64,000 bases of DNA. Origin: Octopus vulgaris. Taxonomy: Eukaryota. Shown here one piece after another: positions 1 through 64,000 of this stretch. The position numbers were made by a program, and so were the translations under genes. The stretch's first letter is position 1. The number at the start of each line of letters is the position of its first letter. The stretch spans positions 91,698,001-91,762,000 of the forward strand of contig OX597820.1 of assembly GCA_951406725.2 (NCBI GenBank). The letters are read 5' to 3'. The notes below the pieces were generated by a model. That model ran no database searches. It saw only the letters and a program-made list of their open reading frames with translations, and was not told the DNA's origin.

Positions 1-3000
1 GAAATGTATTTTCACCGTCGAACGACGGAATTCCATCGCAATATGCACACTTCATCTATCTATGTATGTATGTATGTATGTATGTATGTATGTATGTATG
101 TATATATGTATCTATCTATCTATCAGTCTTTCTCACTCGCTTTCAAATTTGTCCATATATGTGTGTGAGTGTGTATCTGTGTATATCTGTGTGTGTGTCT
201 GTGTGGCTATGTATTTATTATGAGTAAGACAGCAGTAACAGAACATACGACTCTAGATTTTCTAAGCATATACATCTTCAAATCTTATACTCGGTAAAAG
301 ACGTAGTGTACAGAAAAAAATATTATTTCGCTAAAAGCAGATAGTAGATATTATTCTTGCTGACACACGTTGGGGTTTGAAAAATAACACTTTGGAAACA
401 TTACCGAATTACGCTTCTAATTTTCTGAAGATGCCTGGAGACACATTTTGCCCACTTATGTGAATGGGATTTCAATTGATGTCTTAGACTCATTAAAAAT
501 TTCTTGTGCAATCCATATCAGAAGTGAAAATACTCTGAAGATTTACCACAGGCGTTTTCAGCTAAGCCATAGATATACTTAGTATTAACTGCGTAAGTTT
601 CACTGGATGGGGACAAACTGCTGTTTCATTTGTAAAAATTATTAGAATATATCTAGAAATTCTAAACGTAGTCCATATATAATTCACTTGGTAATATTCT
701 GCTGCAGGAGCTGTGGTAGTACTTTGCGAATGCATCAATACGCATATTATAGACGAATATAAATATTGTTTTTTTTTGTTTTGATGTTGCTGAAATTCGT
801 GGCAACATTACATTTAATGCTGTTTGTTAACAGTTTAGAAAGCATGTTCTAGGATTCTTTAAATATTAAGTTACGTAATTAAGAATAATTAGTATTATAA
901 TACTGAATTATTTATTGAGACCAAATCGAAAAGTGATGGGGAGAGGCGCAATTTCTTAAATATGTATTTTAGAATGGTTTTGCATTATACCAAAACATTA
1001 AAATGACAGAAATGCTAGAGTGTCGGACATATTGCTGAACGACGTTTACTGGTATATTCACACACTGAGTTGAAACCTTACTAGATTTATCTTTGCAGAA
1101 TAACACACTTCTGAAGTATTGATATTGATTTAATTTATGTAACCTTTTCAGAATAAGAGGTATTTAGACAATTTTAGAAAATATTGTTTTCGTTCCTATC
1201 ATTATAGATTTCGATTGGAAAACGACAGAGCTATATGCTTACTATATTAATTTAGAACTCATCCTACAATATATAAGTACCTATCATACACCGAAGATTA
1301 CATACGTCGTTGTTCTCGTACACATAAACTATCCACACATTTAAAAGTCGTGATTCTAGAACAGCAGGAACAATGAGGCTTTGGACAGGGCGTATTCATT
1401 TATATGATTTTTGGTCCTTACCAGGATTCCTGTCGTGAATGTCAATGCCTTTGATACATGTACAGTGATAAAATAAAAAATGAACAATATATTGTCAACT
1501 TAATTAGCTCTATCCTTCTCTTGGAAATATTTCACCTTTTGCCCATGTAAAAAATCATTATTATCATTATCAATATTTCTGTCACTACTAATGATATTTA
1601 AAAAGAGATCAAACTAAAGTGTTGATAATGATTCATAAATACTAAATAAATTCATATATATAGACAAAAAAAATGATAAATAGAATACTGTTGAATATTG
1701 GCAGGAAGACAAACATAATTCACAATTAAATTTATTAAATTTAAATTATCTTCCCTTCTTTCTTTCTGTCCATATATTGGCACGCAATGACTGATCTCTT
1801 CCATTATCAATGACGTTGTCATTAATAGAACAGTATAACACTATTAGGCAGTACGATACAAGTAGCTGTTAACAATCCCTTAAATTATAAGAACAGTGAA
1901 GAATAAAAAATTAAATTAGAGAAACGATTGAGGAGGTGTGTAATTAATTTGAGGATAAATGCTTCATTTCCACTCACATCACATATGTCCTTTCTTGTAT
2001 TTAAAGTTGTTTTAACCTGTGAAGATTCTTCATAAGTCACATACCACGAAAGAAGCACAAAGGACATTGAAGTAATTCCAGAAGGGAATTTAGAGAGTTT
2101 CCTGTTTTGTATATTGGAATGATAGTTGTAATAAACATATTTTCTAAAATGTTAATATTTAATCAAGTAAATGGTCAACGCAACGTCCATGACGTTCGTA
2201 GTTCCTCTGAGGCTGGTTTGAACTCTCCATATGATTACGTTAGCAAGTAAAACAGAAAACTGAAAACAAAGATGGAAAGAGAATTAAAGAAAATTAACGT
2301 TTTGGGAAAGAAGGATCATATATAGTGTTCAGTCAGGGTGTACAATACGTATGTGTTGAGTACGTTCTCGAAAGCAGTATCAGTCATGGCTGGAGAGTAA
2401 CAGCAGCATTTCTAGTAATCATATAGATTACAACCCCGAGGTAGATGCATTGATTTAACTCCAACGAAATTTTCTCACGTAATACATTTTGTATGTGTAG
2501 TTAAATTAACTGAAGGAAACATTTGTCTTCACTAATTACGTGAGTTACTGAGTATTTTAAAATCTCTTTTCTTGCGAATTTTAAGAATATATCAAATAAA
2601 CGTCTTAAATTTCATCTTAAAATTTTTAAAACGAGTGTTAAGTTTTGGAAATACTTATTGCGAGTTATATCTGTCACAATCACAAGACCAGAAAATTGCA
2701 GAAGATGTTAACTGATTGAGTTGAAAGTACCTCAAGCTCTCGATTATGAAATCATATGGAAGGAGTAAATGAGATATATATATATTCCTCACAACATTAG
2801 GTGAAAAGCTTTCGTGTTTGTAATGAGTATCAGAGCAAAATGAACGCAGAGGTAAACATTTAGAGTTGTTTCTCTACAGAAACGCATACTTTTTATTGTA
2901 TAATAAATCACAACCGATTGGGAGACAGTAGTAAAATGGATAATTGGAAACAATGAAATTTCAAAACCATGTGATGCTGAATTAAATACGAATTACGTTA

Positions 3001-3556
3001 AGGAGATAACTATCAAATTAAGCAAGGTTATACGGTAATTTGTAGAGAAGGTTAAATTATTAAGCAAGGAAAATTTGAAAATATGAAGAGTGTGTCTTTA
3101 AAATATGTTAATTTGTATAAGTTAAAGTACAAGTCTGTATTTAATGTGTGAAAATATGATTCTTATTAAAAAAAGATATCATAATTCTAACGAAAATAAA
3201 AGTAACAACATTTTGAGTGGAGGCAAAAATTAGAAATTTTCCTGAAGCTGAAGTATCGATATATTTTTCTTTCAGATAGCTTCCGGACAAAAGAAAAAAA
3301 TATGAATTCAAGTATTGATATTTTCATTTATGCTGTAAACTTTGTTGCACGTTCCTCTGTCAGTTATTTATGCTAGTTGTTTTTACAAACGGAAGAAACT
3401 ATTATTTGCATAAGTATGACAAGAGAAATATTCCAAGACAGATATATAGTAATATGCACACAAAACATTATTCCACATTGTAAAGTTTACATGCGCACGC
3501 AGATATCACACACGTGTATGTGTATATTCATACACACACACACGCAAACAAACACA

Positions 3557-4328
3557 CGAGGTCTGTTCATTAAATATTTCCCTTGACCTACTTCCCAAGG
3601 ACTGGGATAAAAGAAACTTGGCATAATTATTAGTTCTCTATATAGCCACCATTACTGGTGACACACTTCTCTCATCGCTTTATGCAGCTGTGAAAATCTC
3701 ATCTGTAGAAGTCGGTAGGTTGCGTCTGGAACCAAGATTTTACCTCGGAAATAAGTTCATCATCATCCGCAAACTGCCCTTCTCTTTCAAACAAGACTTC
3801 CTGGTTGAAAAGAGGGGGATGTCACATGGTACGAGGTCGGGTGAGTAAGGGGAATGAAGAAGGATTTCATAGCCGCAGGAATATGTTTTCATCTGGGCAA
3901 CATTCGTATTGTGAACTGGGACGTTGTCTTGGAGGAGGCAAACTTCTTTATTTCTTTATTCAACATGCCACACCTCATTGCTTTTATGGTGTCCTGCAAT
4001 TTCTGCAGCGGAGAAGCGTAATGCATCCGTTAATTGTGGTGCCTTCTGCCAGAACATCCATCATCACTACTCCGCGCTGGTCTCAAAAGATTGTGAGCAT
4101 AACCTTGCCCGGAGATGGTTGGACAGGAGCATTCTTTGGAGGTGGTGAGTTATGATGTTTCCATTGCTTCGATTGGATTTTAGTCTCAGGACCATAGTGA
4201 GGGACCAATGTTTCATCTTCTGTGAAAAGTCTGTCGAAAAGGTCCTACTTGTTTTCTCGACACATTGTCAGAAGCTGGGAGCATTTGACACGTTCCTGTT
4301 TCTGAAACGGTGTGAGCATACGAACAAT

Positions 4329-4330
<2 letters not shown>
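3557..4330 (-). mobile_element. Mariner (Tc1/mariner, DD34D-type) transposon remnant: 3' two-thirds of transposase plus one TIR
   Basis: Minus-strand translation across frameshifts gives WIVRMLTPFQKQERVKCS (WVPxxL-like), TEDETLVPHYGPETKIQSKQWKH, QPSPGKVMLTIF, YEILLHSPYSPDLVPCD and EKCVTSNGGYIEN* ending at 3630. Mariner-like TIR start CGAGGTCTGTTCA at 3557. The 5' part is lost at a (TA)n tract. Confidence 0.9.
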
Positions 4331-4369
<39 letters not shown>

Positions 4370-4373
<4 letters not shown>

Positions 4374-4597
4374 AATGTAATATGTGACAATTATTCGGTA
4401 GCCATGATAAAACTCCGAGTTTCGGATGTTAAGGTGGAAATTCATGCTGCCATCTCTTCAGTTACCTGGGCATCCGAAACTCGGAGTTTTATCATGGCTA
4501 CCGAATAATTGTCACATATTACATTTACAGATAAATTCCTCTATTTACATAATATCGATGTCTTTTTCTTTCTTTTGTTGTGTTACCATTTGATCAA
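4370..4597. mobile_element. Fold-back (inverted + direct) Penelope-like terminal fragment inserted in (TA)n
   Basis: Perfect 59-bp inverted repeat 4370-4428 / 4471-4529 with a 42-bp spacer, then a short unique tail. TA-rich tracts lie on both sides. A hammerhead motif is present on the minus strand. Confidence 0.7.
4406..4466 (-). ncRNA. Type I hammerhead ribozyme-like motif
   Basis: Minus strand: ggtaa CTGAAGA GATG..(22 nt)..CATC C GAAA CTCGGAG TT ttatc. Stem I ggtaa/ttatc, stem II GATG/CATC, near-palindromic stem III, GUU site. Confidence 0.6.
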
Positions 4598-5539
4598 TAT
4601 ATATATGTATGTATGTATATATAAATATGTATACACGACAGGCGAGCGCATATATATATATGTACAATAATGTTAGTAAGTTTCAGTTTCAGCTTCCTGG
4701 AGATTATAGCAAAGCCATGTGGTTAATACTGGAAGTACATAAGCATAGACATCTCGGAGCATGAAAGTACTTCTATTATTGTAATTTGTACTACTGAAAA
4801 GTGGAAAAAAATGTGCAAAAATGAAACGTGATAATCATGTTGGAATTTCATTGACTAACATAGTTTATCTGTACATCATCATAAAGACTCATATATGTAT
4901 GTCTTTGTAAGTGTGTGTATGCGTGTGTGTGTGTATAAAAACGAAAAGATGTGAATTAATTGTCCCATGCTATATATTTTAAAAGGAAAGTGTATACCAT
5001 ATACTATACAATATTGATTCTCGATTTATTATCTTCTCGCTAAGAGATTACACATCATTCGCTTGGTAGCAGTTAAAATAATTTCTAAATTAGAAGTATA
5101 GGTATTTTCAAGAAAATATAACTGGCATGCCTCGGAGGAAAAGATAATCTCAGTGTCTTGAGAATACAGCATAACTGTTATGTTTCAATCTCAAATGGCG
5201 TCACTAATACAGCAGTGGACCTATCTTCACTTCAACAGATAGAACACTTAAGTAGTAGAGTACACAAGATTATTTGCATAGATCCGTTGACAGAACTATA
5301 CATCAAGAGTTCAGCAGAAAAACTAAAGATAAATTGTGTGAAAAAACAAAACACATACGATTCGAAAACAGCAGTTGTCAAAACAGTTGTAGAAAACGAT
5401 GAAATAGTGGTAGAAGTAATTTGGACAGAGAGTGAATATATGCTGATACAAGGACGCTGAAATCTCACAAAGAGTAAGAGAAAGGTAGAAGGCCATCGCC
5501 TTGATCAAAAACAGCTAGTCAAGACTATACGTGCCTTCC

Positions 5540-5830
5540 TGGGCGTTTATGGACAAGTGAGGCACAGACTACAACGAAGAAGGAGGAAAAGCGACTTGCT
5601 ACGAGACATGACCACAGAAAGATTTCTGATAGGAATACCATTATGGTAGCATATCCGAAATGTGCAAATAAGAAAAAGGAGTAGAGTGAAGGATGTCACC
5701 GCGGAATACCGAACCCGCAAATTCCTGGATGGGTCTGTCGTAAGGTACTCTGACACAGATGGGATCTTTTGTTCCGTGATAATTAAGACAGCGGAAGAGA
5801 GCACTCGGAACATGTACAAGAGGTTGGAAA
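5540..5830 (+). mobile_element. Degenerate RTE-clade LINE RT C-terminal fragment
   Basis: MTTERFLIGIPLW*HIRNVQIRKRSRVKDVTAEYRTRKF resembles the RTE pattern MERxMLGIxLxxHIRNxxIRxRSxVxDxxxxxxxxKxxWAGH. Confidence 0.6.
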
Positions 5831-6569
5831 GTTAATATAACTAGCGACATGATTTCAATTGGACGAGAAAGACATAATGAAAGGAAATGTGGAAATGTAT
5901 TGTGATCAGCGATCTATACAGACTGTCTGTCAACGAAAATGTACTGTAATGCGTGATACGACTGGTAAGGTATACAGAAAACTAATTTACTTAGTTCAAA
6001 CATTAGCTGATATAACTCAATATGTTAGGTAGAGTAAACAGGTATATTTATGCCGAAATTCACAATCGATTCGGAGCCTTGCACAAAGTGTCAAACTACA
6101 TGTTAATTATTCAAAATGTTTAGGTTACACACATTCACAACTGCGTATTTCTAAACTTACTGAAGTAATATGTCACAGCATATCAAATTATGATTGAGGT
6201 ATATAATCTAAATTTGTCCACCCGGCTCTCTCTTTTACTACTTTTGGTCATTCACATTATTAAAAAAAACATTGCCAAAACTCTGCCTGAAATAAAGAAC
6301 ACTCATATAAAACTAACATGCGAAAGAGGATTTTTACGAATCCCATCTATCTGCAGAGTGTTCTATTTAATATGGATGTGAACGACGCGAAAGAGTAGTA
6401 ATGGTTAAATTGTATTTTATATCTTCTTTCTACTCAATGCATTAAGTGTTCATATATTTTGTTAGCGAAAAACAACTTTATTACTATACATATTTTCTAT
6501 ATAGTCGAACATTTTCGAGTTAACATCAGTAATCTTTAAATAATGCTTTAAAATTTTATCACAACACCA

Positions 6570-6745
6570 TTTGAGGGGAAGCGCTAAGCAGATTACATCA
6601 GCCCCTCTGCTCAACTGGCATTTATTTTATCGTCTCCGAAAGAATAAATGGGAGAGTCGACTCATTGGAATTTCAACTTAGTATGTGAAGACGGACGTAA
6701 TATATCTAATCATTTTGTCCGGCATATCTGTCAACTCGCCGACTA
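6570..6745 (-). mobile_element. Degenerate copy of SINE family B
   Basis: Matches the body (aactggc..ttattttatcg..ccgaaag..gtcgacctc..ggaattt..aact) of the 14676-14908 copy. Confidence 0.6.
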
Positions 6746-7899
6746 AGTAGTCTTTAAATAATGAAACAACGCAGTGTCATTTGCTCATTGACACAAACAA
6801 TCTTCCCAATATCAACCATTACTTTGTACATATCATTTAATAGAAAGTGTATACGTTGTTGAGAAGTAATTGAAGATCGAAGCTTATGAACACGATACGA
6901 ATAAAAATTAGTTATCCTCCTTGATAACATTGGAGATAAGTGCATTTAATTGGTTACTACACACTCAGTGTATTGAACGGAAATACTCGAAATGATAAGT
7001 GATGTAAGACTTTAAAAACAACAATGTTTACCGACATTAACTAATCTACGGCATAAAAAGCATTAAAAATTCTAATGAAGTGCTTGCATTTTATGTTGCA
7101 GTGACAAATATGTAGATTAATACAGTGACATAGAGATAAAAAGAAAATTATACGATAATAGCACTGTAAGATTAGAAAAATTAACGATTCCACGCATCAA
7201 AAACAATTTCAATACTGATGCTGAGATATAGTAGCAACTTTGAATAAACCTAACATATAGAGTGTTGAACAAATTGTAAATAATATATAGCATTAAAACT
7301 CACTAACAAATTATATTTCGATTTAATATATTTGGAGAACTTGTGATATTTTGAATATGTAATGTGGGTCCTTCTGTGGATTTCTCCCTAATTGACTTAG
7401 ATGGGCTTTTGTTTTTTACCCTGTTGGGGAATTTTCATTAGAACTTTTTCCAAAACTTAAATATCAGGTTGCGTAAAAAGTAAGCAACGTTTAGAACCAT
7501 GAAGACTTTGTACCAGATTTTTGAACTCTTTTGAATCTTTTTAAACTTATTTTTGTAATTATCTGATAATACCGACTTAGACTTGCTGAAATGCATCAAT
7601 AAATTAATGTTGATATTTGTTTCACCGTCGTTACAACCATCTTGGCCGAGTTGGTCTTGAATTTTGTTTGTGTGTCTTTAGGGAAGATAGTGAAGGATTT
7701 GTTGAATTGGAATTATATTTGCTATTAATTGTTGTGTCTTGAGACACTTGTTTTTGTTGTCTTACGGCGGTTTTGTTAACGCTTTCTCCCTTGTTTGAAG
7801 GGAGAAGCGCATTACTTGTGTCTTCGTGATATATGAAGATTTAAATTCTTCATACGTAACGACGTATGAAGAAGAATTACTGAGAAATTTGGATATTGC

Positions 7900-8430
7900 A
7901 GAGCAGAAGATGGAAAAAAATGAAGGTAGAAAAAAAAATGAATTTTACAGCTGAAGATATTTGTTTTTAAAAAGTGGAGTTGAACAAGTGCAGGGAAATC
8001 CTAAGAAGGGAGGGGCACGAAGTAAAAGTGACCCCCATATCTGTGAAGTTACAAAGGACACGCAATGAAAGACAATAATATATAGAACATATAGTCTAGA
8101 TACAACAGGAATGGAAATTAATGACAAAACTACAAATTGAGAAGGCATCAAGACCCATCTGGCAGGATGTCACCTACCTTGCCTGAGGGGAAATACGCAA
8201 ATGTGGATGTGAGATTTTCATCCGAAGAAAAGGCCAGGCAACATTCGGTAGCCTTCCTGAAAACAGACGAGGTAATACTTCTGCCTACATACCTTAGAAG
8301 ACGTGCTTCTAGGGCAAGGGTAGAAGAGACCCACCCGAAGGTAGATGTCACCTGACTGGTGGCTGCAATACTGCTGGATGTAGAAGAGACGATACAGGTC
8401 CTCCATGTAACGAGAACGCCACTCGTTGGC
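7900..8430 (+). pseudogene. Decayed homolog of the L1/Tx1-type ORF1 at 17693-18979
   Basis: KTIIYRTY and GKYANVDVRFSSEEKARQHSVAFLKTDEVILLPTYLRRRASRARVEETHPKVDVT*LVAAILLDVEETIQVLH align with RTIIYRVF and SKYGTVVVHFKSESAARKMAAKAVKSEKVTLLPTYLNRRITRIRVEGVPPNVEAEWIVAAVISGHEDEVDILH. Contains stops and frameshifts. Confidence 0.85.
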
Positions 8431-8547
8431 AAAAATGCGTTGATTGCAATAGTACATACTTTGATGAGTAAAATTTCCGCATTATTAAAATATACTGTGA
8501 TGAATTTCATATTTGAAAACATCACTTACTTTTTACTCAGCCTGATT

Positions 8548-8578
<31 letters not shown>

Positions 8579-8733
8579 CTGTGTGTGTCTTTGTGTGTGT
8601 ATGTATATATATATATATATATACATATATCTGTGCATATAGTGACGGAGGGTGCCAGTAATCACTAGCGTTGCTAGAAATAAGGGGCGAACCAAATTTT
8701 AGCCACACACATACACACACCCACACACACACA

Positions 8734-8803
8734 CGAAGGTAGATGTCACCTGGCTGGTGGCTGCAATACTGCTGCATGTAGAAGTGACGATAGAGATCCT
8801 CCA
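8734..8803 (+). repeat. Local ~70-bp duplicate of 8336-8405 (ORF1 fragment) embedded in (CA)n
   Basis: cgaaggtagatgtcacctg(a/g)ctggtggctgcaatactgctg(g/c)atgtagaag.. is present twice. Confidence 0.85.
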
Positions 8804-10140
8804 CACACACATATAAATATATATATATACACATATATATATACACATATATATATACATACATATACACACACACATACATATATATATATATACATAT
8901 GCCCACAGCTCGTGAGATGAAACTAGAATCAATCAATCATATACATATATATATACACACACACATACATACATACTAAAAAGAGAGACACAGAAAGAAA
9001 GAGAGAACGACAGGGAGAGGAACGTAGTTCGATAAATTTTTGAATTTCATCATAATTAAACAATTTGAGAACCAACACTCCCGTTTGTTGTCTTTCTAAC
9101 TACTGTTACCATTGAAACGAGACCACATTCTATATCACAAGAGTTCTCTTCTTCACCGATTTCTGTTGTTATGTATAAGGATGCTCATGGATTTTTCTAT
9201 ATCACTTACATTTGGCAACTGGATTGGCTTATAATTATATATATTGAAACAAACATAGATTCACATATATACACACACACAATTTAAAGCCGAATGTTTG
9301 TCGTTTGTAAAGAATTCACCGGCGACCAGAATCCGGCAGCATTTCTATATGAATAATAACGTTGTGCGTTTAATAACTGATTAAGAATGAGAAATATTTT
9401 CTTGGTACCTCCTTTTGTTCTGATGTTATTGTGCTATTTTCTCATGCATCTGCCATGTCGCCTTATGTTTCCTTCTACGAGAAGAGTAGTGTATTATTTT
9501 TCCTTACAATATTTCAGGCTTCGGTGCTGGCAGGGCAGCGATGTTTTAGCTTTCCATATTAATGAACTAATTTGATAGTCTTACTGACATTGCAACGTCT
9601 CTATTTATGAATTATCAATATAGAATAAAGGATAAAAATCGAGTATTCTATTCTATAAAATACTTTCAAAACTGCTTATTTTTTAATCATCGACGGACAC
9701 TTTTCCCATTTGTGAGGAGACATATATTTATATAATGAGTGGATTTAATGTAAAATTCATCAAAGGGACATATACATGAAATGTAGAATACATTTACTGA
9801 ACAAAATCTGAACAAGGAATGCTATTCATAAATTCGTTATATCCAGTAATATATAAATAGTATATACTCTCTCTCTCTCTTTACTCTTTTACTTGTTTCA
9901 GTCATATAACTGTGGCTATGCTAGAGCACCTCCTTTCAGTCGAGCAAATCGACCCAAGAACTTATTCTTTGTAAGCCTACTAGTTATTCTATCGAACTCT
10001 TTTGCCGAACCGCTAGGTTACGGGTACGTAAACACAAAATTATCGGTTGTGAAGAGATGTTGTGCGGGGGACAAACGCAGACGCACAAACACACACACAC
10101 ACACACACATACATATACATACATACATACATATATATAT

Positions 10141-10475
10141 ATCATGGCTCAGTGGTTAGAGCGTCGAGCTTACGATCGTAAGGTTGTGAGCTCGAATCCC
10201 GGACCGGGCTGCGTGTTGTGTTCTCGAGCAAGGCACTTTATTTCACGTTGATCCAGTTCACTCAGCTGTAGAAATGAGTTGCGACGTCACTGGTGCCAAG
10301 CTGTATCGACCTTTGTCTTTCCCTTGGATAACACTGGTGGCGTGGAGAGGGGAGGCTGGTATGCATGGGCGACTGCTGGCCTTCCATAAAAACAACCTTG
10401 CCCAGACTTGTGTCTAGGAGGGTAACTTTCTAGGTGCAATCCCATGGTCATTCATGACCGAAGGGTGTCTTTACC

Positions 10476-10478
<3 letters not shown>
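10141..10478 (+). mobile_element. tRNA-derived SINE (family C) with CORE-like central domain
   Basis: A box TGGCTCAGTGG and B box-like GCTCGAATCC, then agcaaggcactttatttcac..ctcagctgtagaaatgag (CORE-like). Ends ctttaccctttt. Confidence 0.75.
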
Positions 10479-10525
<47 letters not shown>

Positions 10526-10530
10526 ATATA

Positions 10531-10643
10531 TTGGCCTGCCCGCTTAGCCAGCGGGGTGGCGTCATTCGAAGGTTAAAACAATGCGAACGCATTGTGACCA
10601 GCGATGTGAAACAACATCTGATGGTCTGGTCGGTCACGTGATC
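10531..10643 (+). mobile_element. 3' fragment of a SINE with an RTE-like tail
   Basis: Tail gtgaccagcgatgt..ctggtcggtcacgtgat resembles the RTE 3' end at 15273-15328. Confidence 0.55.
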
Positions 10644-11645
10644 ATATATACATATACATATATACAACAGGCTTCTTTCTGTTTCCGTCTACCAAATCCA
10701 CTTACAGGGCTTTGAGCGGCCCGAGGCTATAGTAGAAGACACTTGCAAAGGCGCTACGCAGTGGGACTGAACCCGGAACCATGTGGGTCGTAAGCAAGCT
10801 ACTTACCACACAGCCAGTCCTACGCCTATATGTATATGTGTGTGTGTATGTGTGTGATATGCTTTTATATTTGCTTTAAGAAACAATTCCATACCGTCAT
10901 AACTGCTAACATTGTTTGTGCATTTAGTATAATGCAGACATGATGATTTTAATTTAATATTCAACTTCGTAGACCGAAATTTTCTGTAGCTGGCCAAATT
11001 TTCGAAATACCTGTTAATGCATTTTGTACTTTCTTAGATACCGAAACACGATTCTTCTTTAAGAAGTGTCAATCGGGTGCATCATATTGACAGTTCCCAA
11101 GAGAGGTTGGCCTCGATCCTATACTGTATGTATATATATACACATGCACACACGCACACACACTACAAATTCACACACACGTATGTGTGCGTATGTGTGT
11201 GTGTAGTGTGTGTGTCTGTGTGTGTTTGTGTTTTCAACACAGCAAATCTATTGGGTGACATCAACTAGGACAATTCCATATCTTTTCTTCCAGCGGAATA
11301 TAGAATATATACATTTAGTATGATACGCAGGTGAACATATATACATATATGTGTGTTTGTGTGTGTGTGTGTGCGTGCGTGTGTGTGTGTGCGTGTGTGT
11401 GTATACATATATATAATACAAGCGCGCACAAACTTACGCGCGCGCACACTCACATACACGTGACGTGTGTATGCATACGTACGTACAAATAGATGAATGA
11501 TACACGAGGGAAAGGAATAGAAAGTACAAGACAATGGTATAGAAAATTCAATACGGTAAATACGCTAGCACATCTCTACATACTTACAATAATACATAAA
11601 AACACACTACACATATATATTTGCATACATACATACATACATACA

Positions 11646-11676
<31 letters not shown>

Positions 11677-12224
11677 TACATGTGTGATCAATGTATGCAT
11701 GTATGTGTTTGTGCATGTACATGCACGTATGTCTGTATATATATATATACATATAACACATAGAAAAAGAGAAGAGAAATATATCTGCACAACCAAAATG
11801 TAGTTGTAACTTATGGGGTAACATGTTTGATTAATTTTAGACACATATAATCACGGATTGCATCGATTTTCTGCATACAGGAAGTGTCAGCTTGCATTCT
11901 AAAACAAATATTATCTTCCCCTACATTTACCTTCCACGATTACTGATATCACCACGTTACACGATAGTGTTAAAATCTGTGGTTTTCGGTCGAACTTTCT
12001 CATAAAGGTAATTCTGCTGCATTGAGCTACTGTCAAGAGAACAGTTTAATTCTGTTATGCGCGTATTTATCAGAACTATTTTACTGTATATTAATACCGC
12101 TACCATAAACTTTACGAGGAGCTTCATATAATCGGATTTCTTATATTTGGCAGTAACAGTTAATGAGTTCAATCCTCTCGAAAGGGAAACCAATCCCATT
12201 AATTAATATTTTTACTCAGTCTAA

Positions 12225-12425
12225 AGCAGTCAGCTGACAGAATCGTTAACACGCCAGGTACAATACTTAGCGGCATTAATCTGCCTTTACGCTCTGAGTT
12301 CAAATTCCGCCGAGATCGACTTTAGCTTTCATTCTTTCAGGATCGATAAAATACGAACGTGTTGAGCACTGGGATTGATATAAGCGTGACAGCTGGCCTT
12401 GAGCCAATATTTGAAACCAGTATTT
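12225..12425 (+). mobile_element. SINE family B copy (tail 2), degenerate
   Basis: cagctgacagaatcgttaacacgcc..ctgagttcaaattccgccgagatcgacttt..gctggccttgagccaatatttgaaacc. Confidence 0.75.
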
Positions 12426-13384
12426 TTTTTATAGACGATGACACAACCGGAAAGGATCTTGTAAATTATTCTATCCCAGAAAAATTGTGATCGGTGCCTT
12501 AATTCATTATGCTCTATCCTAACATATATCATCACATGTTAAAATTATTTCTGGATAAGTGGCTTGTGAACGACATTTATGATCATGCTTCGTAGTTTGT
12601 GCATTAGAATACATTTCAGCAATTTGATTATTAGTTATTCAGTTTTGCCCAATACACTGTTTCCTTTGTGTTATTATGCCAGTTCAGCGAAACCAGTTTT
12701 AAATTACGATTAAATTATTTAGAATCAAATACCAACTCCCATTATAGTTAAATTTACTAACCACTGAAATATTACCAAAGACGTTATCGTAATATTGTTA
12801 ATCTATTATTTTTTTTTCGTTCACTGATTACAAGCTTCGCAATCATATTTCGTTTATCAAGTGGCATGATTAGCCCTTATTTATAACTGTTGACCTTTTT
12901 TTGTATCCAGAACATGAGTATAGAGCTTGAATAGCCATTTCTCTCATTACTAAGCCCTATAGAGTCAGCTTGTTCAATAGGTTCCTCCTCTCATTGTAAC
13001 AACGTTGATTAGACTATATTTCTATTGGTTATTATGTAGTTATGTAGCATAATTGGCTACTATGAACGGATGAGAACACAATTATCCGTGTCTCCGGGGC
13101 ATTTCAGTAAACTATGCTCTACTTTCAAAGCAGATACAGTAACACACAAAGTTAATTCGCGTTTTAAACTAAATATACAAATACTTCATAATAATGAAGC
13201 TACAGATATTTCGAAAGGTAAAGAAAATTGAAAGCGTTACATTGTTAGATATATAATGTCATTGATTGCAGAATGTAGCCATTCAATAATGCAAACACAA
13301 TATAACATAGAGATTAATTAAAACATATATATGGAGTAGAGAAAGAAACAGTGATATACTACTACGTTCATGCTACAATCACTA

Positions 13385-13388
<4 letters not shown>

Positions 13389-13446
<58 letters not shown>
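13389..13446. repeat. Long (TA)n microsatellite, representative of more than ten TA/CA/TATG tracts in the window
   Basis: Directly visible. Others at ~61-110, 4331-4370, 11625-11675, 23264-23320, 28055-28118, 29422-29469, 50226-50274 and 50324-50370. Confidence 0.98.
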
Positions 13447-13447
<1 letters not shown>

Positions 13448-13969
13448 GTGTGCATGCGTATGAATATAGTGTGTAGACATTTAATATCGATAAACACATA
13501 CACACAATTGTGTGTACGTATGTATGTTTTTATGTATACAATCATATGTATATTAGAAAGAGGAAATTATATTTTCATCAGTAAACGATATGGGTATTAG
13601 ATGTAAATAAGACATTCAGACAGTTTCAAATTTCTAATATATTCTGTACGCTTTCTTTATATTCCACTTATTATTGCAATAGAGGGTGCAATGTGGCCGA
13701 ATTAGATGGAAGCCGTCTGGAGCAAATGTCATTTTTTTTAGCCTTCATTTGTGTGTGGAATTAGGTTGACGCCAACCGTACACTTCGTTCGGGTAGATTG
13801 TAACTCTAATTCAAGAACGTACATCCTAGCCACATATTGTGTCTTCTAATTCTATAGAATTACGTTAATACTACATATGGTTATGGGAATGAGTAGTCGC
13901 TTGCATTAATTTAGTTGATCAGCCACATAAGATCTCTACGTTTGACGGAAGTCAACCACCTCCAATATT

Positions 13970-14202
13970 TTCTTTTACTACCCACAAGGGGCTAAACATA
14001 GAGAGGACAAACAAGGACAGACAAGCGGATTAAGTCGATTATATTGACCCCAGTGTGTAACTGGTACTTAATTTATCGACCCCGAAAGGATGAAAAGCAA
14101 AGTCGGCCTCGGCGGAATTTGAACTCAGAACATAGCGGCAGACGAAGCAGCTAAGCATTTCACCCGGCGTGCAAACGATTCTGCCAGCTCGCCGCCCTTC
14201 AT
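13970..14202 (-). mobile_element. SINE family B, tail 1, with 14-bp TSD
   Basis: Full head-body-tail. Direct repeat CCACCTCCAATATT at 13956-13969 and 14203-14216. Confidence 0.9.
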
Positions 14203-14675
14203 CCACCTCCAATATTGACAAATATATTTTGCTGAATGCGTATTGTAGAAACCGGAGAGAACCGCCTTTCAATCTATTTATGTTACTATCTGCAGACATT
14301 AATAATTAATATATGTTATTTAATAATTGTCCAGTAAGAACATCTGGCAAATGATAAACGTTAATTTTAATTACTTCTTTCATGTTATTGTGAGATAATT
14401 ATAGTTCTTTAGATTGATAATATGTTTGTAAATATGTATATGTATACATCCACACACACTTACACATGCTTACATATAAGGCCGCATATATCTAAATAAA
14501 TATACGAGTACGAGTGAGTGGACAAATGAAAGACGGGTACTCAACTAATTTATTGGTAGTTACATGTATGTATCAAAACAGTTTGATTCAAATTCATTCT
14601 TACATTTCAGTTTCTAACGTGATGCTAATCGGTAGCCATTTTGAATTTGAATGACAGAAGTTGATTGTAATTACC

Positions 14676-14908
14676 TATTTCTTTATTACCCACAAGGGGC
14701 TAAACACAGAGGGGACAAACAAGGACAGACATAGGTATTAAGTCGATTACATCGACCCCAGTGCGTAACTGGTACTTAATTTATCGACCCCGAAAGGATG
14801 AAAGGCAAAGTCGACCTCGGCGGAATTTGAACTCACAACGTAACGACAGACGAAATACCGCTATGCATTTCGCCCGGCGTGCTAACGTTTCTGCCAGCTC
14901 GCCGCCTT
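14676..14908 (-). mobile_element. SINE family B, tail 1 (well-preserved copy)
   Basis: Sense strand reads GGCGGCGAGCTGGCAGAAACGTTAGC..GAGTTCAAATTCC (B box)..CCCCTTGTGGGTAATAAAGAAATA. Confidence 0.9.
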
Positions 14909-15120
14909 GACCGAACAGGTGGGCTGCGATTGGTCGAGGAAGGTGTCGTGGTTTCATGTTGGTATATGGGTAAGAGTTAGTTGTAAAATACTGAATGGCG
15001 AACAGGAAATGGACTGGGTGGAGGAAAGGAAATAAAGCACGTAGTGATTATAAATCAGTCAGGTTGTTGGTGTGGGGTACTAAAGGCAACATATGCAAAT
15101 ATATAGTTCTATATGTAAAT

Positions 15121-15327
15121 AATCGGTGGACCCGGGCAGTTGTCGAGTGGTACCCGCGTGAGCAGAAACTACCGCTCGGAAGGCCTCCACGACGGTGGAG
15201 TTACGATTTCAGGAGGACGATTGGGATCATGTGGATGACAAAGGCGCTATCCAGAGGAGTTAACAGCGTGCTGTGACCAGCGGTGTCAAATGGACGCCCG
15301 ACGAACTGGTCGGTCAAGGTCAAGCTG
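15121..15327 (+). mobile_element. 5'-truncated RTE-clade LINE 3' end
   Basis: NRWTRAVVEWYPREQKLPLGRPPRRWSYDF is the RTE C-terminal WxPRxxKRxxGRPxxRWxD motif. Possible 8-bp TSD ATGTAAAT at 15113-15120 / 15328-15335. Confidence 0.8.
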
Positions 15328-16500
15328 ATGTAAATGTGCAGACGCACTCATATAGATTTGTGTGAATATGTATATTGATACGAGTTTGCGCATCTCTACA
15401 TGGGCTCGCACGCGCACGTCTGCAAATATACACACAGGCACATGCACACATGTGCTTCGCCGAACACGCACGAGGACAGAGCGCCACCATATTCATCCGG
15501 TTCCCCCCTAACTGCTAGCTCTGCCCCCGCGAAAAACTGCATATCCTCCAACAACCCTCAGTATCCATTAACAAGAAATATGATTTATGGAATTGCTGTA
15601 ACCAGAGATACGCTCTTCTGACAAATTTCAGGTCCCTGGCTGGCGACAACCTGGATATACCACTTTAGTCTCAGCTGCTACACTAGGCCGCCTGCACCAA
15701 GGTCTCCTGTACCAAGCAATCTCATGACCAGGACCGCCATTTACTAATCCCCAAAGTTTACCAACTCCAAACGCAAACCAGTCCCCAAGACATACACATT
15801 CCCAACGCTTACCAATGCCCAAATTTACTTTCCGCTTGTATACTCGCGCACACGCGCAAGCAAGTGCAAATGTGCACGCGCATGGGTGTATGTGCACACA
15901 CTGGTAGGCATGCTTACATTCCTGCGAATATACATCTGTATATATGAATGAATACACATGTGTGTCTATGGGTGTATGTGTGTGCATGTGTGCGTATGCC
16001 TATGTATGTGTGTGCGTGTGCTCGTGTGCGTGTTCGTCCAAGCGTGTGTGTTAATGTGTGTGCGTGTGTGCAGACGTGCGCGTGTGAACCTATGTACAGA
16101 TGCGCACACTCGCATCAATATACACAAGCACGCAAAAATATATGGGCGCGTCTGTAAACCTACATATAGAACTATATCCTTGCACATGCAGCTCCTTCTT
16201 ACACCCCTTCCTCGAAAAACCCAACCGATTTTTAGTCGCCATGTCCTCTATTTCCTGCTCACCATGTTGTTAATTTCCTCTTTGCCATGCAGTATTTTAC
16301 AATTAACTTTTACCCACCCTTATACCACGATGAAACCACGACACCGCGTGAGCTTCCTCGACCAGGCCAACTTTATGGTAATAAGAATCAACTTCTGTCA
16401 TCCAAATTGGAAATGGCTGACGACTAGCATCATGCTTGAAACTCAAGCGTAGTAAGATATTTGAATCAAAGTGTTTCCTTTCCATATATATATATATATA

Positions 16501-16752
16501 TATATAATATAATTCGAGACAAAACCACTATTTTAAAACCAAACAAGAAAAGACTTAATCAATATATAAAATTTTAATATAAAATATTTATTTAATTTAT
16601 ATTAAAATTTTATGTATTGATTAAGTCTTTTCTTGTTTGGTTTTAAAATAGTGGTTTTGTCTCGAATTATATTATATAATATTTTACTATAAAATTGGAT
16701 TTAACCCTAAATCTGATTTTTCCCTGTAATTTTGGATTCATTCCCTAATATT

Positions 16753-16757
<5 letters not shown>
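16501..16757. repeat. Fold-back insertion within (TA)n: 83-bp inverted repeat plus unique tail
   Basis: Arms 16501-16583 and 16596-16678 with one mismatch and a 12-bp spacer. (TA)n on both sides. Confidence 0.85.
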
Positions 16758-16829
<72 letters not shown>

Positions 16830-16830
16830 A

Positions 16831-16980
16831 TGGCATATGGCATAGTGGTTAAGAGCGCGGGCTACTAATCCCAAGATTACGAGTTCGATTCCAGGCAGTG
16901 ACCTGAATAATAATAATACTACTACTAATAATAATAATAACATCGAAAAATTCCTTAGGAACGAGAACCCAGGTTCGAAA
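16831..16980 (+). mobile_element. tRNA-headed SINE family D, 3'-truncated
   Basis: TGGCATAGTGG (A box), GTTCGATTCC (B box), internal (AAT)n, then aacatcgaaaaat..cttagga..gagaacccaggttcgaaa. Homologous to 30062-30286. Confidence 0.8.
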
Positions 16981-17539
16981 TGGATTATAGGAAATGTGAG
17001 CAACATATGTTTCATAGCGAGTAAAACCTCATAAGTGATAAAATCCAAGTGAGTTTTAAAAAATAGAATACAAAATAGATTGGAATTATTCTTTATTATC
17101 GCATAGGAGGATTAACACAGATGGGGATGGCAATACAATGATAAGTAATAGAAGAACGGAAGTAAGAAGAGAAAGAGAAATAAATAAATAAAATAAAATA
17201 ATTTTTTAAAAAATAGAATACAAAATAGAGGAATGAGAGAAAGGGGGATGTGGACGGGTCGGTGTGGTAGATAATATAGTAGTTTTAGATTAATCATCTC
17301 AGAATTCAGTTGAGGGATTGGCATGTGAAGTGAAGGGAAATTGGAGAAGAGATGGTGGGGGTGAAATATTTTGGGTCACAGGGGACAAAAGAAAATGTCT
17401 GAATAAAGTAAGATGGAATGGGGTGTTTAAGTAAGGCTAGTCGTTTCATGGTCAAAAGGCGTAAATTTATGTTAACGGGTGGCAAGGGTAAGTGTGGGAA
17501 GGGGCAGAAATGTAAGGAGAGAATAATATTTTAGGTATT

Positions 17540-18990
17540 TATTTCTTTATTACCCACTAGGGGCGACACAGAGGTGAACACCAAAAGACATGGGGACATA
17601 GAACATTTATAATTAAAATTTATGAAAAATGAATTGTTAAGTGAAAGAAAATGATATTATGAAAGCGATACCAACGGCCCCATCCGTCAGCATCACTTAC
17701 CTGTCCTTTGTTTTTCATCGTCCCTTGAATGTTCTTTGCCAATACGAATAAATTCCATATCCATTCTTACTCCGAAATACTCATCCATATTTTCCACGAA
17801 TTCATCGCTCATTCTTATATCTTTCACCTCCCAATTCTCCCTTTCACACCTCACCACAAACTCATATATGTTCTTCTTTTCAATCACAGCATACCTAGTC
17901 TCACCAACTTCATACCATTTATACTCTTCCATTAGACTTTTAACTTCTTTCTGTTCAGTCATAGTACAAATGTACGGCCTGATATCGAATTCAATCTCTT
18001 GTCTGTGTGTATTCTCTTTTTTTTTCTTTTGTTTTCTTGTTGGGGGGGAGCGGGTGGGTTCAATGTCTGCATGGATAGGGTGGGACTCAGAGGGTGTGGG
18101 TGGTTTTGGGGTAGATTGGTGTTCCATGTTATTTTCTTTTCCTCGCATTCTTCTCTTCCTCTTATTTCCAACTTCCTTCCATTTCTGTGTATTCTCTTCC
18201 TCTTCTACTGTCTCCTTCTCCTCTGGTTTCTGCTTCTCTCTCTCTGGTTCGGAAGCCATTTCTTTCCCTGGGGGAGGGCAGAAGGCTCTTATGTGACCCC
18301 TCAGGCCACACTTGTAACAACGTGGAGCTCTGCCCTCCACCCACACTCTCATGATCACGTCTCCCAATCTGATGCTTTCCGCCAGGTCCACCAGTACCTC
18401 GTTCTCCGCCTGTACGTTCAGCTCCACTGTTACGCCTCTCCAGCCCTCGGACTTAACCGAGGCATGGAGAATATCCACTTCGTCCTCGTGGCCGCTGATC
18501 ACAGCCGCCACAATCCACTCTGCCTCCACGTTTGGTGGCACTCCCTCCACCCTTATTCGTGTAATCCTTCTGTTTAAATACGTAGGTAACAGTGTTACCT
18601 TTTCTGACTTCACCGCCTTCGCCGCCATCTTCCTCGCTGCAGACTCACTTTTAAAATGCACAACTACTGTGCCGTACTTGGATCCTCGAGTCAGAAAATA
18701 AATTTCCTCCTCAGTTCTTCTCAGGGCTTCCTCTATCCATTCCATGGTTACAACTTCTACCCTCTTCCTTTCGTTTGCGAACACCCTGTAAATAATGGTC
18801 CTCTTATCATACCATTCTTTTCTCCTGGGTGTCGGTGATAGTTCCACCTCACTGCTTTCCTTTTTCATGTATTTCTGGTAACTTGGTAGCTTGGCCAAGT
18901 CGACCCCTTTCTCTTCCGCCTTCTTGGTTACACCGGCGTAGGTATATCCCAGCTTCTCGTCCAATTTCCTTGCTGCCATTTCTAGCTCAG
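17540..18990 (-). mobile_element. ORF1-only (HAL1/Half-L1-like) non-LTR retroelement with 15-bp TSD
   Basis: Direct repeat AATATTTTAGGTATT at 17525-17539 and 18991-19005 brackets 11 nt of leader, the ORF and a ~150-nt 3' UTR ending CCCCTAGTGGGTAATAAAGAAATA. No RT or endonuclease. Confidence 0.85.
17693..18979 (-). CDS. L1/Tx1-type ORF1p (gag-like): RRM-like region, one CCHC zinc knuckle, charged linker, unknown C-terminal domain; 428 aa, intact
   Basis: CYKCGLRGHIRAFC (CX2CX4HX4C, 18278-18319). RNP-like YGTVVVHF and IRVEGVPP. WKEVGNKRKRR basic motif. Uninterrupted frame with higher GC than the flanks. Confidence 0.85.
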   Translation of the reverse strand: MAARKLDEKLGYTYAGVTKKAEEKGVDLAKLPSYQKYMKKESSEVELSPTPRRKEWYDKRTIIYRVFANERKRVEVVTMEWIEEALRRTEEEIYFLTRGSKYGTVVVHFKSESAARKMAAKAVKSEKVTLLPTYLNRRITRIRVEGVPPNVEAEWIVAAVISGHEDEVDILHASVKSEGWRGVTVELNVQAENEVLVDLAESIRLGDVIMRVWVEGRAPRCYKCGLRGHIRAFCPPPGKEMASEPEREKQKPEEKETVEEEENTQKWKEVGNKRKRRMRGKENNMEHQSTPKPPTPSESHPIHADIEPTRSPPTRKQKKKKENTHRQEIEFDIRPYICTMTEQKEVKSLMEEYKWYEVGETRYAVIEKKNIYEFVVRCERENWEVKDIRMSDEFVENMDEYFGVRMDMEFIRIGKEHSRDDEKQRTGK

Positions 18991-19548
18991 AATATTTTAG
19001 GTATTAAGTAAAAATACGCATAGAAAATAATAATTGATGATTAAGGAATTGAAAAAGGTGAAAAAATATTGTTGGTTTAGTACGTAGAGGTAGTGAGTGG
19101 ACGAGTAGGAAAAAGAATATATTAAGACAAAAGCGGGGTGGAGTAATTATTTGTGTTTCGAGAATAGATTTAATGCCCGATTTTTGCAGGTGAATATTAT
19201 ATTATACGTAATTTTACAATATAGTTCAAGAACATTTTCACATCCAAACACTCACTTACTATTTCACTGATGTAAACGAGTTTAGAAATTTAGTAATCGT
19301 CAACAATTCAAATTTGCAACACTAATGAACGAATATGAATACAGTGATAGACTGGAATTTCATCTTGAAATAAGTTACTGGCATCTATTTCGTTTTTCAT
19401 CAAAACATACACACATATACACACTTGCATATTTATGTGTGTGTGTTTGTGAATACATAAATACTAAAGTGAAGTAGAAACTGAAAAATCATAGTTAAAT
19501 AAAAATTTGTGAGAATCACACATAACCATACATAAAACTCCAGAAATA

Positions 19549-20068
19549 CCGTAAATCCTCGAGTATAATCCGTATTTTTTCCTAAAATTTAAAGGTCAAA
19601 ATCCCTCGTGCGTGCTATATACGAGGTTAAAAATGAAAAATATTTTCTAAGCAATGTTCGAGTCTCTATTTGCTGTCCGGCAATGTTTATTCAGACGCAT
19701 TTTGTAACGTCTTGCATGAAAACACCTTAAGCTAAGCCTGAAAGCAATGAAGTCATAAAAGAATCATCCATAACTTGCAATAAGCAACATTTATTAAAAT
19801 AAAAGTATTCAGAACACAGAATAACATGTAACAAAAACAATTGCAAACATATTTACATTCCCATATAACAGTTAAGAACATCACCATTATTGCATTACGC
19901 ATGCGCGGAAGTGCTTGTTCGACTAGGTGCTGCTGGCTTAACTACGCACAACTCAAGTTAGAGAAGTGGTGCGTATTATACACAAGGTTTAGGCTTTTCA
20001 GATGTACAACCTCCTAAAAATCCCCTGCGTATTATACCCAAGGGCGGACTATACTCGAGGATTTACGA
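19549..20068. mobile_element. Pogo/Tigger-like MITE (non-autonomous Tc1/mariner superfamily)
   Basis: 24-bp TIRs CCGTAAATCCTCGAGTATAATCCG / CGGACTATACTCGAGGATTTACGA (22/24). TA dinucleotide on both sides. Subterminal repeats of GCGTATTATAC type. Confidence 0.85.
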
Positions 20069-22289
20069 TATACATAAACATTCAGAGAGTCTTATTTTTT
20101 AAAAATAGTATGCACATGCGCTCGTACAAACTCAAAAACGCCCACACATTCGCATATGGCTTCTTAATAAACAGTAAGACACATAAGAATTACCATAGTT
20201 CGGCTTTGAACATAAAGCTTATAAAATATAGAAACACTTCTAGTTTGCAAAGATATCCAAAATATTTTATTTATATTTTATAATAAAACTAATTTCATGC
20301 CACGCAGTACGATAAAGTGAATCATCATGGATACAAATTTTGTAACATTTCCCTTCCATGCCAAAAACAATAATTAAATGCTATGAGTCCTATAAAAATA
20401 TGATATACACGCATATTAATTGATGGTAAAAAATTTTAGATCATTTCATGGATTAGATTGTGTAGCTTTTTTTTAAGCTTTTCCCTTTCTTTTTTTGCAT
20501 TTTCTAGCTGGTTGGTTTATACCATATATTGTTTTCTACGAAAGAATGCCTAAGCTTCTTAAATTTTAATTCTCTACACAATACCAATAAAATAGTCAAA
20601 TAAAAATATAGTCTAAAGTCTTTCTGTTCTGTATTTTAATGACATTAATTTATAATATAAGAGATTATGTTATTTTAATGTTATTTGAAGTCCATACAGA
20701 CCAAATTGTCAGACTCATGTCACATCACGTCAAATTCCTCTAACCGTTCTAGTCCCCACAAATAACGTTGAACTCTTCTTCTTTATTACTTTTTCTTTAA
20801 TATCTACCCTGAGATTTAGGTTGTGTAGAAAGCACCTTCCAAATATTTAAGATACTTGTTTCTTTAAAATATTGGTAATATTAACATTTTCTAAAAATAG
20901 ATGCAAGTTTGAATGTATTCTAAATTTTCTATTTGTATATATATACGTTTCTATTTTGTTGATAAAATATAAATATTGAATTAATGATAGAGATTGTTTG
21001 GAATTATACTTTAAAATATATCTCCTTTTCCAAAATGTTAGAAAGAAAATATTGTCCAAAGAAACACGTCATATAATTGATCTTTACCACTGTCATTTTA
21101 ACACTTTCGACATCAATTCAACCGAGAAATCTCATTGTTTCTTAAAATTTTTAGGTAATTAAAATATTCTTTCATACTTTCATGTAATAACGTTTTGTTG
21201 GCTTATATATCAAACATCGGTTTGATAATAAAATTATAATTATAACGCAAAAATTTTCCTGTAAAGCTTTATTATTATTATCAAACTTGAGACACTTACG
21301 CTATATATTCCAAGAAGCATGAATTAATAATTCATGTGTGCATTATGTGCAGTTCTGTTTTTGATGTCTAAGTCTTTGATTTTGATATCTTAAGAATTCA
21401 TTGGATTCATTTAATCTACTTAACGGCCAGTGAACTTGGTAGAGCATCGACAGGCTTTCCATTAGCTGTTAGATTATATAGGGGAAATAAAACATTTTCC
21501 CCAGAGGAATATATTGGTAAAATGTATATAAGTATTGCATGAAACTTTTGATTCAAAATTTTTATATTTTCAAATAATGAGTTTCAAATTGTACTATCGG
21601 TTTTAGTGGAATTTCAAACGTTGTTCCCAAGATATATAACAATATTTAGTTATCGTATATTATCGACATGTCTAGCATTTCTTCAGGATCTACCTCTACC
21701 TGATCGACATTCTCATTTACTCTAATGAAAAATGAATATGAAAATGTGAAGCTATTTAATTGAAAATGGTTATTAGATTGTTATTCATCAGTATCTTCAA
21801 ACCTTTTTACCAAATCTACTTAGACAGTAAACAATTGTTTGCCGAATGTTTATTGAGATGTAAAATAGGTGTCTCACGCTAAATAAAGCAGTGGTATTAA
21901 TGCAGTTGGTATCTTTTGAGTAAAATTAAATTCACCATATCTGTAGACAAAATCATAAATTTATTTTACCACTGAGAGAGAATTCTTGTAAATTATACGA
22001 ACCGCGGCAGGTTATTAAAGTAATAAATATTAAATGTATTCGTACGTTCATTGTATGAACTTCTTTCTATTTCTTGTCCATTATGATAGCATTAATAAGA
22101 TTATGTGGGATTTTAAATTATGATATTAAACGCAGTAAGTTATATTATTTAAATTTACGATGTTGTCCCTTCATTACATTGCAAAACGCTGGTTGAAGTA
22201 GGACTGTTTACGAAATGGAACTTCCTTACTGTGTATGTATGCGTGTGTGTCTGTGCATGTGTGTATATGTATATACACACACACACACA

Positions 22290-23262
22290 CCATCCTACCC
22301 CAAAAAATTCTTTAAACAACACATCTATTTTCGCCACCCTGGAACCATTCAAAAACATCCCCCACACACACGCAGACGCTTGTATACGTGTGTGTGCACG
22401 CACACAGGGGCACACACACTCACACCAGTCTCACCTCCATACAGGCACATATATACACACGCAGCACCATGTCAAATGCCATCCACACTCATGCATGCGT
22501 ACACACGCACGCACACACGCACACACGCACGCGCACACACACGCACACACAACACCATGACAACCACACACACTTGACAAACAGACGCCATCTGACCAAA
22601 TACTACAGACACACAGACACATCTATTCACACACACGCAGAGAGACACACATATTCACATCATCCTAACCCCAAAATCATTGATGCTTGAAGGAAAGCCA
22701 AAAACAGAAAAAAACGGGTACATCTTTCTCAATTCTACATTTCTGCTAAAACGGACAGGTCAGTAAACAAACTCGCCTTGAATTCATAATATTCTGTACT
22801 GACCCTGAGATGTATAATATATATATTTTAATCTTTTCTGCCCATTTTTTCAAATATTCTCATCATACTGTTGTACTTTCTTATGTCCTTAACATGTCCC
22901 TGTTACCAAAGACTGTATATATACATGTAATGTGGCAATTTGCAACAACCAATAATTAACGCAACCAAACTTCCAATAATATATTTGTTTTATTCTTTTC
23001 TGCCCATTTTTTCAAATATTCTCATCACACTGTTGTACTTCTTTATGTACTTAACATGTCCCTGTTACCAAAGACTGTATATACACATGTAATGTGGCAA
23101 TTATGTAAAAAATGTTTTTGAATTCATAATATTCTATGTTACTTTTGACAATTTTTTCCAAAGAGTGAAACCGGTTAAGTAAATAAACATCTTTTAAATT
23201 GCATTTTCAAACCTTCTTTCGTATATAATTCCACTCGTGCGATACCCCACAAGTCAACTTTG
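22290..23262 (+). mobile_element. Non-coding Penelope-like 3' UTR/pLTR element (copy 1), CA-rich, ending in (TA)n
   Basis: Homologous in inverted orientation to 28113-29125. Internal ~110-bp direct repeat (22830-22941 / 22992-23102). Hammerhead motif near the 3' end. Confidence 0.7.
23139..23182 (+). ncRNA. Minimal type I hammerhead-like motif, U3-A8 variant
   Basis: ttactt TTGACAA tttttt cc aaaga gt GAAA CCGG TT aagtaa. Perfect 6-bp stem I and palindromic ACCGGT stem III. Confidence 0.6.
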
Positions 23263-23320
<58 letters not shown>

Positions 23321-23323
<3 letters not shown>

Positions 23324-23670
23324 TAAACATAAATTCAGAATGCATTCTATATCGAGTGAAAAAACGGTATGGACGATTTGTTTCGGAGTCTAATAATACC
23401 ATGTACGCCTATGAAGATTTACAAACATACTTTCCCAATGATACTCGGTTTACCTACCATTATAAACAATACCAAATGTTTTTTCTCAAACCTTTCATAA
23501 TGTGAACCAAGTCTTTGGTGTAGCAATTGCACGCGGCTGAAGAAGGCTTTTGATCTATCTGTTATATCGAATATGCATTGATGTAAGAATAAGTTGTTCT
23601 ATAAAGCCCGAAACATATGTACCGCAACACCCTTTGCGTCCTGTTTTTCATTTATTTCATTTGATACATA
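23321..23670 (+). mobile_element. Short non-coding hammerhead-bearing element between TA tracts (PLE pLTR-like / retrozyme-like)
   Basis: Unique ~350 bp bounded by (TA)n and TA/CA-rich repeat, containing a canonical hammerhead core. Confidence 0.55.
23533..23625 (+). ncRNA. Type I hammerhead ribozyme with enlarged loop II
   Basis: gcgg CTGAAGA a GGCTTT..(52 nt)..AAAGCC c GAAA C ATAT G TA ccgc. Stem I GCGG/CCGC, 6-bp stem II, palindromic ACATATGT stem III, GUA cleavage triplet (A at 23621). Confidence 0.75.
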
Positions 23671-23774
23671 TATACATAAACATATATATATATACATATA
23701 AATTTATACACACAGACACATATATATGTATATACATATGTATATATGTATGAATGCATACATAAATACATATG

Positions 23775-24162
23775 TTTTTTGGCTACATGTTTCAATCATT
23801 AGATCGTGGTTATACTGGGCCACAGCCTTGAAGAATCTCAACCGAATGATTCGATGTCACTACTAATGATTTTCTAAGGTCTGGTACTTATTTTATCTGG
23901 ATCGTTTGCCAAACTGTTGTTACGGCGACATAAACACACAAACGCCGCGTGTCAAGTAGTGGTGGGAGGAAACAAAGACGCAAAGAATCACACATACAGT
24001 TGTATATAGATATGTATACGATGGCTTCTTTAATTTTCCGTTTACCAAATGGTATCAAAAGATCTTGATCGGCCCGAGACTTTAGTAGAAGTGGGACTGA
24101 ACAAAGTGGGACTGAACCCTGAACCGTGTGGGTAGAAATCAAATTCTTACCACACAGCCGCT
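23775..24162 (-). mobile_element. SINE family A, degenerate
   Basis: gtttcaatcatt..acacaca..gtcaag..tacgatggcttct..gtgggactgaaccc..cttaccacacagcc, collinear with 27640-28056. Confidence 0.75.
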
Positions 24163-24229
24163 ATCTATACATATACATACAAAAATATTTGTAGACATAA
24201 ACTCATATCTATCTATTTACCTGTCCATC

Positions 24230-24266
<37 letters not shown>

Positions 24267-25994
24267 GACATACATACACACACACATATATACATATACA
24301 TATATAGACATACATACACACACATACATATATATATATATATAGATATACATACACACACACACATACATACATACACACACACACACATATATATATA
24401 TATATCAATAACTTTATAATGTATACGATTGCTTAAGAGCTGTATACAATTTCTGACATAATCATTCATCAAATATAGTTTTAAAATATGTCTCGTCTAG
24501 ATATTTTGTTTCAGTGTAGCTTTTTGAAACGGGCTTAAAGGAATTAGCAATACCTATCAGTTTGACAGAAGATATATTTGTGATGCCTCATTTTGCAATG
24601 TCTTTGTGTGAGCTCCTTTCATAATCTTCTCATCAAATTTATCTATCACATGCGCTGAGATGAGATTTTTTGCAAAAGATATATCTCTTGACAAAACGAA
24701 CTCATGTGTCATAATTTATTATTGATTCCTTGTGGTTTTAAGCGCAGAAAATGTATTGTGTGACACTGTGTAATAAATTTACCGTGGATCAATGAAGTGC
24801 GAAAATATAGACTCAAAAACATATAGTCATTTTTTTTCCTATATATTTCATATGTAAAAAATTCTGAGTAAATATACTTTTGTCAACAATAACATGAATT
24901 ATTTTTGAAGTCGCAAATTTTAAGCAACATTTACGAATAAACCTATGGGACTATATATATTTTATATATTATTTTCGCCTTTTATTTTAAGTTTATTAAA
25001 ATAACTTTATAAATTATGGTATCAATATTGCTGAAAAATAATCAATATTATATAAATTTTAATACAAGTGCGTTAGGGCATTAATCAAGATTTGTTTGGG
25101 TATAGACGAAGGGCAGTGCAAAATTTTATTCAAATTTAATTCCTGAATATTTTGGATTCCTCTATGCCATTAATATCACTCTGCATGTTTAAATGTTAGA
25201 ACGACGCATCTTACTCTTGCTTTTTACAATAAAAAGCAAATTTCGAATATAAAATATTCATGAACTCTAATAAGTGCATACGTTTCTGATCTTGAATATA
25301 AACTAAAATGATATGTGTTTAATCTACTTGGAAAGCTGCTAAATCTGAAAACAGAAAATAAGTATACTTTCAGCTGCTCTAAAGTAAAGTTTCTCCTCGT
25401 GTTTCTATTATACAATGTTGAGATATCTATTTCAAGTAGCATAAGACAACAATAAAGATGTCAGCATACTTGAATACGCTGGTGAACAATTTACAATTTA
25501 CAGAGTGGTGTATAGTTTTCTCTTTTATCATAATTCCATTCACATCTAGGTTGTTAGATAAAAATGTTAAATCGTCACAAACACTTGACTAGTAATTCAT
25601 TTTTGTCTGACACTAACACTATTCAGCCAATCTAAACTGTATTGCCAATTTAAACTGTATTTAACTAGTACTTACGTTACATTTTCCTGGCGTAAATGAT
25701 AACTTCCTTCACTAAATACTACGACATATTCAGTCAATTACGCTACCGAAATAATGTAATCCTTACATATGCTTTAAATCTTGTAGTATTTCAAAAAAAT
25801 ACATTTCAGTAACTTTCCTAGAATACTTCTAAAGTATCGTTGTAAAAATACATATATACCTACACTTTCCTAAGCTCACAGCTGAATTCTTCTATGTGTC
25901 AAACATAAACTAATGGGCTAAAGTAGACTATACACTATCAGATTTAAAGCTCTCAATCTACTTATATTAGTGGCCTTTATAATATGACGAATTG

Positions 25995-26130
25995 ACAGTC
26001 ATTGGAGCTTTGGCTAGATATAAAATGCCCCAGGCTTTACTTTTCATTCTCGGATATGACTTCAAACCCTTACGGATTGCACAAAAGCACCAACATATGG
26101 ACTGGCGAAACTTTAAGAGAGTCGAGCAAG
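25995..26130 (+). mobile_element. Decayed R4/Dong-type LINE C-terminal fragment
   Basis: VIGALA.. followed in a shifted frame by LHKSTNIWTGETLRES, resembling VIGALG..LQKxxLLGTAxILRxV. Confidence 0.4.
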
Positions 26131-26489
26131 ATGACATGTGCTATGCGTGTTAGTTTTTACCATTCTCACAACAACGCCCGTCAGAAATTTGTGCCAATGT
26201 CTGTCGGCACAAGTAGGTAGCCTCTCATTTGGGTAACATCGGTGGCATAAGATGAAATTTGAATTATGCTCACGTTTGCATAGACATGTTCAGATATATG
26301 ATCTGACAGTACCATATCTTTACTTCTCTGGAAGATTTTCGTTTTCCTTCTTTGGGTTATAAGTGACTTGAACTGCAACAAATGCATACAATAACACTTG
26401 GCTTTCTACGTGCGTCAGCTGATTAATTTTTGATTATCAGCATCTCATCTTACTATGGACACTTCTAACAGTGTCTTATTGTAATTATT

Positions 26490-27292
26490 TTTTTCTTCAA
26501 TATTGCTCTATTTTCCCCAAATTTTTCTTGATTTTTCTTTCAATTTTCTTTTCTTTCCGAAATCCCTTGCTCGTTTTTCTCAGTTTTTAAAAAGTTTTTT
26601 CATTCCTTTTACCTCTCACGATTCTCTTTCCCATTCGTCTCCAACGAATTTCGTTTGCAATCCACGTGCCTCTCAAAATTCTTCCCTTGCAGAACTATGT
26701 TCTTTTTCTTTGTCTAGTGTTGCATTGTCCTTCTTTCTCCTCTTTTGTTCATAACATCTTCCACAAATATCATCTCACAAATATATTTTACTTCGATCAC
26801 ACACCCCACGTTACTCTCGCTATTCCTTTTAATCTTTACTGGCGGGAGTTCCCACCTTCTTAATTCAGCGCTTTCCTTACACACACCGATTACACACGCA
26901 TATATACCGGCACCCCTCTGTAGTCCGTGATTCTATACTTCCGCACATTCACATGTCTACACACATATACATTCCCATAACCGTGCACAAAAGACTACTC
27001 CTTACACCTATCTTGAAACACGAATATGTTCCTATACTTCCACATCCACCTCCCCTTGCGACCATATTTAGTCACCTCCATAGAATCGCATTCTCAAATG
27101 TCCGCGCCATTCGTTTTTCCAAACAATTTTCCTCTTTCACTCTATTTACATTTTCTAAACATTTTTTCCTGATAAAGGACTTTCGACCGAAATGTTAAGA
27201 ATCTTTCCCTTTCTTGTTAAACATTAAACTAATACAATCTTTATTAAACTATGTTTCTTCTGTTGTCATTTTTCGTCATTGCCTTCAAAATA
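26490..27292 (+). mobile_element. Old pyrimidine/CA-rich PLE-like 3' UTR with degenerate hammerhead at 27165-27201
   Basis: ttc CTGATAA a GGAC tttc GACC GAAA TGTTA agaa, followed by a short tail and TATATA. Confidence 0.4.
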
Positions 27293-27309
27293 TATATAAA
27301 AATAAAGAT

Positions 27310-27540
27310 CCTTCCCGAGTCATATAGAATCATAGGCCCGCTTTCCATGGCGTATATACCTCCCCCATGGACAGGATGCTGGTCCATCACAGTATTACTC
27401 ATTTTTTGCCAGCTGAGTGGACTGGAGCAAAGTGAAATGAGATATTTTGCTTAAAAACACAGTGTAACACCCTATTAATGAATCGAAACCACAATCTTAC
27501 GATCATGTGTACAACAGCTAGACCATTGATACACGCTTCT
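27310..27540 (-). mobile_element. Degenerate CORE-type tRNA SINE
   Basis: actcatttttgccagctgagtggactggagcaaagtgaaatgag..ttgct is the reverse complement of the CORE-like segment in 10141-10478. Confidence 0.6.
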
Positions 27541-27598
27541 TCACACGTATGCATACATAGATATGTGCATATATATCTTCATACATACATGCATACAG

Positions 27599-27639
<41 letters not shown>

Positions 27640-27642
<3 letters not shown>

Positions 27643-28052
27643 TCTTTACTCTTTTACTCTTTTACTTGTTTCAGTCATTTGACTGCGGCCATGCTGGAGC
27701 ACCGCCTTTAGTCGAGCAAATCGACCCCGGGACTTATTCTTTGTAAGCCCAGTACTTATTCTATCGGTCTCTTTTGCCGAACCGCTAGGTGACGGGGACG
27801 TAAACACACCAGCATCGGTCAAGCAATGCTAGGGGGACAAACACAGACACACAAACATATACACACACACTTATATATATATACATATATACGACAGGCT
27901 TCTTTCAGTTTCCGTCTACCAAATCCACTCACAAGGCATTGGTCGGCCCGGGGCTATAACAGAAGACACTTGCCCAAGATGCCACGCAGTGGGACTGAAC
28001 CCGGAACCATGTGGTTGATTAGCAAGCTACTTACCACACAGCCACTCCTGCG

Positions 28053-28056
<4 letters not shown>
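27640..28056 (-). mobile_element. SINE family A, intact, inserted in (TA)n
   Basis: Sense strand: TAGGCGCAGGAGTGGCTGTGTGG (A box)..GGTTCAGTCCC (B box)..internal TA/TG linker..tail (AAAAGAGT)n. (TA)n on both sides. Confidence 0.9.
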
Positions 28057-28112
<56 letters not shown>

Positions 28113-28119
<7 letters not shown>

Positions 28120-29125
28120 GAAAGAAGGTTTGAAAATGCAATTTAAAAGATGTTTATTTACTTTACCGGTTTCACTCTTTGGAAAAAGATTGTCAAAAGT
28201 AACATGTAGAAGTTTGGTTGCGTTAATTATTGGTTGTTACAAATTGCTACATTACATGTATACAGTCTTTGGTAACAGGGACATGTTAAGGACATAAAAA
28301 AAGTTCAACAAGTTCCTTAAAATATTGGGCACAAAAGATTACTACATAAATAATCGTTCTCAAGGACATGGTTAAGATAGTTTCCAGAAGGAATTAATAT
28401 TGGTATTGGTATTGTATCTGTATATTCAAACATGCACAGAATATTGGTTGACACAGAGTACTACGATCCATATAAATATACATTCTTTGGTGACAAGAGC
28501 ATGTTGAGAATATAAAAAAGTTTAACAAGCTCATTGAAATAATGGGTACACAAGTTTACAACAGATATATTATACATTCTCAAGATAATTTCCTGAAGGA
28601 ATTATTAAAAAAGTCTAGTATACACGTACAGAATATTATGAGTTCAAAAAGATTTACATTATAATAGTAGTGAAGCTAAACCTGTCCGATATAGTAGCGT
28701 AAAAGGAAGAGTAATGTGGAACTGAAAAGAATTTACCCTTGTTTGTCTCTCCTTCAAGCATCAATGATTTTGGGGTCAGGATGGGGTGAGTGTGTGTGTA
28801 TGTGTGTGTGTGTGTGTGTGTACATACATATGTGGTGTGAATAGATGTGTCTGTGTGTTTGTAAGATCTGGTAGGATGGTGTGTCCGTTTGTCAACCGCG
28901 TGTGTGGTTGTCTTGGTGTTGTGTGTGTGTGTATGCATGTGTGTGGATGGCATGGTGCTGCGTGTATATATGTGTGTCTGTATGGAGGTGAGATTGGTGT
29001 GAGTGTGTGTATCCTTGTGTGTGTGCATATACATGTATACATGTGTTTGTGTGTGTGTGTGGGCTGCTTTTGGTTGGTTCCAGGGTGGTGTAAATAGATG
29101 TGTGATATTTAAAGAATTTTTTGAT
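28113..29125 (-). mobile_element. Non-coding Penelope-like 3' UTR/pLTR element (copy 2)
   Basis: Reverse-complement homolog of 22290-23227, e.g. gaaagaaggtttgaaaatgcaatttaaaagatgtttatttac, ccttcaagcatcaatgattttgggg and ttccagggtgg..aatagatgtgt. Confidence 0.75.
28158..28202 (-). ncRNA. Minimal type I hammerhead-like motif, U3-A8 variant
   Basis: Minus strand: ttactt TTGACAA TCTTT ttcc AAAGA gt GAAA CCGG TA aagtaa. GUA site. Confidence 0.65.
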
Positions 29126-29409
29126 GTATGTATATGTGTGCCCGTTTGTGAGTGTGTGTGTGTATGTGTGTGGTTAATGTTTATTAGTGTGTTGCGTGTG
29201 CGTTAGTGTGTATGTGTTTGTTCGTATGTGTGTCCATGTCTGTTGGGTATATCTGTGTGGCATGTGTGTATATGCGTTTGCGTGTGTTGGTATTGAGTAT
29301 GTGTTTGTGTGTGTGCGTATATATGTTGTGGGTGTACGCGTCTTTGTGTGTGTATACACATGTATACATGTGTCTACGCATGTGTGTGGGCCACACATAC
29401 ACACTACAT

Positions 29410-29493
<84 letters not shown>

Positions 29494-29797
29494 ATGCATA
29501 TATATCTTTTTAATTTGTTTATAGGAAACGTTTTGAATATGGAAATAAAGCCCTTACTCCTTATTCCATTATGCCGGCCACAGTCTAATGATGCTGCCCG
29601 GTGAACCAGTCATCCCTGTAGCCATTCCAGGAATACGGACTGTGATCATAAGACACATGTGACTTTTGGAAACACACGTAGCGATGCATTAAATGTTTAT
29701 AAATTGAATCCAAATAGTATTAATATTATTATTTCATATATATATATATATAAGTGTGCGTGTTTGTGCCTATTTCTGTGTTTGTGTGTACATGTGA

Positions 29798-29829
<32 letters not shown>

Positions 29830-30061
29830 GCAGGTAATTATAGCTTTCTGCATATGTGCTTGTATGCCTATATTACAGAACAGCTTCATTTAACAAAGTT
29901 GGCTTTAAGATACTAATTTTCCTAAATCAATTTGGTCATTATCTGAAACAATTTTAGTTTTATCTAGAATAAAAATCCACCCATTTTCACCCTGGTGTTG
30001 AAGCAGTCATGGGAGTGTTGAGGCGTCCATTTTTTTTTTTTTACCAGAGATGAAGAATTAT

Positions 30062-30286
30062 TTGCCCTCGTCTTGTTTGTTGTTAACACAACGTTTCAGT
30101 TGATATACTCTCCAGCTTTCTTTAGGTCTTGCGGAAATTTTGAACCTGGGTTCTCACTCCTAAGGTATTTTTCAATGTTATTATTATTATTATCATTATT
30201 ATTATTGTTAGTGTTCAGATGCTTGGAATCGAACTCGGAATCTTGGGGTTAGTAGCCAGCGCTCTTAACCACTACGCCGTATGCCA
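30062..30286 (-). mobile_element. tRNA-headed SINE family D with (AAT)n linker and hammerhead-like 3' module
   Basis: Minus strand: GGCGTAGTGG..GTTCGATTCC..(AAT)n..aagac CTAAAGA aAGCTG gagagtatat CAACT GAAACGTT gtgtt. Confidence 0.7.
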
Positions 30287-30475
30287 GCAATTATGGAGTG
30301 AATTTTAGGGCTTATAAATCTAATATTTTCTATCCTTCTTTAATACCGGTTCCCATATGCTGCTCATATCTGCACTTGGTCTGCTTAGGAGGTTGCTGTG
30401 TCCTAGCAAATTCGCTACTTCTTTTAGGTTTCGTATTTTCCAGTGATGTTCTTTGTCTATCAGTGACCTGAACAC

Positions 30476-30535
<60 letters not shown>

Positions 30536-30539
30536 GAGT

Positions 30540-30930
30540 CGGTCAGTATTTACATTGGACAATATGTCGGCATTATGAAACCCCAACCGCTGGCAAATAG
30601 TATAAACACTATCCTGAAGCTGTGACCGAGGGAGAAAATGTGTCGATTCTATGGGACTTCCCCGTACAGACCGACAAGACTATAAAAGCTAATAAAATTG
30701 ATATTATTATAAAAGATCAGACAAAAAAGATGTGTTTATTAATTGACATGAGTATTCCTTGCGATCACAATATAGCTGCGAAAGAATTTGACAAGATTAG
30801 TAAATATAAAGACTTGTTAATAGAAATTGAAAAAATGTGGCATCTCAAGGCGACTACAGTACCAGTGATTGTAGGATCTCTAGGAATGATAGACAAAGGT
30901 ACTGAAACCTATTTGAAAATAATTCCAGGT
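30540..30930 (+). mobile_element. R4/Dong-clade LINE fragment: restriction-like (PD-(D/E)XK) endonuclease domain
   Basis: ILWDFPVQTDKTIKANKIDIIIKD..CLLIDMSIPCD..KEFDKISKYKDL..IEKMW..VPVIVGSLGMI. Directly follows an (AAT)n tract. Confidence 0.85.
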
Positions 30931-31029
30931 TTGTTGTTATGGATAATATATGTCGAGTTTAGTTTATTGAGCGGTTTTCTGTCTGTCTAGCTACTGTGTA
31001 AACGGTCCATCAATGAATTTATTTATTTA

Positions 31030-31151
31030 TTAGTTTTTATATGCATATGTTGTCTGAATTTGCGCGTGTAATCTCGGAATGAGCTTCTCTGCCCTGGGTG
31101 TATGGAAAACACTCGGCGAGAAGCGGAACAAAATTTGAAGAAGGGAAAAAC

Positions 31152-31152
<1 letters not shown>
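31030..31152 (+). mobile_element. Probable 3' UTR of an (AAT)n-targeting LINE
   Basis: Unique sequence running directly into (TAA)n at 31153, nested in a split family-D SINE. Confidence 0.4.
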
Positions 31153-31214
<62 letters not shown>

Positions 31215-31343
31215 TTAATAATAATACTAACAACAACATCGAACAATACCTTTACAAATATCTAAACCGTTAAAAGTTTGACTTTTTTTAATATTTCGCA
31301 TGTCTAATTCTGTCCCTCGTCCAGAATATGTATATACTATATA

Positions 31344-31880
31344 TCTATTATATAAAATCCGTTCTGTGTGTGTATGTGTGTGTGTTTTCTCGGATCTCGG
31401 GCATCCTCCATCCGATTGAACTCAAATTTGATATGCAGATACCGACGGCATCAGGTCGTGTACAAGTCTTGCAAAAATTACGAAAATCGATTCCAAGTGA
31501 GAATGCAATCGATAAAGCCGTTTTTGTCCTGCTTTTCTTCCGTCAACCCGTACGTAACTGCACCTTCGATCTTTTGTTGTTTTTGTACTACTTAAAGGCA
31601 CGTTTCTTTCCTGCCAAGCTTACTTTTTAAACCATGTTTGTTCTTAGTTGTACATTCTGTGGTTTATCCGTTCGGTGTTTTGTGCTACAAAAATTTTCAG
31701 TGGAATAGTAAAAAGTCTACCTTTATTTCTTCTTTTGCTGGTATCTCAAATTTAGGTTAAATCAGTGTTTCTCAAAGGGGAGGCCTATGGGACGGTCGGA
31801 CAAGTTGTTTTGTGAAAATTCGGTTTAAATGTTTGACAACTCAGCACCGTCCATTGGACGGGGGGGGGTCGTTTTTCTCG
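31344..31880 (+). mobile_element. Non-autonomous Helitron
   Basis: Starts A|TCTATTATATAAAA followed by a (TG)n-like tract. Subterminal hairpin CCGTCC-ATT-GGACGG at 31847-31861. Ends CTCG|T, one change from CTAG. No TSD. Confidence 0.65.
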
Positions 31881-31884
31881 TGTT

Positions 31885-31923
<39 letters not shown>

Positions 31924-32496
31924 AGAGAGAGAAAGAGAAAGAGGGGGAGAGAAAGAGATAGAGGGGGAGAAAGATATGTGTGTTTGTATGTTGTAATATA
32001 AGGTTTTAAAATATATCAAAACTATATTATACGTAGTTTCTGCATTATAAGAAAGAGAACTTAATACACTGTGTACAGTGAATAGGTAAATTTCTTGTAT
32101 CAAAAGTTCAGTCTACTATGAATTTTGCATTTGACTTGGCTGTTCGTGACAATCACAGGTTCACGTTTCTTTGTGCCAGTGTGTAAGTGCGTGTTTATCT
32201 GTATTATACATACGTTATATGTATATAAGGAGCTCTCCCGTCAAAGACCGTGTATAAGTGTTCAGTTTTTTGCCGAACTACCTGGACAAATGGTTTGTTT
32301 ATAGTGATCGTATGTATGTACTGTACATTACCTCTCTCCCTCCATCAAATCCATGTTGCCTGGTTAGGTGCATGGTGTACCACGCGGTAGGTGTCAAAGT
32401 GATCGCATAGCAACGTGAGGTTAAGTATTTTGCTCAAGTCTGGGAATTCAAACCACAATCTCGCGATCGTGAACGACATCTTACGGAATAGGTGTG

Positions 32497-32528
<32 letters not shown>

Positions 32529-32600
32529 TGTATGTATGTATGCATGCATGCATGTATGTATGTATGTATGCATGTATGTACGTATTCAGGGTATTACTCA

Positions 32601-33000
32601 TTACTCTTTTACTTGTTTCAGTCATTTGACTGCGGCCATGCTAGAGCACAGCGTTTGGTCGAGCAAATTGACCCAAGGACCTATTCTTTGTAAGCCTAGT
32701 ACTTATTCTTACTTATTCTATCGGTCTCATTTGCCGAACCACTAAGTTAAGGGGACGTAGACAAACCAGCATCGGTTGTCAAGCGATGTTGGGGGGAAAC
32801 AAACACAGACACACAAACATATACACACACATACATATATATATTTGTATATACGATGAGCTTCTTTCAGTTTCCGTCTACCAAATCACAAGGCTTTGGT
32901 CGGCCCGAGACTATAGCAGAAGACACTTGCCCAAGTTTGCCACGCAGTGGGACTGAACCCAGAACCATGTGATTGGTAAGCAGGCTAAGTACCACACAGC
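32601..33000 (-). mobile_element. SINE family A
   Basis: Collinear with 27640-28056. Confidence 0.9.
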
Positions 33001-33095
33001 ATAAAAAGAATAGAAAAGAATATCTCCTCCAAAAGTAAAACTATTTTTAAACAATTAAAATAATCAACTACATTTTGGTTAGCAGATAACAGTTT

Positions 33096-33255
33096 ACTAA
33101 AAGCAGCCGGCTTTAGCTTCCAGCACGGACTCAAGACGGCTTCGGAAACCTGGCGCATGCTTTCTTACTGTTTTCCTGGGAATATCTCCGAACACCTCTT
33201 TGGTCTCCGTGACCAGCTCGAACTTGCTGTTGCAAGCAGACCGACTGGCCAACCA
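33096..33255 (-). mobile_element. Tc1/mariner-superfamily transposase C-terminal fragment
   Basis: SACNSKFELVTETKEVFGDIPRKTVRKHAPGFRSRLESVLEAKAGCF* matches the terminal FRxRLEAVxxAxGGxF pattern. Confidence 0.7.
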
Positions 33256-33289
33256 CAACCCACTCAGAGTAATCAATAGTATTGCAATC

Positions 33290-33710
33290 AGAAAGGATGC
33301 AATGCAAAAGCGACCATGGTGGAATTTGAACTCTCAACGTAAACATATACGAAATGCCACAACGCATATTGCCTTGCGTGCAAAGAACTGTGCCAACTTG
33401 CCACCTACTGTAAAAAGTATAAAATGCCTTGGTATCATCTTGGTGATACTATTAAGCATTGAATACTTCAAGGTACTCATTATTGAAATTCATCATAATA
33501 GTTTCAAATGTTGAGGCCGGGCAAGAAATGTAGGAGGACGGGGTAAGGTGATTACATCAATCCCAGTCCTCAACTGTTATTTAATTTATTGACTCTGAAA
33601 ATATGTAAAACCGACCTCGATGAAATTTAAACTCAGAACGTAAGGACGGATGAAATACTGCTAAGCATTCTGCCTGGCGTGCTAACGACTCTGTCAGATC
33701 GTCGCTTTGA
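33290..33710 (-). mobile_element. Two degenerate SINE family B copies (33290-33410, 33505-33710)
   Basis: ggaatttgaactc and aaactcagaacgtaag..gaaatactgctaagcatt..ggcgtgctaacg segments. Confidence 0.7.
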
Positions 33711-34799
33711 TTTCAGTGTGACGATGACGTCATTTGCATTACTGATTTTTTAACAATATTTTATATAGAGAGAACCTATTTTTTATTGTCGATTCCCTTC
33801 CACTAAGCACTTGAATGTAAAACAACAAATATGTAAGCAGATCACCCATTGATAACGAGTCGTACATCCGGCATATTTACATATGTAGTAAAATTGAGAT
33901 TAACTGCACACATAGCTAAATGATCAAATAACGTAATCAAGATAATCGTATATCGCTTAGGCGATAAACTGGGGTCGAACTTTCTGAGGAGATTCAATAT
34001 CATTTAATTAAATCATTATAGTTAATATATTAAGGTGAGAAATTAATCTATAGATCCTGAGTTCTAGAAGAATCTACTGACATGCACAAGCACACACACA
34101 CACACACACATACGTGTGGAGGGAAGGGGTGCCTGTATGTAGATAGTTAGAGATGTACACACACACACACACACACACACAAATACACACACACACATAC
34201 ACATATATGTTGAAGCAGAGGAGTGTTTCGTCTGTGTACTGGAGTTCTGTTTATGAATATTCTACATAGGTAATCGATTTCTGTGGGAAAAAAAATTCTT
34301 TCAAGAGATAGTAACATGCAAGAAAAAACAAAAGATTACAATACAAGATAGAAGATAATTAATGAAGTTTAGGATATTACGCAAACCAGTCAGAAGTGTA
34401 AATAATTATTCTGAGCCACTCCTTGCACATGTGCAAATAGGTTCACACTTAGTTCTCTGTGTGCGCGCGCGTGCGCGTGTATGTGCGTGTATGTATGTAT
34501 GTTACTGGTGTTTTTTTCAATTAATGCAATGCGATTCATGGGGGGGGTATCATATTTAAGGGTGACAATCGATCATATTAAACCCGGTATATATTTTTAA
34601 GTTCACTGTGCGAGCGGTTATGTGTGTGCATATATATATATATATATATCTATTCCTATATATGTGTAATTATGAATTTACATTTGTATATAACTGTTTA
34701 ATCTGAATAGGGCAGAATGGAAATTTTAAAAAATTACTGGTGACTGTTTCTGTGTCCAAGATATATCGTCATATGTTATGGTAAAACATAAGCTCGTAT

Positions 34800-35101
34800 G
34801 TCTTCTTCTTTTCGCCCTATTGAAACCTAGCCAGGATCATGTGCCTGGTTTGTTGGTTTCTGTGGCGTATGTGTTCCCCCCCCCCCCCCAGCCTATCGTT
34901 ACTCAAGAAACAGGAAGAGAGAGTGAGAGAAAGTTGTGGCGAAAGAGTACAACAGGGGTCGTCACCACCACCCTACCGGAGCGTCGTGGAGCTTTTAGGT
35001 GTTTTCGCTCAATAAACACACACAACGCCCGGTCTGGGAATCGAAACCGCGACCTTCTGACCGCAAGTCTGCTGCCCTAACAACTGGGCCATTGCGTCTT
35101 C
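34800..35101 (-). mobile_element. tRNA-derived SINE (family E)
   Basis: Minus strand TGGCCCAGTTG (A box-like) and GGTTTCGATTCCC (B box), unique body, tail (GAA)n. Confidence 0.7.
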
Positions 35102-35337
35102 AAGATCATATGTAATTATTATATAAGCTCGTGTACTCATTTACGTATTCATAACAAATATTTTATTCGATTTCTATACTCTTTTGCATAGTTAACCTAA
35201 GTTTACTATGAAATTGCATTATATATGAAATTATTTGGCACTTTTTACAATTATGCACAATTGCGATAATTTATCCTCTATTTTCGTAATCTCATTTCTC
35301 ATTTGTCATTCACTCCTCTTCCTCTGTGCAGATGTTC

Positions 35338-35379
<42 letters not shown>

Positions 35380-35392
35380 GAGTGTATGTGTG

Positions 35393-35427
<35 letters not shown>

Positions 35428-38400
35428 ATCAGTGATACACAATTCGAGCTTTCCAATTAATTACTATTCTAAAACGTTTACTTGGGTCTCATATTTAAGA
35501 AAACGAAAAATTTTGTAGCTGCTTTCGTCGATCTTATTTACTCCAGACCTCGTTATCTTACTTACAGGGATATGTTTTAGTATGTTTAATATGAGTGAAA
35601 TACAACTAACTGATGTCGTTATTCTTTCATAGAATAAATTAACAATAATTATCCATAACACTTATTTAAACAATTATTATATCCTGTATTCATATCTCCC
35701 ATTTTTGATTGTCACATGACTCTGTTCTATGATATTGGGCGGCATGAGTTAACCTCACTGGAGACACCCAAAACCCATCACAATTTTGGGGAACATGGTT
35801 TTCATGATACAACTGTCTTTTCTGCCCAAAGGGTTTTTTCAGTCAGTATTTACATGCTAATATTTATAGCTTTATATATTTCGGGTTCCATCGTTAAAAA
35901 ACGAATTATTTCCACTTCTCATGAAGTTAGCAATACACACACACAAACGTGCGCGTGCATCGCCTTTTGTATTAGGAAGTTAAGTATAATTTTGGTGTAA
36001 GAAGAAATCAGGTTACCCTAGGATTAAAATTATTTGGCTTCTCCCATGTACGAGTTGTAACTGTAGATAGTTTTCATCGTTATTCTGACGTCATCAGCGA
36101 ATTATATTCTTCATCAAACTTAATGAAGTACTCACAAAATATTGAACAAATGAATGAACATGATTGTACACCTATTAAAAGAAAATTTTATTGCATAGCC
36201 ATTAAATAATTCAGAGGTGGTAACCAATATTTAAGTTAACATTTTTAATTCATTGACAGCTAAATAGATATAATGTAGTCGAAATATATCTAATGAATGC
36301 CTCTATACAGAACTCATCCAAACTATTATATTGATGTAGGTTTATCATTGCTTAGGCTTTCTATTTTTGTCCGACACCTTACAAAAATACGAACGATATG
36401 ACAGCAAAGATTTGTCGCTGCATATGTTTCAGATTTTATGCTGATATATTCCGTTTCACTCTAATTCTGTAAATTACTCCCAGTGTTTCTTGTTTGATAA
36501 ATGGGTGGCATGTAGCAAATTATGCTACCTGTTAGAGAGAGATTTTATCGATGGTCCAGCTGTGCTAATTAAAAAATCTAAACAAATAAACATGGGAAGG
36601 TTAAGGGAATTATCAATAAAGGGTAGTAAAATGTTAATATCCTTGAAATATTTCTTTTGATCATTTTAGCTTGATCTCCCATCTACTTGCAAATGTATTA
36701 CTTTTGGTTCCAATCCCAATCTGATTGATTTCTTTCATTCATTGATCTGCAAATATATAGTTTAGCGGTTTACTTCAGGTTCGCCAGTAAGAAACTACAG
36801 TAGCAAAAACAAATGAGACATCAATCAGCAATACGAATATACTACATTCTATGGCAGCTGTTGCATCCAACAAAGAGTGTAGCTAAGAAAACAGAGCGAA
36901 AAAAATAGGTTGAACAATTAAGAAAGCAAGCGAAATTAGAAAAGAAAACAAAGATATATAACAAATTTTTATATGGTCACACAAGAAACGGGTGGCTTGC
37001 CAAAACGACATAAGACTTTTCTTGATAGCAGCTGTCTTCTATATACATTCGATTTCTCTAAATCCTCTTGTAAGCTGTTATTTTCAGAGGCTGAAAAATA
37101 CATAAAATGAGATGTCGTTATTGTGCTTCTTGACATTTTGGTTTGTAGCAACATTTTCCATGGGATTCTTTTTGTTACGTTTATATCTTATTTTTATTCT
37201 TTCAATAAATAAGCCTACCGATTCAGAATCAGAGAATATCACAAACAATCGTTTTCTTTTGGGGCTCGTTTAAAGATTAAGCCAGATGGATATGACAAAA
37301 TATCAATTTAATCTTATGCAGTAATATATAAGAAGAATTGCTATTCATGTCTTTATATTTTCAATCGTCTTCCACAGTAATATAAATTTTTTTAGGATAT
37401 GTTTTATAACATATCTTATAATGTTGATAAGGGCAGCAGCAAACCGTTAACTCAAGCTGCAACTATTCAAATATCGATCTTAGCATCGAATTACTCACAA
37501 CTGTGACAAAGATTTAAATGTTTTATAACTTTATATTCTTACAAAATTACAACATAAAAATACTAAAACACAATTATAAAAATAAAAATTGAATATTTCT
37601 TTTAGCTTATACTTACCGTATCAACTTAACTGCTGTATTTTATATCAAAGTAACCAAGTTATATTCCGATATCAATAAAATATATAACAGATTTTAGTAC
37701 TAGTACATAGGTTCTGATATATTTACCGGTGATTTGTGTCATAAAGTTTTAATGTACCCTATTATATATATTATATTGTTGAAAGTTTAGGGAAAAATTT
37801 TCGGAGTGATGCATTATATAGCTTAGATATGTATAAAAAAATAATGCGTAGATAAAACGTAATTTTGTCTGTAACTCTATACGCATGTATATACACATAT
37901 ATAAATATGTACATATGCATACATGTGTGTATGTTTAGTGATATAACACAGTGGGAAAATATTTTAACACAATGAATAATTTACCACTATGAAAATAGAG
38001 ATATCTATTTCCGCTGTCTGCTAATTTATAAATCTATGTATTTTTTAGAGTCATCTATCTCTGTCACTTGGATTTCTATACGGTTAGACATTAAAACCGA
38101 GACGACCTACAAGGCATCAATTTTCTTTTATATTCTTTTGATACTCAAGCATTTACTCATAATATCTGCCACTACGATGCGTAAACCACATTACTACATC
38201 GAAACTTAACACTCCTATGTAAGCGTTTTGCATAAGATAAAACAAAGCTATGTATTTGTCTGTGTTATGTATGTGTATTCTATATATATCTATGTTTGTG
38301 TGTGTGTGTTACGTTTATATGCTTGAATGTATATATATATATAAATGTATATGTGTGTACATATATATGAGAGTGTGTGAGTGTGTGTGCATACACACGT

Positions 38401-38779
38401 CAACTGTTTACCATACACGCATATACGTACATGAATACATACATCTTTACATACGTGACGCAAAACCAGCTTCACCATTATCAGTTTTGAGACTTGATAT
38501 AAATCTCTTTCGTGTCATATCAAATCCATTCCAGCCTTGTGTGTGAAATTGCACAGACCGTGACTGTGAAACCCGTACAGTGGAATGTAGCTGTACTGCA
38601 GAGAGGCAACACTTTCACACTCTTTTCTCCACTAATTTTCCTTTAGAATTACGTCTAGAATAATACTGCCTATGATACGCTCAGCATCTTACATTGTTCT
38701 TCAAAGAGAAAGCAGTTTTGTCGATTGAATGATTTACACACTCATAGTCCAATCCGCAGCATAGTCCCTTTCTTTTTAT

Positions 38780-39171
38780 TTATTCTCTTTCAGTCATTTG
38801 ACTTTAGCCATGCTGGAGCACCGCCTTTAGTCGAGCAAATCGACACCAGGAATTATTTTTTGTAAGCCTAGTACTTATTCAATCGGTCTCTTTTGCCGAA
38901 CTGCTAAGTTATGGGGACGTAAACACACCAGCATCGGTTGTCAAGCGATGTTGGGAGGGGGACAAACACACTCACACAAATATATACACACATACATATA
39001 TATACACATATATACGACGGGCTTCTTTCAGTTTCAGTCTACCAAATCCACTCACAGGGAGTTGGTCGGCCGGAGGCAATAGTAGAAGATACTTGCCCAA
39101 GGTGCCACGCAGTGGGACTGAACACGGAACCATGCGGTTGGTAAACAAGCTACTTGCCACACAACCACTCT
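38780..39171 (-). mobile_element. SINE family A
   Basis: Collinear with 27640-28056. Confidence 0.9.
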
Positions 39172-39657
39172 TATACATTCATACATATGAAAACACATAT
39201 ATACGCAAAAACATACACCACCTATATGTATGCTTTTGTCTTTTATGTCTTTGGTGTATCGATGATACTTGATTCACAATTGTGTGTTATGCAATGCTAA
39301 CCACATAAATATAATAAATATCGACTCGGGCCACAAACATGACCAATACGACATTAAGTGGTTTCTATAAGGCGAGCAATTTGCGACTTTCGAAACGAGA
39401 CTACTTTGAAAATCCTAGCAGCCATTCTAAAACTGTCACGGTTGTCGTTTAAAAAATTGTACAAGAGCTGCAGATGAACTCTGATAGTGACCAGTTTAGA
39501 TTATATTACAAAAAATTTGACACCTCAAAAAATATGTGAAAAGAGATTTTAAAGATTTCCTTATCTTTAAATGGCTAAACTAGTGAAATTAATATGTATT
39601 CATGCATAAATACGGGCACATAATCACAAACGCATATATATATATATATATATGTAT

Positions 39658-39700
<43 letters not shown>

Positions 39701-39825
39701 GAAGTGAATCTAACGGTTTTTGTGTGTTTCTTAAATGGCTTATAAACACGTTCCACGCTGTAATTGTTTTCATTCCAGCACACGATCTCAGATTAGGTCA
39801 CTTGCTATGCAAGTACATCTCCGTA

Positions 39826-39865
<40 letters not shown>

Positions 39866-41432
39866 TATATATATATGCATGTATGTATGTATTTGTGTAC
39901 GCGTTTATACGTGTATGTATGTATGTGTATATATGTGTGTATGTCTTTACATCAACTTAAAAATGTAACATAAATAGATTCTCTACAGAAGACAAGCTGT
40001 AAGTAGTGATTTTGATCAGATTCTCGTATTAGATGAAGCTAGTTTACTACAAGTTATATCATCAGTGTGATCTCTTGGAAAACTTTATTTCACTTGTAGT
40101 TCACCAGTGGTCGAAATATTCTTGAATCATGCAAGTTAAAATTGAGAAAGTACACATTAGAAAGGCATATACTTGCTTAGTGTCCTTATACAGTAAAGAG
40201 AGTAACGAGGGTAATTTTATACCCATACTTTAGAAGATTATTGAAGTTTGTTACATCAAACATTGCTATTTCTTAGAATTTTACAGCTTGGATCCCAATC
40301 AACCCTATTCAAAAATCTTACAAAGCATAGATCAAATACTATGTATAATATTACAGCCATCGATATGGAAAATTTTAATGGTACTCTCAACACACTATTA
40401 TTTCGGAAATTGAATTGACTAATTATACACTCAGTAGTCTACTCCTAATATAGTTGTGCATATGTATGTGTGTGTGTATGTATGCATGCATCCGCGCGCG
40501 TGTGTGTGTGCATGTATGTGCACGTGTATGTATGCGCACGTGAGTGTGTGCCTTTTGCAAATCGTGGCACAAAGTACCACAAACACAAATATTTTCTTAT
40601 GCTGCTATGGAATACAATAATTGCTGTTTGGGAATATTGAAATTATAGCTACAGTCTTGCTTAGTTATTTTGGAATGTTCGACTAGGTGTGTCTCTTTTT
40701 TTTAAAAAAAAAATTACTTTGATATTTTTAAAGGATTCTAAGACCTTTGTATATTAATAAGTTAATCAGAGAGGTAATATTGTATATTCTACTCCTAATT
40801 GCACGGGGAATTTTTCAACTCATTAAGAATGGATTCCTCAGAGCTTCTCAATGTGTAGGGAAAAAAGCTATAAAAAAAGGTATATTCGACGATTTCAATG
40901 GCTGGCTTTAATCATATATGTACTTTAATTTTCTTCAGTACGAAGAAATAAACACACATTAATCAATATCTTAATCTATTTTTATAAAATTCCTCCGACC
41001 TCTACTGTAAGGTATTCACGCTATGGATATTTATGTGCTTGGTTTAGTTACCAATTTTGTTTTTAATAGAGTAATAAATGAAGCGATCAATTTGTTTTAC
41101 TGTTATTTGAACCCAGAGTGTCGACTTATCAACGACTTATCATAGAATCATGAAGATTTATAAACTATTTTAATGGTAAGTCACATTTTCAGTCGGAAAT
41201 TTTCCCTAAAAAACTCACTCAATAAAACGTTTGGAGTATAAACTTTGAAGAAATTGGGATTCAACTGTGGACTGGATGGCTCCCAAATTTCACCGGCCAG
41301 CAAATTTATAGAAATGATTGCTCTAAGAAAATACTTTTATACTTGTATTCAAAATAGACAGCTACAATCCTAAGACATTAAAAATGAAGATAAATAAATA
41401 AATAGATACATATATAAACTAAATGAGTAAAT

Positions 41433-42255
41433 TTAGCGGTATTTCGTCTATTTTTACGTTCCGAGTTCAAATTCCAACGAGGTGGACTTTGCCTTTCATT
41501 CTTACGGGCTCCATAAATTAAGTAACAGTTGCGTACTGGCGTTGATCTAATCGACTGGCCCTGCTCTCCAAATATTTCGGGCCTCTTGCCTAGAATAGAA
41601 AATAATATTTTAGTGAATATATAAGACGGTGAGCTGGTTGATTCGTTAGCACGCTGGGCGAAATGTTTATCGGTATTTGGTCTGCCGTTACGTTCTGGGT
41701 TCAAATCCTGCCGATTTAGACTTTGCTTTTCATCCTTTCGTGGTCAATAAATTAAGTACCAGTGAAACATTGGGGTCGATGTAATCGACTAGTCCCCTCC
41801 ACTAAAATTTCCGGCCTTGTGCCTGTAGTAGAAAAGAATCATTAACTTGCCGGGCAAAATGTTTAACGGCATTTCCATCATCCTTGCTTTCTGAGTTCAA
41901 ATTCCGCCGAAGTCAATTTTTCGTTTCATCTCTTCGGAGGCGATAAAATAAGTTCCAGTTGAACACTGGGAGCGATATAATCGACTTACCCCCTATCCCG
42001 AAACAGTTGGCTATGTGCCAAATTTTGAAACGAATGTTTTAGTGAATATATCAGGCAGCGAGTTGGTAGAATTATTAGCACGCCAGAAAAATTGCTTAAC
42101 GGCATTTCAACCGTCCTTACGTTCTGATTAAAAATTCTGCTGAACCTGACTTTCGGGGTCGATAAAGCAAGTAGTAGTTGAAAACTGGAATCGATGTAAT
42201 CGACTTACCTTCTTTCAAAATTGCTGGCCCTGTGTCAAAATGCGAAATCAGTATT
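41433..42255 (+). mobile_element. Head-to-tail cluster of four SINE family B (tail 2) units
   Basis: Units at ~41433-41607, 41623-41842, 41843-42036 and 42052-42255. Direct repeat TTTTAGTGAATATAT at 41608-41622 and 42037-42051. Confidence 0.85.
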
Positions 42256-44329
42256 CTTGTAAATATATACATGACGAAATAAAAACATTCGCCAATACTG
42301 TAAATGAGAATCCGTAATAAAATAGTAACAAAATAATAGCTATCAATAAATAGTTCGTAATAATGGTGAAGTACGAAATGATTTATATGAAAAGTAACTA
42401 ATATGCATTCAGCCCACTTTTGCGTCCGCTATATGATTTACAAAAATAAAGCACACACTATCCGAAAAGAATATTAGAATATATGGTTTTGCGAGAGTGG
42501 ATGTTGTGAAGTAAAAACGGTAATAATGCACCAGAATGGATATAAATTCATATCTACACAAAGCATACTGAACGTCGAAAAATGTTAACATACAACCCAG
42601 CGTGTTGGATGGGACTACAACCGTCTTGCTGTACTGACAGAATATCCATGCCCTTTATTTGCAAACTATGCTAAAAAGTTTCTTTAACTATATTATGTGA
42701 AACAAGCTTACTAGAAAACAGATTAAAGAAAGCACCTCATTCATAGGATGACAACTTAGACCAAAGGCTATATACAGAGACAGGGAAAATTTTTCACAGA
42801 AAAATGGGATTGTGGTTTTTCATTAAAGCTTCTTGCATGCAAAATGTTCAGCTGTTGATTACAGACGCTATAACAGAATACTAAAAAGGGAGGAGAATTC
42901 ATAAAATTATATAGATTATTTATCAGAAAAGATCTCTGACATTGTCAGCTGAGTTGCTTTATATAAGTGGAACTGGAAATACACATACCGGAAAGCAAGT
43001 TGAGAGAAGAAAGTAATTAGTGTGCTGAATGAAGAATCTAAATCAAATTGCGAGAGATGAAATTTACTTATGATGTCAAATGAAACCAATAGAATGGCGT
43101 TTTATTATTCCAGTATTAATTTTGTAAAATGAGGACAGAATGTTAATGGTATTGATTTTTTTAATACTGGTTATATATACGCATCTATGGCTAAATGAAT
43201 AGGCCCCAGCACATGACTGTAGATATTTTCTTAAAGTTAGAGGAATGGAATTTGATGTTAACCGTAGTGTTATATCTAAATCTATTGAATGTGCGATTTT
43301 ACAACGTTAGCAAATTAAAAGTTCGTTGAAATACGAAAATACAATAGCGACCCTTACAGGATGCATCCTGGTAAAAACTGTTGCGTGGTAATTGACTTGT
43401 GGAAATGAATTTAAGCTTACACAGCAAGAGGTTGGGTTGAGAAACCGAACAAAACATTATCAGAAAGTAACGTGGAAATATTGAAGGTGTATATCTTAAG
43501 CAAATATAGATAGATGACAACACGCTTAACTATTACAGTCATAAATACCATCATTTCACATTCTTAGTAAGCCACAGCACTATACCTCAGCATGCGTACA
43601 ATTCTACACACATACTCTCCCGAAAAGCATATACGATTCACCCATATACTCGTCTTTAAACATGGATAAACTATACTCGCACATACACACCAACCTGCCT
43701 TCCTTTCATCTCATTCCCATGAAACCGCATTACTATCTGACTGTCATGCTTTTTCTCTCTCTTTCACTGACGATTCGACTTTCTCACTTTGCTATTTTCT
43801 TCTGATGAAACATAAACGTCCAAGCGGTTGAAACTTTTCCGTTTCGAAATTAAGTGTGAAACCACAATCGTGTGTGTTAAAATTTGTCCTTCCTGTGTTA
43901 TCTTTTATATTTAGTTTTTAGTTTTGAAGTTTTCCATTGCAATAACGATACACACGCACACACTCACACATATATACATATAAGTGTGTGTGTGTGTGTG
44001 TGCGTATTTGTGTTTGTATATGTGTATGTGTGTGTTTGATGAATTTACGGATAACAGGCATCTTAGAATAGAAATGCAATTCTAAAACATATGTAAAACA
44101 AGTTAAGGATATTTTTTCAGCCCTGAATATATAAGGACACTGGGGTTATATATAAAATTGAGCATTAATATTTTAAGCAAGTCGAAAACTCAATCACTCT
44201 ATGTCATGGCGAAAAATAGCAGAATCGATAGAAACTCGGACTAAATGCCAAGGTAGATCTCTTACATTCTGCTTTTAAATAGCTCCGAGGTCGACTTTTA
44301 CAAATAGTCCAATAGGCCTAATATTGATT

Positions 44330-44892
44330 TCCAATGTTGCCGCAACTGCATCAACCTCTGGAGAAGGGGGGGGGGTAAGTCGATAACATCGATTCCAGTA
44401 TTTAACTGGTTCTTATTTTATCGACCCCAAAAGGATGAAAGGCAAAGTCGACCTCGGCGGAATTTGAACTCAGAACACAAAGACAGACGGAATACCTATC
44501 TCTTTAGAACCCACAAGGGGCTAAACACAGAGGGAACAAACAAAGACAGATAAACGGATTAAGTCGATTATACCAGTGCGCAACTGGTACTTATTTAATC
44601 GACCCCGAAAGGATGACTGGCAAAGTTGACCTCGGCGGAATTTGAACTCAGAACGTATCGGCAGACGAAATACCTATTTCTTTACTACCCATAAGGGGAT
44701 AAACACAGAGATGACAAACAAGGATAGACAAGCGGATTAAGTCGATTATATTGACTCCAGTGTGTAACACGTACTTAATTTATCGACCTCGAAAAGATGA
44801 CCTCGGCGGAATTTGAACACAGAACATAACTGCAGACGAAATACCGCTAAGCATTATTCCCGGCGTGCTAACGATCCTGCCAGTTTCTTGCC
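44330..44892 (-). mobile_element. SINE family B trimer (one tail-2 unit, two tail-1 units)
   Basis: Two internal junctions, both at ..AATACC|TAT(C/T)TCTTTA.. Confidence 0.85.
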
Positions 44893-46534
44893 AAAAATGA
44901 ACCTCATATTAAATATTAATGAGAAAGTCAATATGCGATCAAAGTAATTATACCTTCCTCAAGTCTTCGTGTTCGTTGTTGAAAAGACATTGTCAGATGT
45001 AATGAAATATGAATCGCACGTTCATAATAGGATTATACTAGAGGTCATCTCCAACAGAACAGCTTTTAAATTACACAACGCGGAGCTTAATATTGTGAAG
45101 ATGCTGATAACATTAATCTACAGTTTATATATATATTGACAACTTTACTACGATGAGTTCCTGTGAAGACACTTAGTTGTCAACGAATGAGACCCAAGCC
45201 AAAGGAACAAAGGAGCATAACTATTATATAGATATCAGTTGCCAAAATTTTGCACCTAGCGGTAATAACTGATTATGCTAAAGTAGTATACTCTTTCGCG
45301 AAAGTGTGATGATCATACAATTTGTAGAAAACTGGCTATAGACTCTGAGAGACAGATTTATTACCAGTAAAAAAAAATCATTTAATTTTGGTTGCACGAC
45401 TAATCAAAGATGGGTAGCGCCTGGAATATTTTATAGAGCTTCAGAGAATGATTGATGAATACTAGAATTAGACTATGATTCATAGAATAGTCTCAAACCA
45501 GAGACTATGACATGAGTCATAGTCCGCTATTACTGGCGCAATTTACAACGCTCTAATGCACACAAAAGTTTTGTACTGGATATTAGCATTGTACTGTATT
45601 TTGAAATCTTTAGAATCAAAAATAAGAAGCTAGTTATTGATATTTAAGATTGTTTAGAATCTTTGATTCCACAATCAAATACGTTTGTGTTAACTGACAT
45701 AATGTTGTTCAGTTACTGCTTCGACTTCCGCATTCACACTCAGATATTTCCTGTTTCGCGAAAGTCAACATTATTCATGAAGACCGTAGAATTAATTTCC
45801 TTCCTACTGCAATTCTCAGATTTATACATTGCAGAAGAATGTTTTGTTCGGACTGTCGTCCATATAACAAATATCACGTCCATGTTCTCATATTTAAGAG
45901 GCTAGAAAAACACGTCTCCAATTATGTGTGAAATAAGTTATAACAACACGGATATGACATGCGCTTACAGATAGAAAGAAAAGGAAAATTCTCAGTATCT
46001 GTTTAAAACCTTTCAATGCTGGAGAATTAGAATATCTGTGTGATTTATCTGGAAAAATATTCAGAGCCTAATGGATGAATAATAAGAATTCAAAATTTTA
46101 GTGTGTGAAACCATGAAAATCGAAATGGTATTAGCTTTGTACAAATATAATAATGGATACCGTGCCTCAAATCACAGATAGAATGAACAAAATGATAAAG
46201 ATGCATCCAGAGAAATAATCTAGGTTTACAATGAGAACACAAATAATGCTAAATGTAATATTGCGCCAGTATATATGGCATAAAACGCAAAAATAATTTA
46301 CTGAAAATTGAAGCACCTTTGGTTATGTGAATAAATTCTGCTCCACAGAAGTATAGAAGACAACACTTGCGTCATTAACACCTATAAGCGACCACGGGAA
46401 ACACATACAAATCAACAAGGGTATTAGGAAATAAATGAGTAAAAGTAATCATTATAATGTGAAAAAGCTACTTAATTTACATTGAAGCCTGAATGGGAGT
46501 GTTAGAGTAGTCCTTAAATACTCTCTGTATATCA

Positions 46535-47035
<501 letters not shown>

Positions 47036-47270
47036 TTAAGACGTCGCACAGTATCGACTATCGTGAGGTTGTTAATTGAAGATATTGTGTCTACCGCGGG
47101 TTTGTACTGTCTGTCAAGTCACAATAATGACCTCTGACAGACAGTACTTTACGCAATATGCCGATGTTTTTTGCAATACACATAGATTGTAAGGTATTTC
47201 TAAACTTTCCAGATGTTTTTACAGGTAGGCTGTTATTGAACCCAATGCTCCGATGACAATGTACAACTAA
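47036..47270 (-). mobile_element. R4/Dong-type LINE 3' end abutting (TAA)n
   Basis: Minus strand IVIGALGSITAYL*KHLESLEIPYNLCVLQKT..LRKVLSV, then a short 3' UTR and (TAA)n. Confidence 0.75.
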
Positions 47271-48906
47271 AATTTTATTTTATATAGTAAATCGCTTTGC
47301 ATATATATTCATATCCTTCATTAGAGTTTAAAATGCATGTGCACCTGTAGTGCAAGCGTGCTTGAATTTTTGCAAAGATTAGTATCTGCCCACGCATAAA
47401 TCTCTTTCTTTTCCCGCTACCAGTGTTGTCCAAAGGGATTATCTATGTATTTTATCAATAGCTTAATTCAGATCTATAGGAGTAAATAGGCTTTGTGTTT
47501 TATATTGGGACTTTCAGCTGCCAGTGGCTTCATGTTCATTAACAGAACGTACCTCAAAGGCCAATAATAATGTATACTGCAGGCTGGTAGATTATATCTA
47601 GGCTCTCGTGGAAACAGCTGGCAATTGCAAGTTCTATATGAGTAAGGAAAGGGACAAGGATTTTCACATTCATTTGGTCTTGAAGAATTTGTTCCTTTAG
47701 TCACGATTTCTGCAAATGAAGCTGGGCAGAGAGGAAGAAATTTCCCTAATTATGCACCTCAAGGCGTGTACACGTTATGTAAAATTTCCCTTAAAATCAT
47801 TGACTGCCACGCCATTACCAACACTAACTCTGCCTGAGACTGCATATACTCTACCAATTTACAGTATACATTAACATGTCTGCAATGTTTCGGGGTATCT
47901 TTTGTTTTTTGTTTTAGAGTGTACGTTATAGTATCAATTCACATTGCTCCCAAAATTGATAGTACTATATTTATTCCCATAATCTCATCGTTGATGATTC
48001 CTTTGTTGGCCTTGATACTTACAGAATTCTTCTAGGACCCATTGCAATCGGTTCTTTAATGATTTCTCTTTTATTTTTAAGATCTTTATAATTTTCTTTT
48101 CACGCTGGATTGGAATTGCTTATTTTATAACTACACTCGTTGTTGCATTTATAATGTTCCTTAGCAAAATTTCGTTGTTTTAACGTGATCCTTGTTCATA
48201 GAGTGATTAGTATGTGACATTATGGTAGTATATTTATTTCTTTTTGTCAAAAGCTTCTTTATGTCAATTTCATTGCCAAGAAGAAACCTATATGCTGATG
48301 GTTTTCTTATGTTCTTATATGAGTCAATCATAGGGAGTAACCACTAGCATGTATAGCTGCTATGACTGTTCTGCACAGTATTTCGTATGGTCAAAAATAC
48401 CCCGTAAAACTGCAGGCATATTAATGGATACTGTACGTTGGTAGACTGTATGCCGTCTCTCGTATAGATAGAGATGGCATCTGCATGGCAGGCAGTGATT
48501 ATAAAAGAAAGTTTATATATACTGCAAATGCTTTTATGCTTGCCAACTTTTCCTATTTGTTTATTATATTGACTATTTTATCGTTATCTCTAATCCTTGC
48601 GAGTTACTTTCATTGGTCCTCAGTGACGTCTCGATGTAAAATCTTTTACTTCTATTTGATTTTAACATATTTCAAATTTCGGTACTTATATATACATTGT
48701 TTATTCGTAATATAGCATTATGCTTTCGTTTTCATTTAGTACTCTAGTATTTGTTCACTACTCTACTATTTAGTTTTACGTGCACCATGTTTTTCCTGTA
48801 AGTTAACAATGAAGCCGATTTGAAATAATATCAAACGTTAGATATTTTGTCCGACGCTCTAGCGACTCTGCATTTGCCATCCCTTGCTTTCAGAATTGCT
48901 AGTAAT

Positions 48907-49095
48907 TATCCTTCCTACTATAGACACAAGATCTGAAATTTCGTGGGAGGGGATGTGTCGATTCCATCGACCCTAGTCCTCAACTGTTAGTTAATCAACC
49001 CGGCGGAATTTGAAATCAGAACGTAAAGACAGGCGAACTATCGATAAGCATTTCGCCCTGCGTGCTAAAGATTCTGTCAGCTCGCCTCCATAGAC
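48907..49095 (-). mobile_element. SINE family B (tail 2) with 11-bp TSD
   Basis: TTGCTAGTAAT at 48896-48906 and 49096-49106. Confidence 0.75.
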
Positions 49096-50223
49096 TTGCT
49101 AGTAATAATAAAAGCCAGGGAGAAGTTTAGTGAGCCCATCATTACTTTACTGGTACATTATCTTCTCTAAACCGGAGAGATTTAAGATAAAATTAATTCC
49201 GCTAGCGGCTGAAGGGACAACATTATGAAATAATCTAAACATTTTCCCCCAAAACTCTAGTTATTCTGCAAGCTTATTGTGCTAATAATGATTGCTTTAG
49301 ATTTAGAAAGAAAGACCACTAAATCGATGAATGGATTAATCGATACAATCGACCATAGTACGTGGAAGGTATTTATTTTACAAGCGATGAAAATATCATC
49401 CCGGTGAGATTTAAACTCAGAATTTAAAGAACCAGAGGAAATACTAAAATTAATTTTTCCGCGGCTCTAAAGACTGTTTATGGAGAAACAATTCTAAGTA
49501 ACATCATTCATAGTTCTTGAGAGTCTCTTTATCATATCGACATTAAAACAATACGATCCAATGATGACCTTGATGTAATATGAAGGCAGGCCTTAGAGAA
49601 CATCTGTTAGACACTGTAACGAATTTTTCAACTTTCTGCCTTATAATTTCTTATTTAAATACAAATTCAATAGTTTTATTCACTTTGGTAGATTCAAATG
49701 ATCTCTAGCATTTGAGCGGCACTGCATTGACACAGAATATTTGAAAGTCAGTGTTGATTCTGGTAGCATTTTTAATTTAAAATGTAAAGGGTGGGAACAT
49801 ATAACATAAAGCATTTTATCGGATGCTCTAACGATCCTGCCATATTACTATTCTTATCATTGATGATGATTAAGATGAGGAAATGATGATAATGATAATA
49901 ATAATAACAATAACAACACCAACAACAATATCTGTAATAATAATCTCATTCATAAATGTCTATTTGTAAATTAACAAGCAAATCACCGGCTTAAACAAAA
50001 TTAGTACATATAAAACATTAACCAGTAAGGCAAATGTCTTGTTACGAACGATTTATTGCTTTGCTATTAAGTACTTAGCCATACACTAATTTAAAATAAG
50101 TGTACAACCGAGTAAAGAGATAATATAGATATTTTTATGCATTAATTATTTTGTCTTGCATATACTGGAGTCTTCATACATGTATGTATATATTATACGT
50201 AAAAGGAAAGATACTTTAAATAA

Positions 50224-50278
<55 letters not shown>

Positions 50279-50320
50279 GCATGCATGTATGTATGTATAC
50301 ACTGATTTACAATATATTTC

Positions 50321-50370
<50 letters not shown>

Positions 50371-50374
<4 letters not shown>

Positions 50375-52082
50375 AATATGATTATATGACCAATTTCACA
50401 AGTAAAACTAGCCAATTCTACGGTATACCTAAGATCCACAAAAGTGAAAAAATAAGCAACGCATGCAAGATAGCTACAGACAAAATAATTAAAGTCCCTA
50501 ATCCTAATGACCTCAAATTGAGACCCATAATAGCAGGTCCCGCATGCGAAACCCACCGCCTCAGTAACTTTTTAGACACCCTGTTAAAACCACTCCTCAA
50601 ACATGTCAAAAGCTATATAAGGGACGACTTAGATATGCTCAATCACCTACCGAATACTATAAACAAAAACACCATACTGGTATCCTTCGATGTAGTCAAC
50701 CTCTACTCCAATATCCCCCACAACCTAGGACTAGAAGCAATCCAATTCTGGCTAGAGAATCACGCCAACGAACTACCACACCGCATCAAAAAAGAATTTG
50801 TGATAGAAGGGGTTAAATTCATCCTGGAAAATAACTTCTTCGCCTTCAATGACAACTTCTACCGACAAAAATCGGGGACTGCGATGGGTACACGAATGGC
50901 CCCCTCCTTTGCCAACCTAGTCATAGGATACCTAGAGATCAGTCTGTATCGTAAGGTTCTAGAAAGATATGGCAGCCCTTTCTCCATCTACATAGAAAAC
51001 AACTGGAAGAGATATCTAGATGACTGTTTCATCCTTTGGCATAAAAATATAGAAAAACTCATAGAATTCCAGAAAATTTTAAACGGACTGGACGTAAACA
51101 TCCAATTCACGATGGAATATAGCCAACAACAACTCCCCTTCCTCGATATCCTCATTAAGAAAGCTAATAATATAATAGAAACAGACATATACTATAAGCC
51201 TACAGACTCTAAGCAATATCTTCCATTCAATTCATGCCACCCCAGACACACCAGGATGAATATCCCCTTCAATCTAGCAAAAAGGATATGCACTATAGTC
51301 TCTAACGCAAACACCAGAGACACACGACTACAAGAACTAAAAGATACCCTAATCACCAGGAACTATCCACCTTCACTTATTGACAAGTGCATTCAACGTG
51401 CCCTTCAACTTAACATCAAGGAACTGAGACATCCCAAATCAAAGAAAAACTTACAACCAAAAGCCTTACCATACATCTCCACACACAACCCTCTCAATAA
51501 CGAAGCCTTCGACACCATCCTCCACAACATACCCCTCCTAAAAAAAGACCACAGAATGAACACAATCCTCCAAACACACACGATCATAAAAAGCAAAAGA
51601 CAGCCTAGATCCATGAAAAGTCTCCTTACACAAGCCCGAATTCACTCTTCAACACAGAAGCCGACAGTAAAAAAATGTGGAAGACCCAATTGCGGGATAT
51701 GCGACTATCTAATCGAGGGTTCTGAGTTCTCCTTCAAACAGGGACAACGGTTTACAGTGAAAAGCAACTCCACATGTGCTTCGGAGAACCTAATATACTC
51801 ACTAACCTGCTCCGGGTGTCAAGAGCAGTACATAGGCCAAACAAAAAATTGTTTGCGTAAACGAATGGCCCTGCACAGATCCCAGATAAAAATTCCCCAA
51901 AACAGAAAAATAGCTTTTAGCCAACAAATAGATACTTGCGCCAACAAAAAAACACCAAACTTCAGAATTTCCCCCTCTACCAATTTAGGGACGATACAAC
52001 CTCGAGACAAAGAATAAGTAAAGAAAATCTCTTTATTACAAAATACAAGCCACTTCTTAACGGGTCTACGACAAACAATTAA
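50371..52082 (+). pseudogene. PLE reverse transcriptase + Cys-linker + GIY-YIG endonuclease; N-terminally truncated, one frameshift near 51970
   Basis: YGIPKIHK, LRPII, VSFDVVNLYSNIP, GTAMGTRMAPSFANL, WKRYLDDCF, LPFLDI, YYKPT..SCHP, CGRPNCGIC and NLIYSLTCSGCQEQYIGQT..RMALH. The shifted frame continues LYQFRDDTTSRQRISKENLFITKYKPLLNG..* to 52082. The ORF-track start at 50281 is (TA)n-derived. Confidence 0.92.
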
Positions 52083-52190
52083 TATACCTCAACTTTAGAA
52101 TAAAAGAAAAAAATATATATACACACACAAATACTACACTCCATAGAATCCATTACTAATCAGCCCCTTCATAGCTATATTTACACCCAT

Positions 52191-52470
52191 TCATATTCTC
52201 CCTCCTCTGTTTTTTTTCTTCTTCTTCTTCTTCCTCTTCTTCTTCATCATCATCGTTATCATCATCATCGTTATCATCATCATCGCCACCATCATCACCA
52301 CCATCTTCTCCTTCTCCTCCTTCTTCTTCTTCTTCTTCTTCTTCATCATCATCGTTATCATCATCATCGTCATAATCATCACCACCATCACCATCATCGT
52401 CATCTTCTCCTTCTCCTTCTCCTTCTTCTTCTTCTTCTTCTTCTTCTTCTTCTTCTTCTTCTTCTTCTCC
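52191..52470. repeat. (CTT)n/(CAT)n compound microsatellite within the PLE 3' UTR
   Basis: Directly visible, with an internally duplicated block structure. Confidence 0.95.
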
Positions 52471-52815
52471 ACCCCCTACCCCTTAAGTTGGTCACTAATG
52501 TTTTTTAGTATAACACCTACGCTAATTCTATAAACAAGCCTGTCAATATAAATATTCTCCTGAATTGAACTGAGACTGCCAGCCGCCACTGACCATTCAA
52601 AATACGACCATCAGGGCACTCCCAGATTCTCCCACCCCCTTTCCTCACCAGCCTTCCCTCTACTACCCTACCAAGAACTCACAACTACCTCGAACACACA
52701 AGTGCAAACAAGGGAGTCAGAGAAAGGCAGAATGCCACTTAAATCTGAACACTACTATAGAAATATTCTTTTAAAAAAACTTTTCTTCTAATTTTTCTAA
52801 ATTTAATTATTTAAT

Positions 52816-52863
52816 CGTTACAGTTGAAAAGGTCCCAAAATGACCGAAACCGGTACTGAAATG
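52816..52863 (+). ncRNA. Minimal type I hammerhead ribozyme (U3-A8 variant) in the PLE 3' pLTR
   Basis: cgttacag TTGAAAA GGTC ccaaaat GACC GAAA CCGG TA ctgaaatg. Stem I 7/8 pairs, 4-bp stem II, palindromic ACCGGT, GUA site. Confidence 0.8.
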
Positions 52864-52907
52864 TTCACTATAAAATTATTTTAGCATTTTCTATTTTTTA
52901 CTTGTTT

Positions 52908-52957
<50 letters not shown>

Positions 52958-55876
52958 ATATGGATGTATGTGTATGAGTGTATGTTTCCATATGTGTTTA
53001 CATCTGTATATGTATATATCCATATATCTACACATATGCATGGATATACGTGCTTTTTTCGTCTAACTGAATGTAATCCAAACAGCATACAAAAGCCACT
53101 GTATTAAAGTGCATTTTAAAACAAAATAGTACTGTAGCTGTACTTTAGAAATAATCTTTAGCAAACACTTTTTTAGGCACACATAATATACTCTTTCATA
53201 ATCTAATTTTGTTATTAGTCTTTCAGTTTTCTAAAACATAGTCCGTTAGGAAAGATAAGCCAAAGATGAACAGCAGAAGTAAACTACCTGCCAATTATAG
53301 TTTTTTTTGTTGTTTTTAATGTCATTTTGCACATTTTCACCTAAGCGCTGCCTTCTCTTTTTATTGCGAAAGGTTATTAACCCCCCAATATAAAAATATA
53401 AAGTAAATTATAAACTGTAATTCTGACTTATTTACGTAGATACTTTGATTTGTATTGCTTGGATTTTTAGTTAGTTAAACTTTGTATATCCCACAATGTT
53501 TCATGCTTTAAGTTATCGGTTCTCTATTCATAACATGCTTTTGTTTACTGTTTTGATGAAGCTTGTCACATCTTACTGGTTGTCAGTTTAAATTTACATT
53601 TAAGTCTTACATTGTCTCATAAAATTTAAATATGGAATATGAAATTTTATGCAAACATTTTCAGAATTACTTTGTTTTGTGCATTATCGGTATAACAAAT
53701 ACATGTTGGTACGATTCTACTAGTTATTAATACGTTTCTATTGACACATTTTGAGTTGTTTCTATGACATGAAATGACATAAAACAAAAGCAAAACTTTC
53801 ATTTATAATGGGCAATATAATTATAAAGGCAATGATGTGAAGAAATTAATGGCAGCATAACTTTTATTTCTAAAGTAATGACTTCTATAAAAAGTTGTGC
53901 GTGTACCATATTTAGCACATTTTTATGATCCAGAGAAAGTTGTGAAAATACTTTACCGCCCACCCTAACTTTGTAACGATGTAAGAAAATTATTGAGGAA
54001 ATGAAACTCTGACGAAATACCCAACTACAAATAGCAATATGTGCTGACAACAAATTCTCGCAAGAATTTATGAATAAATATTAATTTGATTTGCTACAAG
54101 GCATAAAACAATTTTCTATATTGGAAAGACATTGCATTTAAATGATAGATTGCCAGAGTACAATTGAGATAGGTGAATAATTTAAAAACATTATTTTGAT
54201 TTTCATAAAATTATATTAGTTGAATTACTGAAATAGAAATTTGATGTACGAAATGCAGTGAATTGGTGAGGTTGGATATAATATTTCGTAAAATTAATAC
54301 AATTCTGGTTTACAATAAATCATAAAAATATGAATTCAAAAGTAAATTCGATTTCTTTGCTATCTCACGGTCTGAAATATACTGTGAATATGTTATATTG
54401 TGTCACAACGGTATTCTGTTATATTGAACGTAATGCAGCGCCAAGTATGAGAAAACCCATTAATGTAGAGATGGATATAATAATTGTTTCAATTGCTTCG
54501 CCGCATTCTTTTGCTAGTAAAGATTTATAATATCATAGAATGCAATTTCTATCACAGCAGTGGTGAGAAATTAAAGTAGCAATTCATTTATGACCGTTTG
54601 ATATCTACATTGTGAAAACAATTGATATAATTTTGCTTTATTAATCCTAAATTACTGTAGTTTCTAATAACCATAGTTCCATAGTTCTACTTCAGTTTAG
54701 CAAATGTCTAAAATATATATGTATTACAAATTAGATAATCTACTCTCACATTGGCAAGTATAAACCTAATTAGAATCTAAATATAGAATGGACTCTCCTT
54801 ACGTTAACAGACATGAATTTTATCATTTTCAAATAGATATTTTGAAGCATCATATGTAGTACAATAAAGCTAAACGTTTGCAAGTTAATCTTTACAAGTA
54901 TACTAACATAACACTTTCTGTCCAATAAACGTGAGAAATATAGAAATGTATTAAATCTGTTGGACAAAAAAGAAACATACAAGTCAAGATTATCGCTTAA
55001 ACTGTTAGATGCATGAAGCATTTCTCTTTCAAATTTGTGTTATATTTAATAAAAGGTTATATTTGAAAATGTGATTGAGATATAACCTGTGAGAAAAATA
55101 GGTGTCCCTGTGACTGAAATACATATGATCCTGCATGCTTACATAGCATCATCTTCATCACTACTAAGATCATCATCGTCGTCGTCGTCATGATCATCGT
55201 TACCATCGTCATCATCATTCAATATAACGGCAAGAGTTATCTATAAGACCAACACTTTTACCGGAGTTGAGAATCATTTTGTAAATGTGAGAATCTACTG
55301 ATAATTCTTACTACAGTTATTTTTCATTTACTTTCATTTTATTTCATTGTTGAATACAATATATTTCAATAAAGTTATGATGGAACCAGTTGAAATGAAC
55401 AAAAAAACTTATAAAATCTAAGCAAACAACTTGCGTTTCATGTTTTGGTGACATGCGACATTTATACACCTTTTCTATTTAATAAGCAGTAAACTGGCAT
55501 TCAAAATGATGTACAAACGTTTACTGTCGCAGTGAATATTGTTATTGGATTGTTCTACAATTTTAATGCATACTTCTTTTAAATATATACATATTCAATA
55601 AAAGATGAGCATAATATTATCAAAAGTTGTACTTTATATATACAAATTTCTATATTCATCATTATTGTGTATCTTTCTTACTGATTTGAAGATCTAGCTT
55701 CTCTTTCTAGCAATACGAGTAATCACATAAAAGTCTCACATTTTAAAATATACATTTGCATGTTTGCAATTGCTGTTCGAAATTATTATTAAAAAGTTAA
55801 TGTTATGCAACATAGTGTGCATGTATATTGTATGTGCCTAAGCGGTTTTTCATTTAGTGTCGTGAATTTATATCCA

Positions 55877-56288
55877 AGCGTAGGAGTGACTATGGGGTAA
55901 GTAGCTTGCTTACGAACCACATGGTTCCTGGTTCAGTCCCACTGCATGGCATCTTGGGTTAGTGTCTTCTACAATAGGCTCGAGCCGACTAAAACCTTGT
56001 GAGTGGATTTGGGTAGACGGAGACTGAAAGAAGCCGGTCGTATATATGTATATATTTATGTATGTGTGTGTGTATGTTTGTGTGTCTGTGGTTGTCCACC
56101 CAACCTCGCTTGACAACCGATACTGGTGTGTTTACATCCCCGTAACTTAGCGGTTCGCAAAAGAGACCGATAGAATAAGTACTAGGCTTACAAAGAATAA
56201 ATCCTAGGGTCGATTTGTTCGACTAAAGGCGGTGATCCAGCACGGCCACAATCAAATGACTGAAACAAGTAAAAGAGTAAAAGAGTAA
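55877..56288 (+). mobile_element. SINE family A
   Basis: gcgtaggagtgactatggggtaagtagcttgc..ggttcagtcccactgc..tgactgaaacaagtaaaagagtaaaagagt. Confidence 0.9.
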
Positions 56289-57473
56289 AGAGAGAGAGAG
56301 AGAGTATTTATGGTAAACGTCTATTGCATGCGAGCCTCATTCTTTGTGCATGTTGATTGATTTGTGGTGGTTATAGAGATAGTATTTTGTCACGCATGTG
56401 TATATGATTTTATACTGTACGCAATCCTCAGAAGCACTTTTAGCAGACATATAAAAATATGACACAATACTTGGAGATATCGAGTGAACATATATCGAAA
56501 TTTTTTTATTACATTTTTGTGGATAAATTGAGTTAAGAAAACAATTCTCTTTTGAAATAGAAAAGTAATAAACAATTCTGTATGAATAAATGGAGAATTG
56601 TAACTTTTCAAATATTAATATGTTTTCTAAAATATTTTAAAGGCATATGATCGCTAATTTATTTCTAGAAACTTAGGAGATGGATCAGTATCTTCCTGAC
56701 CTCTAAGCTGAATATGTGACAATTTATTTTCTGTTGTTTTCTTCACATAGGGGTGGTCAATAAGAAATATATACTTTGAAGAAAAATTCAAACTGTGTGC
56801 GTATTAGAGAATACTGAGTAGAAGTTTGTTTTATTAGTCTTCCAATGCTTAGCTAAAATACAATGGTCTGGGTTAACATAAAACATAGAATATTCTAATA
56901 AGCAGCGAAGAAAATGAAGCTTCGCCTGAAATAATATTGAAGCAAGCAAACATACTTTGCAAGCACTATTTCACAAGTATATATTCGAACAAAAAATTTT
57001 GCCTTGTATAAAATGTATTTTAATGTTATAGTTTCGAAAGTAGATGTATTGGCTAAACATATACTGAAAAATAATATTTAATGAGGATAGAACATGGATA
57101 ATAATCAATCAAAATTATTCCGTGTAACATTCGCCTGCCTACTTTTAACGCTTTTTTTTCTTGCACAAAACCTAGATACAAATTCACAGGTACGTGGTGC
57201 ATGCTTTTGTGATATGTATGTGTGTCGGTATGTACGTGTGTATCTGTGTGTGCATGTGTATTTATTAATATATATATATATATATATTGAGTCATCCCAT
57301 AGATAATGCTGTTTCTTCAACTGCATGGTCTAAAGGTCGGAGGGATAGGATAAACTACCAGCATCAACTTGCTATAAAACAGGTAGTAATTTTACCTTGT
57401 AGTTATTCTTAGTGCAAATCTAGAAGCATGCAGATAGATTTTAACAGTTATTTTTCAAAACTATAAAGTCACA

Positions 57474-57895
57474 ATATTCTTTTGCACTCTAGGCACAAGG
57501 CCTGAAATTTGGTGGGGGGCAGTCGATTAGATCGAACCAGTAATTAATTTATCGACCCCGAAAGGATGAAAGACAAAGTCGACCTCGTTGGAATTTGAAC
57601 TCTAGTGTAAAAACAGACGAAATACCGCTAAGCATTCTTTCCCCCGGCGTGCTAACGTTTCTTATTTCTTTATTGCCCAAAACGGTCTAAACCTAGAGGT
57701 GACAAACAAGGACAGACAAACTTATTAAGTCGATTATATCGACCCCAGTGCGTAACTGGTACTTATTTAATCGACCGCGAAATGATGAAAGGCAAAGTCG
57801 ACCTCGCCGGAATTTGAACTCAGAACGTAACGGCAGACAAAATACGGCTACGCATTTAGCCCGGCGTGCTAACGCTTCTGCCAACTCACCGCTTT
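57474..57895 (-). mobile_element. SINE family B dimer (tail-2 unit joined to tail-1 unit)
   Basis: Junction gctaacgtttct|tatttctttattgccc at ~57662. Confidence 0.85.
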
Positions 57896-59059
57896 AAGTG
57901 CCGTGCCAATATTAGAAACGATAATTAAATGGTCAAAAGTGTTGTATTTCAAGAATCAGAAGAGCGTCAGTCAAATATAATTGTTGTTAGTTACATGAAT
58001 ATATTTCCTGAGTTCAGATTCTCCTCGTGTCAATGTTGCCTTTTCATCCTTCGTTCATGTAAGATCATAAGGTCGTTAAATTATAATCGTTAAACTAAGT
58101 AGAAATCAATATATACAATGTGTCTATATTACAATCTATGCATTAACTGCTAATCCCTCCGTTTACTCTAAATTATAAAACTCATATTGGTTATTGATTC
58201 GAAACATAGCATAACATTAAATATATGAAGCGTTCACTTTTTTCATTTAGTTTCTGATTTGTGATATTGTTCTAGATATATAAAAGTAACCAATTCCTAA
58301 ATAACGATCAGTATCTAAAATCACTCTTTCAATATTCACCGCCTGTGTACTTAGTATTACTGTAACAATTATAACAAACTATAAGAAATATAGTATTTGT
58401 CTGTTAGAGTATTTATTCCGTTAGTATTTTGAATCAATATGGATCACACATCTACGCAATAAAATTCTCTTTTATAATTAATCTCTTGTCGTAAATTGTA
58501 CAGTAGCCATACATCGCTTAACCATCAATAATATTGATTTCTAACATCAGAAATATTTATGTCTAACATTTATCCATTAATAATATTAATTATTATTTCT
58601 GAATTAGCCTATTACGTCGAGTGTTAAATGACTAGCTTAGGAACAAAGCAGGTTGAGAATATTTGATACAAAATGTGTTATCAAGGAGTGCTCGTTAAAT
58701 TCTGAGGGAATACACAATTTACTTGGATTTATATTGAGTCAATATTAATATATTTACTATTCTCATATATACAAGTTCAAGGGTTAATTAGAATTTTTAT
58801 TAAAATATTGAAATAAGTACTATGTCATATTTTAACAAATGAAGCCTCTATTGGCTTGCACAAAATTGTTCTAAAATTTATTATGCTTACCAATCTATCC
58901 ATAGTAATGACAACGCCATATATTACAGAATAATTAAACGTTGTTGGAATTAAGCTCTTCTTATTTAGTATAATTAAAGCAATCTTAAAATCGACAAACT
59001 TCAAGAAACTGAAATGGCTTTCTCGTCAACATAATCAGCATGTAAACCACATTTCCTCT

Positions 59060-59262
59060 TGCCGACATTGCAAAAATATTTAAGTCGAGAGAAATTGCTT
59101 AGCAGTGTTTCACCCGTTCTGAATTTAAATACCACCGAGATTGATTTTGTCTTTCATTCTTTCAGCGTCGATAAAATGAGTACCAGTTGAAGAATGAGTC
59201 GATGTAATCAACTTATTCCCTTTCCGAAATTACTGGCCTTGTGCCAACAATTGAAACCAAAT
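59060..59262 (+). mobile_element. SINE family B (tail 2), degenerate
   Basis: cgttctgaatttaaat..tttcattctttcagcgtcgataaaatgagtaccagttg..ctggccttgtgccaac. Confidence 0.65.
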
Positions 59263-59659
59263 TTACAACATGAACTCTTCCAAACTGAAGCGAAAACTCT
59301 TGGGAAACAAGTTGTCAATACTTTTGATAACACCAATGCTGTTCGCATCTTTTTTTATGAAATGAGTCACCCTTGGAATTTTCATTTTGTACTTGAAAGA
59401 AGATTAAAACCCTCTTTATATCTAGAAGACCTTGTTGAATGAAAATATCTGCCTTGTTTCTATTTGGTTATTTTAGATTTAAAAAAAAGGGAATGACGTG
59501 GTTTCAGGAAAAAGTCTAGAGTTGAACTTCCGGAAATTTGTGATTGAGGCTCATTACGGATAGTAACTGAACGTAATGCAAATATAGTAGAGGAGGTTTG
59601 GCCGAACGCAGTTTTACTAGAGAGATATAGTGTTCATTGTGGCACTAGTGCAAAAAGAT

Positions 59660-60885
59660 TTTTAAGGATTTAAACGTGGCTCTCGTTCTACTGCTGATCG
59701 GCTGTTGTTATAGGCATGATCTACTGATTTATGAATTAATCAAGAGAGGTTCGTCCTCTAACTCACGATCTAGCCAAAGTCTTTAAAAGGATTCGTCATG
59801 CAGGTTTGCTCAGTAAGCTAATTGCCAATGGTATATGTGGAAAGGTCTTTGATGTTCTCATGTCATTTCTTTCTGGTCGTTGTATACGTATGACTCTGGA
59901 CGGTGTTAATTCTGAGTATTCTATCAATGCCGATGTTCCTCATAGCTCTTTTCTTGGTCCATCTCTAATTCTATTCTGCTTCAGCGATTATGCCGATAAT
60001 GTTACTGTTTATTCGGTTTCTTCTTTTTCTTTGTCTGTGTGAACCCCCTCTCCATTGAAACAGTTGGAATTTGCTGCTATGTTTGGGGCGGACCTGTAGG
60101 TTGTTCAGAAATGGTGCGGGAAGTGGCTATTAAAATTCAGTGCTAGCATAACCGAACTCAAGTTTTTCAGTTTTTCAGTCCCTATGCTCCTACCATATAT
60201 GTGAGTTACAGCTCTGAGTTAGCACATGATGAGAAAGTCAATCCACTGGAGGAAAAGTTCTTCTATCATGTTGCTTGGTCTTCATTTCTAACCTGATCTT
60301 TATTGTGGTTTCTTAAATTTAGTCATTTATGTCACAGATCTACTTCACATCCGAGGCCATTCTATAACGTTACAAGTCCACTATTTGTTCTTGTATGGAA
60401 TGGCGTTGTCATATTTGGGCAGGTCCATCATCTTGTCACTTGGATTTCCTGGACTGAATTCAGAAGCACACCTCTAAATTGATTGGTCGCTCTCTTGCTT
60501 CAATTCTGCAGCCCTTATCACAGCAATATGAGAGTCGTTAGCCTTAGTCTATTCTGTCGTTACTACCACAGGAAGTACTCTGATGAATTTTCTTTCTTAG
60601 TTCCAGATCACTTTGTGCTGTCTCACCCGAATCAAAACACATAGCCACTTCAGATGCTGTTGTGCTTCCACGATAATCTAACTCTTCCTACAAGAGTAAC
60701 TTTCTTCTTCGAATTGCCAGACTTTGGAACGCTCTTCCATTTCATTGTTTTCCTTCGTTTTATGAAATAAACCCTTTCAAGTCTAAAGTAAATTCATACC
60801 TTTCGTATTAACTTCTCCTTTTTCACAAACTACGTAACACTAAGTGGCTTTTGGCTTTGTTAGGAACATTCAATTCAAGAAAAAT
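59660..60885 (+). mobile_element. Decayed CR1/Jockey-group LINE: RT through 3' UTR
   Basis: RSTAD, DLAKVFKRIRHAGLLSKL..GICG..SFLSGR..LDG..SINADVPHSSFLGPSL, YADNV and YKSTICSCMEWRCHIWAG..LQPLS..SLSLFCRYY. Many stops and frameshifts. Confidence 0.85.
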
Positions 60886-63164
60886 GTTATATCAAATTAG
60901 CAGGAATTTTCTGTCTCTTTAATACAGTATAGGATGTATATCTGTTGCATTTCTCTAGATTCGTTACCATTCCTCTAATACAGGGTTCACTTTTACATAT
61001 AAGTTTATCAACCGATCAGTTCTCCCAATTCTCAAATATTCTATGTTCCTAAAGTAGAAGGCTTGTATTTGAGATGCATATTGACAGTGTTACATAAAAA
61101 ATTAAATATCGCCCTTGATTGATTGTCCGACGTAGCATTCGTTGTATCTTTGAATGCTTTACCTGTGTGGAATTCATATTCCAGCAATGTATAGTAGAAT
61201 ACTAATTCCTTCTTATACATAGCATTTTAATTTACGCTATTGACGGAAACTTTGGCTAACGCATATTAGAAACAATATTTCCCCAGACCTCAGTTCATTG
61301 AAGCCGTAAACATCTGTTAAATAGCTCATGGCTGCATGTAGGTGACACAAGGAATGAAACGAAAGGAAATGTAAAACTATTGTTTTCATAGAAGTATATG
61401 CATGTATAAATATATAATAGAAGTATATGCATGTGGAAATACAAGGAAAATATGTCAGAGTCGTAGTCAATAATTGGAACAGTTAACATCCCCATTACGA
61501 TATCGTATCTAATCATATCAAATGTTAACTTAACTCAGTTAATATTCTACGATTTGCTACCTCTTGTTTATTTTTGTCCGTGTTATTATATCCATAATAT
61601 ATTTCTTTGCTTTATCTCTGTTTATGTCCAACTACTTCTGTTTTTTTTCCTCCGTTTAAACCTTACAATCTAACATATTTTATGTTACTATAACAGTAAA
61701 ATAAATTGTGAACCATTGAATATATATGTAAAACTTCTTAGAACTCATATCTTATAACGCCTGGTTTATTTTTGTAAACCATATTAGGAGCATAAGGCTA
61801 TAAATACATATTACTCTCACATTAAAATGCGGTATACATGAGTCTAAATAACATCGCTGAAAAAACTTAGTTATAGTAGAAAACGCTGCACAAAATCACA
61901 TGAAAACACACGTGTTCGTATGTGTGTGCTTATATACCCATACAAAGAGAAAGAAAGATAACGCTCTATGGTTAAGAAACTCACTACTCAAATATGTTTT
62001 CAGGTTCTTTAATATATGTGAGGAAATTATTTCAGGTTCTCCGATAAAGTGTGTCTTTTCCCTGTTATATTCTTAATGAATTCTTATTTTCATTAATAAA
62101 TTTTGTATATTTTAACCATTCTATTCTTCATTCCACTGTTTAATAAAAAATAAAAATTAACGGAAGTGTCTACACACTGGCATGTTCTTTTACATGTTTA
62201 AATCACTTGAATTGCCATTCAACCAAAAATAATCTTATATGTGTGTGTATGTATGTATGTATGTATGTGTATGTGCGCGTGCGTGCGTGTGTGTGTGTGT
62301 GTGTGTGTTACTCTGAGTGCGTTATAATCCAAGTTGTATCGTCATGGTGCATATCTGCATATTACAGTACTGCAAAGTATATTTGTATTTTTATTTTAAA
62401 TAACAATTGAAAATTTAGACATTACTGTTAAGCACTGAAAATTATTAATTGCAGAGTAATTACATAAAACAGAAAAAAATGAAAAAAAATGTTTTTGGTA
62501 TAATCTAATCCGCATTATATGTTTCGTTCTTAGTAGGAGTTACATAGGTATAAATGTAGAAAAACATGTAAAATATATAAAAACCTCTTGTTGGCTATTC
62601 TTCAGACAGAGAATTAAAATAATGCATTATTTTAAAGAATGAACCATATGTTATGCGGAAAAATGCCAAAGAATTGTTCCAAGTTCATGCTTTAATATGT
62701 GCGAGCGCTTGTATGTGCATATACATAAGTGAACACTTTAATGCAGAGATGTAGAAGTTTTAGTATAGACGAGAAGACATCAGCAGACTAGAGAATACAT
62801 CTTATTGAAACTAGAGTAACAAATTATATTTAAGATGAAAATTCACATTGCATAGCTTTCAGTGCATGGCTTTATAAACCATTAAAGTGAGAACGGTTAA
62901 GGGCAACATCATTTCCAGTGATACAATTATTACCAAGTGTATGAAAAGTTATTATAATACGGAAACGTGGAACAAAGCGTCTATTAATCAAGATGATGAC
63001 GTTAATGACGGGTGTTGTAAATATATTGGGGGAGGAAGGTAAAATAATTATAGTATCTTTAATGTAAACTAACCTGTTCTGATTTTACACCTGCATACAA
63101 ATTCAACCTTAGAAAAAGACAAATTGTCATTATTACTGAACATAAATAAATTTAACTGCATCTT

Positions 63165-63520
63165 ATTTTTTCGGTCGTCTTTTCGTTCTGATTTCAAATT
63201 CTGCCGAGCCAGGCTTTACCTTTCATCATTTTACAGGCAATAAAATATGTAATAGTTGAAAAATGCGGTCCATGTAAGCGGCTTACCTCTCCCCCAAAAC
63301 TGCAGGTCCTGTGCCACATTCTGAACTTAACATTACAGCAAAATACTGCTGTATCTCAATTCTTCTGCCGACTTTATGTTTTGAATTGAAATGCTTACCG
63401 AGGTCGATTTTGCATTTGATCACTTCGGAATCGACAAAATAATCACCAGTCGAACATTGAGGTTGATGTTATCGACTTTCTCCTTCCCGTGGAACTGCAG
63501 GTCATGTGCCAAAAATGTAG
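63165..63520 (+). mobile_element. Two degenerate tandem SINE family B (tail 2) units
   Basis: cgttctgatttcaaattctgccgag..actgcaggtcctgtgcca, repeated as accgaggtcgattttgc..actgcaggtcatgtgcca. Confidence 0.65.
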
Positions 63521-64000
63521 CTTGCACTTGTTTGAATGAAGCTTAGAAATTACGAAGGTCCAATACATGTGACTTTAGTTTAAGCCTTTAGTCAAACAGT
63601 TATTTAAGTAGGCAACAATAATATGCTCTTTGAGCATTCTAAATGGACATATTGTCTTCAGATTTGGAGAAGTTGGATATCTTATGGACGCTTGTTCGCT
63701 AAATTTATGTCACTCTTGCCGAATGTAGTTTTGAGTTCTCCTGATATGAAGGGCATCCACTTATTCATAACTGTAGTTGAGTGACAGAAACAAAAGTCAG
63801 CGCCTAGGAATAGGTATCCCTTTTCTTATTTAAGTTAATTATCTTTACTAATAACGGGAAGCGCCCCGAAGTGATGAATATGATTAATACATATATATTT
63901 TCCTTTTTATTTATAATTATCAGCTGTGGAAATGAATGATATAGTCATTTCTTAGCAGTTTAAAGATTTCGGAAATACAATACTCATTATATTTGACCCA

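Follow-up and report, generated by a model that had tools for sequence, protein, structure and literature searches.

The window analysed here, a 64,000-nt stretch of Octopus vulgaris DNA, carries on its minus strand a retro-inserted unit of 1451 bp (17540-18990), which is a non-LTR retro-insertion coding solely for an ORF1-type protein. The features of this unit, bounded by its target-site duplication (TSD), and two further loci of the same window are as follows.

18991..19005, minus strand: TSD, 5' copy, 15 bp; on the strand of the element, the target is TT|AATA
18980..18990, minus strand: 11 nt before the ATG, in-frame and stop-free (E-L-E); likely truncation point within ORF1
17693..18979, minus strand: ORF1, 428 codons, its starting Met probably internal
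18569..18832, minus strand: RRM 1, aa ~50-137, predicted (AlphaFold, La/nucleolin RRM match)
18326..18571, minus strand: second ferredoxin-like/RRM-type domain, aa ~137-218, predicted
18278..18319, minus strand: single CCHC zinc knuckle C221-C224-H229-C234, from the sequence
17696..18001, minus strand: C-terminal module, aa 327-428, the portion present in O. vulgaris gene models
17695..17703, minus strand: consensus splice donor CAG|GTAAGT over the last ORF1 codons, unspliced here and used by many O. vulgaris models
17540..17692, minus strand: 3' region, 153 nt, no ORF2 remnant recognised in three frames
17540..17594, minus strand: 3' tail common to a tRNA-type SINE, ending in AATAAAGAAATA, no poly(A)
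17525..17539, minus strand: TSD, 3' copy, the same 15-mer AATATTTTAGGTATT
13955..14215 (bounds approximate), minus strand: comparison locus, a SINE copy that has the same tail and a TSD of 14 bp
7829..8421, plus strand: decayed distant ORF1 homolog with stops and frameshifts, longer N-terminal motif kept

An earlier note on this DNA had placed the unit between identical 15-bp repeats, and its coordinates were confirmed, the 15-mer AATATTTTAGGTATT being found at 17525-17539 and 18991-19005 and at no third place on the two strands of the window, with a chance of ~2e-8 per position as computed from the flank composition. Outside low complexity, the window contains five two-copy exact repeats of at least 15 nt spaced 500-3000 nt apart, and the four besides the TSD are SINE/tail matches. 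The GC content of the unit interior is 45%, versus 29% and 32% in the flanks. The ORF1 frame (18979-17693) runs for 428 codons free of stops. Between its stop and the TSD are 153 nt, which include AATAAA (17551-17546), not followed by poly(A), and end in AATAAAGAAATA directly at the TSD. No piece of ORF2 was recognisable when these 153 nt were read in three frames, so that the short 3' end lacking ORF2 described previously holds for this copy. Between 11 and 26 kb, the only stop-to-stop frames of at least 120 aa are ORF1, its opposite strand and microsatellite text, and an Rfam search over 13800-19300 gave 10 sub-threshold matches, none of them inside the element. The unit presents the features of target-primed reverse transcription, namely a TSD, an intact 3' end and a (probably) truncated 5' end.

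Around the unit, the flanks are strongly C/T-rich and G-poor on the minus strand and perhaps represent an old LINE 3' UTR, and a near-perfect, AT-rich and MITE-like palindrome is located at 16501-16678 (86-nt arms, 98% complementary, 6-nt spacer). Elsewhere in the window, a Penelope-like element fragment is found at 50281-52017 (+), with a 578-aa ORF matching RT at E 2e-8 and, weakly, GIY-YIG, and an interspersed repeat of ~420 nt occurs in copies 82-87% identical at 27642-28065, 32594-33000, 38788-39203 and 55866-56292.

The insertion is likely young, as had also been proposed, considering its identical TSDs and its open frame. The probability that a neutral copy keeps such a frame open was estimated, under an assumed indel rate, at ~0.0004-0.03 at 5% divergence and 0.045-0.25 at 2%. 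The description of the ORF as intact is correct for the stop-free frame of 428 codons, but probably not for its start. The 11 nt preceding the ATG read in frame as E-L-E, and BLASTP aligned this stretch to coding residues of the O. bimaculoides protein P0122 from residue 15 on (15-17); they therefore likely mark a truncation point rather than a 5' UTR. P0122 and P0061 begin with MYSDL..EEE, 14-18 residues upstream of the unit's Met, and the decayed homolog has kept the longer N-terminal motif of these relatives in the form IYEDL..EEELL (at 7829). Judging by these alignments, the copy is probably 5'-truncated by ~14 codons inside ORF1 and hence devoid of a 5' UTR. Alternatively, the ORF1 start may be naturally short, which would fit some distant relatives (P0034, P0043 and P0070) that start near the equivalent of the unit's Met. 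Target-primed reverse transcription usually leaves 5'-truncated, promoterless copies, and a truncation within ORF1 would imply that the promoter was lost and that this copy is probably a dead end.

Modelling of the protein with AlphaFold, as had been suggested earlier, yielded for aa 1-260 a mean pLDDT of 89.8 (96-sequence alignment) and two predicted RRM-type domains followed by the CCHC knuckle. In VIA-align, aa 49-137 matched the La and nucleolin RRMs (Z 9.0-9.3, rmsd 2.5, 78-81 residues aligned), and the best single-domain matches of aa 137-218 were ACT/ferredoxin folds, with Z up to 8.5. Foldseek with the ORF1 model retrieved tandem-RRM proteins, with 50 matches at E<=0.001; no L1 ORF1p structure is among the PDB matches listed, an absence that carries no weight. 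With Pfam, zf-CCHC alone was matched in the ORF1 protein (E 0.065, below the cut-off) and by 25 of 96 family members at E<=0.1, and Transposase_22 had no match in the ORF1 protein. The type I ORF1p of Khazina and Weichenrieder is defined by one or more RRMs placed immediately ahead of a CCHC knuckle (PMC4120745), and this arrangement is present in the unit's protein, its RRMs being predicted. The model thus points to a predicted RRM-RRM-CCHC protein of type I. The model of the C-terminal module (pLDDT 49) was too poor for a structure search, no Atlas match was obtained for it, and a profile test for its homology to other ORF1 C-termini was negative, with 239 of 1000 shuffles scoring as well.

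RRM/CCHC variants of ORF1 in non-mammalian animals have been linked to Tx1 (PMC5203782). The Atlas feature match of the protein to ZCCHC3 RNA-binding domains was borderline (0.90, 160 shared features), and the Pfam entry RBD_ZCCHC3 is absent among the matches listed for family members. ZCCHC3 derives from Tx1 ORF1. This origin is not stated in the available part of PMC10351740. Taken together, the type I fold with its published tie to Tx1, the origin of ZCCHC3 and the borderline Atlas link make the Tx1/L1 group the likely clade of the unit, as judged from ORF1 alone in a unit that has no RT. The Atlas match and the AATAAA near the end could also suit a processed retrocopy of a domesticated ORF1-derived host gene, ZCCHC3-like in nature. 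Such an origin is extremely improbable, since the unit has no poly(A) but a tail of LINE/SINE type, and since the 359 divergent clusters (built at 50% identity) that match the ORF1 protein, the many subfamilies and the decayed copies compose a transposon pattern.

Sequence comparisons support the earlier proposal that this ORF1 belongs to a family, which is multi-copy in Octopus. The named clusters are from O. vulgaris, O. sinensis, O. bimaculoides and Argonauta; 46 of the 181 fetched proteins align at 65% identity or more, 44 of these 46 being named O. vulgaris, and the close relatives are located on 20 distinct chromosome-size contigs. All 58 close alignments are confined to aa 316-428, and the C-terminal module is present in at least 94 proteins, nearly all of them O. 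vulgaris gene models. Among 110 copies of the module, the best have 86 of 87 residues identical, and several module subfamilies, at 56-99% identity, remain stop-free. A metagenome scan with the ORF1 protein gave 583 pattern matches, none of which was confirmed. The decayed homolog that had been placed at 7900-8430 is real (42% identity over 8191-8412, E 8e-12, extended by the family profile to 7887-8421), but it was rejected as proof of the unit's family on account of this identity; by its alignment it is a distant subfamily, cut off in RRM2, and says nothing about ORF2. A 77-nt duplicate (91%) of its positions 8329-8405 is found at 8727-8803, amid microsatellites.

Of the 77 accession numbers that were shown, 51 lie within 5 of another one, against a mean of 2.2 and a maximum of 12 over 2000 random draws. 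Single gene models also mix module subfamilies, and together these observations suggest that the family copies lie in local same-orientation clusters, a signal that isoforms and gene-poor regions could inflate. Six models (P0001, P0002, P0158, P0159, P0161 and P0192) are dimers to tetramers of a 99-aa module with in-frame donor-to-upstream-acceptor joins; the plain reading is that adjacent copies were spliced together, back-splicing being an alternative, and DNA tandem duplication as the sole cause of dimers and trimers was rejected because units of different subfamilies are mixed. In other O. vulgaris models (P0003, P0005, P0014 and P0178), exons of host-like or other type are attached to the module, with HAUS1 (Pfam), an HTH-psq domain and a model named TP53RK isoform as partners, and such fusions are either an annotation artefact or real exonisation. 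A distant ORF1 family (P0030, P0230-P0232) is represented by four Logan contigs of 1849-1930 nt each, which could be ORF1-only transcripts or reflect assembly limits.

Similarity to other ORF1 families ends at aa ~320-330. The restriction of close relatives to aa 316-428 could result from 5' truncation near the tail or from masking, as the ab initio models of O. vulgaris were built on a repeat-masked assembly (PMC10700109), and masking explains the boundary equally well; the C-terminal bias is therefore not confidently truncation, and masking would hide ORF2 as well. Both boundaries, as well as the negative profile test of the module, would also be expected if a mobile multi-copy unit of ~450 nt, composed of the C-terminal module and the 3' region, had been joined in frame to an ORF1 RNA by template switch. 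This chimeric origin is very unlikely, given that the join is in frame, stop-free and enclosed within one TSD. Of the 24 public sequencing runs listed, 20 hold some portion of the unit; they come from 11 studies and bear 5 organism labels, none of those on record being RNA. The 18 with shares below 0.5 were left aside. The other two, under two organism labels, contain at least half of its sampled words (0.75 and 0.52), exceeding the 31% that the 3' part represents, although the run with 0.75 may be the window's own source.

The stop codon of ORF1 is shared by 48 of the 94 module-bearing proteins, and the other 46 run on into other sequence, nearly all of them from the position of the CAG|GTAAGT donor. 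In model P0102, this donor is spliced into a peptide of tail type (score 45 versus a maximum of 44 in 200 shuffles), which, at the level of predicted protein, links ORF1 and tail in a second copy, by a spliced gene model and not by genomic spacing; P0216 contains the same donor-to-tail-peptide splice, not significant alone. A weak search for longer fused forms (1296-3700 aa) found none among 6816 candidates, and no fused or linked ORF2 was found.

The direct join of ORF1 to the tail in DNA is known from one copy, and this single observation would be compatible with a one-off defective copy of an ordinary two-ORF LINE of Tx1/L1 type, whose ORF2 was lost by an RT template jump or a later deletion. 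O. vulgaris harbors 80 L1-Tx1 families, 13 of them recently active, with 421 insertions (PMC13282606, Table 1) and an average length of ~5.4 kb for the active ones, as computed from the same table; repeat masking can explain the gene-model pattern, and a SINE-shared tail suits a normal LINE equally. This origin is possible but rather unlikely, since the loss would have spared the very stop used by the 48 relatives and left no recognisable ORF2 piece in the 153 nt, and since none of the 46 downstream extensions was read by eye as a Tx1 EN or RT (Pfam was applied to 7), an argument that masking weakens. Splicing from the donor at the ORF1 end was rejected as the cause of ORF2 loss, because the strong donor is still present in the unit, which excludes simple splicing from it.

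Over the final 40-55 nt, the unit agrees with the tails of five SINE copies of this window in 35-41 of 54 columns (65-76%), with a blastn E of 1.7e-7 between unit tail and SINE tail. A profile built from the five SINE tails alone matched the unit at 17577-17540 with 28.2 bits (E 7e-8), the maximum in the reversed window being 4.3, and in the same profile comparison the SINE body had no match in the element. The tail pattern has 6 matches in the window versus 0 in 100 shuffles, a count that is not independent, as the pattern was built from those copies. Three tailed SINE copies were tested, and one of them carries a TSD of 14 bp, which begins with AATA and overlaps the tail end, like that of the element. 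The consensus of the L1 endonuclease is a TT|AA-like site, and we take the insertion sites of both element and SINE to resemble it. A tail common to a SINE and a LINE is an established sign of stringent 3' recognition (PMC3747384, PMC4824008). Seven folds of the tail gave z values between -1.8 and +1.1, without significant secondary structure. In three non-animal contig collections (viral, metagenomic and prokaryotic), the tail pattern had 0 matches each, and no ORF2-bearing element with the tail was found there.

ARAGORN found 0 tRNAs, and the head of the SINE is therefore called tRNA-like from A/B-box-like motifs only; this SINE is presumably of the Nin/Deu type. It has 20 body matches in the window and also occurs in head-to-tail partial tandem arrays with a period of ~178 nt (44376-44883, 41432-42268 and 57462-57895). 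A possible seventh, degenerate tail copy (E 0.12) is located at 17089-17125 (-); it has the orientation of the element and lies ~420 nt downstream of it.

The reading that we prefer, and to which we give slightly better than an even chance, is that the unit is a young, 5'-truncated copy of a non-autonomous ORF1-only family, mobilised in trans via the shared tail. A LINE-type tail at the 3' end, a 5' end within ORF1 and a TSD are what would be expected from the copying of an RNA without ORF2. A source copy would be transcribed and its ORF1p would coat its own RNA, with the endonuclease and the reverse transcriptase supplied by an autonomous LINE that probably belongs to the Tx1/L1 group, for which candidates exist in the recently active L1-Tx1 families of O. 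vulgaris. The partner ORF2p would recognise the 40-55-nt tail and nick the bottom strand at TATT/RA, and reverse transcription would be primed on the matching AAUA end of the RNA; copying would have stopped ~14 codons short of the ORF1 start, leaving a promoterless and probably dead-end copy. The SINE would use the same partner ORF2p.

A broader scenario, which we regard as improbable in its entirety, would be that of a Tx1-derived ORF1-only family, old, as its several subfamilies would indicate, yet active, arranged in same-orientation local clusters on most octopus chromosomes in a HeT-A-like piling away from telomeres. Via the shared non-poly(A) tail, such a family would compete for a single partner enzyme with a SINE that is among the commonest in octopus, and the donor at the end of its ORF1 would give rise to real chimeric transcripts with host genes. 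Should the family be ORF1-only, it would represent another independent origin of the strategy of keeping ORF1 and borrowing ORF2, this time in neither mammals nor insects and probably derived from Tx1-group elements. It would also allow a natural test of why ORF1 is needed in cis when ORF2 may come from another element. The shared tail further gives a pointer to the LINE that serves an abundant octopus SINE as partner, a partner unnamed in the literature searched. Moreover, ~100 O. vulgaris 'hypothetical proteins', some of them fused to real genes, are pieces of this element.

No cephalopod ORF1-only element was found in the literature searched, but one may be contained in Repbase, Dfam or the Zenodo library that accompanies PMC13282606. 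The available parts of PMC9115989, PMC8967140, PMC4758252, PMC10294476 and PMC4494074 describe no cephalopod ORF1-only case, and a term search of the supplement of PMC13282606 found 'ORF1', 'HAL1' and 'non-autonomous' to be absent. Non-autonomous LINEs with ORF1 present are known as HeT-A in Jockey, HAL1 in L1 and Ag-Sponge in CR1 (PMC5786205), and HAL1 arose several times in mammals (PMC5753468).

The unit shares with HAL1, after which the earlier note had named it, its non-autonomous nature, the coding of ORF1p alone, and an L1-group-like TSD and target site. In the strict sense, this label does not hold, since the HAL1 ORF1p is of type II (coiled coil, one RRM, CTD; Transposase_22), whereas that of the unit is predicted to be of the RRM-RRM-CCHC type I, and the unit has, instead of poly(A), a sequence-specific tail common to a SINE, as well as a cephalopod host and an independent origin. 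HAL1 has a poly(A) 3' end. The same 3' end is documented for L1 (PMC3747384). With HeT-A and Ag-Sponge, the unit shares, in this copy, an ORF1 joined to a LINE 3' end without RT or ORF2. The ORF1 of HeT-A is of type I and carries CCHC knuckles. ORF1 proteins of this kind were shown for TART/TAHRE (PMC4120745). The unit differs from HeT-A and Ag-Sponge in its one knuckle instead of three, its interstitial insertion with a TSD, its 3' region of 153 nt and the lack of telomere evidence.

The Tx1-clade (L1-Tx1) LINEs have in common with the unit a type I-like ORF1 and a TSD of 14-15 bp (PMC4494074, PMC5203782, PMC13282606), and this clade is present and recently active in O. vulgaris (PMC13282606). 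Unlike these LINEs, the unit copy, a putative member of the clade, is devoid of ORF2. We assume that its TT|AA-like site fits the L1 consensus, as for Tx1-clade LINEs. The octopus tRNA-derived SINE shares with the unit the last 40-55 nt and the TSD signature, but has a tRNA-like head and no ORF, whereas the unit has no SINE body. The unit is thus a real ORF2-less retro-insertion, probably of the already known ORF1-only LINE kind represented by HeT-A, HAL1 and Ag-Sponge, to which the SINE-shared tail is an extra.

What the first reader, a model, noticed from the sequence alone, without database searches (positions are those of the whole stretch)
17540..17602. ORF1-only element and the dominant SINE share the same 3' tail: possible three-way parasite system
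Seen: the element ends ctatgtccccatgtcttttggtgttcacctctgtgtcgcccctagtgggtaataaagaaata. SINE B tail 1 (14676-14732, 13970-14025) ends ctgtccttgtttgtcccctctgtgtttagccccttgtgggtaataaagaaata. TSD lengths are similar (15 bp and 14 bp). Known: stringent LINE/SINE pairs share the 3' end recognised by the RT. Inference: one L1/Tx1-like ORF2p mobilises both the SINE and the ORF1-only element. The ORF1-only element might also supply chaperone ORF1p.
Basis: partly seen in the sequence, partly recalled or inferred. Interest (0 to 1): 0.75.

Follow-up and report, generated by a model that had tools for sequence, protein, structure and literature searches.

The report
Octopus half-LINE shares a SINE's tail
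A young, multi-copy octopus jumping gene that encodes only a predicted RNA-binding protein ends in the same short tail as one subfamily of a very common short repeat, so both likely borrow their copying enzyme from full-length Tx1-type elements through that tail, an arrangement rarely described for this group.

Summary
The shared tail is real. A 1.45-kb element (17540-18988, minus) with one intact 428-aa ORF (two predicted RRMs, one CCHC knuckle; no RT) ends in a poly(A)-less 45-62-nt tail matching five SINE copies above all 1000 shuffles each. Public contigs show an empty site in two runs and deep contigs tiling ORF stop, 3' UTR and tail. The tail is therefore a family trait, not a SINE fragment in this copy. 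Lineage differences in the RRM-knuckle half are 10 synonymous to 1 nonsynonymous (only 24 displayed sites). Corrections: only 5 of 17 SINE bodies carry this tail; one has a clear TSD; the hairpin shows no compensatory change. I could not see the autonomous LINE: no genome was held. Contigs do show other tail-bearing classes, one sharing the last ~170 nt. One shared enzyme is plausible, but sister enzymes are a serious rival. ORF1p supply to the SINE is unsupported. This scan reported the same Tx1/half-LINE/SINE system on other DNA of this genome (unchecked notes). Verdict: new variant of the HAL1/HeT-A kind.

The parts
17540..18988 (-). ORF1-only non-LTR retroelement, 1449 bp (1451 bp, to 18990, if the TSD is read as 15 bp)
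   Evidence: TSD; empty site in runs X8 and X6, joint 17522>18989 skipping 1466
17693..18979 (-). Intact ORF1, 428 aa; ATG only 9-11 nt from the 5' end
18326..18832 (-). Two predicted RRM-like domains (about residues 50-138 and 137-218)
   Evidence: AlphaFold pLDDT above 90; Foldseek top hits are tandem-RRM proteins, E 4e-5; Z 9.3 to the La RRM; ZCCHC3 RBD look-alike at 0.90
18275..18322 (-). Single CCHC zinc knuckle (residues 220-235)
   Evidence: Motif in sequence; Pfam zf-CCHC E 0.065, below cut-off; profile matches knuckles in the PDB
17540..17692 (-). 3' UTR, 153 nt, no poly(A)
   Evidence: tiled by deep contigs
17647..17710 (-). Block (last ORF1 codons and start of the UTR) shared with a second repeat class that has other sequence upstream; candidate junction with the parent LINE's 3' end
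   Evidence: X2 records 15 and 16, X1 record 7, loose ends at 17709, depth peak in X2; identity of that class unknown
17540..17601 (-). Shared 3' tail (45-nt core, weaker to 62 nt)
17552..17564 (-). Predicted terminal hairpin, 4-bp stem GCCC/GGGU with 5-nt loop
   Evidence: 22 of 24 cells pair, no compensatory change
17525..17539 (.). TSD copy at the 3' end (17523-17539 if 17 bp)
18991..19005 (.). TSD copy at the 5' end (18989-19005 if 17 bp)
14676..14906 (-). SINE copy with the shared tail; followed by GGTAAT; no TSD found
13956..14216 (-). SINE copy with the shared tail and a 14-bp TSD beginning AATA
44497..44890 (-). Two shared-tail SINE copies in a train, each ending at GGTATT inside the head of the next SINE
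57663..57895 (-). Shared-tail SINE copy ending at another position in the head of an other-tail SINE

Best explanation
This is a recent insertion of a multi-copy octopus retroelement that encodes only ORF1 and ends in the same poly(A)-less tail as one SINE subfamily, and both are likely copied by the endonuclease/reverse transcriptase of full-length Tx1-type LINEs that would recognise a predicted hairpin in that tail. Shown: intact single ORF, TSD, empty site, many copies with the same ORF-UTR-tail order, tail similarity confined to the SINE's exchangeable tail module. Inferred: the family arose by joining ORF1 to roughly the last 170 nt of a parent LINE; ORF1p coats its own RNA, which keeps the RRM-knuckle half conserved; borrowed ORF2p binds the tail, nicks the target, primes reverse transcription at the RNA's AAUA end and leaves a 15-17-bp duplication; the SINE gained the same tail by module exchange; at least one ORF2p accepts both tails.
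For: Tail match above 1000 of 1000 shuffles for 5 copies; no similarity outside the tail (best E 0.34). Empty site in 2 of 4 runs, contigs of 979 and 961 nt. In X2, contigs of depth 198-270 with 0-2 differences tile 17547-17730, against flank depth 3.9; in X1 one contig bridges tail and UTR (depth 124) and one of depth 1490 covers 17613-17687, against 45.7. At 17575 and 17577 most laid depth shows the SINE-like C on the element strand (17577: 92-99% in all four runs; 17575: 75-99% in three, 44% in X2), so the family tail is nearer the SINE than this copy is. Lineage differences: 10 synonymous, 1 nonsynonymous in codons 1-235; the 6 differences private to this copy are all nonsynonymous. Both insertions with a clear TSD have 14-17 bp starting with AATA, the tail's last four letters. 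O. vulgaris has 80 L1-Tx1 families, 13 recently active (PMC13282606).
Against: No autonomous LINE with this tail was seen in my calls. The element's tail is the outlier (72-81% to SINE tails, a 2-nt indel, a different loop letter). Three of 5 SINE copies end inside another SINE's head; the element does not. The hairpin has no compensatory change, and whole-tail folds are weak and differ (z from -2.6 to +0.35). In codons 236-428 all 7 lineage differences are nonsynonymous. The 24 ORF sites are the tool's best-supported rows (40 of 327 shown). Tx1 assignment rests on ORF1 build only. Contig depth is not a copy number.
Confidence: 0.5

Rival explanations
1. The tails are homologous by descent, but different sister Tx1 families move the SINE and the ORF1-only element. 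There are two parallel pairs, not one three-way system.
For: 20-25% tail divergence; at least two further tail-bearing classes in contigs (X2 records 9 and 10; block 17647-17710); 80 L1-Tx1 families in O. vulgaris; different landing sites in this window; an unchecked scan note reaches the same reading for another locus.
Against: The last 30 nt are 27/30 identical to the best SINE copy, and the family letters are closer still; published SINE-LINE tail matches in bivalves span 35-61 bp at 72-95% identity (PMC11481361 passage); TSD length and the AATA start agree.
Confidence: 0.3
2. The copies are repeated deletion or splicing by-products of an autonomous LINE with the same ORF1, and selection acts on that parent; the short form does not propagate itself.
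For: The 5' UTR is 9-11 nt, so no promoter is evident; a strong AG|GTAAGT donor-like site lies at the ORF end; most loose-end rows were hidden (12 of 74 shown, 24 of 598).
Against: One ORF-UTR-tail junction is carried by deep near-identical contigs in two runs and by diverged variants; no shown loose end leads from the ORF1 end into other sequence; 0 of 20 database proteins bearing this C-terminal domain have a Pfam RT or endonuclease hit, although P0004 ends in an endonuclease-like fragment by eye.
Confidence: 0.1
3. The family's founder took its tail from the SINE by template switching, so the direction is SINE to element rather than LINE to both.
For: SINE-type tails are about 40-55 times deeper than the element-type tail in two runs, so SINE RNA is an abundant donor.
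Against: Similarity stops at the border of the SINE's tail module and includes no body; another class shares the last ~170 nt, well beyond the SINE's tail.
Confidence: 0.08
4. Chance similarity, or a SINE fragment inserted in this copy only.
For: The region is AT-rich and the SINE is abundant.
Against: 0 of 1000 shuffles for each of 5 copies; the tail lies inside the TSD; the empty site lacks it; deep contigs carry it.
Confidence: 0.01

Closest known systems
ORF1-present bipartite non-autonomous LINEs: HAL1 (L1 clade), HeT-A (Jockey), Ag-Sponge (CR1) (PMC5786205 passages; PMC5753468 passages; Bao and Jurka 2010 not read)
   Same: Encodes ORF1p only, has LINE-type ends and a TSD, is multi-copy and needs a partner's RT
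   Different: Type I ORF1p (RRM+CCHC) of Tx1-like build, a clade not named in that list; no poly(A); tail shared with a SINE subfamily; 5' UTR of 9-11 nt
SINEU with Tx1-Mar in crocodilians (PMC4494074 passages)
   Same: A Tx1-clade LINE is proposed to move a SINE; insertions into another repeat and tandem trains
   Different: SINEU ends in poly(A), and no LINE sharing the SINEU-1 3' terminus was found; the link there is target choice. No ORF1-only tier appears in the passages read
Stringent L1-clade pairs: maize LINE1-1_ZM with ZmSINE2/3, Chlamydomonas L1-1_CR with SINEX-3_CR (PMC3747384 passages)
   Same: A conserved ~45-nt 3' end with a hairpin shared by an L1-group LINE and SINEs
   Different: [quoted passage not shown]
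Bivalve conserved-domain SINEs with CR1, CR1-Zenon, L2 and Nimb partners (PMC11481361 passages)
   Same: Mollusc SINE bodies with exchangeable LINE tails of 35-61 bp at 72-95% identity
   Different: No L1/Tx1 partner among the four clades; 'Tx1' has 0 occurrences in the paper (listing)

Membership tests
ORF1-present non-autonomous LINE (HAL1/HeT-A/Ag-Sponge kind) | Encodes an ORF1 protein and no RT or endonuclease | tested here: met
   One 428-aa ORF fills 1287 of 1449 bp between TSDs; RRM+CCHC; no RT
ORF1-present non-autonomous LINE (HAL1/HeT-A/Ag-Sponge kind) | Moves by retrotransposition (TSD, empty site) | tested here: met
   15-17-bp TSD; empty site in 2 of 4 runs
ORF1-present non-autonomous LINE (HAL1/HeT-A/Ag-Sponge kind) | A family of copies with the same short structure | tested here: met
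   Deep contigs tile ORF stop, UTR and tail in X1 and X2; no single contig spans a whole copy
ORF1-present non-autonomous LINE (HAL1/HeT-A/Ag-Sponge kind) | 5' and 3' parts derive from an autonomous LINE | tested here: inconclusive
   A second class shares 17647-17710, but its coding content is not visible; parent not found
HAL1 proper | Mammalian L1-type ORF1p (coiled coil, single RRM, CTD; Transposase_22) | tested here: not met
   Two RRM-like domains and a CCHC knuckle; no Transposase_22 hit; types as in PMC5203782
HAL1 proper | Poly(A) end read by L1 ORF2p (L1 behaviour; HAL1's own end recalled) | tested here: not met
   The element ends in GAAATA at the TSD
Tx1 clade | RT phylogeny | not testable with these tools
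   No RT in the element; no linked ORF2 retrieved
Tx1 clade | Type I ORF1p with RRM and CCHC | tested here: met
   this build also occurs in other clades, so it is not diagnostic
Tx1 clade | Target-sequence preference | tested here: inconclusive
   One copy; its TSD starts with the reverse complement of the GGTATT at which 2 of 5 SINE copies end; 3' flanks in contigs are mixed (agreement 0.5-0.83)
Stringent SINE/LINE pair | SINE tail matches the 3' end of an autonomous LINE | tested here: inconclusive
   Match to the ORF1-only element is shown; the LINE side rests on unchecked notes
Stringent SINE/LINE pair | Conserved 3' stem-loop | tested here: inconclusive
   22 of 24 cells pair, 0 compensatory changes, 6 sequences
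Stringent SINE/LINE pair | Tail required for mobilisation | not testable with these tools
   Needs a retrotransposition assay
tRNA-Deu/Nin SINE | tRNA-derived head | tested here: inconclusive
   ARAGORN found 0 genes in the window; Rfam gave no tRNA match in 13000-21000
tRNA-Deu/Nin SINE | Deu/Nin central domain | not tested
   The resemblance is recalled, from no call; tRNA-Deu SINEs are reported as abundant in octopus

The most novel reading that the evidence does not exclude
One Tx1-type ORF2p, reading a poly(A)-less 3' hairpin, feeds three tiers in octopus: its own LINE, a still-active ORF1-only parasite whose RRM-knuckle protein is kept by selection, and a SINE subfamily that swapped in the same tail. 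The half-LINE was born by a jump from the end of ORF1 to about 170 nt from the parent's 3' end. This would be an animal L1-group system with stringent tail recognition and two competing parasites, with polymorphic insertions available for testing.
Probability: 0.35. Interest if true: 0.7.

Novelty: new variant of a known kind. Interest (0 to 1): 0.5.

Why it matters
L1-group elements are the standard exception to tail-specific SINE mobilisation: one review counts 3 SINEs with L1 tails against over 800 L1-clade LINEs, and the crocodilian Tx1-SINE link has no shared tail. A young Tx1-type system with a shared poly(A)-less tail would let one test whether stringent recognition is ancestral in this group. 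It would also show what ORF1p does for an element without its own RT, and how two parasites divide one enzyme. SINEs make up 11.6% of the O. vulgaris genome, and naming a driver for one subfamily bears on how that load arose. Each ingredient is known; the combination in this clade was not found in my seven literature searches.

Tried and rejected
Finding the autonomous partner: no genome held; tail patterns gave 0 matches in viral, metagenome and prokaryote collections; the ORF1 protein gave 0 relatives among 583 metagenome pattern hits; no longer ORF1-containing protein at 750-2140 aa or 1296-3700 aa, which is weak evidence. In the window, Pfam on 120 of 148 complexity-filtered frames of 70 aa or more (the 28 left out lay in the element, SINE copies or simple repeats) found only the Penelope-like RT. 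A tail profile found the six known tails and nothing above the shuffle range. The 30-letter loose end at 17709 (4 contigs, agreement 0.85) reads open in two of three frames by eye, which is chance level; no stored protein carried the motifs, so I do not call it an ORF2 end. Expression: no RNA holder listed; not tested. The C-terminal domain gave no atlas hit and a low-confidence model; its Ephrin Pfam match is below cut-off in the window protein. Whole-tail folding gave no common structure. One search used a mis-registered structure and is superseded. TSD searches around 7 further SINE copies with rough ends were uninformative. Look-ups of scan notes by sequence or words returned nothing. Albertin 2015 was not held.

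Full report
Setting. The window is octopus DNA: the closest named protein hits are Octopus vulgaris and O. bimaculoides. No whole genome is held, so genome-wide evidence comes from public contigs laid on the window. Their depth is not a copy number and is used only as a ratio to the flanks.

The observation. Both quoted tails are in the sequence. The element's 3' UTR aligns to five SINE copies (ending at 13968, 14676, 44497, 44675, 57663) with scores of 34-57; none of 1000 dinucleotide shuffles reached the score for any copy. The best match is 27/30 over the last 30 nt and 38/47 over the last 45, fading by about 62 nt. Outside the tail the element and the SINE share nothing (best E 0.34). The tail marks a subfamily: of 17 SINE-body hits, 5 carry it, 9 carry a different tail and 3 are decayed or cut (by eye). 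TSDs of 15 bp (element) and 14 bp (SINE at 13970) are real; the other four SINE copies gave none.

The element. It spans 17540-18988 on the minus strand: 9 nt, a 428-codon ORF, a 153-nt UTR, no poly(A). A model built on 74 sequences is confident over about residues 21-230. It matches tandem-RRM proteins (Foldseek E 4e-5; Z 9.3 to the La RRM) and is followed by one CCHC knuckle. Atlas neighbours are CCHC proteins and ZCCHC3-type RNA-binding domains (0.90-0.92). This is Type I ORF1p, which PMC5203782 (passages) finds consistent with the Tx1 clade in non-mammalian animals; it is not diagnostic. There are 352 relatives at E up to 0.001. Several begin with the same short N-terminal motif (by eye), so the ORF looks complete at its start.

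It is a recent insertion of a family. Runs X8 and X6, labelled as two different organisms, each hold one contig (979 and 961 nt, depth about 45) that crosses the site without the element, skipping 1466 letters. The joint implies a 17-bp TSD with one later change. Summed depth inside the element is hundreds to thousands of times the flank. In X2, whose main family is closest to the window copy, three contigs of depth 198, 270 and 213 with 0-2 differences tile 17547-17607, 17585-17656 and 17627-17730, against a flank depth of 3.9. In X1, one contig bridges tail and UTR with over 31 letters on each side (depth 124) and one of depth 1490 covers 17613-17687, against 45.7. ORF stop, UTR and tail are therefore joined family-wide, which refutes a one-off SINE fragment. 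No contig spans a whole copy. At two tail positions (17575, 17577) this copy differs from most laid depth, and the family letter is the SINE-like one.

Selection. Of the 40 difference rows shown (327 in all), 24 lie in the ORF. Eighteen separate lineages: 10 synonymous and 8 nonsynonymous (p 0.003 against 23% expected, 0.036 against 32% for transitions only). By region they split 10:1 in codons 1-235 and 0:7 beyond. The 6 private to this copy (70% or more of depth in all four runs) are all nonsynonymous. This fits a working RNA-binding half, a loose C-terminal half and neutral change after insertion. The rows are the tool's selection, so this is a lead rather than a dN/dS estimate. It favours ORF1p serving its own element (inference); nothing here bears on supply to the SINE.

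The missing partner. I did not see it. The only RT in the window is a Penelope-like ORF; collection scans and longer-protein searches were empty. Of 20 database proteins with this C-terminal domain, none has a Pfam RT or endonuclease hit; P0004 ends in an endonuclease-like fragment by eye. Contigs do show other tail-bearing classes. One diverged tail has depth 256. One 550-nt single-copy contig has the tail at about 86% and 486 unlike letters upstream. A further class shares 17647-17710 and leaves at about 17709 into other sequence; in X2, depth there peaks at about 3500 against 300-900 on either side, and 79% of depth at 17687 has another letter. That is what a parent LINE's 3' end would look like if the element were ORF1 joined to the parent's last ~170 nt, but it could be another ORF1-only family. 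O. vulgaris has 80 L1-Tx1 families, 13 with recent copies averaging 5.4 kb (PMC13282606, parts 1-2 of 3 of the text and a supplement search). Unchecked notes of this scan describe Tx1 LINEs with this tail, ORF1-only families and SINE-head targeting on other pieces of this genome. They are leads, not support.

Structure and target. A 4-bp stem with a 5-nt loop, 12 nt from the end, is in the best fold of the last ~50 nt in 4 of 6 tails, shifted in 1 and absent in 1. It pairs in 22 of 24 cells with no compensatory change, so sequence conservation alone explains it; folds of the 60-nt tails are weak and differ. Three of 5 shared-tail SINE copies end inside another SINE's head, two at GGTATT; a fourth ends at GGTAAT outside a SINE. 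The element is not in a SINE head. Both clear TSDs begin with AATA (1.2% of window positions), the last four letters of the tail, which would allow primer-RNA pairing (inference). The element's TSD begins AATACC, the reverse complement of GGTATT (22 occurrences in 64 kb); this was noticed after the fact in one copy and is unexplained.

Mechanism. Shown: one intact ORF1, TSD, empty site, multi-copy short structure, shared tail. Inferred: transcription from an unknown promoter (this copy may be 5'-cut or rely on read-through; depth stays high to 18947 and falls in the next bin); ORF1p binding its own RNA; trans use of a Tx1-type ORF2p through the tail; target-primed reverse transcription. That one ORF2p accepts both tails I put at 0.5; separate sister enzymes at 0.3; by-products of a same-ORF1 parent at 0.1; tail captured from the SINE at 0.08.

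Comparison and novelty. It works like HAL1, HeT-A and Ag-Sponge (PMC5786205, PMC5753468, passages) but is not HAL1: wrong ORF1 type, no poly(A). SINEU/Tx1-Mar lacks a shared tail (PMC4494074 passages). Stringent L1-group pairs are known from maize, sorghum and Chlamydomonas and are rare (PMC3747384 passages). Bivalve SINE partners are CR1, CR1-Zenon, L2 and Nimb (PMC11481361 passages). Seven searches and passages of PMC4758252, PMC5804259 and PMC8967140 showed no description of an octopus ORF1-only family or a Tx1-tailed octopus SINE. Not seen: Repbase, the Zenodo library of PMC13282606, Albertin 2015 and its supplements, Bao and Jurka 2010, and Ohshima and Okada 1994 on octopus SINEs (reference entry only); any of these may already hold the families. 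Verdict: new variant of a known kind, interest 0.5.

Noticed in passing
window 17054-17229 (minus): A weak tail-like stretch (17089-17124; 7.3 bits, within the shuffle range) lies between two exact 26-nt direct repeats (17054-17079, 17204-17229). It may be an old 5'-cut tail-bearing insertion, 450 nt downstream of the element and in the same orientation.
   Followed up: partly
window 19016-19213 and 17366-17497: Parts of the flanks have several contigs and up to about 20-fold raised depth: the element sits in an older low-copy, pyrimidine-rich repeat. No TATA-like box is evident 30 nt upstream (by eye).
   Followed up: partly
window 17696-17978 (minus): The ORF's last ~90 codons end at an AG|GTAAGT donor-like site. 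Database gene predictions splice this piece into unrelated proteins (P0003, P0005, P0010, P0012-P0017) or repeat it two or three times (P0001, P0002, P0007, P0008), suggesting tandem copies and annotation contamination or exonisation.
   Followed up: partly
window 7950-8500 (plus): Decayed relic of a distant ORF1 of the same group, with stops and frameshifts and no tail found.
   Followed up: partly
window 50281-52017 (plus): Penelope-like ORF with RT (E 1.5e-8) and a GIY-YIG match (E 0.003), open over about 550 codons.
   Followed up: no
window 16501-16678: Near-perfect palindrome, 86-nt arms 98% complementary with a 6-nt spacer, inside a TA microsatellite; MITE-like or foldback.
   Followed up: no
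window 16830-16990 and 30137-30286: A second short repeat with a tRNA-like start and an internal (TAA)n run, two copies 86% alike; ARAGORN does not call it.
   Followed up: no
window 41430-42250, 44340-44890, 57500-57895, 63120-63480: SINE copies stand in head-to-tail trains, mixing the two tail types.
   Followed up: partly
window 19546-19572 and 20045-20071: A 27-nt inverted repeat pair about 470 nt apart (93% alike), possibly the ends of a small DNA transposon upstream of the element.
   Followed up: no
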